From NCBI RefSeq assembly GCF_013122565.1, contig NZ_CP053258.1: a stretch of 64,000 nt of DNA. One strand, written 5' to 3'. The notes under the pieces were generated by a model that saw only the letters and a program-made list of their open reading frames with translations, was not told the origin of the DNA and ran no database searches. Both the position numbers and the translations under genes were made by a program. The stretch comes from Escherichia coli. Lineage in GTDB: Bacteria > Pseudomonadota > Gammaproteobacteria > Enterobacterales > Enterobacteriaceae. The number at the start of each line of letters is the position of its first letter. Within the stretch, counting starts at the first letter, position 1. This document shows, piece by piece, positions 1 to 64,000 of the stretch.

Positions 1-981
1 CCTGTAGACTGGGCCAGTTTTACCATTGGCGGCGGTACGCCACTGCTGCTTAATGTCGGGCAACTGTCGCGATTGTTTCGCGGGGTGTTTGACGAATTAC
101 AGGTCGATGCGCAGATTTTTAAGGCCATTGAAACATCGCCTTCCGATACCTCTGCCGAAAAAGTCGCGTTGTTGCGCCAGCTTGCGGTAAACCGTGTCAG
201 TATTGGTGTTCAGAGTTTTAACGATCTGGAACTTGCCACATTACACCGCCGCCATAGCACTAAAAATGCCCATCGGGCGCTGGAGCTACTGCGCACGGGT
301 AATTTCCCGATACTCAATATTGATATTATTTACGGTATTCCCGGTCAAACAGCCGCAAGTTTATTGGCGTCGCTTAATCAGGCATTAGATTATCAACCTG
401 ACGAACTGTTTCTGTACCCACTGTATAACATGCCTCGCCAGCCGGATATGTATAGCCTCTATATTGAAGCCCGCGATCGCTTATTGCATGAAGGTTATAC
501 GCAAACGTCAATGCGCCGTTTTGTGCGGGTGAATAATGATTCGGCGGTTGAAAGTTGTGGCTTTGAAAATTCGCTGGCGCTTGGCGCGGGCGGGCGCAGT
601 TACCTGGGCAATTTACATTACTGCACGCCGTGGTCGCAAAACCAGCCTGCATCGCGACAAATTGTCGCGGATTTTATCGCCCGACAAGATAAAACCCTTA
701 TTAACCACGGCTATGTGCTTTCACAAGCAGAAATGAAGCGGCGTTTTGTTATCAAGAATCTCTTTTTCTATAAAGGGCTTTCGTTACGTGATTATCAGCG
801 CCAGTTCTCCTCTGAGGTATTAAGCGATTTTCCCCTGCTGGGCGATTTTATCAAACAAGATTATTGCCACCAGCAGGATAATCGCATTCTGCTCACCGCG
901 CAGGGTTTGGCGCTTTCGGACCAGCTTGGCCCGCTGTTTATTTCCCCGGAAGTTCGCAGGCTGGAGACGCATAAACGATGA
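1..981 (+). CDS. HemN-like radical SAM family protein, 5'-truncated by window edge
   Basis: Reading frame is open from nt 1 (the listed ORF start at 73 is a TTG inside a longer frame); GGGTP motif at nt 31-45 and HemN-type region (VNRVSIGVQSF); the CxxxCxxC cluster would lie upstream of the window; ATGA overlap with next gene. Confidence 0.75.
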   Translation, partial: PVDWASFTIGGGTPLLLNVGQLSRLFRGVFDELQVDAQIFKAIETSPSDTSAEKVALLRQLAVNRVSIGVQSFNDLELATLHRRHSTKNAHRALELLRTGNFPILNIDIIYGIPGQTAASLLASLNQALDYQPDELFLYPLYNMPRQPDMYSLYIEARDRLLHEGYTQTSMRRFVRVNNDSAVESCGFENSLALGAGGRSYLGNLHYCTPWSQNQPASRQIVADFIARQDKTLINHGYVLSQAEMKRRFVIKNLFFYKGLSLRDYQRQFSSEVLSDFPLLGDFIKQDYCHQQDNRILLTAQGLALSDQLGPLFISPEVRRLETHKR

Positions 982-1832
982 CGCTCAAGCAGATCCAGAC
1001 GCTGATTTATCGCGGCGAGATAAAGTCGTGTAATTATCGCTGTGGCTATTGTCCGTTTCATAAACAAGACCGCAATGATAAGCAGCAGGATGAAGCGGCA
1101 TTATGGCGCATGGTTGAGCATTTACCGGCGCTGGGTTCACCGTTAAATGTGTTGATTACACCCTACGGCGAAGCATTGCGTTATCGGTATTATATGGCGG
1201 CGATGGCGGAAATAAGCCGTTATTCCCATGTCCAGGCGGTGGGTATTCAGACCAACGCCTCGTTTAATTTATCCTCGTTGATAGCGACTTTTCAGCACTC
1301 TCAGGGCGATTTAGCAAAGCTGCGGCTGTGGTGTTCATTTCATCCTTCCCAGGTCAGTAAAGAAGTTTTCCTTAAACAGATACTGGCAATTAAGGACGCG
1401 GGGATTAATTGTTCTGTGGGGGCCGTCGCCAACGTAACCGACTACGACACATTCCAGTGGTTACGCGCGCATCTTCCTTCCGATATCTATTTCTGGCTAA
1501 ACGCCAATGAGCGCGATAAAAGGCCCACCAGCGACGAAAGAAATAGCCAGTTTCAGTTGCTGGACCCGCTTTATCCTTTGGAAACCAGCCTCTGGCCTGC
1601 CAATGTTGCGTTTTGTCTCGGCGGCAAAAAGAGCGTGTTTATGAATGCCGAAGGCGATCTCTTCGCCTGTAATATCAGCAAAATTAAAATCGGCAATTTA
1701 TATCAGCAGCAACTTTCATCTCCAGCCTGTATGGCCAGGCACTGCCACTGTTATCTGGCTTATCATCTGCGTCAGGATATCCCGGCCCTCTCACAATTTG
1801 ATGCTGAACGCTGTTTTCGGATCTTCCCTTAA
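978..1832 (+). CDS. Radical SAM protein with N-terminal CxxxCxxC (CNYRCGYC) and Cys-rich C-terminal region (SPASM/twitch-like)
   Basis: ORF translation: SCNYRCGYCPF near N-terminus; C-terminal CNISKIKIGNL...CMARHCHC; 4-nt overlap upstream and 1-nt overlap (TAATG) downstream indicate operon. Confidence 0.7.
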   Translation: MTLKQIQTLIYRGEIKSCNYRCGYCPFHKQDRNDKQQDEAALWRMVEHLPALGSPLNVLITPYGEALRYRYYMAAMAEISRYSHVQAVGIQTNASFNLSSLIATFQHSQGDLAKLRLWCSFHPSQVSKEVFLKQILAIKDAGINCSVGAVANVTDYDTFQWLRAHLPSDIYFWLNANERDKRPTSDERNSQFQLLDPLYPLETSLWPANVAFCLGGKKSVFMNAEGDLFACNISKIKIGNLYQQQLSSPACMARHCHCYLAYHLRQDIPALSQFDAERCFRIFP

Positions 1833-2530
1833 TGATCTGCCGGTTAATCGCGCTCGATTTAGATGGCACATTGCTGAACAGCAAGAAGATGATTTCCCCT
1901 GCGTCGGTTTCGGCACTGCAAAGCGCACAACAGGCAGGCGTGAAGATTATTCTCGCCACCGGGCGTTCGCACAGCGAAGCCCTGCCTTATTACCAGCAAT
2001 TGCAGTTAACCGGGCCGATGATTTGCTGTAACGGCAGCTATCTTTATCATCCGTATCAGCGGCAAATAGTGAATCCGCAACCGCTTAATATTCAGCAGGT
2101 GGAGAAACTGCGAGCATGGTTTTCACTACACTCACTCCAGCCAATTTTGTATACCCACGATGAGTTAACTTTGCAGATAAGCCTGGTACATCGCAAGGCT
2201 TCGTTATTGCGCCAGGCTGAGGAATTTGCCCGGCAAGAATTATCGCTGGCCTGTAGCTGGTCCTGGCATCATCAACTGGATATTACACAGGCGGGGTGTG
2301 AGAAAGGCAAAAGTCTGGCCTGGTATGCACAGCAGCAAAATATCGCTCTGGATGAAATCATCGCCTTTGGCGATAACGATAATGATGCGGGGATGTTGCA
2401 GATGGTAGGGAAAGGTATTGCGATGGGCAATGGTAGCTTTCTGGCAAAAGCCAGCTCTAACTGCGTTATCGGTCACAACAACACTGACGCGATTGCGGAT
2501 TTTCTTTATGCGCAGGGGGTCAGTTCATGA
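1832..2530 (+). CDS. HAD-superfamily hydrolase, Cof-like (HAD-IIB) phosphatase
   Basis: N-terminal DLDGTLL motif, internal GDNDNDAGM motif typical of Cof/YigL-type phosphatases; translationally coupled to the upstream radical SAM gene. Confidence 0.8.
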   Translation: MICRLIALDLDGTLLNSKKMISPASVSALQSAQQAGVKIILATGRSHSEALPYYQQLQLTGPMICCNGSYLYHPYQRQIVNPQPLNIQQVEKLRAWFSLHSLQPILYTHDELTLQISLVHRKASLLRQAEEFARQELSLACSWSWHHQLDITQAGCEKGKSLAWYAQQQNIALDEIIAFGDNDNDAGMLQMVGKGIAMGNGSFLAKASSNCVIGHNNTDAIADFLYAQGVSS

Positions 2531-2554
2531 CGCATCTTATCAGGTCTACAAAAG

Positions 2555-2587
2555 CAAAAAACCTGCCATCGCTGGCAGGTTTTTTAT
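2555..2587. terminator. Bidirectional intrinsic terminator between the HAD gene and typA
   Basis: GC hairpin acctgccatcgctggcaggt flanked by A-run on one side and T-run on the other. Confidence 0.7.
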
Positions 2588-2602
2588 GACTAAAAAACGA
2601 AA

Positions 2603-4426
2603 TTAATCGTCTTTCGGTGCGCGGTTAGCGCGACGACGATCGTTTTCCGTCAGGTGACGTTTACGAATACGGATAGAGGTCGGAGTCACTTCTACCAGTT
2701 CGTCATCATCGATGAACTCCAGAGCTTGTTCCAGAGTCATGCGGATAGGCGGAACCAGAACAACGGCTTCGTCAGTACCGGAAGCACGCATGTTGGTCAG
2801 TTTCTTACCGGTCAGGCAGTTTACAGTCAGGTCGTTAGAGCGGCTATGAATACCGATAATCTGACCTTCGTAAACTTCTGCACCGTGACCGAGGAACAGC
2901 TTACCGCGATCCTGCAGACCGAACAGCGCGAACGCGACCGCTTTACCCTGACCGTTAGAGATCAGTACGCCGTTCTGACGCTGACCCACTTCACCCGGAC
3001 GTACGTCGTCGTAGTGGCTGAAGGTGGAGTACAGCAGACCAGTACCGGAAGTCATGGTCATGAACTCAGAACGGAAGCCAATCAGACCACGGCTTGGGAT
3101 CACGTAGTCGAGACGTACGCGGCCTTTACCGTCTGGATTCATGTTTTTCAGGTCGCCTTTACGTTCGCCCAGCGCCTGCATTACAGAACCCTGATGCTGT
3201 TCTTCAACGTCCAGAGTCACGTTTTCATACGGCTCTTGTTTACGACCGTCGATTTCACGGAAGATAACTTTCGGACGGGATACCGCCAGTTCGAAACCTT
3301 CACGACGCATGTTTTCGATCAGAACAGACAGGTGCAGTTCGCCACGACCAGAAACGCGGAACGCATCGGCGTCTTCGGTTTCTTCTACGCGCAGCGCAAC
3401 GTTGTGTACCAGTTCTTTGTTCAGACGATCCAGGATCTGACGAGACGTTACGAACTTACCTTCTTTACCGCAGAACGGCGAGGTGTTAACGCAGAAGAAC
3501 ATAGAAACGGTCGGCTCATCAACGGAGAGTGCCGGCAGCGCTTCAACGTTTTGCGTGTCGCAAACGGTGTCAGAAATGTTCAGTTCGCCCAGGCCCGTGA
3601 TCGCCACGATATCGCCAGCTTCCGCCAGGTCGGTTTCGATACGTTCCAGACCGAGGTGGCCCAGCACTTTACCGACTTTCGCGTTACGGGTTTTGCCTTC
3701 GCTATCGATGATAGTGACCTGCTGGTTCGGCTTCACTTTACCGCGCTTGATGCGGCCAATGCCGATAACGCCAACATAGCTGTTGTAATCGAGCTGAGAA
3801 ATCTGCATCTGGAACGGACCGTCAAGGTCAACGTCCGGCGCAGGAACGTGATCAACAATCGCCTGATACAGCGGGGTCATGTCTTCAGCCATATCTTCGT
3901 GGTCCAGACCCGCGATACCGTTCAGCGCAGAAGCGTAAACGATCGGGAAGTCCAGCTGCTCGTCGGTCGCGTCGAGGTTAACGAACAGGTCGAATACCTG
4001 ATCCACAACCCAGTCAGGACGCGCGCCAGGGCGGTCAACTTTGTTGATAACAACAATCGGCTTCAGGCCGTAAGCAAACGCTTTTTTGGTTACGAAGCGC
4101 GTTTGCGGCATCGGGCCGTCAAATGCGTCAACCACCAGCAGCACTGAGTCTACCATGGACATTACACGTTCAACTTCACCACCGAAGTCGGCGTGCCCCG
4201 GGGTATCAACGATGTTGATACGGTAATCATTCCATTTGATAGCGGTGTTTTTCGCGAGGATGGTAATCCCACGCTCTTTCTCCAAATCGTTGGAGTCCAT
4301 CACGCGCTCTTGGGTTTCGGCACGAGAGTCGAACGTACCGGATTGTTGGAGCAGCTTGTCTACCAGGGTGGTTTTACCATGGTCTACGTGCGCGATGATG
4401 GCGATATTACGCAATTTTTCGATCAC
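2603..4426 (-). CDS. typA: Ribosome-dependent translational GTPase BipA/TypA
   Basis: 607-aa ORF, N-terminus [26 protein letters not shown] with G1-G4 GTPase motifs; divergent from glnA as in E. coli. Confidence 0.95.
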
Positions 4427-4574
4427 AACTTTGCCTCAGGCATTAGAAATAGCGCGTTATTGTACACGGATTAATCGCACTACAAAACAGGATCACAAAC
4501 ATCCTCCGCAAACAAGTATTGCAGAGTCCCTTTGTGATCGCTTTCACGGAGCATAAAAAGGGTTATCCAAAGGT

Positions 4575-4650
4575 CATTGCACCAATATGGTGCTTAATGT
4601 TTCCATTGAAGCACTATATTGGTGCAACATTCACATCATGGTGCAGCCCT
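4575..4650 (+). promoter_or_regulatory. NtrC (NRI) enhancer sites upstream of glnA
   Basis: Repeated TGCACCA-N-TGGTGCA-type dyads (tgcaccaatatggtgc; tggtgcaacattcacatcatggtgca). Confidence 0.7.
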
Positions 4651-4698
4651 TTTGCACGATGTTAAGCATGATAACGCCTTTTAGGGGCAATTTAAAAG

Positions 4699-4716
4699 TT
4701 GGCACAGTTTTCGCTT
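4699..4716 (+). promoter_or_regulatory. sigma54 promoter (glnAp2), TGGCAC-N5-TCGCT
   Basis: ttggcacagttttcgct matches -24 GG / -12 GC spacing, about 85 nt upstream of glnA ATG. Confidence 0.75.
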
Positions 4717-4798
4717 TATCTTTTTTACGGCGACACGGCCAAAATAATTGCAGATTTCGTTACCACGACGACAATGACCAATCCAGGAGAGTTAAAGT

Positions 4799-6208
4799 AT
4801 GTCCGCTGAACACGTACTGACGATGCTGAACGAGCACGAAGTGAAGTTTGTTGATTTGCGCTTCACCGATACCAAAGGTAAAGAACAGCACGTCACTATC
4901 CCTGCTCATCAGGTGAATGCTGAATTCTTCGAAGAAGGCAAAATGTTTGACGGCTCCTCGATTGGCGGCTGGAAAGGCATTAACGAATCCGACATGGTGC
5001 TGATGCCAGACGCATCCACCGCAGTGATTGACCCGTTCTTCGCCGACTCTACCCTGATTATCCGTTGCGACATCCTTGAACCTGGCACCCTGCAAGGCTA
5101 TGACCGTGACCCGCGCTCTATTGCGAAGCGCGCCGAAGATTACCTGCGTTCCACTGGCATTGCCGACACCGTACTGTTCGGGCCAGAACCTGAATTCTTC
5201 CTGTTCGATGACATCCGTTTCGGATCATCTATCTCCGGTTCTCACGTTGCTATCGACGATATCGAAGGCGCATGGAACTCCTCCACCCAATATGAAGGTG
5301 GTAACAAAGGTCACCGTCCGGCAGTGAAAGGCGGTTACTTCCCGGTGCCACCTGTAGACTCTGCTCAGGATATTCGTTCTGAAATGTGTCTGGTGATGGA
5401 ACAGATGGGTCTGGTGGTTGAAGCCCATCACCACGAAGTAGCGACTGCTGGTCAGAACGAAGTGGCTACCCGCTTCAATACCATGACCAAAAAAGCTGAC
5501 GAAATTCAGATCTACAAATATGTTGTGCACAACGTGGCGCACCGCTTCGGTAAAACCGCGACCTTTATGCCAAAACCGATGTTCGGTGATAACGGCTCCG
5601 GTATGCACTGCCACATGTCGCTGTCTAAAAACGGCGTTAACCTGTTCGCGGGTGACAAATATGCAGGTCTGTCTGAGCAGGCGCTGTACTACATTGGCGG
5701 CGTAATCAAACACGCTAAAGCGATTAACGCCCTGGCAAACCCGACCACCAACTCTTACAAGCGTCTGGTCCCGGGCTACGAAGCACCGGTAATGCTGGCT
5801 TACTCTGCGCGTAACCGTTCTGCGTCTATCCGTATTCCGGTGGTTTCTTCTCCGAAAGCACGTCGTATCGAAGTACGTTTCCCGGATCCGGCGGCTAACC
5901 CGTACCTGTGCTTTGCTGCCCTGCTGATGGCCGGTCTTGATGGTATCAAGAACAAGATCCATCCGGGCGAAGCCATGGACAAAAACCTGTATGACCTGCC
6001 GCCAGAAGAAGCGAAAGAGATCCCACAAGTTGCAGGCTCTCTGGAAGAAGCACTGAACGAGCTGGATCTGGACCGCGAGTTCCTGAAAGCCGGTGGCGTG
6101 TTCACGGATGAAGCGATCGATGCGTACATCGCTCTGCGTCGCGAAGAAGATGACCGCGTGCGTATGACTCCGCATCCGGTAGAGTTTGAGCTGTACTACA
6201 GCGTCTAA
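4799..6208 (+). CDS. glnA: Glutamine synthetase
   Basis: 469-aa [34 protein letters not shown], classic GS type I. Confidence 0.97.
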
Positions 6209-6278
6209 GTGTTTTAGTTGCCGTGGAAACTTTTCGCCTGTCTCTGGCAGGCCTGGGATCGGTGGCAAGCACATTACG

Positions 6279-6340
6279 CCGGATGCGACGCAAATGCGTC
6301 TTATCCGGCCTACACGGTGATGATGTGGTAGGCCGGAGCA
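6279..6340. repeat. REP (repetitive extragenic palindromic) element pair
   Basis: gccggatgcgacg...cttatccggcctac ... gtaggccgga motif. Confidence 0.8.
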
Positions 6341-6379
6341 GGTGAGTCGCTCTCCAACGTGAAGTTTGTCAGCTATCTG

Positions 6380-6407
6380 TAGCCCATCTCTGCATGGGCT
6401 TTTTTCT
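6380..6407 (+). terminator. Intrinsic terminator downstream of glnA
   Basis: agcccatctctgcatgggct hairpin followed by TTTTTT. Confidence 0.75.
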
Positions 6408-6493
6408 CCGTCAATTCTCTGATGCTTCGCGCTTTTTATCCGTAAAAAGCTATAATGCACTAAAATGGTGCAACCTGTTCAGGAGACTGCTTT

Positions 6494-7543
6494 ATGGCAA
6501 CAGGCACGCAGCCCGATGCTGGGCAGATCCTCAACTCGCTGATTAACAGTATTTTGTTAATCGATGACAACCTGGCGATCCATTACGCCAACCCCGCCGC
6601 GCAACAACTGCTCGCCCAAAGCTCCCGCAAATTGTTTGGTACACCGTTACCGGAACTGTTGAGCTACTTCTCATTAAATATCGAGCTGATGCAAGAAAGT
6701 CTGGAGGCGGGGCAAGGTTTTACCGATAACGAAGTGACGCTGGTCATCGACGGGCGCTCGCATATCCTTTCTGTGACGGCCCAGCGTATGCCGGACGGCA
6801 TGATCCTGCTGGAGATGGCGCCGATGGATAACCAGCGCCGCTTAAGCCAGGAACAGCTACAACATGCTCAACAAGTTGCTGCCCGTGATTTAGTGCGTGG
6901 CCTGGCACATGAGATTAAAAATCCGCTTGGCGGTTTACGTGGCGCGGCGCAGCTTCTCAGCAAAGCATTACCTGACCCTTCACTGCTGGAATATACCAAA
7001 GTGATTATCGAACAGGCGGACCGGCTGCGAAATCTGGTCGACCGTCTGTTGGGGCCGCAACTACCCGGTACGCGCGTTACCGAAAGTATTCACAAAGTGG
7101 CTGAACGCGTGGTGACGCTGGTGTCGATGGAACTGCCGGACAACGTGCGGTTGATTCGTGATTACGACCCCAGCCTGCCGGAACTGGCGCACGACCCGGA
7201 TCAAATTGAACAGGTCTTGCTGAATATTGTGCGCAATGCGCTACAGGCGCTGGGGCCTGAAGGCGGTGAAATCATTCTGCGGACCCGCACCGCGTTTCAA
7301 CTGACCTTACACGGCGAGCGCTATCGGCTGGCGGCGCGGATTGATGTGGAAGACAACGGGCCGGGCATTCCGCCTCATTTGCAGGATACGCTGTTTTACC
7401 CGATGGTCAGCGGCCGCGAAGGTGGCACCGGGCTTGGCTTATCCATCGCCCGTAATTTGATTGATCAGCATTCAGGCAAAATTGAATTTACCAGTTGGCC
7501 AGGTCATACCGAGTTCTCGGTTTACCTGCCTATCAGGAAATAA
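6494..7543 (+). CDS. glnL: Nitrogen regulation sensor histidine kinase NtrB (NRII)
   Basis: 349-aa ORF with H-box ([11 protein letters not shown]) and ATPase G-boxes; follows glnA. Confidence 0.95.
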
Positions 7544-7554
7544 AGGTGACGTTT

Positions 7555-8964
7555 ATGCAACGAGGGATAGTCTGGGTAGTCGATGACGATAGTTCCATCC
7601 GTTGGGTGCTTGAACGTGCGCTCGCTGGAGCGGGTTTAACCTGTACGACATTTGAGAACGGCGCGGAGGTACTGGAGGCGCTGGCGAGCAAAACGCCGGA
7701 TGTGCTGCTTTCAGATATCCGTATGCCGGGAATGGACGGGCTGGCACTGCTCAAGCAGATTAAACAGCGCCATCCGATGCTTCCGGTCATCATTATGACC
7801 GCACATTCCGATCTGGATGCTGCCGTCAGCGCCTATCAACAAGGGGCGTTTGATTATCTGCCCAAACCGTTTGATATCGACGAAGCCGTGGCGCTGGTTG
7901 AGCGCGCCATCAGTCATTACCAGGAACAGCAGCAGCCGCGTAATGTTCAGCTTAATGGCCCAACGACCGATATCATCGGCGAAGCGCCAGCCATGCAGGA
8001 CGTGTTCCGTATTATCGGTCGGCTTTCGCGTTCTTCTATTAGCGTGCTGATTAACGGCGAATCCGGCACCGGTAAAGAACTGGTCGCTCATGCCCTGCAT
8101 CGCCACAGTCCGCGAGCCAAAGCGCCGTTTATCGCGCTGAATATGGCGGCTATCCCGAAAGATTTGATCGAATCAGAACTGTTTGGTCACGAGAAAGGCG
8201 CATTTACCGGCGCGAATACCATTCGTCAGGGGCGTTTTGAACAGGCTGATGGCGGTACATTATTTCTCGATGAAATTGGCGATATGCCGCTGGATGTGCA
8301 GACGCGTTTGCTGCGCGTGCTGGCAGACGGTCAGTTTTACCGCGTTGGCGGCTATGCGCCGGTGAAAGTGGATGTGCGGATTATCGCTGCCACTCACCAG
8401 AATCTCGAACAGCGGGTGCAGGAAGGTAAGTTCCGTGAGGATCTGTTCCACCGCCTGAACGTTATCCGCGTTCATCTGCCGCCGCTGCGCGAACGTCGGG
8501 AAGATATTCCCCGTCTGGCGCGCCATTTTTTACAGGTTGCCGCGCGCGAACTGGGCGTAGAAGCGAAGTTGCTGCATCCGGAAACCGAAGCTGCTCTGAC
8601 GCGTCTGGCGTGGCCAGGCAACGTGCGCCAGCTGGAAAACACCTGCCGCTGGCTAACAGTGATGGCCGCCGGGCAGGAAGTGTTGATTCAGGATTTGCCC
8701 GGCGAACTGTTTGAATCAACGGTTGCGGAGAGTACTTCGCAAATGCAACCGGACAGTTGGGCGACACTTTTAGCGCAGTGGGCAGACAGAGCGCTGCGTT
8801 CCGGTCATCAAAACCTGCTTTCCGAAGCGCAGCCTGAGCTGGAGCGGACATTATTGACGACCGCGTTGCGACATACACAGGGGCATAAACAGGAAGCGGC
8901 GCGGCTACTCGGCTGGGGCCGCAACACCCTGACGCGTAAGTTAAAAGAGCTAGGGATGGAGTGA
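7555..8964 (+). CDS. glnG: Nitrogen regulation response regulator NtrC (NRI), sigma54 activator
   Basis: Starts [12 protein letters not shown] (receiver domain), AAA+ GESGTGKE and GAFTGA motifs, C-terminal HTH; start chosen at ATG 7555 with RBS aaggtga rather than the longer ORF start. Confidence 0.95.
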
Positions 8965-9074
8965 TTCAGGCTTGTGTGTAAAGATTGATTATTGAGCGCA
9001 AATTGCTGGTATTTTGCGCTTTACTGTTCCGATAAGTTCAGTATGATCTTGCCCGGAAAACGGGGAGAGTCATT

Positions 9075-9185
9075 ATGCTGGAATCAATAATTAATCTGGT
9101 ATCGAGTGGCGCAGTTGACAGCCACACACCGCAAACTGCTGTTGCTGCCGTGCTGTGTGCCGCGATGATTGGGCTGTTTAGTTGA
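9075..9185 (+). CDS. yshB: Small protein YshB (36 aa)
   Basis: ATG with ggggagag RBS; MLESIINLVSSGAVDSHTPQTAVAAVLCAAMIGLFS, position between glnG and hemN. Confidence 0.6.
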   Translation: MLESIINLVSSGAVDSHTPQTAVAAVLCAAMIGLFS

Positions 9186-9189
9186 AGCT

Positions 9190-9300
<111 letters not shown>

Positions 9301-9384
9301 ACAAAAGCAATAATTTCAACAGGTTTTGTTGACCAGCGCATCAGGCAACCTTGTTCTCAGCACATTGATAGCGCCATTCACTAT

Positions 9385-10758
9385 TTAAATCACCCGAGAG
9401 AACTGCTGCATCCGCGCTTTCTGGCGCAGATAGGTATCAAAGCACATGCAAATGTTGCGGATCAGCAAGCGACCTTTCGCCGTCACCTGTATTCCCTTCT
9501 CATCCACATCCACCAGCCCATCTTTTGCTAATGGGGCGAGCAGCTTGAGATCTTCCGCAAAGTAATCAGCGAAGTGCAAATCCCACTGTTTCTCAATAGG
9601 GGCGTAATCCAGACGGAAGTTGCAGATGAGCGACTTAATCACATCGCGGCGAATACAGTCATCACGCGTTAGCGCAATACCACGCCACAGCGCGTTGCCT
9701 TGTTCATCCACTTGCTGATAGTACTGCTTCAACTCTTTCTGGTTCTGCGCGTAGCAGTCGCCAATCATGCTGATGGCGGAAACGCCCATCCCCAGCAGAT
9801 CGGTATCGCCCTGAGTGGTGTAGCCCTGGAAGTTACGATGCAGCACGCCTTCACGCTGGGCCACCGCCAGCTCGTCATCCGGACGGGCAAAGTGATCCAT
9901 ACCGATAAACTGATAGCCCGATTGCGTCAGGAAGGCGATGGTTTCCTGCAGGATATCGAGTTTTTGCTGCGGACTCGGCAGGTCAGCATCTTTGATTTTG
10001 CGCTGAGCAGCAAAAATGGTCGGCAGATGCGCATAGTTAAAGACGCTCAGACGGTCAGGGTTTAGCTCCGCCACGCGTTTCAGGGTAAAGGCGAAACTTT
10101 CCGGCGTCTGTTTCGGCAGGCCGTAAATCAGGTCGATGTTGGTGGAGGTAAAGCCAATCTCACGCGCATGGTTAAGCAGCGCAAAGATAAACTCTTCATC
10201 CTGCTCGCGGTTAACCAGACGTTGCACTTCTTTGTTGAAGTCCTGCACGCCCATACTCAGGCGATTAAAGCCCTCGGCGCGTAAATGATCGAGTACATCC
10301 AGTTCGATTTCCCGCGGATCGACTTCGATCGAAATCTCCGCATCGGCATTGAACTGGAAGTTTTCGCGCAGCAGCTTCATCAGGCGGCTGATTTGCGCTT
10401 TATTAAGATACGTCGGCGTTCCGCCGCCCCAGTGCAGCTGGCTGACGTGACGCCCGGCGAACAGCGGTGCACGATGGACGATTTCTTGCTCCAGCGCGTC
10501 CAGATACTGATCGGCCTTGTGCTGCTGGCGAGTAACAATCTTATTACAACCGCAGAAGTAACAAAGCTTATGGCAGAACGGGATATGTACGTAGAGAGAT
10601 AATGGACGCTCAGGATAGCGCGCCACGGCTTGTAAAAACGCCTGTTCGCCGAAGTCTTCTGAAAACTCCAGCGCGGTCGGGTACGAGGTGTATCGTGGCC
10701 CGGAATAGTTATATTTCTGGATCAGGGCCAGATCCCAGTCGATTTGCTGTACAGACAT
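9385..10758 (-). CDS. hemN: Oxygen-independent coproporphyrinogen III oxidase (radical SAM)
   Basis: ORF with CHKLCYFCGC motif and WGGGTPTYL; start trimmed to MSVQQIDWDL. Confidence 0.93.
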   Translation of the reverse strand: MSVQQIDWDLALIQKYNYSGPRYTSYPTALEFSEDFGEQAFLQAVARYPERPLSLYVHIPFCHKLCYFCGCNKIVTRQQHKADQYLDALEQEIVHRAPLFAGRHVSQLHWGGGTPTYLNKAQISRLMKLLRENFQFNADAEISIEVDPREIELDVLDHLRAEGFNRLSMGVQDFNKEVQRLVNREQDEEFIFALLNHAREIGFTSTNIDLIYGLPKQTPESFAFTLKRVAELNPDRLSVFNYAHLPTIFAAQRKIKDADLPSPQQKLDILQETIAFLTQSGYQFIGMDHFARPDDELAVAQREGVLHRNFQGYTTQGDTDLLGMGVSAISMIGDCYAQNQKELKQYYQQVDEQGNALWRGIALTRDDCIRRDVIKSLICNFRLDYAPIEKQWDLHFADYFAEDLKLLAPLAKDGLVDVDEKGIQVTAKGRLLIRNICMCFDTYLRQKARMQQFSRVI

Positions 10759-10946
10759 GCTCACTCCTTCCGATGGCGTCTCTGGCGGCTACGGCGTACC
10801 GGCGGATGCCCGTTTCGGGTCATCAGCCGGTTGCGCAGCCACTTTTGTCGCCGCGACAACCGCTGTAGTTTAACGAATAACCACACCAGATAACATATAA
10901 CCGGAAGGGTTATCAGCAGAACGGGAAGGCCCACGGCGGAAATCCG

Positions 10947-11456
10947 TTAGTTACCCCGCAGCAGACGCATCATGTCTTCTTGCTTCTCGTCTTCTTCCTC
11001 TTCTTCGTCATCGTCATAAGAGAGGCCGAGTTTCTGCATCAACTCATCAATACGATCCAGTTTAGCATCCACCCAGGATTGCTCTTCGGCGCTCAGGGTT
11101 TCGCCTGCTTCCAGACGTTCCAGCAGCGCATCCAGACGCTCATCCGTTTCCAGTAATTCCAACTCCGCCTGCGGTGAAAGCATAGGTTTCTCACTCTTCG
11201 GTTTGTGCTGTTTGGTGACTTTTTCAGTCACGCCCAATGGAATAGGGGTTTTGCTGCCAATACGTGGATCTTTCGGTGCGTTCTGGCCTTTGCTGCCTGA
11301 CGTGGTGTTACCGCCCGCTGCGCGGCTGCCCGGCGCATGACCACGACGTTTTTTCTGACGCTTACGGTCACGAGCTTCCTGATCCAGCTCCTCGCGTGTT
11401 TTTCGACGCGCTTTTGCATGACCTTTGCTGCGTGAGTTTGAAGATGATGGTTTCAT
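10947..11456 (-). CDS. yihI: Der GTPase-activating protein YihI
   Basis: Highly basic N-terminus, acidic C-terminal tail [14 protein letters not shown]; start set at internal MKPSSSNSR. Confidence 0.85.
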
Positions 11457-11524
11457 AATGGTTCGTCTTTTAGCCGTTTTATTCAGTATAGATTTGCGGC
11501 GGAATCTAACAGAAAGCAAGCAAA

Positions 11525-11789
11525 GAAAAAAGGCGACAGATTACTCTGTCGCCTTTTTTCCTGACTCATAACCCTTAACGGGTCTTACAATCCTTGCAGG
11601 CCGCCAACACACCCTGTTTTTCCATTAGCCGGAACAATCCGTGTTGATTCCATTTCCGTTTAATTACGTCTCCGGACGTTTGTCTTCCTGACAATCCTCT
11701 GTCTTCGCCTCCTGGCGCTCCTGACCCTCATCCTGAGTCATTGTTCCTGTTAGCGTCCTCGCTCTATGGGTGCTACTTTACGCCTTTGC
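11525..11789 (-). ncRNA. csrC: CsrC small RNA (CsrA-sequestering)
   Basis: Reverse complement reads ATAGAGCGAGGACGCTAACAGGAACAATGACTCAGGATGAGGGTCAGGAGCG... with many GGA motifs, ending in the hairpin aaggcgacagagtaatctgtcgcc + U-run; sits between engB and yihI. Confidence 0.85.
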
Positions 11790-12037
11790 TTTAAACAAAC
11801 AATCAACCGCCATCAGCATTTGCACATTTTCAGAGTTTTATATAAAAGCAATTAGCTGATTTATATAGCTTATTTGATATGGATCGCAGAATTTTCTCTG
11901 CTATTTCGCATAAAGACTATCGGCAATGTCTCACAAAGCGTATGGCTTTTACTTACAACGCTCACGCCGAAAAATCCGCCTTTTATTATGGTTCAGGTAT
12001 AATCGCCACAAAGCTTTGACTGACGGAGACGACCGCT

Positions 12038-12670
12038 TTGACTAATTTGAATTATCAACAGACGCATTTTGTGATGAGTGCGCCAGATATTCGCCACCTA
12101 CCTTCCGATACCGGAATTGAAGTGGCTTTTGCAGGCCGTTCCAACGCAGGTAAATCCAGCGCGCTGAACACGCTGACTAACCAGAAAAGCCTGGCTCGTA
12201 CCTCAAAAACCCCTGGACGCACCCAGCTTATCAACCTGTTTGAAGTGGCTGACGGCAAGCGTCTGGTTGACTTGCCTGGGTACGGTTATGCGGAAGTCCC
12301 GGAAGAGATGAAGCGCAAATGGCAGCGCGCGCTCGGCGAATACCTCGAAAAACGTCAGAGCCTGCAAGGTCTGGTGGTGCTAATGGATATTCGCCATCCG
12401 CTGAAAGATTTGGATCAGCAGATGATTGAGTGGGCGGTAGACAGCAATATCGCCGTTCTGGTGCTGCTGACCAAAGCGGACAAACTGGCAAGCGGCGCAC
12501 GTAAAGCGCAATTGAATATGGTGCGTGAAGCGGTGCTGGCGTTTAACGGTGATGTGCAGGTTGAAACGTTTTCTTCGCTGAAGAAACAAGGCGTGGACAA
12601 GCTGCGGCAGAAACTGGATACCTGGTTTAGCGAGATGCAGCCTGTAGAAGAAACGCAGGACGGCGAATAA
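12038..12670 (+). CDS. engB: Ribosome biogenesis GTPase EngB/YihA
   Basis: 210-aa ORF with [10 protein letters not shown]-loop; TTG start codon at 12038. Confidence 0.9.
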
Positions 12671-12689
12671 TTTTCTTGCCTTAAAGCTT

Positions 12690-12772
12690 GTGCCGGATGT
12701 GGCGTATCCGGCCCGTAAATTCAATAGATTACAATTCTACCGTTGGCCTGATAAACATGGCGCATCAGGCAT
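12690..12772. repeat. REP elements
   Basis: gccggatgtggcgtatccggc ... ggcctgataaacatggcgcatcaggc. Confidence 0.7.
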
Positions 12773-12795
12773 TACGGACTTTTTCTTTCGCCCAA

Positions 12796-12904
12796 TAAAA
12801 AACGCCCCAGTCATTACTGACTGGGGCGGCTAAAATATTCAGCCAAATCCGATTACGTGAAGTAAAAGGTCTGAAAGATAGAACATCTTACCTCTGTACC
12901 CTAC
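12796..12904 (-). ncRNA. spf: Spot 42 small RNA
   Basis: Reverse complement reads GTAGGGTACAGAGGTAAGATGTTCTATCTTTCAGACC...GCCGCCCCAGTCAGTAATGACTGGGGCGTTTTTTATT, matching Spot 42 and its terminator; located between polA and engB. Confidence 0.9.
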
Positions 12905-13051
12905 GCGACTAACTTTACTCTTTTTTGTTCAGTTCAGAAAGCACTTTTTGTAATTTTTTTTCAGTTGTTGCATAGGAATTTCTAATAGCCATCACAAAAC
13001 GTGACAGCTTATGTTGCTTACTTACGAAAAAAGGGCATGTTCAGGCGAATC

Positions 13052-15838
13052 TTAGTGCGCCTGATCCCAGTTTTCGCCACTCCCCACTTCCACCAGCAAC
13101 GGCACATCCAGACGGGTACAGTTTTCCATCAGTTGATGAATCTGCTTCGCGACGGCATCGACATCATCTTTATGAACTTCAAATACCAGTTCATCGTGTA
13201 CCTGCATGATCATACGCACACGCGGTTGCTCAGCCTGTAACCACGCATCAACGGCAATCATCGCCCGTTTGATAATGTCGGCGGCGGTTCCCTGCATTGG
13301 CGCGTTAATAGCTGCACGTTCAGCCGCTGCACGACGAGCACCATTGCTGGATTTGATATCCGGCAGATACAGACGGCGTCCGTCCAGCGTTTCAACGTAG
13401 CCCTGCTCTTTCGCCTGAGCACGGGTGCGTTCCATATACTCCAGCACGCCAGGGTAGCGTTCGAAGTAAAGGTCCATGTACTTCTGCGCTTCTTTACGTG
13501 GAATGTTCAATTGCCGCGCCAGACCGAAAGCACTCATGCCATAAATCAGACCAAAGTTGATCGCTTTCGCGCTACGGCGTTGCTCGCTGGTGACGGTTTC
13601 CAGTGGCAAACCAAACACTTCTGCCGCCGTTGCCCGGTGGATATCTTTTCCTTCCGCGAATGCGGTCAGCAAGCCTTTGTCACGCGAGAGATGCGCCATA
13701 ATGCGCAGTTCAATCTGCGAGTAGTCCGCTGAGACAATCACATAATCCTCTGGCGCAATAAACGCCTGGCGGATACGACGACCTTCTTCGTTACGCACCG
13801 GAATGTTTTGCAGGTTAGGATCGGTTGACGATAAACGTCCCGTTGCAGTTACTGCCTGGTGATAAGAGGTATGCACACGCCCGGTTTTCGGGTTGATCAT
13901 CAGCGGCAGCTTGTCGGTGTAAGTCGACTTCAGCTTCGCCAGACCACGATACTCCAGAATCACTTTTGGCAACGGATAGTCCAGCGCCAGTTCTTCCAGT
14001 ACCTCTTCCGACGTTGACGGCGCGCCACCCGGCGTTTTCTTCAGCGGTTTAATGCCCTGTTTTTCAAACAGAATGGTTTGTAACTGCTTGGTGGAAGAAA
14101 GGTTAAATTCTTCACCTGCAATTTCATGCGCTTTCTTTTCCAGCTCAGCAAGACGAAGGGTGAGCTCTTCAGAATGATTGTGCAGCACTTTCGGATCGAT
14201 CTTCACACCGTTACGTTCAATGCGTGAAAGCACCGGCACCAGCGGCATTTCGATATTCTCGAAGACGTTCAACGGCCCTTTGTGTTTTTGCAGATCCGGC
14301 CACATTTTCAGATGCAACTGCAAGGTGACATCCGCATCTTCGGCGGCGTAACGTCCGGCCTCTTCGAGGGCAATCTGGTTAAAGGTCAGTTGATTTTTGC
14401 CTTTACCCGCAATCTCTTCAAAAGTGATGGTTTTGTGCTTCAACCAACGTTCCGCGAGGCTGTCCATATCGTGACGCCCGGCAACGCTATTGAGAATGTA
14501 GGACTCCAGCATGGTATCAAACGCAATCCCACGCAGCTCAATGCCGTAATTCGCCAGAATACCGCGGTCGTATTTCAGGTTTTGCCCGACCTTCAGCGCC
14601 TTTTCATTTTCCAGCAGCGGTTTTAGCAACTCGAGTGCACGCTCGCGAGAGATTTGATCGGGCGCATCAAGATAATCATGAGCAACCGGAATATATGCCG
14701 CTACGCCTGGCTCGATAGCAAAAGAAAGCCCGACCAGGTTAGCAGAGATGTTATCGAGGCTGTCGGTTTCGGTATCAAATGCAAATACCGGCGCTTTTTC
14801 CAGCTTCGCAATCCACGCTTTCAGTGTTTCTTCATCAAGGATGGTGACGTAGTTGTCATAAGAAATCACCGTTGCCGTCACTTCTGGCGCTTCGTCTGCA
14901 ACACTGGTTTCCTGCGGTCTGGCTGCGGGTTTCGCCCCTTTAGCCTGTAACCATTTGCCCGCTTCGACATCAGCAGTCCAGCGTTTGAACTCATACTTTT
15001 TGAACAGCCCCAACAACTCTTCCGCCGCCGGTTGCTGCACTTCCAGTTGTTCACAGGTCAGCTCCAGTTCAACGTCGGTTTTAATCGTCGCCAGCTGGTA
15101 TGAGAGATAAGCAACTTCTTTGTTTTGCTCGAGCTTCGCTGCCATTGTTTTCGCGCCACGGAAGCTCAACCCAGCAATTTTTTCTGGCTCGGCATACAGC
15201 GTATCCAGTCCGCCAAGACCTTGCAGCAATGCCTGCGCGGTTTTTTCACCGACGCCCGGTACGCCAGGGATGTTATCAGAGGAGTCACCCATCAGCGCCA
15301 GGAAGTCGATGATCAGTTCAGGCGGCACGCCGTACTTATTCACCACCTCTTCCGGTCCGAGGATGGTATTCGTCATGGTATTGATAAGCGTAATATTTGG
15401 CGTCACCAGCTGCGCCATATCTTTATCGCCAGTGCTGATCAGCACCGGACGCCCAGCTTTTTCGGCTTCGCGCGCCAGAGTACCGATAACGTCGTCCGCT
15501 TCTACGCCAGAAACCGCCAGCAGCGGCAGTCCCATCGCTTTAACCATCGCGTGCAGAGGTTCGATTTGTGCTCGCAGATCGTCCGGCATTGGCGGGCGAT
15601 GTGATTTGTAATGTTCAAACAGTTCATCACGAAAGGTTTTTCCCTTGGCGTCAAAGACCACCGCTGCATGCGTCGGTTTATATTGCATGATCAGACTGCG
15701 CAGCATGTTGAGGACACCATACATCGCACCGGTAGGCTCGCCTGCGCTGTTAGTCAGCGGGGGAAACGCGTGATATGCGCGATAAAGATAAGATGAACCA
15801 TCTACAAGGATAAGTGGATTTTGGGGGATCTGAACCAT
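13052..15838 (-). CDS. polA: DNA polymerase I
   Basis: 928-aa [28 protein letters not shown]...; 5'-3' exo, 3'-5' exo and polymerase domains. Confidence 0.97.
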
Positions 15839-15960
15839 AATGTCCGTGCCTGTTTATCAGTTTATGGGTAAAGGATGCCACAGACAGGATGAAAACATGA
15901 GTTTTTCGCCGCTTTTCGTGAAAATCTTTTGTAGATCTTCTGGATCGCTCGCAAATCGTC

Positions 15961-15969
15961 ATGTGGATA
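15961..15969 (-). promoter_or_regulatory. DnaA box (TTATCCACA) in polA upstream region
   Basis: tgtggataa on + strand is a perfect reverse-complement DnaA box; a second near-consensus box (tgtggatag) lies near 16101. Confidence 0.5.
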
Positions 15970-16201
15970 ACTTTGTGCATAAATTATTTACATCGCTTTT
16001 AATTTATTATCATGCTTTTTACAGCATGATGTTTGTCTTTGTTTTTCATGTAGTTAAAAATAAAGCCATCCCTAATAATTGAGATAATGGGATTTTTTCT
16101 AATGTGGATAGATATGAATTATTTTTCTCCTTAAGGATCATCCGTTATTTGGGGCGTTTTCTGCTAAAATCTGCGCCTTGCGCTTCTTTAGCGCACTGTC
16201 T

Positions 16202-17134
16202 ATGGCTAACCTTTTGAATAAATTCATTATGACGAGAATACTCGCTGCGATAACCCTTTTGCTGAGTATCGTATTGACCATTTTGGTCACTATTTTTTGC
16301 TCCGTCCCGATCATCATTGCCGGGATTGTAAAACTATTGCTACCTGTGCCAGTCATTTGGCGAAAGGTTTCGCGTTTTTGTGATTTTATGATGTATTGCT
16401 GGTGCGAAGGTCTGGCGGTATTACTGCATCTGAACCCACACCTGCAATGGGAAGTTCACGGGCTGGAAGGGTTAAGTAAGAAGAACTGGTATCTGCTTAT
16501 TTGTAACCACCGTAGTTGGGCAGATATTGTCGTACTGTGCGTGCTGTTTCGTAAGCACATTCCGATGAATAAATATTTCCTCAAGCAGCAACTGGCCTGG
16601 GTGCCTTTTCTTGGCCTGGCGTGCTGGGCGCTGGATATGCCGTTTATGAAGCGTTATTCCCGCGCTTATTTATTACGTCATCCGGAGCGACGTGGTAAAG
16701 ATGTCGAAACCACTCGGCGTTCTTGTGAAAAGTTTCGCCTGCATCCCACCACAATTGTCAATTTCGTTGAAGGCTCCCGTTTCACGCAAGAAAAACATCT
16801 ACAAACCCACTCCACTTTTCAAAACTTGTTGCCACCAAAGGCGGCAGGCATTGCGATGGCGCTAAATGTACTGGGTAAACAATTCGATAAACTTCTTAAT
16901 GTTACGCTGTGTTATCCGGACAATAACCGTCAGCCGTTCTTCGATATGTTAAGCGGTAAACTGACGCGAATTGTCGTACATGTGGATTTGCAGCCTATTT
17001 CCGATGAGTTACATGGCGACTACATCAATGACAAAAGCTTTAAGCGCCATTTTCAGCAATGGCTGAACTCACTGTGGCAGGAAAAAGACCGGCTTCTGAC
17101 GTCGTTGATGTCATCACAGCGGCAGGACAAGTAA
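16202..17134 (+). CDS. yihG: Acyltransferase (1-acyl-sn-glycerol-3-phosphate acyltransferase family) YihG
   Basis: NHRSWADI acyltransferase motif, N-terminal TM segment; start set at MANLLNKF. Confidence 0.85.
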
Positions 17135-17140
17135 ATTTTG

Positions 17141-17172
17141 CTCGCCTCTGAATGAGCAGAGGCGAGTGAGTA
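17141..17172. terminator. Bidirectional terminator between convergent yihG and yihF
   Basis: ctcgcctctg-aatgag-cagaggcgag hairpin flanked by T/A runs. Confidence 0.65.
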
Positions 17173-17174
17173 TT

Positions 17175-18605
17175 TTAATGAACAAAACGTCCGGCACGAG
17201 ACATAAATTCTTCTTCGCTCATCTCCTGTCCGTTAAAAACAACTTTACCCGGTGTATAACGCAGTTGCAGCGAGGCGGTATTGTTGTCAATCGTGATTAA
17301 CTGAAACATCTGACCTAAGGTCATCATCCCGCTGATTTGTTTATCAGCCTGCTTTTGCGCTTTTTCCGCATCCATTCCTTCAGATAAATTAAGCTGTTTT
17401 GCGATTTCTGTGACGACATTAAGCGGTAACTTCACATCAAAATTGAGCGATTTGATATCTTTGTTTGTGGATGATGAAGATTTGGCTGGGTCGGCAATAC
17501 TGATATCCAGATTGGCATTTAGTTCGCCGAGTGCGTTCTTCCATCTTACCGGTTGTTTAATGGTCGGCTCACTTTGTTGTAATAACGGTAAATACTCTTT
17601 GAACAATGCAGCATTCACTTCTTGCAGAGCAACTTCATCGTTTGCTAACTCAGGGTGTGCAGCAAGCTGCTTCTGCATCGCAATGTTATAATGGATGATA
17701 AATTGGCGCACTGCTGAGGGATCAATAGATTCAGCAATCAATGACCACTCACCACTACCGAGTTGCTGATTCCCTTTTGTTAACTTATCAAGTTCGTAGG
17801 TCAGATTGACATTGATATAATCTTTGTCTTTAACGCGATCCAGCCTGGTTTTTGCAACGAAAGCATCGATTTGGGCAACGTCTTCCCCCTGATTGATAAT
17901 ATTAACCTGATTAAATTTCGACTCGCTTTCACCAACCGGAAATTTCTTTTCTTCTAATCGTGTCAGAGAATCAATGGTAAAACTTTTTGCCGTTACTTTG
18001 TTCATTGGTGATAATTGCAGAACAATATCTTCGACTTTGCCTTCAATATCCAGGTTAGACAATGAACTACCATCACCATTAAAAGTAAACTGGCCTTCAC
18101 CAAAGGAAAACTTTCCATACTCTGCAGGGGCAACATCTAATGTCGTGGAGAAGGAGCCACCAAACGCGAATCGCAATGTTGCTTCCACGGGCGATTTATT
18201 TTTCGCGGCAATAAATAGCGGTTGTGTCAGTTCATTATTCACTAAGCTCACTTTTGCCGCTGCCAGTGCTGGGATGACATTACCATGCATTAACATTGTG
18301 ATGGGCAACGGACCGTGCTCAACATCCACATCAAATGCAACTTTCTGGCCTGGCTTGATATTGAGATCGGGTGCACCGTTATCAAATGAAATTTGCATTT
18401 GAAAATGGGAATTAAAAAAGCCTTTGTCAAAGTTTTTATAACTTAACGTCATATCGTAGGCATGTTCACCTTTCTTTTTAGCATCGTTAAAATCTTTAAT
18501 AAATTTTTCGACACCAGGCTGAATTTGCGTACCTGTGTACCATGTGCCACCACCCCAGATTACGGCTAACGCAACAATAACACCTGTAGCTGACTTACGT
18601 ATCAT
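17175..18605 (-). CDS. yihF: DUF945-family exported protein YihF
   Basis: ORF with signal-anchor-like N-terminus; start set at MIRKSATGVIVALAV. Confidence 0.8.
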   Translation of the reverse strand: MIRKSATGVIVALAVIWGGGTWYTGTQIQPGVEKFIKDFNDAKKKGEHAYDMTLSYKNFDKGFFNSHFQMQISFDNGAPDLNIKPGQKVAFDVDVEHGPLPITMLMHGNVIPALAAAKVSLVNNELTQPLFIAAKNKSPVEATLRFAFGGSFSTTLDVAPAEYGKFSFGEGQFTFNGDGSSLSNLDIEGKVEDIVLQLSPMNKVTAKSFTIDSLTRLEEKKFPVGESESKFNQVNIINQGEDVAQIDAFVAKTRLDRVKDKDYINVNLTYELDKLTKGNQQLGSGEWSLIAESIDPSAVRQFIIHYNIAMQKQLAAHPELANDEVALQEVNAALFKEYLPLLQQSEPTIKQPVRWKNALGELNANLDISIADPAKSSSSTNKDIKSLNFDVKLPLNVVTEIAKQLNLSEGMDAEKAQKQADKQISGMMTLGQMFQLITIDNNTASLQLRYTPGKVVFNGQEMSEEEFMSRAGRFVH

Positions 18606-18713
18606 ATAAATATTCCCTGATAAAACAGCAAAACTTTGAATATCCACTTATGCTGAAATAATGTCCAGCGGCAGGATGCATTATCAGAATGTATTTATAT
18701 TTATTAAATAATA

Positions 18714-18743
18714 AAAAAAGCCCGTGAATATTCACGGGCTTTA
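18714..18743 (-). terminator. Intrinsic terminator downstream of dsbA
   Basis: aaagcccgtgaatattcacgggcttttttt on the minus strand. Confidence 0.75.
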
Positions 18744-18759
18744 TGTAATTTACATTGAA

Positions 18760-19386
18760 TTATTTTTTCTCGGACAGATATTTCACTGTATCAGCATACT
18801 GCTGAACAAAAACATCCATATTGCTGGTATCCATACCCTGCGGATTCAGCTGATATTTACCGTTAACAAACATCGCCGGAACACCACGCAATTGCACGTC
18901 AGCTGCAGCTTTTTCCTGCTGAGCGACCAGAGATTTCACCACGAAGCTGTTCCACGCCGCGTCGTACTCTTCACCTTTAATACCTGCGTTGATAAATACA
19001 TCGCGGATATCAGAAGCAGAACGAATGGTCTGGGTTTTCTGTACGCCTTCAAACAGCGGAACAGTGACTTTGTCTTCCACGCCCAGCGCCATCGCCACAG
19101 CCCATGCCTGAGTCAGATCTTTGCCCAGGTCACCACCCATGAAGTTGACGTGGTATTTAGTCATCTTCACGCCTTCCGGCAGTTTTTTCTTCACATTATC
19201 AGAAATATGCAGAACTTCTTCAAACTGATAGCAGTGCGGGCAGAAGAAAGAGAAAAACTCCAGCACTTGCGGCGCGCCAGCTACCGGTTTTTCCAGGGTA
19301 GTGTACTGTTTACCATCTTCATACTGCGCCGCCGATGTGCTAAACGCTAAAACTAAACCAGCCAGCGCCAGCCAAATCTTTTTCAT
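18760..19386 (-). CDS. dsbA: Periplasmic thiol:disulfide oxidoreductase DsbA
   Basis: 208-aa ORF with signal peptide and CPHC active site. Confidence 0.97.
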
Positions 19387-19402
19387 GATCTACTCTCTCC
19401 GA

Positions 19403-20389
19403 TTAATACATAGGTGTTAATTGCAAAGGGGGTTCTTGTAGAACTTTTGCCTGTTCTATAAAAGTCGCCGTCTGTCGTAGCCAGTAATCTTCCCCGGTTA
19501 ACCACGGGAAATTTTTCGGGAACGCGGGATCAGCCCAACGCCGTATTAGCCAGGCAAGATAATAAACCAAACGCATGGCGCGTAAAGGTTCAATCAGTCC
19601 GATTTCAGCGGTGTCGAACTCGCTAAATTCTTCATAAGCTTCAATAATAGTTTCCAGTTGCATCCGCTGCTCGGCTTTATCGCCATTGAGCAACATCCAC
19701 AAATCCTGAATAGCTGGACCATTACGTGCATCATCCAGATCAACAAACATTGGACCATCGCGCCAGAGAATATTCCCGGCGTGGCAGTCTCCATGTAGCC
19801 GCAGAACGGTGAAATCTTCCCGCCAGTGTGCTGTAACGGCGGCGATCAGCTCATCTGTCGCTTTCAGGAATGCCGCTTTCAACCCGGAAGGTATCAGTGT
19901 AGCGTCCTCAAACAGCTTGCGTGGCTCAATGAGATATTCATTCAGACCGATGGTCGGGCGATGGATAAAAAGCTGTTTGCGCCCCGTCTGGTGCATACGC
20001 CCTAAATAACGCCCAACCGCTTCCATCTGATCGATATTATCAGCTTCGAACTGGCGACCACCGACGCTGGGAAAAACAGCGAAATAAAATCCCTGATGAT
20101 TCAATAAAGTCTGACCGTTAAAAGCCACAGGTGCTGCAACCGGAACTTCATCATTTACCAGCTGCAACGCAAATTGATGTTCTTCGAGGATTTGATCGGC
20201 TGTCCAACGTTCAGGACGATAAAATTTGACGACAAAACGTCGACGATCTTCGTCCTGAAATTGATAGACACGGTTTTCATAGCTGTTAAGCGGGGTAAGA
20301 CCGGAATCCACCCGGATCCCATGCTCAAACAGAGCGTCCATGATGGTATCCGGGTGTAGTGTCTGGAAAGTAAAAGCGCTGTTGTTCAT
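19403..20389 (-). CDS. srkA: Stress response Ser/Thr kinase SrkA (YihE)
   Basis: 328-aa ORF with kinase-like HGDCHAGNIL and DLDD motifs; immediately upstream of dsbA. Confidence 0.9.
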   Translation of the reverse strand: MNNSAFTFQTLHPDTIMDALFEHGIRVDSGLTPLNSYENRVYQFQDEDRRRFVVKFYRPERWTADQILEEHQFALQLVNDEVPVAAPVAFNGQTLLNHQGFYFAVFPSVGGRQFEADNIDQMEAVGRYLGRMHQTGRKQLFIHRPTIGLNEYLIEPRKLFEDATLIPSGLKAAFLKATDELIAAVTAHWREDFTVLRLHGDCHAGNILWRDGPMFVDLDDARNGPAIQDLWMLLNGDKAEQRMQLETIIEAYEEFSEFDTAEIGLIEPLRAMRLVYYLAWLIRRWADPAFPKNFPWLTGEDYWLRQTATFIEQAKVLQEPPLQLTPMY

Positions 20390-20465
20390 CCTATCATCCG
20401 GAAAACATTACGAATGATGAAGGATATCATTTCACGATGATTTTGGTGGCGCCGCTTACAAGCTT

Positions 20466-20735
20466 TTACTCTTTAATTACGCCGCGAGCGCGTAACAGCG
20501 CCGTTTTGAAGTCTTCTTCATAATCTTTCTGCAAACCCGGGATCACCGCATCTTTCGCGGAATCACGCATTTTCAGGTGATAGATCAGAATGTCATCCGT
20601 CAAATCCGCCAGTTCGCCGTCAAAACCTGACTCTTTCGCCAGTTTCTGCAAAAATTGCAACAGGTTAAGGTCTGGCTCTTTTTGCCAGGCTGGCTGGAGG
20701 AGTTCAATAACTTCATTCAGACGTTTACATTTCAT
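20466..20735 (-). CDS. yihD: DUF1040 protein YihD
   Basis: Start set at [23 protein letters not shown]; 89 aa. Confidence 0.85.
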
Positions 20736-20804
20736 AGTGATGCTCCTTACTCTTGAGACAGACACGTTAGCAGGGTCAATCCCACAATAAAAGAGGCGAT
20801 ATCG

Positions 20805-21389
20805 GTGAATCTGATGACGACGATAACAGGCGTTGTGCTGGCGGGCGGTAAAGCCAGACGAATGGGCGGCGTAGATAAAGGATTGCTGGAATTAAATGGC
20901 AAACCGCTGTGGCAACATGTCGCTGACGCGCTTATGACGCAGCTCTCTCACGTCGTGGTTAATGCTAATCGTCATCAGGAAATCTATCAGGCAAGCGGTC
21001 TGAAAGTGATTGAAGATTCACTGGCGGATTACCCAGGCCCTCTGGCAGGAATGCTTTCAGTAATGCAGCAGGAAGCTGGTGAGTGGTTTTTGTTTTGTCC
21101 GTGCGATACGCCTTACATTCCCCATGATTTAGCCGCCCGGCTTAATCATCAGCGCAAAGATGCGCCTGTCGTGTGGGTCCATGACGGTGAACGCGATCAC
21201 CCGACTATTGCTCTGGTAAACCGCGCTATTGAGCCTTTGTTGCAGGAATATTTGCAAACCGGAGAACGACGGGTAATGGCATTCTTGCGTCTGGCTGGCG
21301 GGCATGCGGTTGATTTCAGCGATCATAAAGATGCATTTGTTAACGTGAATACGCCAGAGGAGCTTGCCCGATGGCAGGAAAAACGATGA
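20805..21389 (+). CDS. mobA: Molybdenum cofactor guanylyltransferase MobA
   Basis: 194-aa [20 protein letters not shown] nucleotide-binding motif. Confidence 0.93.
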
Positions 21390-21898
21390 TACCGTTGCTC
21401 GCCTTTGCTGCGTGGAGTGGCACCGGAAAAACTACGCTTTTGAAAAAACTGATCCCGGCATTATGCACCAGAGGGATCCGTCCGGGGCTGATTAAGCATA
21501 CGCACCATGATATGGATGTTGATAAGCCAGGCAAAGATAGCTATGAGCTGCGCAAGGCTGGCGCGGCACAAACCATCGTTGCCAGCCAGCAACGATGGGC
21601 CTTGATGACGGAAACACCAGACGAAGAAGAGCTGGATCTACATTTTCTCGCCAGTCGAATGGATACCTCAAAGCTGGATTTGATTCTGGTCGAAGGGTTT
21701 AAGCATGAAGAGATCGCAAAGATTGTGCTGTTTCGCGATAGAGCCGGGCATCGACCGGAAGAATTAGTGATAGACAGGCATGTTATTGCTGTAGCCAGTG
21801 ATGTGCCGCTTAATCTTGATGTCGCGTTACTGGATATTAATGATGTTGAGGGGCTGGCTGATTTTGTGGTGGAGTGGATGCAAAAGCAGGACGGATAA
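21371..21898 (+). CDS. mobB: Molybdopterin-guanine dinucleotide biosynthesis adapter MobB
   Basis: 175-aa ORF with Walker A GTGKTT; overlaps mobA 3' end. Confidence 0.92.
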
Positions 21899-21904
21899 GC
21901 AAGA

Positions 21905-21950
21905 GTAGGCTGGATAAGACGCGCCAGCGTCGCATCCGGCATTTTTTTCT
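21905..21950. repeat. REP element
   Basis: ggctggataagacgcgccagcgtcgcatccggc. Confidence 0.7.
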
Positions 21951-21954
21951 GCGC

Positions 21955-21990
21955 CAATGCAAAAAGGCCATCCGTCAGGATGGCCTTTCG
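21955..21990 (-). terminator. rrn operon terminator downstream of 5S rRNA
   Basis: aaaggccatcctgacggatggccttttt hairpin on the minus strand. Confidence 0.8.
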
Positions 21991-21999
21991 CTTAATTTG

Positions 22000-22119
22000 A
22001 TGCCTGGCAGTTCCCTACTCTCGCATGGGGAGACCCCACACTACCATCGGCGCTACGGCGTTTCACTTCTGAGTTCGGCATGGGGTCAGGTGGGACCACC
22101 GCGCTACGGCCGCCAGGCA
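22000..22119 (-). rRNA. rrfA: 5S ribosomal RNA
   Basis: Reverse complement matches TGCCTGGCGGCCGTAGCGCGGTGGTCCCACCTGACCCCATGCCGAACTCAG...GGGAACTGCCAGGCAT. Confidence 0.97.
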
Positions 22120-22211
22120 AATTCTGTTTTATCAGACCGCTTCTGCGTTCTGATTTAATCTGGATCAGGCTGAAAATCTTCTCTCATCCGCCAAAACAGC
22201 TTCGGCGTTGT

Positions 22212-25115
<2,904 letters not shown>

Positions 25116-25289
25116 TCACAACCCGAAGATGTTTCACTTCAGAGTTGCGAAAATTTGAGAGACTCACGAACAACTTTCGTTGTTCAGTGTTTCAATTTTC
25201 AGCTTGATCCAGATTTTTAAAGAGCAAAACTTCGCAGTGAACCTTTGCAGGTACACTCTGAAGTATTTTTTATTTAATCACTACAGAGA

Positions 25290-25365
25290 TGGTGGAGCTA
25301 TGCGGGATCGAACCGCAGACCTCCTGCGTGCAAAGCAGGCGCTCTCCCAGCTGAGCTATAGCCCC
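25290..25365 (-). tRNA. alaT: tRNA-Ala (anticodon UGC), rrn spacer
   Basis: rc = GGGGCTATAGCTCAGCTGGGAGAGCGCCTGCTTTGCACGCAGGAGGTCTGCGGTTCGATCCCGCATAGCTCCACCA. Confidence 0.97.
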
Positions 25366-25407
25366 ATAACATGTAGTTAAAACCTCTTCAAATTTGCGGT
25401 GCAAATT

Positions 25408-25484
<77 letters not shown>

Positions 25485-25552
25485 GTAGAGGTTTTACTGC
25501 TCATTTTCATCAGACAATCTGTGTGAGCACTGCAAAGTACAGTTCTTTAAGG

Positions 25553-27094
<1,542 letters not shown>

Positions 27095-27264
27095 AAAAGT
27101 TTGATGCTCAAAGAATTAAACTTCGTAATGAATTACGTGTTCACTCTTGAGACTTGGTATTCATTTTTCGTCTTGCGACGTTAAGAATCCGTATCTTCGA
27201 GTGCCCACACAGATTGTCTGATAAATTGTTAAAGAGCAGTGCCGCTTCGCTTTTTCTCAGCGGC

Positions 27265-27305
27265 GCGGGGTGTGCATAATACGCTTTCCCGCTACAGAGT
27301 CAAGC
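27265..27305 (-). promoter_or_regulatory. rrn P2 promoter
   Basis: Minus strand TTGACT ... TATTATG with downstream GC-rich discriminator (cacaccccgcgccgc). Confidence 0.7.
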
Positions 27306-27379
27306 ATTTTTTTGCTTTTCTCTGTTGAGATTCTCAGGAGAACCCCGCTGACCCGGCGGCGTGTTTGCCGTTGTTCCGT

Positions 27380-27470
27380 GTCAGTGGTGGCGCATTATAG
27401 GGAGTTATTCCGGCCTGACAAGAGGAAATTTAAAATAATTTTCTGACCGCGCATTTTTTATTCTTTATGC
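27380..27470 (-). promoter_or_regulatory. rrn P1 promoter with AT-rich UP element/Fis region
   Basis: Minus strand TTGTCAGGCCGGAATAACTCCCTATAATGCGCCACCACTG, the canonical rrn P1 core, with AT-rich upstream tract. Confidence 0.8.
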
Positions 27471-28016
27471 TTATTTCAGCGTCGGTTTGTCGGTTAAATG
27501 GGCGATTTCTCGGGCGAAATTTGCCACCTGCTCCCAATCGGTATAGACAACTTCTTTGCGCGTATCCGTTTCACCGCCTGACATCTTCATAATTAGCTTG
27601 ATCATAAAACGATCGTACCAGCGATAACGTGGGTAACGCAGCGCCCCGGCAATGACCGCGCAGCGATCGGGACGCCATTGCGAGTTCATCAGAAACTTCC
27701 GCGCGTAGCTGTTGGTCTGTGGAGTACGCTTCTCCGGTTTGCGCGCCACCAGGTTTACGGAATAAAAGGCGCTCGGCATCGAATTCAGTCGCGTCGCATG
27801 TTTTTTGACAAATTCCTGGAACGCAGAGTGGTAGTGACCATAGCGAATAGAAGCACCAATGACCACACGGTCATAATTTTCCCATTGTGGTTCTTCAATG
27901 CGGTGCACATTGGCGACATCCGTCTGGATCCCCAGTTCTTTCAGTTCCGAAGCCAGGTAGGAGGCAATCTCGCGCGTTTGTCCGTCCCTTGTTGAGAAAA
28001 GAATTAATGTTTTCAC
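27471..28016 (-). CDS. hemG: Protoporphyrinogen IX dehydrogenase (menaquinone-dependent), flavodoxin-like
   Basis: 181-aa [25 protein letters not shown], flavodoxin fold with long-chain insert. Confidence 0.93.
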
Positions 28017-28027
28017 GTATTACTCCA

Positions 28028-29479
28028 TCATTCACGCCAGAAAGTCGGGGTAAAGAGCACCAGCAATGTAAAGACCTCGAGACGACCAAACAGCATGTTG
28101 GCAATCAGGATCCATTTAGCCACCGGGTTCATACTGGTAAAGTTATCAGCAACCACGCCAAGCCCTGGCCCCAGGTTATTCAATGTCGCAACAACTGAGG
28201 CAAAGGCAGAAAAGTCATCCACGCCCGTGGCGATAATCGCCAGCATACTGACAATAAACACCAATGCATAGGCGGAGAAAAATCCCCAAACGGCTTCGAG
28301 GATACGTTCCGGCAGTGCGCGATTCCCCAGCTTAATGCTATAGACGGCGTTCGGATGCACCAGTCGTTTCAGCTCACGGTTCCCCTGCTTAAACAGCAGC
28401 AGGATGCGGATCACTTTCAGGCCACCGCCCGTTGACCCGGCACAACCGCCGATAAAAGCTGAACATAAAAGCAGTACCGGCAAAAAGAGCGGCCAGCGGG
28501 CAATGCTGTCAGTCGTAAACCCGGCGGTTGTCGCCATCGACACCACCTGGAAAAACGCCTGGTTAATTGTCATCAGCGCCGAACTGTAGACATTATGAAA
28601 CCACAGTACGAGGGTACAAATAATCACCAGCGTAAACTGTACGCCGATAAACATGCGAAATTCCGGATCGCGCCAATAAACCTTCAGACTACGCCCACTT
28701 AATAGTGAAAAGTGCAGACCGTAGTTACAGCCGGAGATCAGCAGAAAGATAGCAATGATAGTGTTAATTGTCGGGCTGTCGAAATAACCGATACTGGCAT
28801 CATGTGTCGAGAAGCCGCCAATAGCGATAGTCGCAAAGCTATGGCCGATGGCATCAAAGGCATCCATTCCGGCAAACCACAACGCCAGCGCACAGGCGAC
28901 GGTCAGCAAGACATAAATCAACCACAGGGTTTTCGCCGTTTCCGCAATTCGCGGGCGCATTTTGTTATCTTTCAGCGGGCCGGGCATTTCTGCGCGATAG
29001 AGCTGCATCCCACCCACGCCGAGGATAGGCAGTATCGCAACCGCTAACACGATGATCCCCATCCCGCCAAACCATTGCAGCATCTGGCGATAAAAGAGGA
29101 TGGCGTGAGGGAGCGAATCCAGCCCCACCAGCGTAGTGGCCCCGGTGGTGGTCAGGCCAGAGAAAGATTCAAAAAACGCATCGGTAATCGTGAGGTTCGG
29201 GCTTTCCGAGAAGATAAAAGGGAGCGCACCGACGCTACCCAGCACGGTCCAGAACAGCACCACTATCAGAAACCCCTCACGGGATTTAAGTTCGCCTTTC
29301 TCTTTGCGGTTCGGCCACCACAGCATAGAGCCAATGGCGAGGGCGACAAAAAAGGTCTGGGTAAAAGCGCGGCCCGCTCCATCCCGGTAGATGAGTGCTA
29401 CCAGCCCAGGGATAATCATGGTCCCTGAAAATAAGATGACCAGTAGTCCAACGATTCGGGTAATGGCGCGAAAATGCAT
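28028..29479 (-). CDS. trkH: Trk system potassium uptake protein TrkH
   Basis: 483-aa polytopic membrane ORF with repeated GF/GG selectivity-like motifs. Confidence 0.93.
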   Translation of the reverse strand: MHFRAITRIVGLLVILFSGTMIIPGLVALIYRDGAGRAFTQTFFVALAIGSMLWWPNRKEKGELKSREGFLIVVLFWTVLGSVGALPFIFSESPNLTITDAFFESFSGLTTTGATTLVGLDSLPHAILFYRQMLQWFGGMGIIVLAVAILPILGVGGMQLYRAEMPGPLKDNKMRPRIAETAKTLWLIYVLLTVACALALWFAGMDAFDAIGHSFATIAIGGFSTHDASIGYFDSPTINTIIAIFLLISGCNYGLHFSLLSGRSLKVYWRDPEFRMFIGVQFTLVIICTLVLWFHNVYSSALMTINQAFFQVVSMATTAGFTTDSIARWPLFLPVLLLCSAFIGGCAGSTGGGLKVIRILLLFKQGNRELKRLVHPNAVYSIKLGNRALPERILEAVWGFFSAYALVFIVSMLAIIATGVDDFSAFASVVATLNNLGPGLGVVADNFTSMNPVAKWILIANMLFGRLEVFTLLVLFTPTFWRE

Positions 29480-29517
29480 CTCTGCCGCTTCCTTAGTTCT
29501 GCAAAACGAAGTGGGGA

Positions 29518-30132
29518 TTATTCTTCAATCGCTAACAATTGCAATGAACCACGGCTAAAATCCGCCAGCTTTGCGGAAAATTCAGCCACTTTCGCCGCCG
29601 GAAGCGCCACCCGCAGCAGAACGAATGCCTGATAATCACTGTTGATAATTTTGCCGTCACACTGCCCCAGCAACGCTTCAATGCCGGTTAACTGATGATA
29701 TTCACATTGCAAAGTATATTCGGTTAATGGCGTCTTGCGTTGGGTCGTTAGCTGGCGCAGCGCCTGATTCACGCCGCCGCCATACGCTTTCACTAACCCA
29801 CCGGTGCCAAGCAATATGCCGCCGTAGTAGCGCACTACCACAGCGGTAATTTCCCCAACGCCGCTGCCCATTAGCTGGGCGAGCATCGGTTTACCTGCCG
29901 TTCCCGCCGGCTCCCCATCGTCAGAGAAACCCAGCTGTTGTGAATCATCCGGCGCACCCGCCACCCACGCCACGCAATGGTGCCGGGCATCGGGGTGTTC
30001 TGCCCGTACCGATTCAACAAACGCTTTCGCCGCCTCAACGCCATCGGTATGCGCCAACATCGTTATGAAGCGGCTCTTTTTGATCTCTTCAACGACCGTG
30101 ACCGGTGCCGCAGGAATTAACCAGCTTTCCAT
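29518..30132 (-). CDS. yigZ: IMPACT-family protein YigZ
   Basis: ORF with UPF0029/IMPACT N-domain; start set at [10 protein letters not shown]; abuts pepQ. Confidence 0.85.
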   Translation of the reverse strand: MESWLIPAAPVTVVEEIKKSRFITMLAHTDGVEAAKAFVESVRAEHPDARHHCVAWVAGAPDDSQQLGFSDDGEPAGTAGKPMLAQLMGSGVGEITAVVVRYYGGILLGTGGLVKAYGGGVNQALRQLTTQRKTPLTEYTLQCEYHQLTGIEALLGQCDGKIINSDYQAFVLLRVALPAAKVAEFSAKLADFSRGSLQLLAIEE

Positions 30133-31463
30133 CACGCCAGTTTCAGATCCCGGGTCATGTTTTCCACGTTGTTTTCGTGGATCACCACGTTGTCTTCGAT
30201 ACGAATGCCGCCGAACGGTTTCAGTGCTTCAATTTTCTGCCAGTTGAAGTGCTTGCTGAACTGCCCTTCACGCCACGGTGCCAGCAGCGATTCAATGAAG
30301 TAAATACCCGGTTCGATGGTTAACACCATGCCCGGCTGGAGAATACGGGTGCAGCGCAGGTACGGATATTTTGCCGGTGCCGCGAGGTGCGTACCGCTAT
30401 CATCTTGCATAAAGCCAGCTACGTCATGCACCTGCAGGCCCAGCGGATGGCCGATACCGTGCGGCATAAACGGTCCGGTGAGATCGTTTTCGACCATCGC
30501 TTCTTCACTCATATCGGTGATGATTTGATGTTTACGCAGCAATTTGGCGATGCGCTGATGGAACTGGATGTGGTAATCCACATAGCTGACGCCTGCTTTC
30601 ATGGTGGCGATCAGCGCCAGTTGTTCATCATTTACGTCTTTCACCAGCTGTGCGTAGTCGTTGTCACTTTTTGCCGACCAGGTACGAGTCAGGTCAGCCG
30701 CATAGCCGTTATATTCGGCCCCGGCATCCAGCAGGAAGCTGCGCATCTCTTCCGGTGCCTGATGATCCAGTTTGGTATAATGCAGTACCGCAGCGTGTTC
30801 ATTAAGCGCCACAATGTTGCTGTAAGGTACGTCGGTATCACGATGACCGGTCGCGGTCAGATAAGCAATGTTGATATCGAACTCGCTCATGCCAGAACGG
30901 AACGCTTCTTCTGCCGCGCGATGACCGTTGACCGCCATTTTCTGCGCTTCACGCATACAGGCCAGTTCGTACTCGGTTTTGAAGGAGCGATAGTAATGCA
31001 GGTAGTCGATCACCCCTTTCGGGTTGATGTTGCTGGCCTCAATACCCAGTTGCAGCGCACGTTCCGGCACCGGACCGATATAACCGATATTGCCGCGCGC
31101 AGCAGGCAGCAGGCTACCAATGCCATCGGCTTTCGGCAGCGCGATCACTTCCACATCTTCAGTCCAGAAGGAGTTCGGCAGCGGTTCGACGTTGTGCCAG
31201 TAATCAACCGGCAGATAAAACCACAGTTTCGGCTTGTTCACGCCATCCACCAGCAACCAGCAGTTTGGCACCTGAGTTACCGGCACCCATGCTTTGAATT
31301 GCGGGTTCACTTTAAACGGATAGGGATGATCGTCGAGAAAAACGTTGAACAGTTCGCCGGAGTGAATAAGTAACGCATCCAGCTTGAAGCGCGCCAGCGC
31401 ATCGCGAGTCCGTTCCTGTAAGGTAGCTATATGATTTTTATAGAGTGAGGCCAGTGATTCCAT
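30132..31463 (-). CDS. pepQ: Xaa-Pro dipeptidase (prolidase), M24B metallopeptidase
   Basis: 443-aa [29 protein letters not shown] with [13 protein letters not shown] metal-binding motif. Confidence 0.95.
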
Positions 31464-31610
31464 TTTTTACCCTTCTGTTTTTTTGACCTTAAGTCTCCGC
31501 ATCTTAGCACATCGTTCATCCAGAGCGTGATTTCTGCCGAGCGTGATCAGATCGGCATTTCTTTAATCTTTTGTTTGCATATTTTTAACACAAAATACAC
31601 ACTTCGACTC

Positions 31611-31627
31611 ATCTGGTACGACCAGAT
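31611..31627 (+). promoter_or_regulatory. FadR operator in fadB promoter
   Basis: atctggtacgaccagat palindrome about 30 nt upstream of fadB start. Confidence 0.7.
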
Positions 31628-31652
31628 CACCTTGCGGATTCAGGAGACTGAC

Positions 31653-33842
31653 ATGCTTTACAAAGGCGACACCCTGTACCTTGACTGGCTGGAAGATGGC
31701 ATTGCCGAACTGGTATTTGATGCCCCAGGTTCAGTTAATAAACTCGACACTGCGACCGTCGCCAGCCTCGGCGAGGCCATCGGCGTGCTGGAACAGCAAT
31801 CAGATCTAAAAGGGCTGCTGCTGCGTTCGAACAAAGCAGCCTTTATCGTCGGTGCTGATATCACCGAATTTTTGTCCCTGTTCCTCGTTCCTGAAGAACA
31901 GTTAAGCCAGTGGCTGCATTTTGCCAATAGCGTGTTTAATCGCCTGGAAGATCTGCCGGTGCCGACCATTGCTGCCGTCAACGGCTATGCGCTGGGCGGT
32001 GGCTGCGAATGCGTGCTGGCGACCGATTATCGTCTGGCGACGCCGGATCTGCGCATCGGTCTGCCGGAAACCAAACTGGGCATCATGCCGGGCTTTGGCG
32101 GTTCTGTACGTATGCCACGTATGCTGGGCGCTGACAGTGCGCTGGAAATCATTGCCGCCGGTAAAGATGTCGGCGCGGATCAGGCGCTGAAAATCGGTCT
32201 GGTGGATGGTGTAGTCAAAGCAGAAAAACTGGTTGAAGGGGCGATGGCGATTTTACGCCAGGCCATTAACGGCGACCTCGACTGGAAAGCAAAACGTCAG
32301 CCGAAGCTGGAACCGCTAAAACTGAGCAAGATTGAAGCCACCATGAGCTTCACCATCGCTAAAGGGATGGTCGCACAAACGGCGGGGAAACATTATCCGG
32401 CCCCCATCACCGCAGTAAAAACCATTGAAGCTGCGGCCCGTTTTGGTCGTGAAGAAGCATTAAACCTGGAAAACAAAAGTTTTGTCCCGCTGGCGCACAC
32501 CAACGAAGCCCGCGCACTGGTCGGCATCTTCCTTAACGATCAATATGTAAAAGGCAAAGCGAAGAAACTCACCAAAGACGTTGAAACCCCGAAACAGGCC
32601 GCTGTGCTGGGCGCAGGCATTATGGGCGGCGGCATCGCTTACCAGTCTGCATGGAAAGGCGTGCCGGTTGTCATGAAAGATATCAACGACAAGTCGTTAA
32701 CCCTCGGCATGACCGAAGCCGCGAAACTGCTGAACAAGCAGCTTGAACGCGGCAAGATCGATGGTCTGAAACTGGCTGGCGTGATCTCCACGATCCACCC
32801 AACGCTCGATTACGCCGGATTTGACCGCGTGGATGTTGTAGTAGAAGCGGTTGTTGAAAACCCGAAAGTGAAAAAAGCCGTACTGGCAGAAACCGAGCAG
32901 AAAGTACGCCCGGATACCGTGCTGGCGTCTAACACTTCAACCATTCCTATCAGCGAACTGGCCAACGCGCTGGAACGTCCGGAAAACTTCTGCGGGATGC
33001 ACTTCTTTAACCCGGTCCACCGAATGCCGTTGGTGGAAATTATTCGCGGCGAGAAAAGCTCCGACGAAACCATCGCGAAAGTCGTCGCCTGGGCGAGCAA
33101 GATGGGCAAAACGCCGATTGTGGTTAACGACTGCCCCGGCTTCTTCGTCAACCGTGTGCTGTTCCCGTATTTCGCCGGTTTCAGCCAGCTGCTGCGCGAC
33201 GGCGCGGATTTCCGCAAGATCGACAAAGTGATGGAAAAACAGTTTGGCTGGCCGATGGGTCCGGCATATCTGCTGGACGTTGTGGGCATTGACACCGCGC
33301 ATCACGCTCAGGCAGTCATGGCAGCAGGCTTCCCGCAGCGGATGCAGAAAGATTATCGCGATGCCATCGACGCGCTGTTTGATGCCAACCGCTTTGGTCA
33401 GAAGAACGGCCTCGGTTTCTGGCGTTATAAAGAAGACAGCAAAGGTAAGCCGAAGAAAGAAGAAGACGCCGCTGTTGACGACCTGCTGGCAGAAGTGAGC
33501 CAGCCGAAGCGCGATTTCAGCGAAGAAGAGATTATCGCCCGCATGATGATCCCGATGGTCAACGAAGTGGTGCGCTGTCTGGAAGAAGGCATTATCGCCA
33601 CTCCGGCAGAAGCGGATATGGCGCTGGTCTACGGCCTGGGCTTCCCTCCGTTCCACGGCGGCGCGTTCCGCTGGCTGGACACCCTCGGCAGCGCAAAATA
33701 CCTCGATATGGCACAGCAATATCAGCACCTCGGCCCGCTATACGAAGTGCCGGAAGGTCTGCGTAATAAAGCACGTCATAACGAACCGTACTATCCCCCG
33801 GTTGAGCCAGCCCGTCCGGTTGGCGACCTGAAAACGGCTTAA
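31653..33842 (+). CDS. fadB: Fatty acid oxidation complex alpha subunit (enoyl-CoA hydratase / 3-hydroxyacyl-CoA dehydrogenase)
   Basis: Start set at [20 protein letters not shown] (729 aa); crotonase and NAD-binding [10 protein letters not shown] motifs. Confidence 0.95.
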
Positions 33843-35015
<1,173 letters not shown>

Positions 35016-35017
35016 GC

Positions 35018-35220
<203 letters not shown>

Positions 35221-35266
35221 GTCATAGATCTAAATGCCACTGAATAACAGTTTAGTTGCCGTTCTT

Positions 35267-35292
35267 CCCGCCTGTCAGGGGCGGGTTTTTTA
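35267..35292 (+). terminator. Intrinsic terminator (fadBA operon end)
   Basis: cccgcctgtcaggggcggg hairpin followed by TTTTTT. Confidence 0.65.
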
Positions 35293-35296
35293 TATC

Positions 35297-35998
35297 TCAG
35301 ATAAATGCAAACGCATCGCCAAACAGGCGATCTTCCCGCGCATTACGCTCACTGCAAAACAGGTCACGAGCAATTTTCGCCATCTCAAAACGTCCGGCAA
35401 TATAGATATCATGCTCTGCCAGCGTACCGTGATCCTGCAATACCGCCGTTAACACGGTGCCAGTACGCCCACGCCAGCCCGCTTCCGGTTGTTCAACCAC
35501 CGGCACCACTTGCAGACCAGGGTGCTTTAACGAAAGCGCCTCAAGCTCGCAGAGATCATACAGATGCTGCTCTTCACGCCCGCCCCAGTAAATGGTGATA
35601 TCACGGTTTGGGTTACGCGCCAACGCTGTCAGCAAAATCGAGCGGGCATAAGAGAACCCGGTGCCGCCCGCAATCAAAATCATCGGACGCTCTTCATCAT
35701 CGCGCAGCCACGCTTCTCCGTGGGGAATATCGACCACGATTTGATGATCTTTGAGGATGCGGTCCATGACTGCTTTCGCGTAAAGGTTGATTTCAGAAGC
35801 GCCAATATGCAGCTCGATAAACCCTTTTTCATCCGGCGTCGAGGCCATTGAGAACGGACGTTTGTCGCGCTCATCCATCACTACCATCAAATACTGACCA
35901 GCACGAAAAGAAAAGGCCGCGTCTGGCACGATGCGGACACGATATACGGTATCCGTGATAGCTTCTACCGAGGTCACTTTACAGCTTAAGGTTGTCAT
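35297..35998 (-). CDS. fre: NAD(P)H-flavin reductase
   Basis: Start set at [21 protein letters not shown] (233 aa); FNR-like RPFSMAS flavin motif. Confidence 0.93.
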
Positions 35999-36043
35999 GC
36001 GCTTTCTCTGTCGGATCGATAAATAGGGCAAAACAAACGCGCA

Positions 36044-37537
36044 TCAGGCGCTTTTACCGTTGTTAAAAATAGCCAGTTCATCCCAGATGGCGTCAATATG
36101 CGCGACAACATCTGGATCTTTTTTGATGGGACGCCCCCATTCACGCTGGGTTTCCCCCGGCCATTTATTCGTGGCATCCAGCCCCATTTTTGAACCCAGC
36201 CCGGAGACAGGCGAGGCAAAATCCAGATAATCAATAGGCGTATTTTCTACCAGAACAGTATCCCGCGCCGGGTCCATACGGGTGGTAATCGCCCAAATCA
36301 CATCGTTCCAGTCGCGTGCGTTGACGTCATCATCGCAAACGATCACAAATTTAGTGTACATAAACTGGCGTAAGAACGACCAGACGCCCATCATGACGCG
36401 CTTCGCGTGTCCGGCGTACTGCTTTTTGATTGTCACTACCGCCAGGCGATAAGAACAGCCTTCCGGCGGCAGGTAGAAATCGACAATTTCCGGGAACTGT
36501 TTTTGCAGAATCGGCACGAACACTTCGTTCAACGCCACGCCCAGCACTGCCGGTTCATCTGGTGGACGGCCGGTATAAGTGGAGTGATAAATCGCATCTT
36601 CACGCTGGGTAATATGCGTCACGGTAAATACCGGGAAACTATCGACTTCGTTATAGTAACCGGTGTGGTCGCCATACGGCCCTTCCGGCGCAGTTTCGCC
36701 TTGTTCGATATACCCTTCCAGCACAATCTCCGCACTGGCGGGCACTTCAAGGTCATTGGAAATACACTTCACCACTTCGGTCTTGGTGCCACGTAGCAAT
36801 CCGGCAAACGCATACTCTGAAAGCGTATCCGGAACGGGAGTGACTGCACCGAGAATCGTGGCGGGATCGGCACCCAGCGCCACAGAAACCGGGAAACGTT
36901 CGCCCGGATGCGCCGCACACCACTCCTGATAATCCAGCGCGCCGCCGCGATGCGACAGCCAGCGCATAATCAGTTTGTTTTTACCAATCAGCTGCTGGCG
37001 ATAAATGCCCAGATTCTGCCGCTCTTTATGCGGGCCGCGCGTCACGGTCAGCCCCCAGGTAATCAGCGGCGCGGCATCTTCCGGCCAGCAGGTCATAATG
37101 GGAATGCGATTGAGATCGACGTCATCGCCAGAGACGATTTTTTGTTGGCAAGGCGCACCACGCAGCCGCTTTGTCGGCATGTTCAATACTTGCTTAAACT
37201 GCGGCAGTTTATCAAACAGGTCGCGGAAACCTTTTGGCGGCTCCGGCTCTTTCAGAAACGCCAATAATTTACCAACTTCACGCAGCGCCGAAACATCTTC
37301 CTGCCCCATGCCCATCGCCACGCGCTTTGGCGTACCGAACAGGTTGCACAGCACCGGCATTGAGTAGCCTTTAGGGTTTTCGAACAACAGCGCAGGCCCA
37401 CCGGCACGCAAAGTGCGGTCAGCAATTTCAGTGATTTCCAGATGCGGATCCACCGGGAGCGTGATACGTTTTAGCTCACCCTGCTGTTCAAGCAGCGTCA
37501 GGAAGTCGCGTAAATCGTTATATTTCATGGCGTCCAT
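36044..37537 (-). CDS. ubiD: 3-octaprenyl-4-hydroxybenzoate decarboxylase (prFMN-dependent)
   Basis: 497-aa [28 protein letters not shown]. Confidence 0.95.
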
Positions 37538-37658
37538 TGTAGCCTCTTAATCTACGCCCATTATACGGCGTTCATCTTTGCGATGCTGTAAATTTGTTAA
37601 ATTAGCGTGAACTCTGACGGTATAACGCAAACCGGGGAATATAATTAACTTAGCGTAA

Positions 37659-38971
<1,313 letters not shown>

Positions 38972-39012
38972 CCTGAACTCCATATGACAACCGCCCTGAC
39001 GGGCGGTTGAAT

Positions 39013-39789
39013 TTATTCTTCAGTTTTTTCGCTTTCTGCTTCAGCGTCGTTTTCCTCTTCCCGATTTCGCCCTTTACCAACGTAAAAGCGTGAGAAGAAG
39101 ACACCGATTTCAAACAGGCAGTACATCGGGATCGCTAACAGCGTTTGCGAGAAGACATCTGGCGGCGTCAGCAGCATCCCGACAACGAATGCGCCAACCA
39201 GCACATACGGGCGTTTTTTGCGTAAATCCTCTGGCGAAGTAATCCCCATCCAGCACAACAGCACAATTGCCACCGGCACTTCAAAGGAGACACCAAACGC
39301 CATAAACAACGCCATAACGAAGCTTAAATAGCTGGCGATGTCGGTGGATACCTGTACCCCTTCCGGCGCGGTATTGGCAAGGAAGCCAAATGCCAGCGGA
39401 AAGACCACAAAGTAGGCGAACGCCATGCCGATATAAAAAAGCAGAGAGCTGGAAACCAGCAGCGGCACCACCAGGCGACGTTCATGCTTATACAGCGCTG
39501 GGGCGATAAACGCCCACACCTGATAGAGAATCACCGGCGCTGACAGAATCAGCGACACCATAAAGGTCAGCTTGATCGGCGTAAAGAACGGCGAGGCCAC
39601 GTCGGTGGCGATCATCGTTGAACCTTGCGGCAACTGCTTGATCAATGGCGCGGATACCAGGTGATAGATGTCATTGGCGAAATAGACCAGACACAGGAAT
39701 ATCACGATCACCGCGATAATGCAGTTCAGCAGACGCTTACGCAGCTCAATCAGATGCGTGATAAGCGGTTGAGTATCTTCTACAGACAT
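39013..39789 (-). CDS. tatC: Twin-arginine translocase subunit TatC
   Basis: 258-aa six-[26 protein letters not shown]. Confidence 0.96.
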
Positions 39790-39791
39790 GT

Positions 39792-40307
39792 TTACGGTTT
39801 ATCACTCGACGAAGGGGAAGGTGCAGCGGTTTTCGGTTCAGCGTCCGCAGCAGGTTTTACCACCGGCTCTGGCGTGGTTTCTGGCTTCTGTTCCGGCGAA
39901 CTGGCCTGCGTTTGTGCAGCGGCAGGCGTTACGCCCTCATGCGCAGCTTCATTGTCTTTCACCACCGAGTTATGGATGGTGTGCGCTTCATCGCTCGCCT
40001 TTTCAGGATCGTTTGCAACGTAGGAACGCTTCATCGACTCCGCGGCCTGGCGTAGTTCATCCATCGACGCTTTCAGTTCGGGCGTCAGGTTAGTGAGGCT
40101 CGCCTTTTCAACCTTTTTCAGACTGTCCTGAAACTCCTGGAGTTTTAACTCCTGGGTCAGTTCGTTCTGCACCGTTGTCGCCAGTGAACGCAACGCGCGA
40201 ATCCAGCCCGCTACCGTTTTTACCGCCACAGGCAGTCGTTGCGGCCCCAGAACGACGAGGCCGATGATGAACACCAATAGCAGTTCGCTAAAACCGATAT
40301 CAAACAC
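39792..40307 (-). CDS. tatB: Twin-arginine translocase subunit TatB
   Basis: 171-aa [29 protein letters not shown]. Confidence 0.96.
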
Positions 40308-40310
40308 GGA

Positions 40311-40580
40311 TTACACCTGCTCTTTATCGTGGCGCTTCGCGTCTTCTGTTTTAGCCTGTTCCTGATTCGTATCCGCCTGCTTATCGGCGATAGTTTTCGC
40401 AGTAAAATCAGCATCCTGACTGGTTTTATCCTGCTTTGGTTCATCATCGCTCATTGCTTTTTTAAAGCCTTTGATCGACGCACCAAGATCGGAACCGATG
40501 GAGCCGAGCTTTTTGGTGCCAAAAAGCAGTACAACGATGACGGCAATAATCAATAACTGCCAAATACTGATACCACCCAT
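40311..40580 (-). CDS. tatA: Twin-arginine translocase subunit TatA
   Basis: Start set at [27 protein letters not shown] (89 aa). Confidence 0.95.
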
Positions 40581-40658
40581 ACATGTTCCTCTGTGGTAGA
40601 TGATGATTAAACAAGGCCGCATTATACGTTACACGGCCCGCCTTGAGCGATGAAAAAA

Positions 40659-42901
<2,243 letters not shown>

Positions 42902-42914
42902 TTCCGGTCTCCTG

Positions 42915-43670
42915 TCAGAACTTATAACCACGATGCAGCGCCACAACCCCTGCCGTCAGATTGTAGTAGTCGACACTTTCGAATCCGGCATCCTGCATCA
43001 TGGCTTTCAGGGTATCCTGATCGGGATGCATACGGATGGATTCTGCCAGATAACGGTAGCTGTCGGCGTCGTTCGCGACCAGTGAGCCAATACGCGGCAG
43101 CACATGGAAGGAGTATGCATCATAGGCTTTGCTCAGCGGCTCGATAATTGGCTTCGAGAACTCAAGCACCAGCAGGCGGCCGCCGGGTTTCAGCACGCGA
43201 TACATTGAACGCAGTGCTTTATCTTTGTCGGTGACGTTACGCAGACCAAACGAAATGGTGATGCAATCAAAGGTGTTATCCGGGAACGGCAGCGCCTCAG
43301 CGTTCGCCTGAACATACTCAACGTTGCCAATCACACCGATATTACGCAGCTTCTCGCGGCCCATTTTGAGCATGGATTCATTGATATCAGCAAGGACCAC
43401 TTTGCCAGTTTCTCCGACCAGGCGGGAGAATTTTGCTGTCAGGTCGCCGGTGCCACCAGCCAGATCCAGCACGGTCTGCCCACGGCGTACGCCGCTGCAA
43501 TCAATCGTGAATCGCTTCCACAAACGATGAATACCGAATGACATCAAATCATTCATGACATCGTATTTCGATGCCACGGAATGGAAAACGTGGGCGACCA
43601 TATCCGCTTTTTGTTCCTTCGCGACGGTCTGAAAACCAAAGTGCGTCGTTTCTTGTGACTTATCCACCAT
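42915..43670 (-). CDS. ubiE: Ubiquinone/menaquinone C-methyltransferase
   Basis: 251-aa ORF with SAM-binding [10 protein letters not shown] motif. Confidence 0.96.
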
Positions 43671-43764
43671 CTCAATGCCTGCTCATCAAAAAATTGTTCC
43701 AGAAGTGTAACAGATTGGGCGTCGATGCCCTAGATTTCTACCCGGCTTAACTACCCCCAATGGG

Positions 43765-45192
43765 CTAGCGCGACTGCTGATTATATTCATCATCGCGTTG
43801 ATAAGCTTCATCATTCGGCTGCTCCGGAACCGACCGAAGTCGATACTCTTCATCCTGGCTCACCGCCTGTTCAGCCAAATCCGGATTAATCTCGCGTTTA
43901 ATTTCTACTCCTAAACCGCGAAACGCTTCTGCCTGCGCCAGCACATTTCCGCGACCTGAAGAGAGTTTTTTCATTGCCTGGCGGTAGTTATCCTGCGCTT
44001 TGTCGAGACTTTGACCAATCGCTGACATGTCATCGACGAACAAACGCATCTTGTCGTACAGCTTGCTGGCACGATCGGCGATTTGCTGGGCGTTGCGGCT
44101 TTGATGCTCATAACGCCACAGGTTGGCGATAGTGCGCAGCGCCACCAGCAGCGTAGTCGGGCTAACCAGCATGATATTGTTTTTCAACGCTTCGGTGATC
44201 AGCTCCGGCTGGCGGTCAAGCGCCAGTAAAAAAGCGGGTTCAACGGGAATAAACATCAGCACGTAATCCAGGGTTCGCAGCCCCGGCAGCTGTTGATAAT
44301 CTTTGCGTCCCAGCAAACGGATATGGTTACGCACCGACGCGATATGTTCCTGTAGCGCGCTTTCGCGGGTGTAGTCGTCTTCGGCGTTAAAATAGCGTTC
44401 ATAGGCGACCAGCGTCATTTTGGCGTCGATCACCACATCTTTTCCCTGCGGCAGCCGCACGATGACATCCGGCTGCATCCGCGAGCGGGCGTCATTTTCG
44501 ATGCTGACCTGGGTTTCATATTCATACCCTTCACGCAGACCGGAAGCCTCCAGCACCCGCGTCAATACTACCTCGCCCCAGTTGCCCTGGGTTTTATTGT
44601 CGCCTTTCAGCGCGCGCGTCAGGTTGATCGCTTCCTGGGCCATTTGCGCGTTGAGCTGCTGGAGATTGCGAATTTCGTGGGTCAGGGTATGGCGTTCTTG
44701 TGCTTCTTTACCAAAGCTGTCCTGAACCTGACGGCGGAAACCGTCCAGTTGTTCACGTAGCGGCGACAACAGGCTGTTCAGGCTCTGACGGTTTTGCTCA
44801 TCAACCCGGCGATTGCTGTGCTCAAAAATACGGTTGGCGAGGTTTTCAAACTGCTCACTGAGGCGCTGCTCGCTGTTAATCATCTGGCGAATTTTATCGT
44901 CAGCATGTTGCTGTGCGGCTTCCATCCGCGTGGTTACTTCACGCAGATCGGCCTCCAGAGAGGTGTTAATACTTTGCAGGCTGCGCACTTCGTTATTGAG
45001 TAACTCGCACTCTGCACGCCAGTGCTCGCTTAGGGTAATTTGTTGTTTTGCCGCGCTTAACTCCGCGACCATCTCTTCACGTTCAGCTAATTGCTCGGCT
45101 TTTTGCTGCGCATGTTGATAACTGGCAAACAGCCAGCCAATTGCCACACCCACCAACGCAATAACTGCGTAAACCATGATTGAGAAATCCAC
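43765..45192 (-). CDS. rmuC: DNA recombination protein RmuC
   Basis: 475-aa ORF with N-terminal TM, long coiled coil, RmuC C-terminal domain. Confidence 0.92.
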   Translation of the reverse strand: MDFSIMVYAVIALVGVAIGWLFASYQHAQQKAEQLAEREEMVAELSAAKQQITLSEHWRAECELLNNEVRSLQSINTSLEADLREVTTRMEAAQQHADDKIRQMINSEQRLSEQFENLANRIFEHSNRRVDEQNRQSLNSLLSPLREQLDGFRRQVQDSFGKEAQERHTLTHEIRNLQQLNAQMAQEAINLTRALKGDNKTQGNWGEVVLTRVLEASGLREGYEYETQVSIENDARSRMQPDVIVRLPQGKDVVIDAKMTLVAYERYFNAEDDYTRESALQEHIASVRNHIRLLGRKDYQQLPGLRTLDYVLMFIPVEPAFLLALDRQPELITEALKNNIMLVSPTTLLVALRTIANLWRYEHQSRNAQQIADRASKLYDKMRLFVDDMSAIGQSLDKAQDNYRQAMKKLSSGRGNVLAQAEAFRGLGVEIKREINPDLAEQAVSQDEEYRLRSVPEQPNDEAYQRDDEYNQQSR

Positions 45193-45283
45193 AACGCCTC
45201 CTGACGCAACAACTTACCCGCACAAAATAGAATTGTGCTGTACAAACGTCCAGTTGGAAAGGCATTTCCTGCGAGGTGCTACG

Positions 45284-45316
45284 CAAAAATACAAAAGGCC
45301 GAACGCGTCGGCCTTC
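45284..45316 (-). terminator. Intrinsic terminator downstream of udp
   Basis: aaggccgacgcgttcggcctttt-gtattttt on the minus strand. Confidence 0.65.
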
Positions 45317-45332
45317 AGACAGGAGAAGAGAA

Positions 45333-46094
45333 TTACAGCAGACGACGCGCCGCTTCCACCACGATTTTCACCGCTTGGCTTTCAGTTTGTTTCATCGTCT
45401 CAGCATTCGGGATCTCTTGCTGGGTGCGGTTAACGATAACACCCGCTACCATACCGGCACGCAGGCCCTGAGTTGCACACATGGTCAGCAGGGTTGCAGA
45501 TTCCATTTCATAGTTCATTACGCCCATCGCCTGCCACTCTTCCATAGAACCTTTAAAGTGACGAACTACGCGACCAGAGTAAGTATCGTAACGTTCCTGA
45601 CCTGGGTAGAAGGTATCAGAAGAAGCTGTCACGCCAACGTGAGTTGTCGCGCCAATGGATTTCGCAGCTTCAACCAGCGCAGTCGTACATTCGAAATCAG
45701 CGACAGCCGGGAATTCCAGCGGTGCGAAGTGCAGGCTCGCGCCATCCAGACGGACAGACGCCGTGGTAACCAGGACATCACCCACATTAATATGCGGCTG
45801 AATAGCGCCCGTTGTACCGATACGCAGGAAGGTGCGAATGCCCAGCTGTGCCAGCTCTTCAACAGCAATAGAGGTAGAAGGGCCACCGATACCGGTAGAG
45901 CAGACAATAACAGGTTTACCATCCAGCTCTGCACGCCAGGTGGTGAATTCGCGGTGAGATGCCAGCTTAACCGGCTTATCCATCAGCGCGGCGATCTTTT
46001 CCACACGATCCGGGTCGCCAGGGACGATGGCAAGCGTAGCCCCTTGTAAATCGTTTTTAGTGAGGCCGAGATGAAAAACATCAGACTTGGACAT
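45333..46094 (-). CDS. udp: Uridine phosphorylase
   Basis: Start set at [30 protein letters not shown] (253 aa). Confidence 0.96.
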
Positions 46095-46355
46095 ATACAA
46101 CTCCTCTGTGAATCGGTTTAGTCAGAAGAAGCAAAAAGACACTTTACCGAAGGGTTTAACATTTTTTCGTGATACTCATCACCATGACGCAAATGCGTTG
46201 CATAAATTTACCCACCAAAAGTGATGCAAATCACATAAATCACTCTTCATTCTGCAGGACTGCATAAAAGATGAGCCGATTCAGGCAATGTGATTTGTTG
46301 CATGCTGACTATAGTTAACATTGCGCAACATTTTTATAAGGGTACGGAGAATACC

Positions 46356-47171
46356 ATGGCAACAACACAACAATCTGGATTTGCACCTGCTGCATCGCCT
46401 CTCGCTTCGACCATCGTTCAGACCCCGGACGACGCGATTGTGGCAGGCTTCACCTCTATCCCTTCACAAGGGGATAACATGCCTGCTTACCAGGCAAGAC
46501 CAAAGCAAAGCGATGGCCCACTGCCAGTGGTCATTGTAGTGCAGGAAATTTTTGGCGTGCATGAACATATCCGCGACATTTGTCGCCGTCTGGCGCTGGA
46601 GGGGTATCTGGCTATCGCACCTGAACTTTACTTCCGCGAAGGCGATCCGAATGATTTTGCCGATATCCCCACGTTGCTTAGCGGTCTGGTAGCAAAAGTG
46701 CCTGACTCGCAGGTGCTGGCCGATCTCGATCATGTCGCCAGTTGGGCTTCCCGCAACGGCGGCGATGCTCATCATTTAATGATCACCGGATTCTGCTGGG
46801 GTGGACGTATCACGTGGTTGTATGCCGCGCATAATCCACAGCTAAAAGCCGCAGTGGCGTGGTATGGCAAACTGACGGGCGATAAGTCGCTGAATTCACC
46901 GAAACAACCTGTTGATATCGCAACCGATCTTAACGCGCCGGTTCTCGGCTTATATGGTGGTCAGGATAACAGCATTCCGCAGGAGAGCGTTGAAACCATG
47001 CGCCAGGCGCTGCGGGCTGCTAATGCGAAAGCAGAGATTATCGTGTACCCGGATGCCGGGCATGCATTCAACGCTGATTATCGCCCGAGCTATCATGCCG
47101 AATCTGCAAAAGATGGCTGGCAACGAATGCTGGAATGGTTCAGGCAGTATGGTGGGAAGAAGTCACTGTAA
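46356..47171 (+). CDS. ysgA: Dienelactone hydrolase family protein
   Basis: Start set at [11 protein letters not shown] (271 aa); alpha/beta hydrolase with GFCWGG nucleophile elbow. Confidence 0.85.
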
Positions 47172-47210
47172 TGATAAAAGGCCGGGTGGCGTTGCCACCC
47201 GGTTCGGATT

Positions 47211-49472
47211 TTACCCCCGACGCAAATTCTGCGCCGCCTGCACCATGTTCGCCAGTGCCGCGCGGGTTTCTGGCCAGCCGCGCGTTTTCAGGCCACAGTC
47301 CGGGTTGACCCACAGGCGCTCTGCCGGAATGCGTTTTGCCGCTTTCTTCAGCAAGGCTTCAATCCATTCCACGCTCGGTACGTTTGGCGAGTGAATGTCA
47401 TAGACGCCTGGACCGATTTCATTCGGATAATCAAACTCTTCGAACGACTCCAGCAACTCCATGTCAGAACGCGAGGTTTCGATGGTGATGACGTCTGCGT
47501 CCAGCGCCGCAATCGAATCCATGATGTCGTTGAACTCGCAATAACACATGTGGGTGTGGATTTGTGTGTCATCTTTCGCCACGGCGGCGTTGATACGGAA
47601 GGCCTCTACGCCCCACTGGAGATAGGCATCCCAGTCGCTACGACGCAGCGGTAAACCTTCGCGCAGCGCCGGTTCATCAATCTGGATGATGCCAATTCCT
47701 GCGGCTTCCAGGTCCGCCACTTCATCACGCAGCGCCAGCGCAATTTGTTTGGCGATGGTTTCACGGCTGACATCTTCACGCGGGAACGACCAGCAGAGAA
47801 TGGTCACCGGGCCAGTCAGCATCCCTTTCACCGGTTTATCAGTCAGAGATTGCGCATACTTCGCCCACTCCACGGTAATCGGTGCCGGGCGGCTAACGTC
47901 ACCAATGACAATCGGTGGCTTCACGCAGCGGGAACCGTAGCTCTGTACCCAACCGTTTTGCGTAAAGACAAAACCGTCGAGGTGCTCGCCAAAGTATTCC
48001 ACCATGTCATTACGCTCAGCCTCGCCATGAACCAGCACATCCAGTCCCAAACGTTCCTGCTCAACAATGGCCTGCTTGATATGTTCCGCAATGCCCGTGC
48101 GGTAGTTGTTAGCGTCGAGATTACCCTTTTTGAAATCCAGACGCAGGGTACGAATTTCCGTAGTTTGCGGGAAAGAACCAATCGTGGTGGTCGGCCATGC
48201 TGGGAGTTTAAAACGCGCACGCTGGGCTTCAGCACGCACTTCATAGACATTCGCACGCTGACTGTCCTGAGCGGTGATCGCTGCCAGACGCTTTTCCACC
48301 GCCGGATTATGTACGCGGGTTGAGTGACGACGCGCCTGAATCGGGGCGCTCCACTCTGCCAGAGCTGCCGTGTCACCACTGTTCAGCGCATCGCGCAGCA
48401 GTGCCAGTTCATGGCATTTTTGTAGGGCGAAGGCAAACCAGCTTTTCACTTCTGCATCAAGACGCGTTTCCACGCTCAGGTCGATGGGGCTGTGCAACAG
48501 TGAGCAGGAAGATGCCACCCACAAATCGCGTTTGCCGACAATGTCCTTAATTTGCGCATATTTCTCGGTAAGATCGGCGCGCCAGACGTTACGACCATTG
48601 ATCAGACCCGCAGACAGCAACCAGTCAGAAGGCAGGCGCTTGTGCAGTTCAGCAACGTCATCTTTACCATGTACAAGGTCCACATGCAGCCCCTGAACAG
48701 GCAGCGCAGTAATCGTGTCGAGGTTTGGCGTTACGCCTTCAAAATAAGTGGTCAGCAGCAGTTTCACCTGGCCCTGGAGCGCGTCGTAAGCGGGTTTGTA
48801 TGCGTCCAGCCACGCCTGCGGTAGTTCCAGTACCAGCGCGGGTTCGTCGATCTGTACCCACTCAATGCCGCGTTTTGCCAGTTCTGCCAGCACTTGCTGA
48901 TAAACCGGCAGAATGTCGTTCAGCAGGCTCAGGCGGTCAAATTGTTCACCTTTCACTTTCCCCAGCCACAGCCAGGTAACCGGCCCCAGCAGCACAGGTT
49001 TCACCTTGTGGCCCAGCGCCAGCGCCTCGTCCACTTCGTCCAGCAGCTGCGTCCAGGTCAGTTTGAACTGTTGGCCTTTAACGAACTCCGGCACCATGTA
49101 GTGATAGTTGGTGTTAAACCATTTGGTCATTTCCGCTGCCGCCGCAGGTTCGCCAGTCGGCGCACGTCCACGACCAATACGGAACAGGGTGTCGATATCT
49201 ACCGAACCATCTTTGTTCTGATGACGCGCCGGAACGTTACCCAGCAGCAGACTGGTGGTCAGTACATGATCGTACCAGGCAAAATCGCCCACCGGCAGCA
49301 GGTCGATACCCGCTTGCTTTTGTTGATCCCAGTGACGAGCACGCAATTCACGCCCTACCGCCAGCAGTTCTTCACGCGTGGAGTTCCCCGCCCAATAACT
49401 CTCTTGCGCTTTTTTCAGCTCGCGACGCAGGCCAACGCGAGGGAAACCGAGGGTGTGATTAAGAATTGTCAT
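47211..49472 (-). CDS. metE: Cobalamin-independent methionine synthase
   Basis: 753-aa [32 protein letters not shown]. Confidence 0.97.
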
Positions 49473-49577
49473 TATATGCCCCTTATGGAATTTTTAGTAT
49501 TTAGCCGTCCAGATGTTTACACATCCATAATTGGCGGTTACTGTATATTCCTCAAGCGCAAATTATTCATGCCGAAG

Positions 49578-49590
49578 TGAAGGACTTTCA
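49578..49590 (+). promoter_or_regulatory. MetR-type binding site (TGAA-N5-TTCA) overlapping metR start
   Basis: tgaaggactttca in the metE-metR divergent intergenic region. Confidence 0.5.
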
Positions 49591-50543
49591 TGATCGAAGT
49601 AAAACACCTGAAAACGCTACAAGCGTTGCGGAACTGCGGCTCGCTCGCAGCCGCTGCGGCGACGTTGCATCAGACGCAATCCGCCCTGTCTCACCAGTTT
49701 AGCGATCTGGAACAACGCCTTGGCTTCCGGCTATTTGTGCGTAAGAGCCAGCCGCTTCGCTTTACACCGCAGGGAGAAATCCTGTTGCAACTGGCAAACC
49801 AGGTGCTGCCGCAAATCAGCCAGGCACTGCAAGCCTGCAATGAACCGCAGCAGACGCGTCTGCGCATTGCCATTGAGTGCCATAGCTGTATTCAGTGGCT
49901 GACGCCCGCGTTAGAAAATTTCCATAAGAACTGGCCGCAGGTAGAGATGGATTTTAAATCGGGCGTGACGTTTGACCCGCAGCCTGCGTTGCAACAGGGC
50001 GAGCTGGATCTGGTGATGACCTCCGATATCCTGCCGCGCAGTGGCCTGCATTATTCGCCGATGTTCGACTATGAAGTGCGTCTGGTGTTAGCACCTGATC
50101 ATCCACTGGCGGTGAAAACGCGAATCACGCCGGAAGATCTCGCCAGCGAGACGCTGTTGATTTATCCGGTGCAGCGTAGCCGACTGGATGTCTGGCGGCA
50201 TTTTCTTCAGCCGGCAGGCGTCAGCCCGTCACTGAAAAGCGTCGATAACACCTTATTGTTGATTCAGATGGTTGCCGCGCGGATGGGTATTGCCGCGCTA
50301 CCGCATTGGGTAGTAGAGAGTTTTGAGCGCCAGGGTCTGGTGGTGACCAAAACCCTGGGCGAAGGCTTGTGGAGCCGACTGTACGCCGCCGTGCGCGATG
50401 GCGAGCAGCGTCAGCCGATTACAGAAGCATTTATTCGCTCAGCGCGCAATCACGCCTGCGATCATCTGCCGTTTGTGAAGAGCGCGGAGCGACCCACTTA
50501 CGATGCACCCACAGTGAGGCCAGGATCACCAGCGCGCCTGTAA
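49590..50543 (+). CDS. metR: LysR-family transcriptional activator MetR
   Basis: 317-aa [39 protein letters not shown] (HTH) + LysR substrate domain. Confidence 0.96.
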
Positions 50544-51330
50544 TAAACGTTGGCCAGTGCGGCTGTTGGTGCCAGATAGCCAGGTTTACCAGCAGCCCTG
50601 CCGGAACGTGCATATTATTCATAATGCCCAGCGTTCCGGCGTCTACTTGGGTTGCGCCGTAGTTCCACATAAAGTAGCCAATCCCGGAAGCCACCACGCC
50701 AAGAAACACCAGAATGCCCCATTGCAACGTGGTTTGCGGCATTTTCTGCGCATTTCCCAGCAAGAACCATGCAATTACCGCCACCAGGAACGCGCCAAGA
50801 TAGAACCACGCAAAGGCGTTATGCTGCGGCATCGGGCGAGTTTCCATCAGGCGTTTGTAACCCACCATGCCGATGGCAAAAGTGATATTGGAGAGTTGCA
50901 CCAGCAACAAGCCAGTCCAGAAATGGTCGGTGACCTGATCATAGCGAATAATCCCGGCACCAATCACCGCCAGCAAGGCGCTAAAAGCATAGCCCCAGCG
51001 CAGACGGCGCTTACTCATGATGTCATAAATCAGCGTGATGTAGAGCGGCGTCAGCACGGTGAACAGCAGCAGCTCGGAAACCGTCAGGTAGAGATAGGCG
51101 CGGAAACTCAGCATATACATCACGCCAAGCTGCATCGCGCCCACCAGCATATACAGGCCGACCGTTTTCAGGCTATTGCCACGGGTACGCAGAAACGGCA
51201 GAAAAACGAGTGCCGCCAGGCCAACGCGCACCAGCACGGCAAAATAGCTATCGACGTGCCCCGCAAGGTACTCGCCATAAAAACTAAAGGAGAAGGCCCA
51301 CAAAATCGTGGTGATGATAAGTAGCGCCAC
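50431..51330 (-). CDS. yigM: EamA/DMT-family inner membrane transporter YigM (biotin transporter BioP)
   Basis: 299-aa ten-[29 protein letters not shown]; 3' end overlaps the metR 3' end by 113 nt. Confidence 0.85.
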
Positions 51331-51405
51331 AATGGAAAACTCTTTGATTAACGAGTATCCATTGTAGCGAAGTATCAGGTTGACAACTGACCAAATAAAG
51401 AACGA

Positions 51406-52206
51406 TTACGATAAATAGAGTTTACGCAGATAATGCGGCACCGCGTCGTCGGCATTAGTACCAATCACTTCCAGCTCGGGATGAAGGTCTTTCAGACGCT
51501 GGTGCGCACTGCCCATAATGCAGCCTTTCCCCGCCATCGACAGCATTTCGGCATCGTTCATCCCGTCACCAAACGCAATACAATCCTTCAGGCTGTAGCC
51601 CAGTTTCTTCGCCACCGCTTCCAGCGCATGGCCTTTTGAAACGCCGCCCGCCATCACTTCCAGACAGGTTAAGGTAGAGAAACTGACGTTGACGCGATCG
51701 CCCCAACGAGCGTTAATCGCCTGCTCCAGCGGCAGCAGTTGTTCATGGGAATCGCAGGTGAAGAACACTTTGCTGACGCCTTCCGGCTCCAGTAATCCAG
51801 GCTCATACAGCGCATATTTGAACACCGCTTCTTTAAAAAAGCGCATCTCTTCCGGGCGATGGCGATTCATAAACCATTCGTCGTCGCGATAAACGTTAGT
51901 AATGATGTCCGGATTGTCGTTGACTACGCCAAACAGATCGCTGGCAATGTCGCGATCCAGGTTATGAGCAAAAATCAGATTACCATCCAGATCGTGAACG
52001 CGCGCACCATTGGAGGTAATCATGTAAGACTTAATCTCCAGATTATCGCGAATTTGCCCCACATCAACGTGGTGACGACCGGTCGCAAACACAAAGTTGA
52101 TGCCGCGCGCGGTGAGCAGCTTCAGGGTTTCTTTGGCGTAAGGGGATAACGTATGGTCGGGAGAAAGTAACGTGCCATCTAAATCAGACGCAACAACCTG
52201 GTACAT
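51406..52206 (-). CDS. yigL: HAD-IIB (Cof-like) sugar/pyridoxal phosphate phosphatase YigL
   Basis: Start set at MYQVVASDLDGTLLSPDHTL (266 aa); GDGMNDAEML motif. Confidence 0.9.
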   Translation of the reverse strand: MYQVVASDLDGTLLSPDHTLSPYAKETLKLLTARGINFVFATGRHHVDVGQIRDNLEIKSYMITSNGARVHDLDGNLIFAHNLDRDIASDLFGVVNDNPDIITNVYRDDEWFMNRHRPEEMRFFKEAVFKYALYEPGLLEPEGVSKVFFTCDSHEQLLPLEQAINARWGDRVNVSFSTLTCLEVMAGGVSKGHALEAVAKKLGYSLKDCIAFGDGMNDAEMLSMAGKGCIMGSAHQRLKDLHPELEVIGTNADDAVPHYLRKLYLS

Positions 52207-52213
52207 AAGAAAT

Positions 52214-53236
52214 TTAAACCTCTGTAGAGCGGTTTCCGCTGGGTGAGTTATGCCTGTTGAAAAAATCAACGATGGCGTGGAGCGCGACTGAGCGCATTGC
52301 GTCCTTTTCAAAAAGGATCTCATGGTAAGCACCTTTAATTACCAACGGCCGTCCTCCTTCGACAGGATGGCCCGCGGCGGTGCGGAGTTCACAAAAACGG
52401 TCATGCATGCGGTTATCCACCACGCGTTCCTCTTCAGCCTGCAAGAGAAGCGTTGGCGTGGCGTCATCACCCGCACCGGCTAACACCTGTTCGCCAGCCA
52501 GAATACTTTCGCGTACCCAATGGTAGGTCGGCCCACCGACGCGAATCGTTGGGTCATCAGCATAGAAGCGTAAGTTACGTCGATATCGCTGTCTGCTGTG
52601 GGTCAGTACGTTGATAGCAAACGGCAACGCGCGCCAGCGCCCGGTGCCTATTGCATAGCCATCACGGAAACGTGGATGCGCTTCGGCCCAGTTGAGGATC
52701 TGCCGTGCCATAAATGACGGCATACGAATCACGATCCCAAACATTGGCGCAGTTAGCGCAATGGCGTCACATACACCTGGATGGCGTTGCAGAAATAATG
52801 TGGAGATCGCACCGCCCATCGAGTGCGCCAGTATATAGCGTTTACGCCACGGACCGGGCTGAACCTCCTGTTGCCAGAATGCCGCCAGATCATCAACATA
52901 ATCATTAAAGCGATTAACATGCCCGAGATGCGGATCGGCTAACAGGCGACCGGAACGTCCCTGCCCGCGATGGTCGATGATTAAGACATCAAACCCCAAA
53001 TGGAACAGGTCGTAGGCCAGTTCCGCATATTTTACGTAGCTCTCAATACGCCCCGGGCAGATGACTACCACCCGGTCATGGTGCTGTGCGCGAAAACGGA
53101 CAAAGCGCACCGGAATGTCATCCACACCAGTAAATTCTGCTTCATCACGCTGACGCCAGAAATCAGTCAGCGGTCCCATGGTAAAAGCAGCAAACGCGTT
53201 TTCTCTTGTTTCCCAGTCTTTTTGCTGCTGAAACAT
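52214..53236 (-). CDS. pldB: Lysophospholipase L2
   Basis: 340-aa ORF with alpha/beta hydrolase GHSMGG nucleophile motif. Confidence 0.95.
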   Translation of the reverse strand: MFQQQKDWETRENAFAAFTMGPLTDFWRQRDEAEFTGVDDIPVRFVRFRAQHHDRVVVICPGRIESYVKYAELAYDLFHLGFDVLIIDHRGQGRSGRLLADPHLGHVNRFNDYVDDLAAFWQQEVQPGPWRKRYILAHSMGGAISTLFLQRHPGVCDAIALTAPMFGIVIRMPSFMARQILNWAEAHPRFRDGYAIGTGRWRALPFAINVLTHSRQRYRRNLRFYADDPTIRVGGPTYHWVRESILAGEQVLAGAGDDATPTLLLQAEEERVVDNRMHDRFCELRTAAGHPVEGGRPLVIKGAYHEILFEKDAMRSVALHAIVDFFNRHNSPSGNRSTEV

Positions 53237-53346
53237 CGGGTAATCTGCCTCTTAAACCACGTAAAATCGTTTTTTTAAGCGTGCCTGACACAACGCTGCG
53301 ACAGTAGCGTATTGTGGCACAAAAATAGACACACCGGGAGTTCATC

Positions 53347-53967
53347 ATGACCTTAGAATGGTGGTTTGCCTACCTGCTGACATCGATCATTTTAAGCCTG
53401 TCGCCAGGCTCTGGCGCAATCAACACCATGACCACCTCGCTCAACCACGGTTATCGCGGCGCGGTGGCGTCTATTGCTGGGCTTCAGACCGGACTGGCGA
53501 TTCATATTGTGCTGGTTGGCGTGGGGTTGGGGACGCTATTTTCCCGCTCAGTGATTGCGTTTGAAGTGTTGAAGTGGGCGGGCGCAGCTTATCTGATTTG
53601 GCTTGGGATCCAGCAGTGGCGCGCCGCTGGCGCAATTGATCTTAAATCGCTGGCCTCTACTCAATCGCGTCGACATTTGTTCCAGCGCGCAGTGTTTGTG
53701 AATCTTACCAATCCCAAAAGTATTGTGTTTCTGGCGGCGCTATTTCCGCAATTCATCATGCCGCAGCAGCCACAACTGATGCAGTATATCGTGCTCGGCG
53801 TCACCACTATTGTGGTCGATATTATTGTGATGATCGGTTACGCCACCCTTGCTCAACGGATTGCTCTATGGATTAAAGGACCAAAGCAGATGAAGGCGCT
53901 GAATAAGATTTTCGGCTCGTTGTTTATGCTGGTGGGAGCGCTGTTAGCATCGGCGAGGCATGCGTGA
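53347..53967 (+). CDS. rhtB: Homoserine/homoserine lactone efflux protein (LysE/RhtB family)
   Basis: 206-aa [30 protein letters not shown]. Confidence 0.93.
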
Positions 53968-53976
53968 AAAATAATG

Positions 53977-54005
53977 TCGGATGCGGCGTAAACGCCTTAT
54001 CCGAC
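53977..54005. repeat. REP element
   Basis: tcggatgcggcgtaaacgccttatccgac between convergent rhtB and rhtC. Confidence 0.7.
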
Positions 54006-54028
54006 TTACTCTGATGACGCGTCTGGCA

Positions 54029-54649
54029 TCAACGCGAAATAATCAAATGAATGCCAAATCCGGCAAATAACGCCCCGGCAAAACCATCAATCCACTTCGC
54101 CAGACGTTGATAACCACGGCGCATTTGCGGCAGGGCAAACAGGCTGGCAACGACGGTAAACCACGCCAGTGTTTCGACAATAATCAACGCGAAAATGCCC
54201 CAGCGCTCGGTGGTGCCGACGTTATCGCCGACAAACAGCGAGAATACCGAACCAAAGTAGATAATCGCTTTCGGATTGGCGAGATTAGTCAGTAAACCTT
54301 TCAGGAAACTGCGCCCGCTTTTCGCCAGCTCGACCTGTGGCGCAGGTGCAGAAACAGCCTCTTTTTTCAGAGCACCACGCAGCATCTGATAACCCATCCA
54401 GCAGAGATACAGGCCACCGCCCACCATAATCAGCGTATGCAGCCAGGCCATTTTTTCGATAATCAAATGCAGGCCAAGCAACGCAATCCCAGCCCAAACC
54501 ATTACGCCGCAGGTAATGCCCAGCACGCCCATCATCGCTTCTTTACGGGAACGACTGACAGCGGTCTGAGAGACAAAAAAGAAATCGGGACCGGGGCTCA
54601 TAAGCGCCACAATGTGCACCATGGCGACGGTGAGGAATAACATCAACAT
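54029..54649 (-). CDS. rhtC: Threonine efflux protein (LysE/RhtB family)
   Basis: 206-aa ORF MLMLFLTVAMVHIVALMSPGPDFFFV. Confidence 0.93.
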   Translation of the reverse strand: MLMLFLTVAMVHIVALMSPGPDFFFVSQTAVSRSRKEAMMGVLGITCGVMVWAGIALLGLHLIIEKMAWLHTLIMVGGGLYLCWMGYQMLRGALKKEAVSAPAPQVELAKSGRSFLKGLLTNLANPKAIIYFGSVFSLFVGDNVGTTERWGIFALIIVETLAWFTVVASLFALPQMRRGYQRLAKWIDGFAGALFAGFGIHLIISR

Positions 54650-54712
54650 ACATTAGACTCGCGGGGGAAACGTTTACGGAGTCTTCATCCTGGCACTTTT
54701 TTATCCTGCTGA

Positions 54713-56542
54713 CTACTCTTCGTCATCGCCATCAACATGTGCACGAATCAGCGCCATAAACGGTTTGCCAAAGCGTTCCAGCTTGCGCATCCCAACGCCG
54801 TTAACGCTGAGCATTTCGCTGGCAGTGATCGGCATCTGTTCAGCCATCTCAATCAAGGTCGCGTCGTTAAACACCACGTACGGCGGGACATTGCTTTCAT
54901 CGGCAATCGATTTACGCAGTTTGCGTAATTTGGCGAACAGTTTGCGATCGTAGTTGCCGCCGAAGGATTTCTGCATCGCTTTCGGTTTGAGCGCCACGAT
55001 ACGTGGCACGGCAAGTTGCAAAGAGGATTCGCCGCGCAGCACCGGACGCGCAGCCTCTGTCAGTTGTAGGGCAGAATGCTGGGCAATATTTTGCGTCACC
55101 AGGCCGAGGTGAATCAGCTGGCGGATCACGCTCACCCAATGTTCATGGCTTTTATCACGGCCCATGCCATAGACTTTCAGTTTGTCATGACCATAGTCGC
55201 GGATACGCTGGTTATTAGCGCCACGAATCACTTCCACCACATAACCCATCCCAAACCGCTGATTCACCCGACCAATGGTGGAAAGGGCAATCTGTGCATC
55301 GGTTGAACCATCGTACTGTTTCGGCGGATCGAGGCAAATATCGCAGTTCCCGCACGGCTCCTGCCGCCCTTCGCCAAAATAGTTCAGCAATACCAGACGA
55401 CGGCAAGTTTGCGCTTCGGCAAAAGCGCCCATCGCATTGAGTTTATGACGTTCGATATCCTGCAACTGCCCCTGCGGCTTCTCTTCCAGGCAACGGCGCA
55501 GCCACGCCATATCCGCCGGATCGTAAAACAGCATCGCTTCCGCGGGCAGGCCATCACGCCCGGCGCGTCCGGTTTCCTGATAATAGGATTCGATATTGCG
55601 CGGAATGTCAAAATGCACCACGAAGCGGACGTTAGGTTTGTTGATGCCCATGCCGAACGCCACCGTCGCCACCACAATTTGCAGGTCATCGCGCTGGAAT
55701 TTCTCCTGCACGTCGGCGCGAATATTATTTTCCAGCCCGGCATGATAGGCCGCCGCGCTGATACCCTTGCTTTGCAGACGCGCGGCGGTGTCTTCTACTT
55801 TCGCCCGACTGTTGCAGTAAATAATCCCCGACTTACCGCGTTGTTCCTGCACGTAGCGCATCAGCTGATCGAGAGGTTTGAACTTCTCCATCAGCATGTA
55901 GCGAATATTCGGACGGTCAAAACTGCTAATTTGAATCAGCGGATCGTTCAGCCCCAGCAGGCGCACGATATCCTGGCGCGTGGTGTCGTCGGCTGTGGCG
56001 GTCAGCGCCATAAACGGCAGCGTCGGGAACCGCTGGCGCAACTGACCGAGCGCGGCATATTCCGGGCGGAAATCGTGGCCCCATTGGGAGATACAGTGCG
56101 CTTCATCAACGGCTAATAACACCGGATTCCAGTGCGCCAGATGCTCAAGAAAGTTATCCAGCATCAGGCGTTCCGGCGCGATATACAGTAAGCGAATTTG
56201 CCCGGTGCGACAGCCTGTCATCACGTCAAGTTGCTGCTCGCGGGTTTGCGTCGAGTTAAGGCACGCCGCCGCCACGCCGTTGGCTTGCAGTTGATCCACC
56301 TGATCTTTCATCAACGAAATCAGCGGTGAAACAACCACAGTAAGGCCGTTTAGCAATAAGGCAGGAATTTGATAGCAAAGGGATTTTCCGCCACCAGTGG
56401 GCATGACAACCAGGCAATCGCGACCGGAAAGCACAGTGTCGATAATTTCTTCCTGGCCGGGGCGAAACTGTTGGTAGCCAAAGGTTTCTTGTAAAACCTG
56501 TTTAGCTCCGGACTCCAGATTCAACACTTCCGCCTGCGCCAC
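54713..56542 (-). CDS. recQ: ATP-dependent DNA helicase RecQ
   Basis: DEAH helicase core ([25 protein letters not shown]), RQC zinc cluster CGNCDIC and HRDC domain; GTG start (alternative GTG two codons upstream at 56548). Confidence 0.96.
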
Positions 56543-56557
56543 ATTCACCCCGATTGC

Positions 56558-56591
56558 CTGAAATAAAAACAGGCGCTATTTTCAGCGCCTG
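56558..56591 (-). terminator. Intrinsic terminator immediately upstream of recQ (ends the pldA / orphan-ORF transcript)
   Basis: Minus strand cagcgcctg... caggcgct-gaaaat-agcgcctg followed by TTTTTATTT, about 15 nt before the recQ GTG. Confidence 0.7.
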
Positions 56592-56611
56592 CGCGAGAAA
56601 CTGCAATGCTT

Positions 56612-57070
56612 TTAGTCTCTGAGAGGGTAATCCTGGATACTGGATTCCAGATTTGTCAGGATCAAAGCGACATCGGCATCCGCCAAACGAAACTCCGCCT
56701 GCCATATATTCTCTGACGTATGAAACGTAGGGCATAGCCCGCAAGCCAGTATCACATTGATAATAATGACATCACCGGAATACCCTGTGTATTCGAACTC
56801 CAGGCATGGCTCGGTAAATTCCAGATTTTTCTCTGGGTAGCCATCGGGAGAAGGGCGCTGCAACAATGTGGTAAACCACCTATGAAGCTTTGTTAAGTCA
56901 TATGTCCCTATTGCCGGATCTATCTTTTCAAACCGCTGATTTCCCTGCGTCACGCCCACTTTGAGGAATAACCAGTTACCATCCCAGAAATTACTGGTAT
57001 CAGGATACTGATACCCCATAACATCCAGCGTCAAAGTAACGGCCAGCTCACTATTGCTTAACGTAATCAT
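56612..57070 (-). CDS. Hypothetical 152-aa cytoplasmic protein, no recognisable family
   Basis: Uninterrupted ORF filling nearly all of the 570-bp pldA-recQ spacer; no TM segments or signal peptide evident; weak SD; not a gene I can place in the K-12 gene order. Confidence 0.55.
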   Translation of the reverse strand: MITLSNSELAVTLTLDVMGYQYPDTSNFWDGNWLFLKVGVTQGNQRFEKIDPAIGTYDLTKLHRWFTTLLQRPSPDGYPEKNLEFTEPCLEFEYTGYSGDVIIINVILACGLCPTFHTSENIWQAEFRLADADVALILTNLESSIQDYPLRD

Positions 57071-57118
57071 AGCATTTGATTTTTAAACAAAAATTAGGTG
57101 CTGGCACTCTACCATGCA

Positions 57119-57988
57119 TTAAAACAGGTCGTTTAGCATAACTCCCACACCGACGCGGGTCTGGTTAAAGTTATAGTCGATGAGCGATTCGCCGTAACCG
57201 CTGTAGACCTGGGTATAAAGACGTACATGTTTGGTGATCGGGTAACTTAAGCCTAACTCCGCGCCGCCGTAGCCGGTGTTCCAGTTGTACTGTCCTTTCG
57301 CACTGAGCACCGCATCACCGAGGTGATAGCCGATTTTAAGCTGGTAGTAACCCATATATTTGGTGATATCCGGGTTATCGTCAGTATTACCCACCACATA
57401 CCACGGCTTCACTTCTACCAGCCAGTTACCGTTTTCTGCCATCAGGCGAGTATAAAGGCGGTTCCAGCTGCGGGAGGTCGGGTCTGAACGCCCGTTAGAG
57501 TCGTGGTTATACCCCATCTCTACATCGCGCAACGTCCAGCCTGCAAAACGGTAATCGGTGGCAAAACCGAGGAACAATTGCGGTTCGTAGTTGGTTTCAC
57601 GAAACGGTGAAGACTCTTCGCTATTGGACAGTTGCCACCAGGATTTTTGCGTATAAGACGCACCCAACACCGAGTTCGGGCCTAAAATCCCACGCCACAG
57701 CGGAAATGCCAGGCTCAACTGAAACTTTACTTCATCCTTACGCGCATTTTCCGCCCAGTCGTAACTGGCAATAGCTTCTTTATTCAGATCGCTGGTTTGT
57801 GTGTAGATGAGGTAGTTGGTGTCATAAGGATAGAGCGTGAACGGATTGTCATGCTCCTGCAGCATATTGGCGATAATACTGCCACGCACCGCTGGCGCGT
57901 CATGCACCTCTTTCACCGTTGCCTCTTGTGCATATACTGCCATAGGCAACATAAACACCGGCAACAACCAGCCCTGCAGAGTCCGCAT
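57119..57988 (-). CDS. pldA: Outer membrane phospholipase A
   Basis: 289-aa ORF with signal peptide and beta-barrel alternating pattern, C-terminal ...VGVMLNDLF. Confidence 0.95.
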   Translation of the reverse strand: MRTLQGWLLPVFMLPMAVYAQEATVKEVHDAPAVRGSIIANMLQEHDNPFTLYPYDTNYLIYTQTSDLNKEAIASYDWAENARKDEVKFQLSLAFPLWRGILGPNSVLGASYTQKSWWQLSNSEESSPFRETNYEPQLFLGFATDYRFAGWTLRDVEMGYNHDSNGRSDPTSRSWNRLYTRLMAENGNWLVEVKPWYVVGNTDDNPDITKYMGYYQLKIGYHLGDAVLSAKGQYNWNTGYGGAELGLSYPITKHVRLYTQVYSGYGESLIDYNFNQTRVGVGVMLNDLF

Positions 57989-58152
57989 CGATCGTGTTCT
58001 CCGTAACGAATTATTGATAAGGTGAATATTTTTCTGCGGGCTATTTTACATACTTAACTCCATAGCCGTTAGTTATCCCTTCCTAAAGTAGAAACCAACA
58101 ACAAAGAAGCATAAAATCAACATTTCATTAACCAATGAAGTGTAAGGATGAT

Positions 58153-58620
58153 ATGTCTGCCGTACTGACCGCTGAACAAGCCCTGAAATTAGTGGGTGAG
58201 ATGTTTGTTTATCACATGCCATTTAACCGCGCATTGGGGATGGAACTGGAGCGTTACGAAAAAGAGTTCGCACAGCTGGCCTTTAAAAATCAGCCAATGA
58301 TGGTGGGCAACTGGGCGCAAAGCATTTTGCACGGCGGGGTCATTGCGTCGGCGCTGGATGTCGCCGCCGGTCTGGTGTGCGTGGGAAGTACCTTAACCCG
58401 CCACGAAACCATCAGTGAAGATGAACTACGCCAGCGACTATCGCGGATGGGGACCATTGATCTTCGCGTCGATTATCTGCGCCCAGGCAGAGGCGAGCGT
58501 TTTACTGCTACCAGTAGCCTGTTGCGTGCAGGCAATAAAGTCGCCGTCGCCCGCGTTGAATTACACAATGAAGAACAGCTTTATATTGCCAGTGCCACCG
58601 CCACCTATATGGTAGGTTGA
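58153..58620 (+). CDS. yigI: Hotdog-fold (4HBT/PaaI-type) thioesterase YigI
   Basis: Start set at [17 protein letters not shown] (155 aa). Confidence 0.88.
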
Positions 58621-58671
58621 TAACGTAAAAGCAGGTAAACTGCTGTTACCAATTAAAAATGAGTATTCCCG

Positions 58672-59559
58672 ATGGATGCAAAACAAACGCGGCAGGGCGT
58701 ATTACTCGCTCTTGCCGCTTATTTTATTTGGGGTATTGCGCCAGCGTACTTCAAGCTGATTTACTACGTGCCCGCCGATGAGATCCTGACGCATCGCGTG
58801 ATCTGGTCGTTTTTCTTTATGGTGGTGCTGATGAGCATTTGCCGCCAGTGGTCCTATTTAAAAACGCTGATTCAGACGCCACAGAAAATTTTTATGCTGG
58901 CAGTCTCTGCCGTGCTGATTGGTGGCAACTGGCTACTGTTTATCTGGGCGGTGAACAATCACCATATGCTGGAAGCGAGCCTTGGTTACTTTATTAACCC
59001 GCTGGTGAACATTGTGCTGGGGATGATTTTCCTCGGCGAGCGATTCCGCCGGATGCAATGGCTGGCGGTGATTCTGGCGATATGTGGCGTGTTGGTCCAG
59101 CTGTGGACTTTTGGTTCGCTACCTATTATCGCGCTGGGGCTGGCATTTAGTTTTGCCTTCTACGGCCTGGTGCGCAAGAAGATTGCGGTAGAAGCACAAA
59201 CCGGCATGTTAATTGAAACCATGTGGCTGCTGCCCGTGGCAGCGATTTACCTGTTTGCTATTGCCGACAGCTCAACCAGCCATATGGGGCAAAACCCGAT
59301 GTCGCTGAATTTACTGCTGATCGCCGCCGGTATTGTCACTACCGTACCGCTGTTGTGTTTTACTGCAGCTGCGACACGCCTGCGTCTCTCAACGTTAGGC
59401 TTTTTCCAGTATATTGGCCCGACGCTGATGTTTCTGCTGGCTGTGACGTTTTATGGTGAAAAACCGGGTGCCGATAAGATGGTGACTTTCGCCTTTATTT
59501 GGGTGGCGCTGGCAATTTTTGTGATGGATGCGATTTATACGCAGCGTAGAAAAAGTTAG
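58672..59559 (+). CDS. rarD: EamA/DMT-family transporter RarD
   Basis: 295-aa ten-TM ORF MDAKQTRQGVLLALAAYFIWGIAPAYFK. Confidence 0.93.
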   Translation: MDAKQTRQGVLLALAAYFIWGIAPAYFKLIYYVPADEILTHRVIWSFFFMVVLMSICRQWSYLKTLIQTPQKIFMLAVSAVLIGGNWLLFIWAVNNHHMLEASLGYFINPLVNIVLGMIFLGERFRRMQWLAVILAICGVLVQLWTFGSLPIIALGLAFSFAFYGLVRKKIAVEAQTGMLIETMWLLPVAAIYLFAIADSSTSHMGQNPMSLNLLLIAAGIVTTVPLLCFTAAATRLRLSTLGFFQYIGPTLMFLLAVTFYGEKPGADKMVTFAFIWVALAIFVMDAIYTQRRKS

Positions 59560-59605
59560 GCATTAACATGGGTAGGCCATTTAAAAAGCCTACCCACTGA
59601 CTTAT

Positions 59606-59923
59606 CTATCTTTTTTTGAAAAAAATTAAGATAAGAAAAAGTACGATATTTGTTACAGGAAATACACCCAAAACTCCCCAGTACTTACTCCATCCTAGAG
59701 ACATTGTATATCTACCAAGGATTTGACAAAACCCAAAACTTAACCCTATACCTATACTTCTTAAATTTAATGTCGTAGTCAGGCTTAAAATAAATAGAAC
59801 AAGGATGGTAATAGCCCACCACAATAACCACGCCTTAACAAAATCAGATTTTTTGCTGTAAGGTTCTTTACCCAAGAACAACTGCCAAAAATTACCATTT
59901 TCCATATAGAAACCATTCACCAA
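59606..59923 (-). CDS. Small AT-rich inner membrane protein (two or three TM helices)
   Basis: 105-aa ORF in strongly AT-rich DNA; hydrophobic segments WLLWWAITILVLFILSL and VLGVFPVTNIVLFLILIFF; may correspond to one of the K-12 yigF/yigG small membrane genes. Confidence 0.5.
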   Translation of the reverse strand: MVNGFYMENGNFWQLFLGKEPYSKKSDFVKAWLLWWAITILVLFILSLTTTLNLRSIGIGLSFGFCQILGRYTMSLGWSKYWGVLGVFPVTNIVLFLILIFFKKR

Positions 59924-60109
59924 AAGTATTATTCATGGAAACAAATATTATTTAATTATATTTAGTCCCCCTCAATAAAAACTTACACACTCTAAATTAC
60001 TACTGTATAGTTATCAATACAAAGGCTGTCATATTGCATGGATATAACAAGCATATGCTCTAAATAATGTATATACACTTAAACCAATCATATACTAAAC
60101 AATATAAAA

Positions 60110-60496
60110 ATGTTTAAACCATCTATTAAAAATATGTTTTACCCATCCACACTTGAGCGTTTATCACGTTTGCAGTTCATAATTTACACATTAATATCAT
60201 GGACAATATTAATAACTTTGAATGATATCAACCTGGCTTTGAGTTTCATTCTGGTCATCACTAATACGTATGTGAATATCAATATCGGAGCTAAAAGAAT
60301 AAGAGATACTGGATGTAAGGCAATCTACTTCGTATTGATTTCATTGGGTTTGACACTTTTTTCTATTATCTCTGCAGCAATTGAAGGGGTGAGATGTGAT
60401 TCATTAAGCGTCCAACTGAACGTGGCATGGATAGTATTCACAACAATTATGTTATCTGCGATTCCCTCGGCTAAAATGTCGCTGTCAGCACACTAA
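60110..60496 (+). CDS. Small AT-rich inner membrane protein, DUF805-like (IGAKRIRDTG motif)
   Basis: 128-aa ORF with three hydrophobic segments and an R-x-R-D-x-G motif reminiscent of DUF805 proteins; divergent from the preceding ORF. Confidence 0.55.
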   Translation: MFKPSIKNMFYPSTLERLSRLQFIIYTLISWTILITLNDINLALSFILVITNTYVNINIGAKRIRDTGCKAIYFVLISLGLTLFSIISAAIEGVRCDSLSVQLNVAWIVFTTIMLSAIPSAKMSLSAH

Positions 60497-60520
60497 CTTA
60501 CTCACAGCGACATCGTATAG

Positions 60521-61471
60521 TTACAGCCAGTTCTTCCGCTTAAAGTACAGATACGGTGCCAGGCCCGCGAGGATCATAAAGATAATCGCGCCTGGGTAGC
60601 CGAAGCTCCACTTCAGTTCTGGCATAAACTCAAAGTTCATCCCGTAGCTGGAAGCAACCAGCGTTGGCGGCAGGAACACGACGGATACCACCGAGAAAAT
60701 TTTGATGATGCGGTTCTGCTCGATGTTGATAAAACCCATTGCCGCCTGCATCAGGAAGTTCACCTTCTGGAACAGGGATTCGTTATGCGGCAGCAGGGAT
60801 TCGATATCTCGCAGGATTTCACGCGCCTGCTCCAGTTGACCACCCGGTAAACGCGCCTTACGCACCAGGAAGTTGAGCGCACGCTGGGTATCCATCAGAC
60901 ACAGGCGCACTTTCCAGCCGATATCTTCCAGTTCCGCCAGCGTGGAGAGCGCCTCGTCGTACTCATCGCCCTGATGCCCTTCCATAATCACCCGACTCAA
61001 CTGCTCCAGGTCGCTATAGATATTTTCAATTTCATCTGCCAACTGTTCGATTTTGGTTTCGAACAGATCCAGCAGCAGCTCGTAGGCGTTACCGTCTACC
61101 ATCGACTGGCTACGAGCACGCATACGATACAGACGAAAAGCGGGCAGTTCACGCTCACGCAGAGTAAACAGACGACCATCACGGATGGTAAATGCCACAG
61201 TGGAGTTACCGGCGTGATCTTCCGCATCTTCAAAGAAGAAGAAGGAGTGAATATGCAGGCCGTCGTCGTCTTCAAAGAAACGTGCCGATGCTTCGATGTC
61301 TTCCAGTTCCGGGCGGGTTGCCAGGCTCTGGCCAAGTTCAGATTGTACGCGCAGTCGCTCGTCGTCGTCCGGTTCGACAAGATCAATCCATACTGCATTT
61401 ACAAGGGGTTGTGACTCTTCGACTTCCAGCCGGGTCAGTCGGTTATTTTCCAGTTGAAATGCGCTCAGCAT
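60521..61471 (-). CDS. corA: Magnesium/cobalt transport protein CorA
   Basis: Start set at [16 protein letters not shown] (316 aa); C-terminal YGMNF motif and two TM helices. Confidence 0.96.
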
Positions 61472-61840
61472 GACCGGGACTCCCAATGCTTAAAATATCG
61501 GACAGTTCGGTGGGCACACAGAAACAAATTGGGTTTCAGACCATTAAACAGCCTGACTCAGCGCGACGGGAAAAATTGAGGTCGCTGACAACCGCTAAGG
61601 CTATCAGCAAAAAGGGATAGCCTTAGGAGTTGATCCTGGATGACAGGATAGTGAGCCAGTATCTACTGGGTGTGTCCAAGGCGAATGTCCTCTTAGAGTG
61701 ATCGTGCGCGCATGTTACGCCAGCAAAATTTTGCCGTCAACACGCAACAGAACACCACAGAACAATAGTTGAACTTCGCGCTTTTTGGTACTCGTCAAGG
61801 TCGCTAACAGGATAAAAAAATCCCACATCCAGGACCTATA

Positions 61841-62605
61841 ATGGCGCATCGGCTACTCATTGGTAAAGGAATGATCACCTTGAATCTCAAACGGATTTTT
61901 CTCGCCCTCACCTTACTTCCCTTGTTTGCTGTTGCCGCTGATGATTGCGCACTCTCAGATCCGACGCTGACCGTACAGGCGTATACCGTTAATCCTCAAA
62001 CAGAGCGGGTGAAAATGTACTGGCAAAAAGCCAATGGCGAAGCGTGGGGAACGTTACATGCTCTGCTGGCGGAGATGAATAGTCAGGGTCAGGTGCAGAT
62101 GGTGATGAACGGCGGCATCTATGATGAAAGCTATGCGCCACTCGGTTTGTACATCGAAAACGGTCAGCAGAAGGTGGCGTTAAATCTCGCTTCAGGTGAA
62201 GGGAATTTCTTTATCCGTCCTGGCGGCGTGTTTTATGTCGCGGGAGATAAAGTCGGCATCGTTCGTCTGGATGCCTTTAAAACCAGTAAAGAGATTCAGT
62301 TTGCGGTGCAGTCAGGGCCAATGTTGATGGAAAACGGCGTAATTAATCCGCGTATTCATCCCAACGTCGCCTCACGCAAAATTCGTAACGGTGTTGGGAT
62401 TAATAAACATGGGAACGCCGTGTTTTTGTTGAGCCAGCAGGCGACAAATTTTTATGATTTTGCCTGTTATGCCAAAGCGAAACTGAACGTTGAGCAGTTG
62501 CTTTACCTTGATGGCACGATTTCACATATGTATGTGAAAGGAGGCGAGATCCCCTGGCAGCGTCATCCTTTTGTCACCATGATTGCCGTCGAGCGGAAAG
62601 GTTAG
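61841..62605 (+). CDS. yigE: DUF2233-family exported protein YigE
   Basis: 254-aa ORF with signal peptide (LALTLLPLFAVAADDCAL). Confidence 0.85.
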   Translation: MAHRLLIGKGMITLNLKRIFLALTLLPLFAVAADDCALSDPTLTVQAYTVNPQTERVKMYWQKANGEAWGTLHALLAEMNSQGQVQMVMNGGIYDESYAPLGLYIENGQQKVALNLASGEGNFFIRPGGVFYVAGDKVGIVRLDAFKTSKEIQFAVQSGPMLMENGVINPRIHPNVASRKIRNGVGINKHGNAVFLLSQQATNFYDFACYAKAKLNVEQLLYLDGTISHMYVKGGEIPWQRHPFVTMIAVERKG

Positions 62606-62640
62606 AATGATAGTTTTGTGTCAGATACTAAATATGGTGC

Positions 62641-62676
62641 TGATGCCGGATGCGACGTAAACGCCTTATCCGGCCT
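62641..62676. repeat. REP element
   Basis: tgccggatgcgacgtaaacgccttatccggcctac. Confidence 0.75.
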
Positions 62677-62750
62677 ACATGACGTTGCAATTTATTGAAT
62701 CTGAATGATTTTTAGGCCAAATAAGGTGTGCAGCACCGCATCCGGCAACG

Positions 62751-64000
62751 TTACACCGCCTCCAGCCGGGCGTAAGCCGCCACCAGCCATTTGATTCCCT
62801 GGCCCTGGAATGCCACCTGCAAACGGCTATGTTCACCGCTGCCTTCCATATTGACGATGGTGCCTTCACCAAACTTAGCGTGGCGTACGCGCTGGCCGAG
62901 CTTGTAGCCGCTGTCGTTCTCGACCATCGGCGTACCCATACGCTGATGGCTGACCGGGCGGCTTACCGTAGCGCGTAAACGCACCTCTTCCACACACTCT
63001 TCCGGCAGCTCGCCGATAAAGCGCGACGGGCGATGGTAAACCTCTTTACCATACAGACGGCGAGTTTCCGCGTAGGTCAGCGTCAGTTTCTGCATCGCGC
63101 GGGTTACGCCAACGTAGGCCAGACGGCGTTCTTCTTCCAGACGTCCGCCTTCATCCAGCGACATCTGGCTTGGGAACATGCCCTCTTCCATACCGACAAT
63201 AAACACCTGCGGAAACTCCAGACCTTTCGCCGAGTGTAGCGTCATCAACTGCACCGCATCCTGCCAGGTATCCGCCTGCCCTTCACCTGCTTCCAGCGCC
63301 GCATGGGAGAGGAACGCCTGCAGCGGCATTAAATCTTCGTCTTCTTCGTTGTAGCTGAACTGGCGCGTTGCCGTCACCAGTTCCTCTAAGTTTTCGATAC
63401 GCGTCTGACCTTTTTCGCCCTTCTCCTGCTCGTACATGGTGCGCAGGCCGGAGTCTTTAATTACCCGGTCAGTCTGTACATGCAGCGGCATATCGGCAGT
63501 TTCCTGCGCTAAGGCGTCGATTAATTCCATAAACCGCTGTAAGGCGCTGGCAGCACGTCCGGCGAGGGCTTTTTCCTGCAACAGTTCACGACATGCCTGC
63601 CAGAGTGTTAACTGGCGATCGCGCGATGTCTGACGTACCACGTCCAGCGTCCGGTCACCAATACCCCGCGTTGGCGTATTCACCACACGCTCAAACGCCG
63701 CGTCATCATTACGGTTGGCAATCAGGCGCAGATACGAGAGCGCATCTTTGATTTCCTGGCGTTCGAAGAAGCGCATCCCGCCGTAAATACGGTACGGCAT
63801 ACTCGCCTGCAACAGTGCCTCTTCCAGCACACGCGACTGGGCGTTGCTGCGGTAGAGAATGGCGCACTCGGCAAGCGCCCCGCCGTTGTCCTGCCAGGTT
63901 TTGATGCGGTTAACCACAAAACGCGCTTCGTCGAGTTCGTTAAAAGCGCAATAGAGGGAAATAGGCTCACCGTCCGCGCCATCGGTCCACAATTTTTTAC
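62751..64000 (-). CDS. uvrD: DNA helicase II UvrD, C-terminal ~416 codons (5' end beyond window)
   Basis: ORF running off the right edge; helicase motifs IV-VI region (VGVTRAMQKLTLTYAETRRLYG) and C-terminal ...QGIKWLVAAYARLEAV. Confidence 0.93.
   Translation of the reverse strand, partial: KKLWTDGADGEPISLYCAFNELDEARFVVNRIKTWQDNGGALAECAILYRSNAQSRVLEEALLQASMPYRIYGGMRFFERQEIKDALSYLRLIANRNDDAAFERVVNTPTRGIGDRTLDVVRQTSRDRQLTLWQACRELLQEKALAGRAASALQRFMELIDALAQETADMPLHVQTDRVIKDSGLRTMYEQEKGEKGQTRIENLEELVTATRQFSYNEEDEDLMPLQAFLSHAALEAGEGQADTWQDAVQLMTLHSAKGLEFPQVFIVGMEEGMFPSQMSLDEGGRLEEERRLAYVGVTRAMQKLTLTYAETRRLYGKEVYHRPSRFIGELPEECVEEVRLRATVSRPVSHQRMGTPMVENDSGYKLGQRVRHAKFGEGTIVNMEGSGEHSRLQVAFQGQGIKWLVAAYARLEAV

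Follow-up and report, generated by a model that had tools for sequence, protein, structure and literature searches.

We analysed a window of 64,000 nucleotides of Escherichia coli DNA (contig NZ_CP053258.1), where window refers to the whole stretch, and focused on the 69 nt directly upstream of recQ (56543-56611). The features of this junction are listed with their coordinates in Table 1. Read along the minus strand, pldA is followed by a WapI-like gene (wapI in the following), the 69-nt interval and recQ. The encoded PldA is 100% identical to that of K-12 (tblastn), and the gene is annotated as pldA in K-12 as well as in strain N3. The GTG start of recQ at 56542 is invariant in the 16 taxa of our alignment. 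An alternative in-frame GTG at 56548 is not conserved, and RefSeq uses the equivalent of 56542 instead.

Table 1. Features of the pldA/recQ junction and of the LexA box near rmuC (window coordinates).
Feature	Coordinates	Strand	Remarks
pldA, outer-membrane phospholipase A	57119..57988	minus	289-aa ORF, same direction as and upstream of recQ
446-nt segment missing from K-12 and nearly all E. coli	56659..57104	minus	part of the pldA-wapI spacer plus wapI
wapI-like gene, 152 aa ('orphan ORF' of the initial annotation)	56612..57070	minus	TAA stop at 56614..56612
wapI 3' end, non-coding remnant in K-12	56612..56658	minus	K-12 L001:1747-1795
candidate -35 hexamer TTGCAG of a putative recQ promoter	56601..56606	minus	best sigma-70-like pair nearby
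hairpin CAGGCGCT-GAAAAT-AGCGCCTG	56570..56591	minus	predicted terminator stem-loop of the pldA(-wapI) transcript
5' arm CAGGCGCT	56591..56584	minus	
loop GAAAAT, candidate -10 hexamer	56583..56578	minus	17 nt after TTGCAG
3' arm AGCGCCTG	56577..56570	minus	
T run TTTTTATTT, putative terminator U run	56569..56561	minus	directly after the stem
CTG-N9-CAG (LexA-like element of the initial annotation)	56572..56558	minus	
recQ Shine-Dalgarno GGGGTG	56551..56546	minus	GGGG kept 5-6 nt before GTG in the alignment
recQ, 609 aa from GTG 56542	54713..56542	minus	RefSeq start in K-12 and N3; rhtC next
rmuC LexA box	45236-45255	minus	between udp (46100..45333) and rmuC (45192..43765)

The initial annotation had placed a terminator hairpin with a T run immediately before recQ. 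This is confirmed by the coordinates, by a terminator scan (10 pairs, 6 of them G-C) and by folding. That is, the hairpin folded alone reaches -16.6 kcal/mol (z = -4.77), with 0/200 shuffled sequences being as stable; folding of the wider 86-nt stretch around it is unremarkable (z = -1.2). The U run has the form U5AU3 and sits immediately 3' of the stem. The proposed spacing of about 15 nt between hairpin and start is loose: the stem is separated from the GTG at 56542 by 27 nt and the T run by 18 nt, with 12 nt being obtained for the GTG at 56548. The further suggestion that terminator and recQ control region form one compact unit is borne out, given that hairpin and T run directly precede recQ.

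Both pldA and wapI lie upstream of the hairpin on the same strand, and the terminator scan finds no other terminator-like site in the pldA-wapI spacer. A search of the junction against Rfam yields only sub-threshold chance matches to eukaryotic families. Hairpin and U run most likely constitute an intrinsic (Rho-independent) terminator, which we expect to be active in vivo.

With regard to K-12, the interval 56543-56611 is 100% identical, and 120/122 aligned bases agree over 56658..56537. The respective pldA-recQ gap of K-12 MG1655 comprises 132 nt (NC_000913.3, 4005732-4005863). Within the species, 5414/5425 complete E. coli genomes contain a 57-nt core (56556..56612) with at least 99% identity and in a single copy. 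The arrangement is that of K-12 and hence already known. Judging from the sequence comparisons, 56543-56611 is the ancestral pldA/recQ junction throughout the Enterobacteriaceae and not a strain-specific one.

This bears on the suggestion of the initial annotation that an inserted gene upstream of recQ may have changed the expression context of recQ. The junction does not owe its arrangement to this gene. The initial annotation had named an identical arrangement in K-12 with a known promoter as an observation that would speak against its reading, and the identical arrangement is found: everything within 115 nt upstream of recQ matches K-12. Since the control region agrees with the laboratory reference, the observation is of little consequence for recQ in the window strain. 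An altered recQ regulation via new internal promoters or a changed upstream context is highly improbable. It could draw on the 446 nt of different DNA upstream of position -116 and on weak promoter-like pairs within the 3' end of the ORF (6.6-6.9 bits); yet these weak sites fall in part within the stretch still present in K-12, and any transcript begun within the ORF has to pass the whole terminator.

The ORF itself matches the Pfam family PF24716 (WapI) with E = 1.5e-21 and 77.5 bits (cutoff 27), covering profile positions 9-138 of 138. RefSeq names it 'WapI family immunity protein' in strain N3, and none of the NCBIfam models matches it. The family is named after the immunity protein to the WapA toxin of B. 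subtilis. Only 2/5426 complete E. coli genomes carry wapI (N3 and GF43), both in the same place, and 2 public contigs are the only ones to encode the exact protein, each in the gene order yigI-pldA-WapI-recQ. In the window, N3, GF43, E. albertii and the two public contigs alike, wapI is flanked by pldA and recQ, and a cognate polymorphic toxin gene next to it is absent. Given no adjacent toxin gene, wapI looks like an 'orphan' immunity gene. One further hairpin reported by the terminator scan, a perfect 8-bp palindrome GGTATCAG-TATC-CTGATACC, lies inside the wapI ORF (56996-57015, minus strand). It has a poor T run (AGTAATTTCT) and is probably not a terminator.

In a global alignment, K-12 is collinear with the window only over 57150..57105 and 56658..56537. 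Ordinary E. coli homology resumes at window positions 56658-56655 in all sampled genomes, and the same deletion junction is observed in all sampled E. coli. Read in frame, the remnant in K-12 (last ~46 nt) encodes LANLESSIQDYPLRD, compared to ...LTNLESSIQDYPLRD in the window. In E. albertii, the slot between pldA and recQ is occupied by a WapI-family ORF of 159 aa with 44% identity (L005:1949-2425), and no ORF is found between the two genes in Citrobacter, Enterobacter, Kluyvera and the other genera sampled.

The initial annotation had called the gene inserted. This is not supported, since K-12 keeps an in-frame 3' remnant with the same junction and E. albertii a divergent allele in the slot; that is, wapI was probably not inserted in the window strain. 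Remnant and E. albertii allele together imply that most E. coli lost wapI by the 446-nt deletion. In the simplest history, an Escherichia ancestor would have gained wapI and one ancient deletion would have removed it from most E. coli. The K-12 pldA-recQ spacer thus holds the remnant of a WapI-like gene that is intact only in rare E. coli lineages, and of which E. albertii has a divergent intact allele. By appearance, the slot combines an orphan immunity gene of divergent alleles with one ancient 446-nt deletion.

The last ~30 nt of wapI in N3 (CATCCAACATTATCCAGCCAGACGCTAA, L002:3600-3640) are nearer to the E. albertii allele than to the version shared by the window and K-12 (CATCCAGGATTACCCTCTCAGAGACTAA). 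The N3 allele suggests mosaic recombination at the 3' end of wapI. For window positions 44000-60000, the best identity among the 5426 complete RefSeq E. coli genomes is 97.9% over 16 kb, i.e., no close relative is found among them, and the third-codon positions of recQ are only 92% identical to K-12. This places the window in a divergent lineage of E. coli, which may be a cryptic clade. The best match of 97.9% fits a divergent lineage that kept wapI.

We also evaluated the CTG...CAG element at the end of the stem, for which the initial annotation had considered a LexA-like box and had noted a spacing one base short of the consensus. The spacing is correctly described: the element reads CTG-N9-CAG, compared to CTG-N10-CAG (CTGT-N8-ACAG) for the LexA box. 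The pattern occurs 36 times in the window, which is chance level. Scoring was based on a matrix built from 23 known SOS boxes of E. coli. Here, the best 20-mer over the element reaches 2.83 bits vs. 13.4-27.3 bits for the training sites, and about 0.1% of the window's 20-mers reach at least this score. The downstream CAG is lost (AAG, CTG, TAC or others) in Citrobacter FP75, E. cloacae, Kluyvera and others, with the T run being kept. In spacing and matrix score as well as in chance frequency and conservation, the element does not qualify as a LexA-like box. We rejected this reading and judge the element to be a chance by-product of stem end and T run.

That the element nevertheless acts as a LexA (SOS) operator rendering recQ damage-inducible is hardly credible. 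In favour of such a role, the element would overlap the predicted recQ start site; the only other point for it is a title, namely that of Irino et al. 1986, which announces 'evidence for SOS regulation'. Besides the deficits listed above, recQ appears neither in the table of genes having LexA boxes of HI below 14 that was compiled in 2024 nor in the text of that study (Sass and Lovett 2024, PMC11228462).

Elsewhere in the window, a strong LexA box TGCTGTACAAACGTCCAGTT of 16.5 bits is found 44 nt upstream of the RmuC/YigN ORF (Table 1). It is the sole window site within the score range of known SOS boxes and provides a positive control for the matrix. rmuC is listed as LexA-regulated with HI 8.8 (Sass and Lovett 2024, PMC11228462).

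To assess conservation beyond Escherichia, loci were collected by a species-level genome scan with the RecQ N-terminus, which gave at least ~20 Enterobacterales loci among the matches listed. Among these matches, 13 taxa keep the block CATTGCAG-(9 variable nt)-CAGGCGCTGAAAATAGCGCCTG-T run just upstream of recQ, namely K-12, E. albertii, two Citrobacter, E. cloacae, Kluyvera, Superficieibacter, three 'Enterobacter sp.', Mangrovibacter, Brenneria and Pectobacterium. Over the 37 nt from TTGCAG to CCTG, these 13 taxa among the matches listed are 84-100% identical to the window, with the four-fold synonymous sites of recQ (first 150 codons) being only 35-60% identical outside Escherichia; out to Pectobacterium and Brenneria, such sites are saturated.

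Conservation is unevenly distributed over the block. Among the 13 taxa of the matches listed, the loop GAAAAT is identical in 13/13, TTGCAG in 12/13 (TTGAAG in E. cloacae), the 3' arm in 12/13 and the 5' arm in 11/13. The 9 nt following TTGCAG show 56-89% identity across the same taxa. The distance from TTGCAG to GAAAAT is always 17 nt without indels in these taxa; indels are observed after the T run. A T-rich run is kept in most taxa of the alignment, and the 18-nt core of the hairpin is identical in 12 further species among the matches listed. With regard to the stem, 90.8% of the alignment cells are paired and zero two-sided changes are observed, i.e., the stem is simply invariant. Given no compensatory changes, covariation neither supports nor contradicts the stem structure.

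Several taxa depart from the common layout. In Pectobacterium and Brenneria, two outer pairs are lost via changes in the 5' arm, and the CCTG of the 3' arm is unchanged. Budvicia has a separate hairpin with T run just after pldA; near recQ, it shows acGACA-17-TAAAAT-AGCGCC (9/12 hexamer matches) without hairpin or T run. In Superficieibacter, an operon of ABC-transporter and redoxin genes replaces pldA upstream, and the recQ block is intact. The pldA-recQ gap is reduced to 63-90 nt in some genera, which still keep the block. In three of the taxa (gap 63-70 nt), the pldA stop codon directly abuts TTGCAG, such that no room for another promoter is left outside pldA. 'Klebsiella sp.' BIGb0407 (L014) has lost pldA, with rarD and yigI being oriented away from recQ. 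Decay has affected the hairpin there as well as the -10-like hexamer, which reads GAAAAC. Since they decay together, the roles of terminator and promoter are not separated there.

Different sequences are found upstream of recQ in Yersinia artesiana, Acerihabitans and the Morganellaceae. The latter (Photorhabdus, Arsenophonus; L020, L021, L023:2380-2500) share another conserved motif, ATGCTGTAATT..GAGT.AG.TAGCATAAT, in which CATAAT, a good -10-like hexamer, precedes a weaker hairpin with T run. This hairpin could lie inside the recQ leader and act as an attenuator.

A plain terminator needs neither a fixed loop and arm sequence nor a conserved upstream hexamer, which argues for a second function of the block, most likely that of a promoter. 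The reading we favour, and regard as reasonably probable from the sequence evidence, is a terminator of pldA(-wapI) whose DNA also encodes a weak sigma-70 promoter of recQ's own. Conserved -35 and -10 hexamers at fixed spacing with the first 9 spacer nt drifting form a pattern that fits a promoter. In the 250 nt upstream of recQ, no sigma-70-like pair scores higher than TTGCAG-17-GAAAAT (8.4 bits; the matrix values are approximations). This pair has 8/12 hexamer matches, which is below the scan threshold of 9/12; accordingly, the promoter scan of 56300-57300 reports no promoter-like site at this threshold. About 1.5 such sites per kb are expected by chance, such that the promoter score alone is not significant. 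A sigma-54 promoter was also considered, since TTGCA resembles a -12 element, and was rejected by eye for the missing GG at -24.

Published data were screened as well. The searched supplements on transcript 5'/3' ends list neither recQ nor pldA (one of them covers only positions below 4.0 Mb), and literature searches for a recQ promoter gave nothing useful. The paper by Shimada on constitutive RpoD promoters (SELEX) mentions neither recQ nor pldA. In the SELEX paper on minor sigma factors, the sole peak in this region is one for sigma-28 inside pldA, about 440 nt upstream of recQ.

In detail, we infer promoter hexamers and start site, as well as the action of the terminator in vivo, as follows. 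Hairpin and U run would end the upstream transcript, i.e., that of pldA in K-12 and that of pldA-wapI in the window. For recQ, TTGCAG (56606..56601) would serve as the -35 hexamer, followed by a 17-nt spacer that includes the 5' arm. The loop GAAAAT, which has the critical A (position 2) and T (position 6), would provide the -10 hexamer, and the 3' arm would supply a G+C-rich discriminator (AGCGCC). G 56570 or a nearby base would be the transcription start, such that a purine at +1 follows a pyrimidine at -1, and TTTTTATTT would become the first transcribed bases. A recQ mRNA starting at G 56570 would lack the 5' arm and would thus be unable to form the terminator hairpin. That is, recQ transcripts begun after the loop would escape the very terminator that stops pldA transcripts. 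The resulting leader of about 28 nt with its GGGG Shine-Dalgarno and GTG start would fit a low-abundance protein. Since the arms would have to pair and, at the same time, to serve as spacer and discriminator, this double use would explain the invariance of the block.

The initial annotation had considered promoters inside the upstream ORF together with read-through. Such internal promoters are not needed to account for the expression of recQ, given that genera with a pldA-recQ gap of only 63-90 nt keep the same block.

As an alternative, the hairpin may be only a terminator or attenuator, with recQ having no promoter of its own and being expressed by the small fraction of pldA/wapI transcripts that read through. 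We consider this rather unlikely. Read-through agrees with the canonical form of the terminator, with the weakness of the promoter candidate (8/12, and a score that is not significant by itself), with the wide conservation of pldA next to recQ, and with the joint decay of hairpin and -10-like hexamer upon loss of pldA. Yet it leaves unexplained why the loop is invariant and TTGCAG is conserved at a fixed distance of 17 nt, why the sequence of the 3' arm is conserved where pairing is lost, and why Budvicia has TAAAAT-AGCGCC without a hairpin. Furthermore, block and recQ are intact in Superficieibacter behind a different operon, i.e., with pldA not upstream.

The palindrome AGGCGCT-N6-AGCGCCT could also be the operator of some DNA-binding regulator of recQ, besides its other roles, to which we give little credence. 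An operator would account for the constancy of both arms and of the loop (13 taxa among the matches listed share an unchanged 18-nt core, without a compensatory substitution), and its overlap with the predicted -10 hexamer and start site would be typical of a repressor. To our knowledge, there is no candidate regulator for this palindrome. Moreover, E. coli genomes hold no second copy of the core, the window holds just one look-alike with 3 mismatches, and a terminator and promoter in the same DNA already account for the invariance. For the block being single-copy in E. coli with this one look-alike in the window, we also rejected that it is a repeated element or regulon motif.

Beyond the combination of terminator and promoter, the near-invariance of the 22-nt palindrome with its loop from Escherichia to Pectobacterium raises the question of whether more than two functions are packed into one DNA stretch, which seems improbable to us. 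Three possibilities can be named. First, termination of pldA might be coupled to initiation at recQ, with polymerase being released exactly at the recQ +1 position, resulting in promoter occlusion or hand-off. Second, the palindrome might be a regulator's operator as discussed above. Third, a recQ mRNA starting with G-UUUUU-A-UUU might be subject to UTP-sensitive initiation via reiterative transcription, by analogy with known cases. UTP-sensitive reiterative transcription is known from pyrBI, codBA and upp. If true, UTP-sensitive initiation would tie recQ to pyrimidine pools. According to the titles of respective references, recQ was discovered via resistance to thymineless death.

In practice, the junction illustrates that a gene need not be without a promoter when a terminator directly adjoins its start codon. 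It provides a clean and deeply conserved terminator along with a likely promoter in the same 40 nt, and thereby a possible test case for interference between termination and initiation. The embedded promoter and the deletion history of wapI are modest extras to an arrangement known from K-12.

Finally, we relate the locus to known systems. The pldA-recQ region of K-12 MG1655 has the same 69-nt interval, hairpin, T run, Shine-Dalgarno and GTG start. It differs in being without 446 nt (57104..56659), keeping just the last ~46 nt of the WapI-like gene, such that the putative terminator would end a pldA transcript in K-12 vs. a pldA-wapI transcript in the window. Compared to WapI immunity proteins, the ORFs of the window and of E. 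albertii both show a full-length match well above the cutoff; wapI of the window differs in having no adjacent toxin gene, in being flanked by pldA and recQ and in matching no NCBIfam model. LexA SOS boxes, e.g., that of rmuC/yigN, share with the CTG-N9-CAG element that CTG and CAG flank a T/A-rich spacer near a predicted start. The element is one base short, reaches 2.8 vs. 16.5 bits for the rmuC box, and its CAG half is unconserved. With intrinsic terminators, the junction shares a G+C-rich stem of 8-10 pairs, a short loop and the U5AU3 run, located after a gene of the same direction. In contrast to them, its stem and loop are kept as sequence across genera, with no compensatory change.

What the first reader, a model, noticed from the sequence alone, without database searches (positions are those of the whole stretch)
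59560..60520. AT-rich islet with two divergent small membrane-protein genes between rarD and corA
About 950 bp of strikingly AT-rich DNA (visibly far below the roughly 50% GC of the flanks; exact value needs computing) holds two divergently oriented ORFs (105 and 128 aa), both predicted small polytopic membrane proteins, one with a DUF805-like R-x-R-D-x-G motif. They are separated by about 190 bp of very AT-rich spacer with A/T tracts typical of H-NS-bound, horizontally acquired DNA. K-12 has small membrane genes (yigF/yigG) at this position, but I recall them on the same strand as each other, so this may be a variant or replaced cassette. The function of such pairs is unknown.
Basis: partly seen in the sequence, partly recalled or inferred. 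Interest (0 to 1): 0.5.

Follow-up and report, generated by a model that had tools for sequence, protein, structure and literature searches.

The report
Alternative small-membrane-gene cassette between rarD and corA
The AT-rich patch is real and carries two genuine small membrane-protein genes of an uncharacterised family; it is an old alternative version of the K-12 yigG-yigF locus, shared with Salmonella, not a recent foreign insert.

Summary
Window 59560-60520 has 33% GC, against 51.5% for the whole window, and is the lowest stretch in the 64 kb. It holds two divergent ORFs. ORF-A lies at 59606-59905 on the minus strand (99 aa from its ATG). ORF-B lies at 60110-60496 on the plus strand (128 aa). 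Both are real genes. Their dN/dS is 0.04-0.36. The same divergent pair sits between rarD and corA in Salmonella, Pseudocitrobacter and an unnamed enterobacterium.

ORF-B is Z5337 in strain EDL933 and is a distant full-length homolog of K-12 YigG (27% identity). ORF-A is not related to YigF. Both have a DUF805-like fold, with 4 and 3 predicted TM helices.

In 5426 complete E. coli genomes this site is polymorphic. The K-12 yigG-yigF cassette is in 2408 genomes and this cassette in 1463. In most carriers read, this cassette is followed by a corA fragment and a colicin-M-like effector/immunity pair (DUF3289/DUF943).

Salmonella also carries both cassette types. I found no mobility genes, flanking repeats, or plasmid or phage copies. 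So the cassette is ancient, not a recent acquisition.

Function is unknown. H-NS silencing is inferred from published data on the K-12 counterpart. The finding is of modest interest: divergent members of a known, uncharacterised family.

The parts
58672..59559 (+). rarD (EamA-family transporter), the left flank. Homology with K-12 ends 8 nt before its stop codon.
59560..60520 (.). AT-rich islet (33.0% GC). This is the 'B' haplotype of the rarD-corA cassette site.
59569..59596 (.). Hairpin between the convergent rarD and ORF-A 3' ends, probably a bidirectional terminator. Salmonella and Pseudocitrobacter have analogous hairpins with different sequences.
   Evidence: z -3.6 on the + strand, -4.2 on the - strand
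59606..59905 (-). ORF-A: a 99-aa protein with 3 predicted TM helices and a DUF805-like fold, from a very small uncharacterised family. PGAP calls it 'hypothetical protein'.
   Evidence: (dN/dS 0.04-0.08)
59906..60109 (.). Divergent intergenic spacer, 25.5% GC. It has 11 sigma-70-like matches against 4.7 +/- 2.2 in shuffles of the scanned region 59450-60650.
59972..60018 (.). 47-bp block identical in the four E. coli alleles aligned, although the islet as a whole differs by about 10%. It overlaps face-to-face promoter-like sites: + strand CTTACA-18-TATAGT at 59982-60011 and - strand TTGATA-17-TAGAGT at 60017-59989.
60110..60496 (+). ORF-B: a 128-aa protein with 4 predicted TM helices, a distant YigG homolog with a DUF805 fold. 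The R-I-R-D-T-G loop is at residues 63-68. It is Z5337 of EDL933. PGAP annotates it in none of the E. coli records read.
   Evidence: (dN/dS 0.15-0.36)
60476..60513 (.). Hairpin spanning the ORF-B stop codon and the 24-bp gap to the corA stop codon. It is a terminator-like structure for the convergent genes.
60521..61471 (-). corA (Mg/Co transporter), the right flank. Homology with K-12 resumes exactly at its stop codon.

Best explanation
The islet is one of several alternative gene cassettes that occupy the site between the convergent genes rarD and corA in Enterobacteriaceae. I call this one haplotype 'B'.

It encodes two small inner-membrane proteins with a DUF805-type fold. ORF-B (128 aa, 4 TM helices) is a deeply diverged full-length homolog of K-12 YigG. 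It keeps the family's R-x-R-D-x-G loop after the second helix. ORF-A (99 aa, 3 TM helices) belongs to a very small uncharacterised family. Its fold and its most distant relatives resemble DUF805, but the Asp of that loop has been lost.

The two genes are transcribed divergently from a 204-bp spacer of 25% GC. The spacer contains a 47-bp block that is invariant among E. coli alleles and overlaps sigma-70-like promoter matches on both strands. Each gene ends in a hairpin shared with the convergent flanking gene.

Shown here:
- Both ORFs are real genes under purifying selection.
- The arrangement is conserved at the same site in at least four genera.
- It alternates with the K-12 yigG-yigF cassette in both E. 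coli and Salmonella.

Inferred, not shown:
- The AT-rich DNA is bound and silenced by H-NS, as reported for the K-12 cassette.
- The genes are therefore expressed only under particular conditions.
- The products are dispensable, envelope-associated accessory proteins, possibly working as a pair of paralogous DUF805-fold subunits.

Their biochemical activity is unknown.
For: Real genes:
- dN/dS is 0.04-0.08 for ORF-A and 0.15-0.36 for ORF-B among E. coli alleles.
- Against Pseudocitrobacter, synonymous sites are saturated while dN is 0.29 (ORF-A) and 0.43 (ORF-B).
- Both reading frames were intact in all 9 good-quality E. coli loci read.

Conserved synteny:
- The order rarD> <ORF-A ORF-B> <corA is seen in Pseudocitrobacter (ORF-A 62%, ORF-B 47% identity).
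- It is seen in Salmonella (60%, about 50%).
- It is seen in a JGI metagenome enterobacterium (48%, 34%).

Homology and fold:
- ORF-B against K-12 YigG gives 27% identity over the full length, E 4e-5. It matches NCBIfam NF008474 at E 3e-7.
- A K-12-type YigG carries PF05656 in the precomputed Pfam data.
- The Foldseek list for ORF-B runs from Salmonella orthologs, through YigG-like proteins of other enterobacterial genera, to DUF805 proteins.
- For the ORF-A model (pLDDT 80.6), most of the top 50 Foldseek hits are DUF805 proteins.
- One remote ORF-A homolog matches Pfam DUF805 at i-E 1.8e-4. Two others align co-linearly over the whole model at weak E-values.

Population:
- B is in 1463 of 5426 genomes, A in 2408 and the C cassette in 2648.
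- Salmonella LT2 carries the A type, as shown by published knock-out primer arms. Other Salmonella carry the B type.

Not mobile:
- There are no flanking direct repeats.
- There is no phage match. The only two 'plasmid' hits are records of 1.0 and 4.8 Mb.
- ORF-A's dS (0.09-0.14) is about the same as the flank dS (about 0.10).

Regulation:
- The spacer holds an invariant 47-bp block and an excess of promoter-like sites.
- Both ends of the islet carry hairpins.
- The K-12 cassette is a protein-occupancy domain, an H-NS-silenced region and a 'promoter island' (PMC7229825, PMC3661553, bioRxiv 10.1101/2020.01.29.924811).
Against: - No expression, H-NS binding or phenotype data exist for this cassette. 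Literature searches for Z5337 and Z5336 returned nothing relevant.
- The window's own proteins do not reach Pfam significance: ORF-B against DUF805 gives E 0.39, and ORF-A has no DUF805 hit.
- The Foldseek E-values for ORF-A are individually weak (0.05-0.6). Small helical membrane proteins also tend to match each other non-specifically.
- hhalign found no ORF-A to ORF-B relation.
- ORF-B has no Shine-Dalgarno sequence. PGAP does not annotate it. In 3 of 9 E. coli loci its ATG has become ATA. It may therefore be weakly expressed or decaying in some lineages.
- Distant ORF-A homologs occur without an ORF-B-like neighbour on the short contigs available. A functional partnership between the two proteins is therefore not established.
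Confidence: 0.6

Rival explanations
1. The islet is a recently and horizontally acquired (xenogeneic) segment that replaced yigG-yigF in this lineage.
For: - GC is very low (33%) and GC3 is 0.32-0.37.
- The islet is absent from K-12 and from about 73% of E. coli genomes.
- Homology breaks sharply, right at the ends of the flanking genes.
- The site clearly exchanges cassettes: types A, B, BC and C plus mosaics.
Against: - The same gene pair sits at the same site in three other genera. Its protein divergence there (34-62% identity) is what old vertical descent would give.
- ORF-A's dS equals the flank dS.
- There is no integrase, tRNA, att-like repeat, or genuine plasmid or phage copy.
- The K-12 alternative is just as AT-rich and is itself classed as 'horizontally acquired' in the literature. 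Low GC therefore does not tell the two cassettes apart.
Confidence: 0.15
2. The cassette is a competition or immunity module. The small polytopic membrane proteins would act as orphan immunity or exclusion factors against membrane-targeting toxins, phages or colicins. Balancing selection would keep the alternative cassettes in the population.
For: - The same site carries a DUF3289/DUF943 pair in 2648 of 5426 E. coli genomes. That pair was shown to be a colicin-M-like toxin and its immunity protein (PMC11148199).
- The A/B dimorphism is present in both E. coli and Salmonella.
- Allelic diversity is high in ORF-B (dS 0.22-0.24) and in K-12-type YigG (66-100% amino-acid identity).
Against: - There are no PADLOC matches and only one non-significant PHROG match, E 0.076.
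- No toxin gene lies next to the pair in the window, Salmonella, Pseudocitrobacter or the JGI locus.
- No paper found that mentions DUF805 reports an immunity or defence role.
- dN/dS is well below 1, with no sign of diversifying selection.
Confidence: 0.12
3. One or both ORFs are chance reading frames or decaying pseudogenes in AT-rich, H-NS-coated spacer DNA.
For: - PGAP does not annotate ORF-B in any of the 9 RefSeq records read.
- ORF-B's start codon is ATA in 3 loci.
- ORF-B has no Shine-Dalgarno sequence.
- Many database entries for these proteins are partial.
Against: - Both frames are intact, with dN/dS of 0.04-0.36.
- Protein conservation is co-linear across four genera while synonymous sites are saturated.
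- The AF2 models are confident (pLDDT about 81).
- The start position is the same in all genera.
Confidence: 0.04

Closest known systems
E. coli K-12 YigG (b3818; NCBIfam NF008474/PRK11371)
   Same: ORF-B aligns with it over the full length at 27% identity. The two share the P12, R20, Y54, I57-N58, R63-x-R65-D66-x-G68, C96 and L103 positions and the 4-helix hydropathy pattern. Both lie in the AT-rich rarD-corA site.
   Different: ORF-B scores 30.6 bits against a cut-off of 217. It sits next to corA, not next to rarD. Its partner is the divergent ORF-A, not a co-directional downstream yigF.
Pfam DUF805 (PF05656; YhaH/YhaI family of small inner-membrane proteins, function unknown)
   Same: Both share the helical membrane fold and the basic loop motif R-x-R-D-x-G (RRLHDxG in DUF805, from my own knowledge of the family). 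The top structural neighbours of both models are DUF805 proteins. A remote ORF-A relative reaches i-E 1.8e-4 against the Pfam model.
   Different: Neither window protein reaches Pfam significance. ORF-A lacks the Asp of the loop (its sequence is G-R-Y-T-M-S-L-G). ORF-B/YigG has an extra C-terminal helix.
E. coli K-12 YigF (DUF2628)
   Same: It is a small membrane protein encoded in the alternative cassette at the same site.
   Different: Neither ORF-A nor ORF-B shows detectable similarity to it by BLASTP or hhalign.
DUF3289/DUF943 (YPO3983 family) colicin-M-like effector-immunity pair
   Same: It occupies the same rarD-corA site in about half of E. coli genomes. In the carriers read it lies directly downstream of the B cassette, separated by a 147-bp corA 3' fragment.
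   Different: It is not present in the window, where ORF-B's stop codon is 24 bp from the stop codon of an intact corA. It shows no sequence relation to ORF-A or ORF-B.

Membership tests
YigG equivalog (NCBIfam NF008474) | Whole-protein HMM score at or above the curated cut-off of 217 bits | tested here: not met
   ORF-B scores 30.6 bits, E 2.9e-7. K-12 YigG scores 255.6 bits.
YigG-like family in the broad sense | Full-length co-linear homology with conserved motif positions | tested here: met
   BLASTP gives 27% identity over 123 aa, E 4e-5. Invariant positions include R20, Y54, I57, N58, R63, R65, G68 and C96. The Foldseek list includes YigG of E. coli and YigG-like proteins of Kosakonia, Phytobacter, Mangrovibacter and others.
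Pfam DUF805 (PF05656), ORF-B | Significant match to the Pfam HMM | tested here: inconclusive
   ORF-B gives i-E 0.39. The best member of alignment A2 gives 0.023. Its homolog, K-12-type YigG, carries PF05656 in precomputed data and is named a DUF805 protein by UniRef. Structural neighbours are DUF805 proteins.
Pfam DUF805 (PF05656), ORF-A | Significant match to the Pfam HMM, plus the R-x-(H/R)-D-x-G loop | tested here: inconclusive
   ORF-A has no DUF805 hit. Among remote homologs, one reaches i-E 1.8e-4, P0111 gives 0.082 and P0113 gives 6.9. The last two align co-linearly over model positions 4-105. Most of the top 50 Foldseek hits are DUF805 proteins, but at E 0.05-0.6. The Asp of the loop is absent.
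DUF2628 / YigF | Sequence similarity to YigF | tested here: not met
   BLASTP E-values are above 1, and hhalign probabilities are 0.5% or lower.
Recently acquired genomic island | Mobility genes, flanking direct repeats or a tRNA target, and copies on plasmids or phages | tested here: not met
   The 961 bp hold only the two ORFs. There are no direct repeats. There is no phage match, and the only two 'plasmid' hits are chromosome-sized records.
Recently acquired genomic island | Absence from the same site in related genera | tested here: not met
   The pair is present at rarD-corA in Salmonella, Pseudocitrobacter and a JGI enterobacterium.
H-NS-silenced AT-rich region | H-NS occupancy and derepression in an hns mutant | not testable with these tools
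   Only the composition could be tested: 33% GC, W-runs covering 22.4% against 6.0%, and TpA steps 0.111 against 0.043. The published H-NS and occupancy-domain data concern the K-12 cassette.
Anti-phage defence system (PADLOC) | Match to a PADLOC model | tested here: not met
   No matches for ORF-A, ORF-B, YigG or YigF.
Type I toxin or small-RNA locus | Single-TM peptide under about 60 aa with an antisense RNA, or a match to an Rfam family | tested here: not met
   The proteins are 99 and 128 aa with 3 and 4 helices. No Rfam match below E 0.5 was found in 59000-62000.

The most novel reading that the evidence does not exclude
The rarD-corA site may carry an ancient dimorphism that crosses genus boundaries. 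Cassette A is yigG-yigF. Cassette B is ORF-A/ORF-B. Both segregate in E. coli and in Salmonella enterica and share only a 27%-identical YigG-type gene. Long-term balancing selection on these DUF805-fold membrane proteins would maintain the dimorphism, for example if they determine susceptibility or immunity to phages, colicins or contact-dependent toxins. The presence of a colicin-M-like effector/immunity pair at the same site fits that idea. If correct, this would give the large DUF805 family its first functional handle.
Probability: 0.15. Interest if true: 0.6.

Novelty: new member of a known kind. Interest (0 to 1): 0.3.

Why it matters
- It corrects a plausible misreading. Very low GC and absence from K-12 do not mean recent foreign DNA here. 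The cassette is at least as old as the E. coli/Salmonella split, and it is the arrangement seen in several other genera.
- It exposes an annotation gap. ORF-B (Z5337) is conserved and under purifying selection, yet RefSeq omits it in every E. coli record read, O157:H7 included.
- It defines a compact, naturally polymorphic locus with types A, B, B+C and C. That locus could be used to probe the function of DUF805/YigG-type membrane proteins, which is currently unknown, by swapping alleles.

Tried and rejected
- Pfam, NCBIfam, PADLOC and PHROGs scans of both window proteins gave nothing significant except the weak YigG model hit for ORF-B.
- hhalign of the ORF-A family against the ORF-B/YigG family and against YigF found no relation.
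- The exhaustive profile search for ORF-A found only 18 representatives among 1.84 billion proteins. The family is tiny, and the search gave no direct link to a named family.
With A3 it used narrow patterns and returned only 4 loci. Three were contigs labelled as gut-bacterium MAGs carrying 98-99%-identical ORF-A, which is probably E. coli contamination. The fourth was one Escherichia sp. The scan therefore gave no taxonomic survey.
- The Rfam scan of 59000-62000 found nothing credible.
- Literature searches for Z5337/Z5336, for DUF805/DUF2628, and for rarD+corA gave no functional information. The last search mostly returned coral papers.
- I tried to tie the Salmonella 'yigG' attachment and chlorine-stress phenotype (PMC3579871) to this cassette. 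The primers show that the LT2 gene is the K-12-type yigG, so the phenotype does not transfer to ORF-A or ORF-B.
- Locus L006 and locus L021 (CP147422) are full of frameshifts, and I did not use them for inference beyond noting mosaics.

Full report
**1. The observation**

The islet is real. GC falls from about 50-53% in rarD (58672-59559, +) and corA (60521-61471, -) to 33.0% over 59560-60520. The central spacer is 25.5% GC. No other 961-bp stretch of the 64-kb window is below 38% GC; the window mean is 51.5% with sd 3.9%.

Third-codon-position GC is 0.32 and 0.37 in the two ORFs, against 0.61-0.62 in the flanks. A/T-only runs of 6 or more bases cover 22.4% of the islet and 6.0% of the rest. 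TpA steps are 2.6 times more frequent in the islet.

The two divergent ORFs are present as described:
- ORF-A is 59606-59923 on the minus strand, 105 aa from a TTG.
- ORF-B is 60110-60496 on the plus strand, 128 aa.

For ORF-A, PGAP and the alignment across genera both support the ATG at 59905, which gives 99 aa.

**2. Are they genes?**

Yes. I compared nine good-quality E. coli alleles and one Pseudocitrobacter allele.
- Within E. coli, Nei-Gojobori dN/dS is 0.04-0.08 for ORF-A and 0.15-0.36 for ORF-B.
- Against Pseudocitrobacter, synonymous sites are saturated while dN is only 0.29 for ORF-A and 0.43 for ORF-B.
- Both frames are intact in all nine E. coli loci.
- In three loci (L009-L011) the ORF-B start codon has changed from ATG to ATA.

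The flanking genes rarD and corA differ from other E. coli by dS of about 0.10 with dN close to 0. ORF-A's dS (0.09-0.14) is about the same. ORF-B's dS against the common allele is about twice as high (0.22-0.24).

**3. What the proteins are**

Hydropathy and AlphaFold2 models agree on the architecture. The ORF-A model has pLDDT 80.6 and the ORF-B model 81.3. ORF-A has three long helices and ORF-B has four, each with a short N-terminal helix.

*ORF-B*
- It is a distant full-length homolog of K-12 YigG: 27% identity, E 4e-5.
- It matches NCBIfam NF008474 at E 3e-7, but scores only 30.6 bits against a cut-off of 217.
- The R-x-R-D-x-G loop at residues 63-68 is conserved, with D66 nearly invariant.
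- K-12-type YigG is itself classed as DUF805 in precomputed Pfam data and in UniRef names.
- The Foldseek list for ORF-B runs from Salmonella orthologs, through YigG-like proteins of Mangrovibacter, Phytobacter, Kosakonia, Pseudescherichia and Atlantibacter, to generic DUF805 proteins.
- In EDL933 this gene was annotated as Z5337 (AAG59013, Q8X3Y2).
- RefSeq's PGAP annotation omits it in all nine E. coli records I read.

*ORF-A*
- It has no Pfam or NCBIfam match.
- It shows no detectable relation to YigF or YigG.
- Its family is tiny: 18 representatives among 1.84 billion proteins.
- Three remote relatives at about 30% identity come from non-enterobacterial contigs. They align co-linearly with the whole DUF805 model, and the best reaches i-E 1.8e-4.
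- Most of the top 50 Foldseek neighbours of the ORF-A model are DUF805 proteins, although each E-value is weak.

I conclude that both proteins have a DUF805-type fold. Formal Pfam membership is not demonstrated for either window protein.

**4. Where the cassette occurs**

The window differs from K-12 across the entire stretch between rarD and corA, plus the last 8 nt of rarD. Homology stops 8 nt before the rarD stop codon and resumes exactly at the corA stop codon. K-12 has yigG then yigF, both on the same strand as rarD.

The site is polymorphic across 5426 complete E. coli genomes:
- The K-12-type cassette (A) covers at least 80% of its query in 2408 genomes.
- The window-type cassette (B) is in 1463 genomes.
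- A DUF3289 + DUF943 pair (C) is in 2648 genomes.

Seven of the eight E. coli carriers of B that I read, O157:H7 among them, have B, then a 147-bp corA 3' fragment, then C, then corA or C disrupted by insertion elements. The window and strain SCU-172 have B alone.

C-only strains keep about 190 bp of the A cassette, including the first 88 nt of yigG. C therefore replaced A in those strains. DUF3289/DUF943 has been shown experimentally to be a colicin-M-like toxin and its immunity protein (PMC11148199).

**5. Age of the cassette**

The same divergent pair lies between rarD and corA in three other settings:

| Organism | ORF-A identity | ORF-B identity |
|---|---|---|
| Pseudocitrobacter corydidari | 62% | 47% |
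| Salmonella enterica | 60% | about 50% |
| Unnamed enterobacterium, JGI metagenome | 48% | 34% |

The Salmonella clusters contain hundreds of members. Source names include serovars Java, Enteritidis and Oranienburg, and subspecies salamae.

Salmonella LT2 carries the A type. In the published knock-out primers for its 'yigG', one homology arm starts in the rarD 3' end. The reverse complement of the other arm encodes MDKDYINDGSLSEKW. That is the YigF N-terminus; K-12 YigF begins MSKEYMNDGSLSEKW. A-type YigG is also found in E. albertii and E. marmotae.

Both haplotypes therefore segregate in E. coli and in Salmonella.

I found no sign of a mobile vector:
- No direct repeats flank the islet.
- There is no phage match.
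- The only two 'plasmid' hits are records of 1.0 and 4.8 Mb.

Recent horizontal acquisition is therefore unlikely. The cassette is an old, still-segregating alternative.

**6. Regulatory anatomy**

All of this is inferred from sequence.
- The spacer has 11 sigma-70-like matches, against 4.7 +/- 2.2 in shuffles. This resembles the 'promoter island' described for K-12 yigF-yigG (PMC3661553).
- A 47-bp block at 59972-60018 is identical in the four E. coli alleles aligned, although the islet overall differs by about 10%.
- That block overlaps promoter-like sites on both strands.
- Hairpins lie between rarD and ORF-A (59569-59596) and across the ORF-B stop codon and corA gap (60476-60513).
- Salmonella and Pseudocitrobacter have hairpins of different sequence at the first of these positions.
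- No Rfam family matches the region.

H-NS binding cannot be tested with these tools. For the K-12 cassette, published work reports H-NS silencing of yigG and an extended protein-occupancy domain over yigF-yigG (PMC7229825; bioRxiv 10.1101/2020.01.29.924811).

**7. Function**

Function is unknown.
- DUF805 has no characterised member in the papers I searched.
- PADLOC gave no matches and PHROGs only one non-significant match.
- The Salmonella 'yigG' phenotype in attachment and chlorine stress belongs to the A-type gene. It does not transfer to this cassette.
- Distant ORF-A relatives occur without an ORF-B-like neighbour on the short contigs available. Pairing is consistent within Enterobacteriaceae but not shown to be obligatory.

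My best reading is that these are two dispensable inner-membrane accessory proteins with a DUF805 fold, expressed only under particular conditions and probably silenced by H-NS. An immunity or exclusion role maintained by balancing selection is a minority alternative. The neighbouring effector/immunity cassette and the cross-genus dimorphism suggest that role, but no homology supports it.

**8. Verdict**

Novelty is modest, since these are divergent members of a known but uncharacterised family that databases already list as hypothetical proteins. I score interest at 0.3.

Noticed in passing
window 60110-60496; L001, L002, L007-L012: RefSeq/PGAP annotates ORF-A but never ORF-B in the E. coli records read. 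ORF-B is nevertheless intact and under purifying selection, and it was called Z5337 in the original EDL933 annotation.
   Followed up: partly
L009:3561, L010:3559, L011:3559: In three E. coli strains the ORF-B start codon is ATA instead of ATG, and there is no alternative in-frame start. This may be loss or down-tuning of the gene in part of the population.
   Followed up: partly
L002, L007, L009-L012 (for example L007:3968-4114): In the carriers read, the B cassette is followed by a 147-bp corA 3' fragment and then a DUF3289/DUF943 (colicin-M-like effector/immunity) pair before the intact corA. The fragment is 89% identical to the strain's own corA and 93% to the window's corA. C-only strains keep the first 88 nt of K-12-type yigG.
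   Followed up: yes
L021:1543-3500 and L026:3001-5419: Two further mosaics occur at the same site. In the error-rich E. coli assembly CP147422 (L021), the B cassette is followed by a segment about 69% identical to K-12 yigG-yigF and then part of C. In L026 the order is yigG, a yigF fragment, a DUF3289 fragment, then yigF.
   Followed up: no
window 61623-61679 (-): An 18-codon YsgD/CorL-type leader ORF lies upstream of corA (LDTPSRYWLTILSSRINS). Its first codon reads TTG in this window.
   Followed up: no
window 30000-36000 and 60521-63500: No complete E. coli genome among 5426 is more than 98.0-98.5% identical to the window's core genes. The source is therefore a lineage not represented in that set. 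The 30000-36000 stretch also contains a short repeat that matches about 34 places per E. coli genome.
   Followed up: no
proteins P0049-P0106: K-12-type YigG is itself unusually diverse within Escherichia, at 66-100% amino-acid identity. The O25b:H4/ST131-type allele is about 76% identical to the K-12 protein.
   Followed up: no
L012:3551-4248; L008:4929-6839: IS1 is inserted in the ORF-A/ORF-B spacer of strain AR_0128. ISVsa5 copies disrupt the DUF3289 gene of strain HBUT-L. The site tolerates insertions.
   Followed up: no
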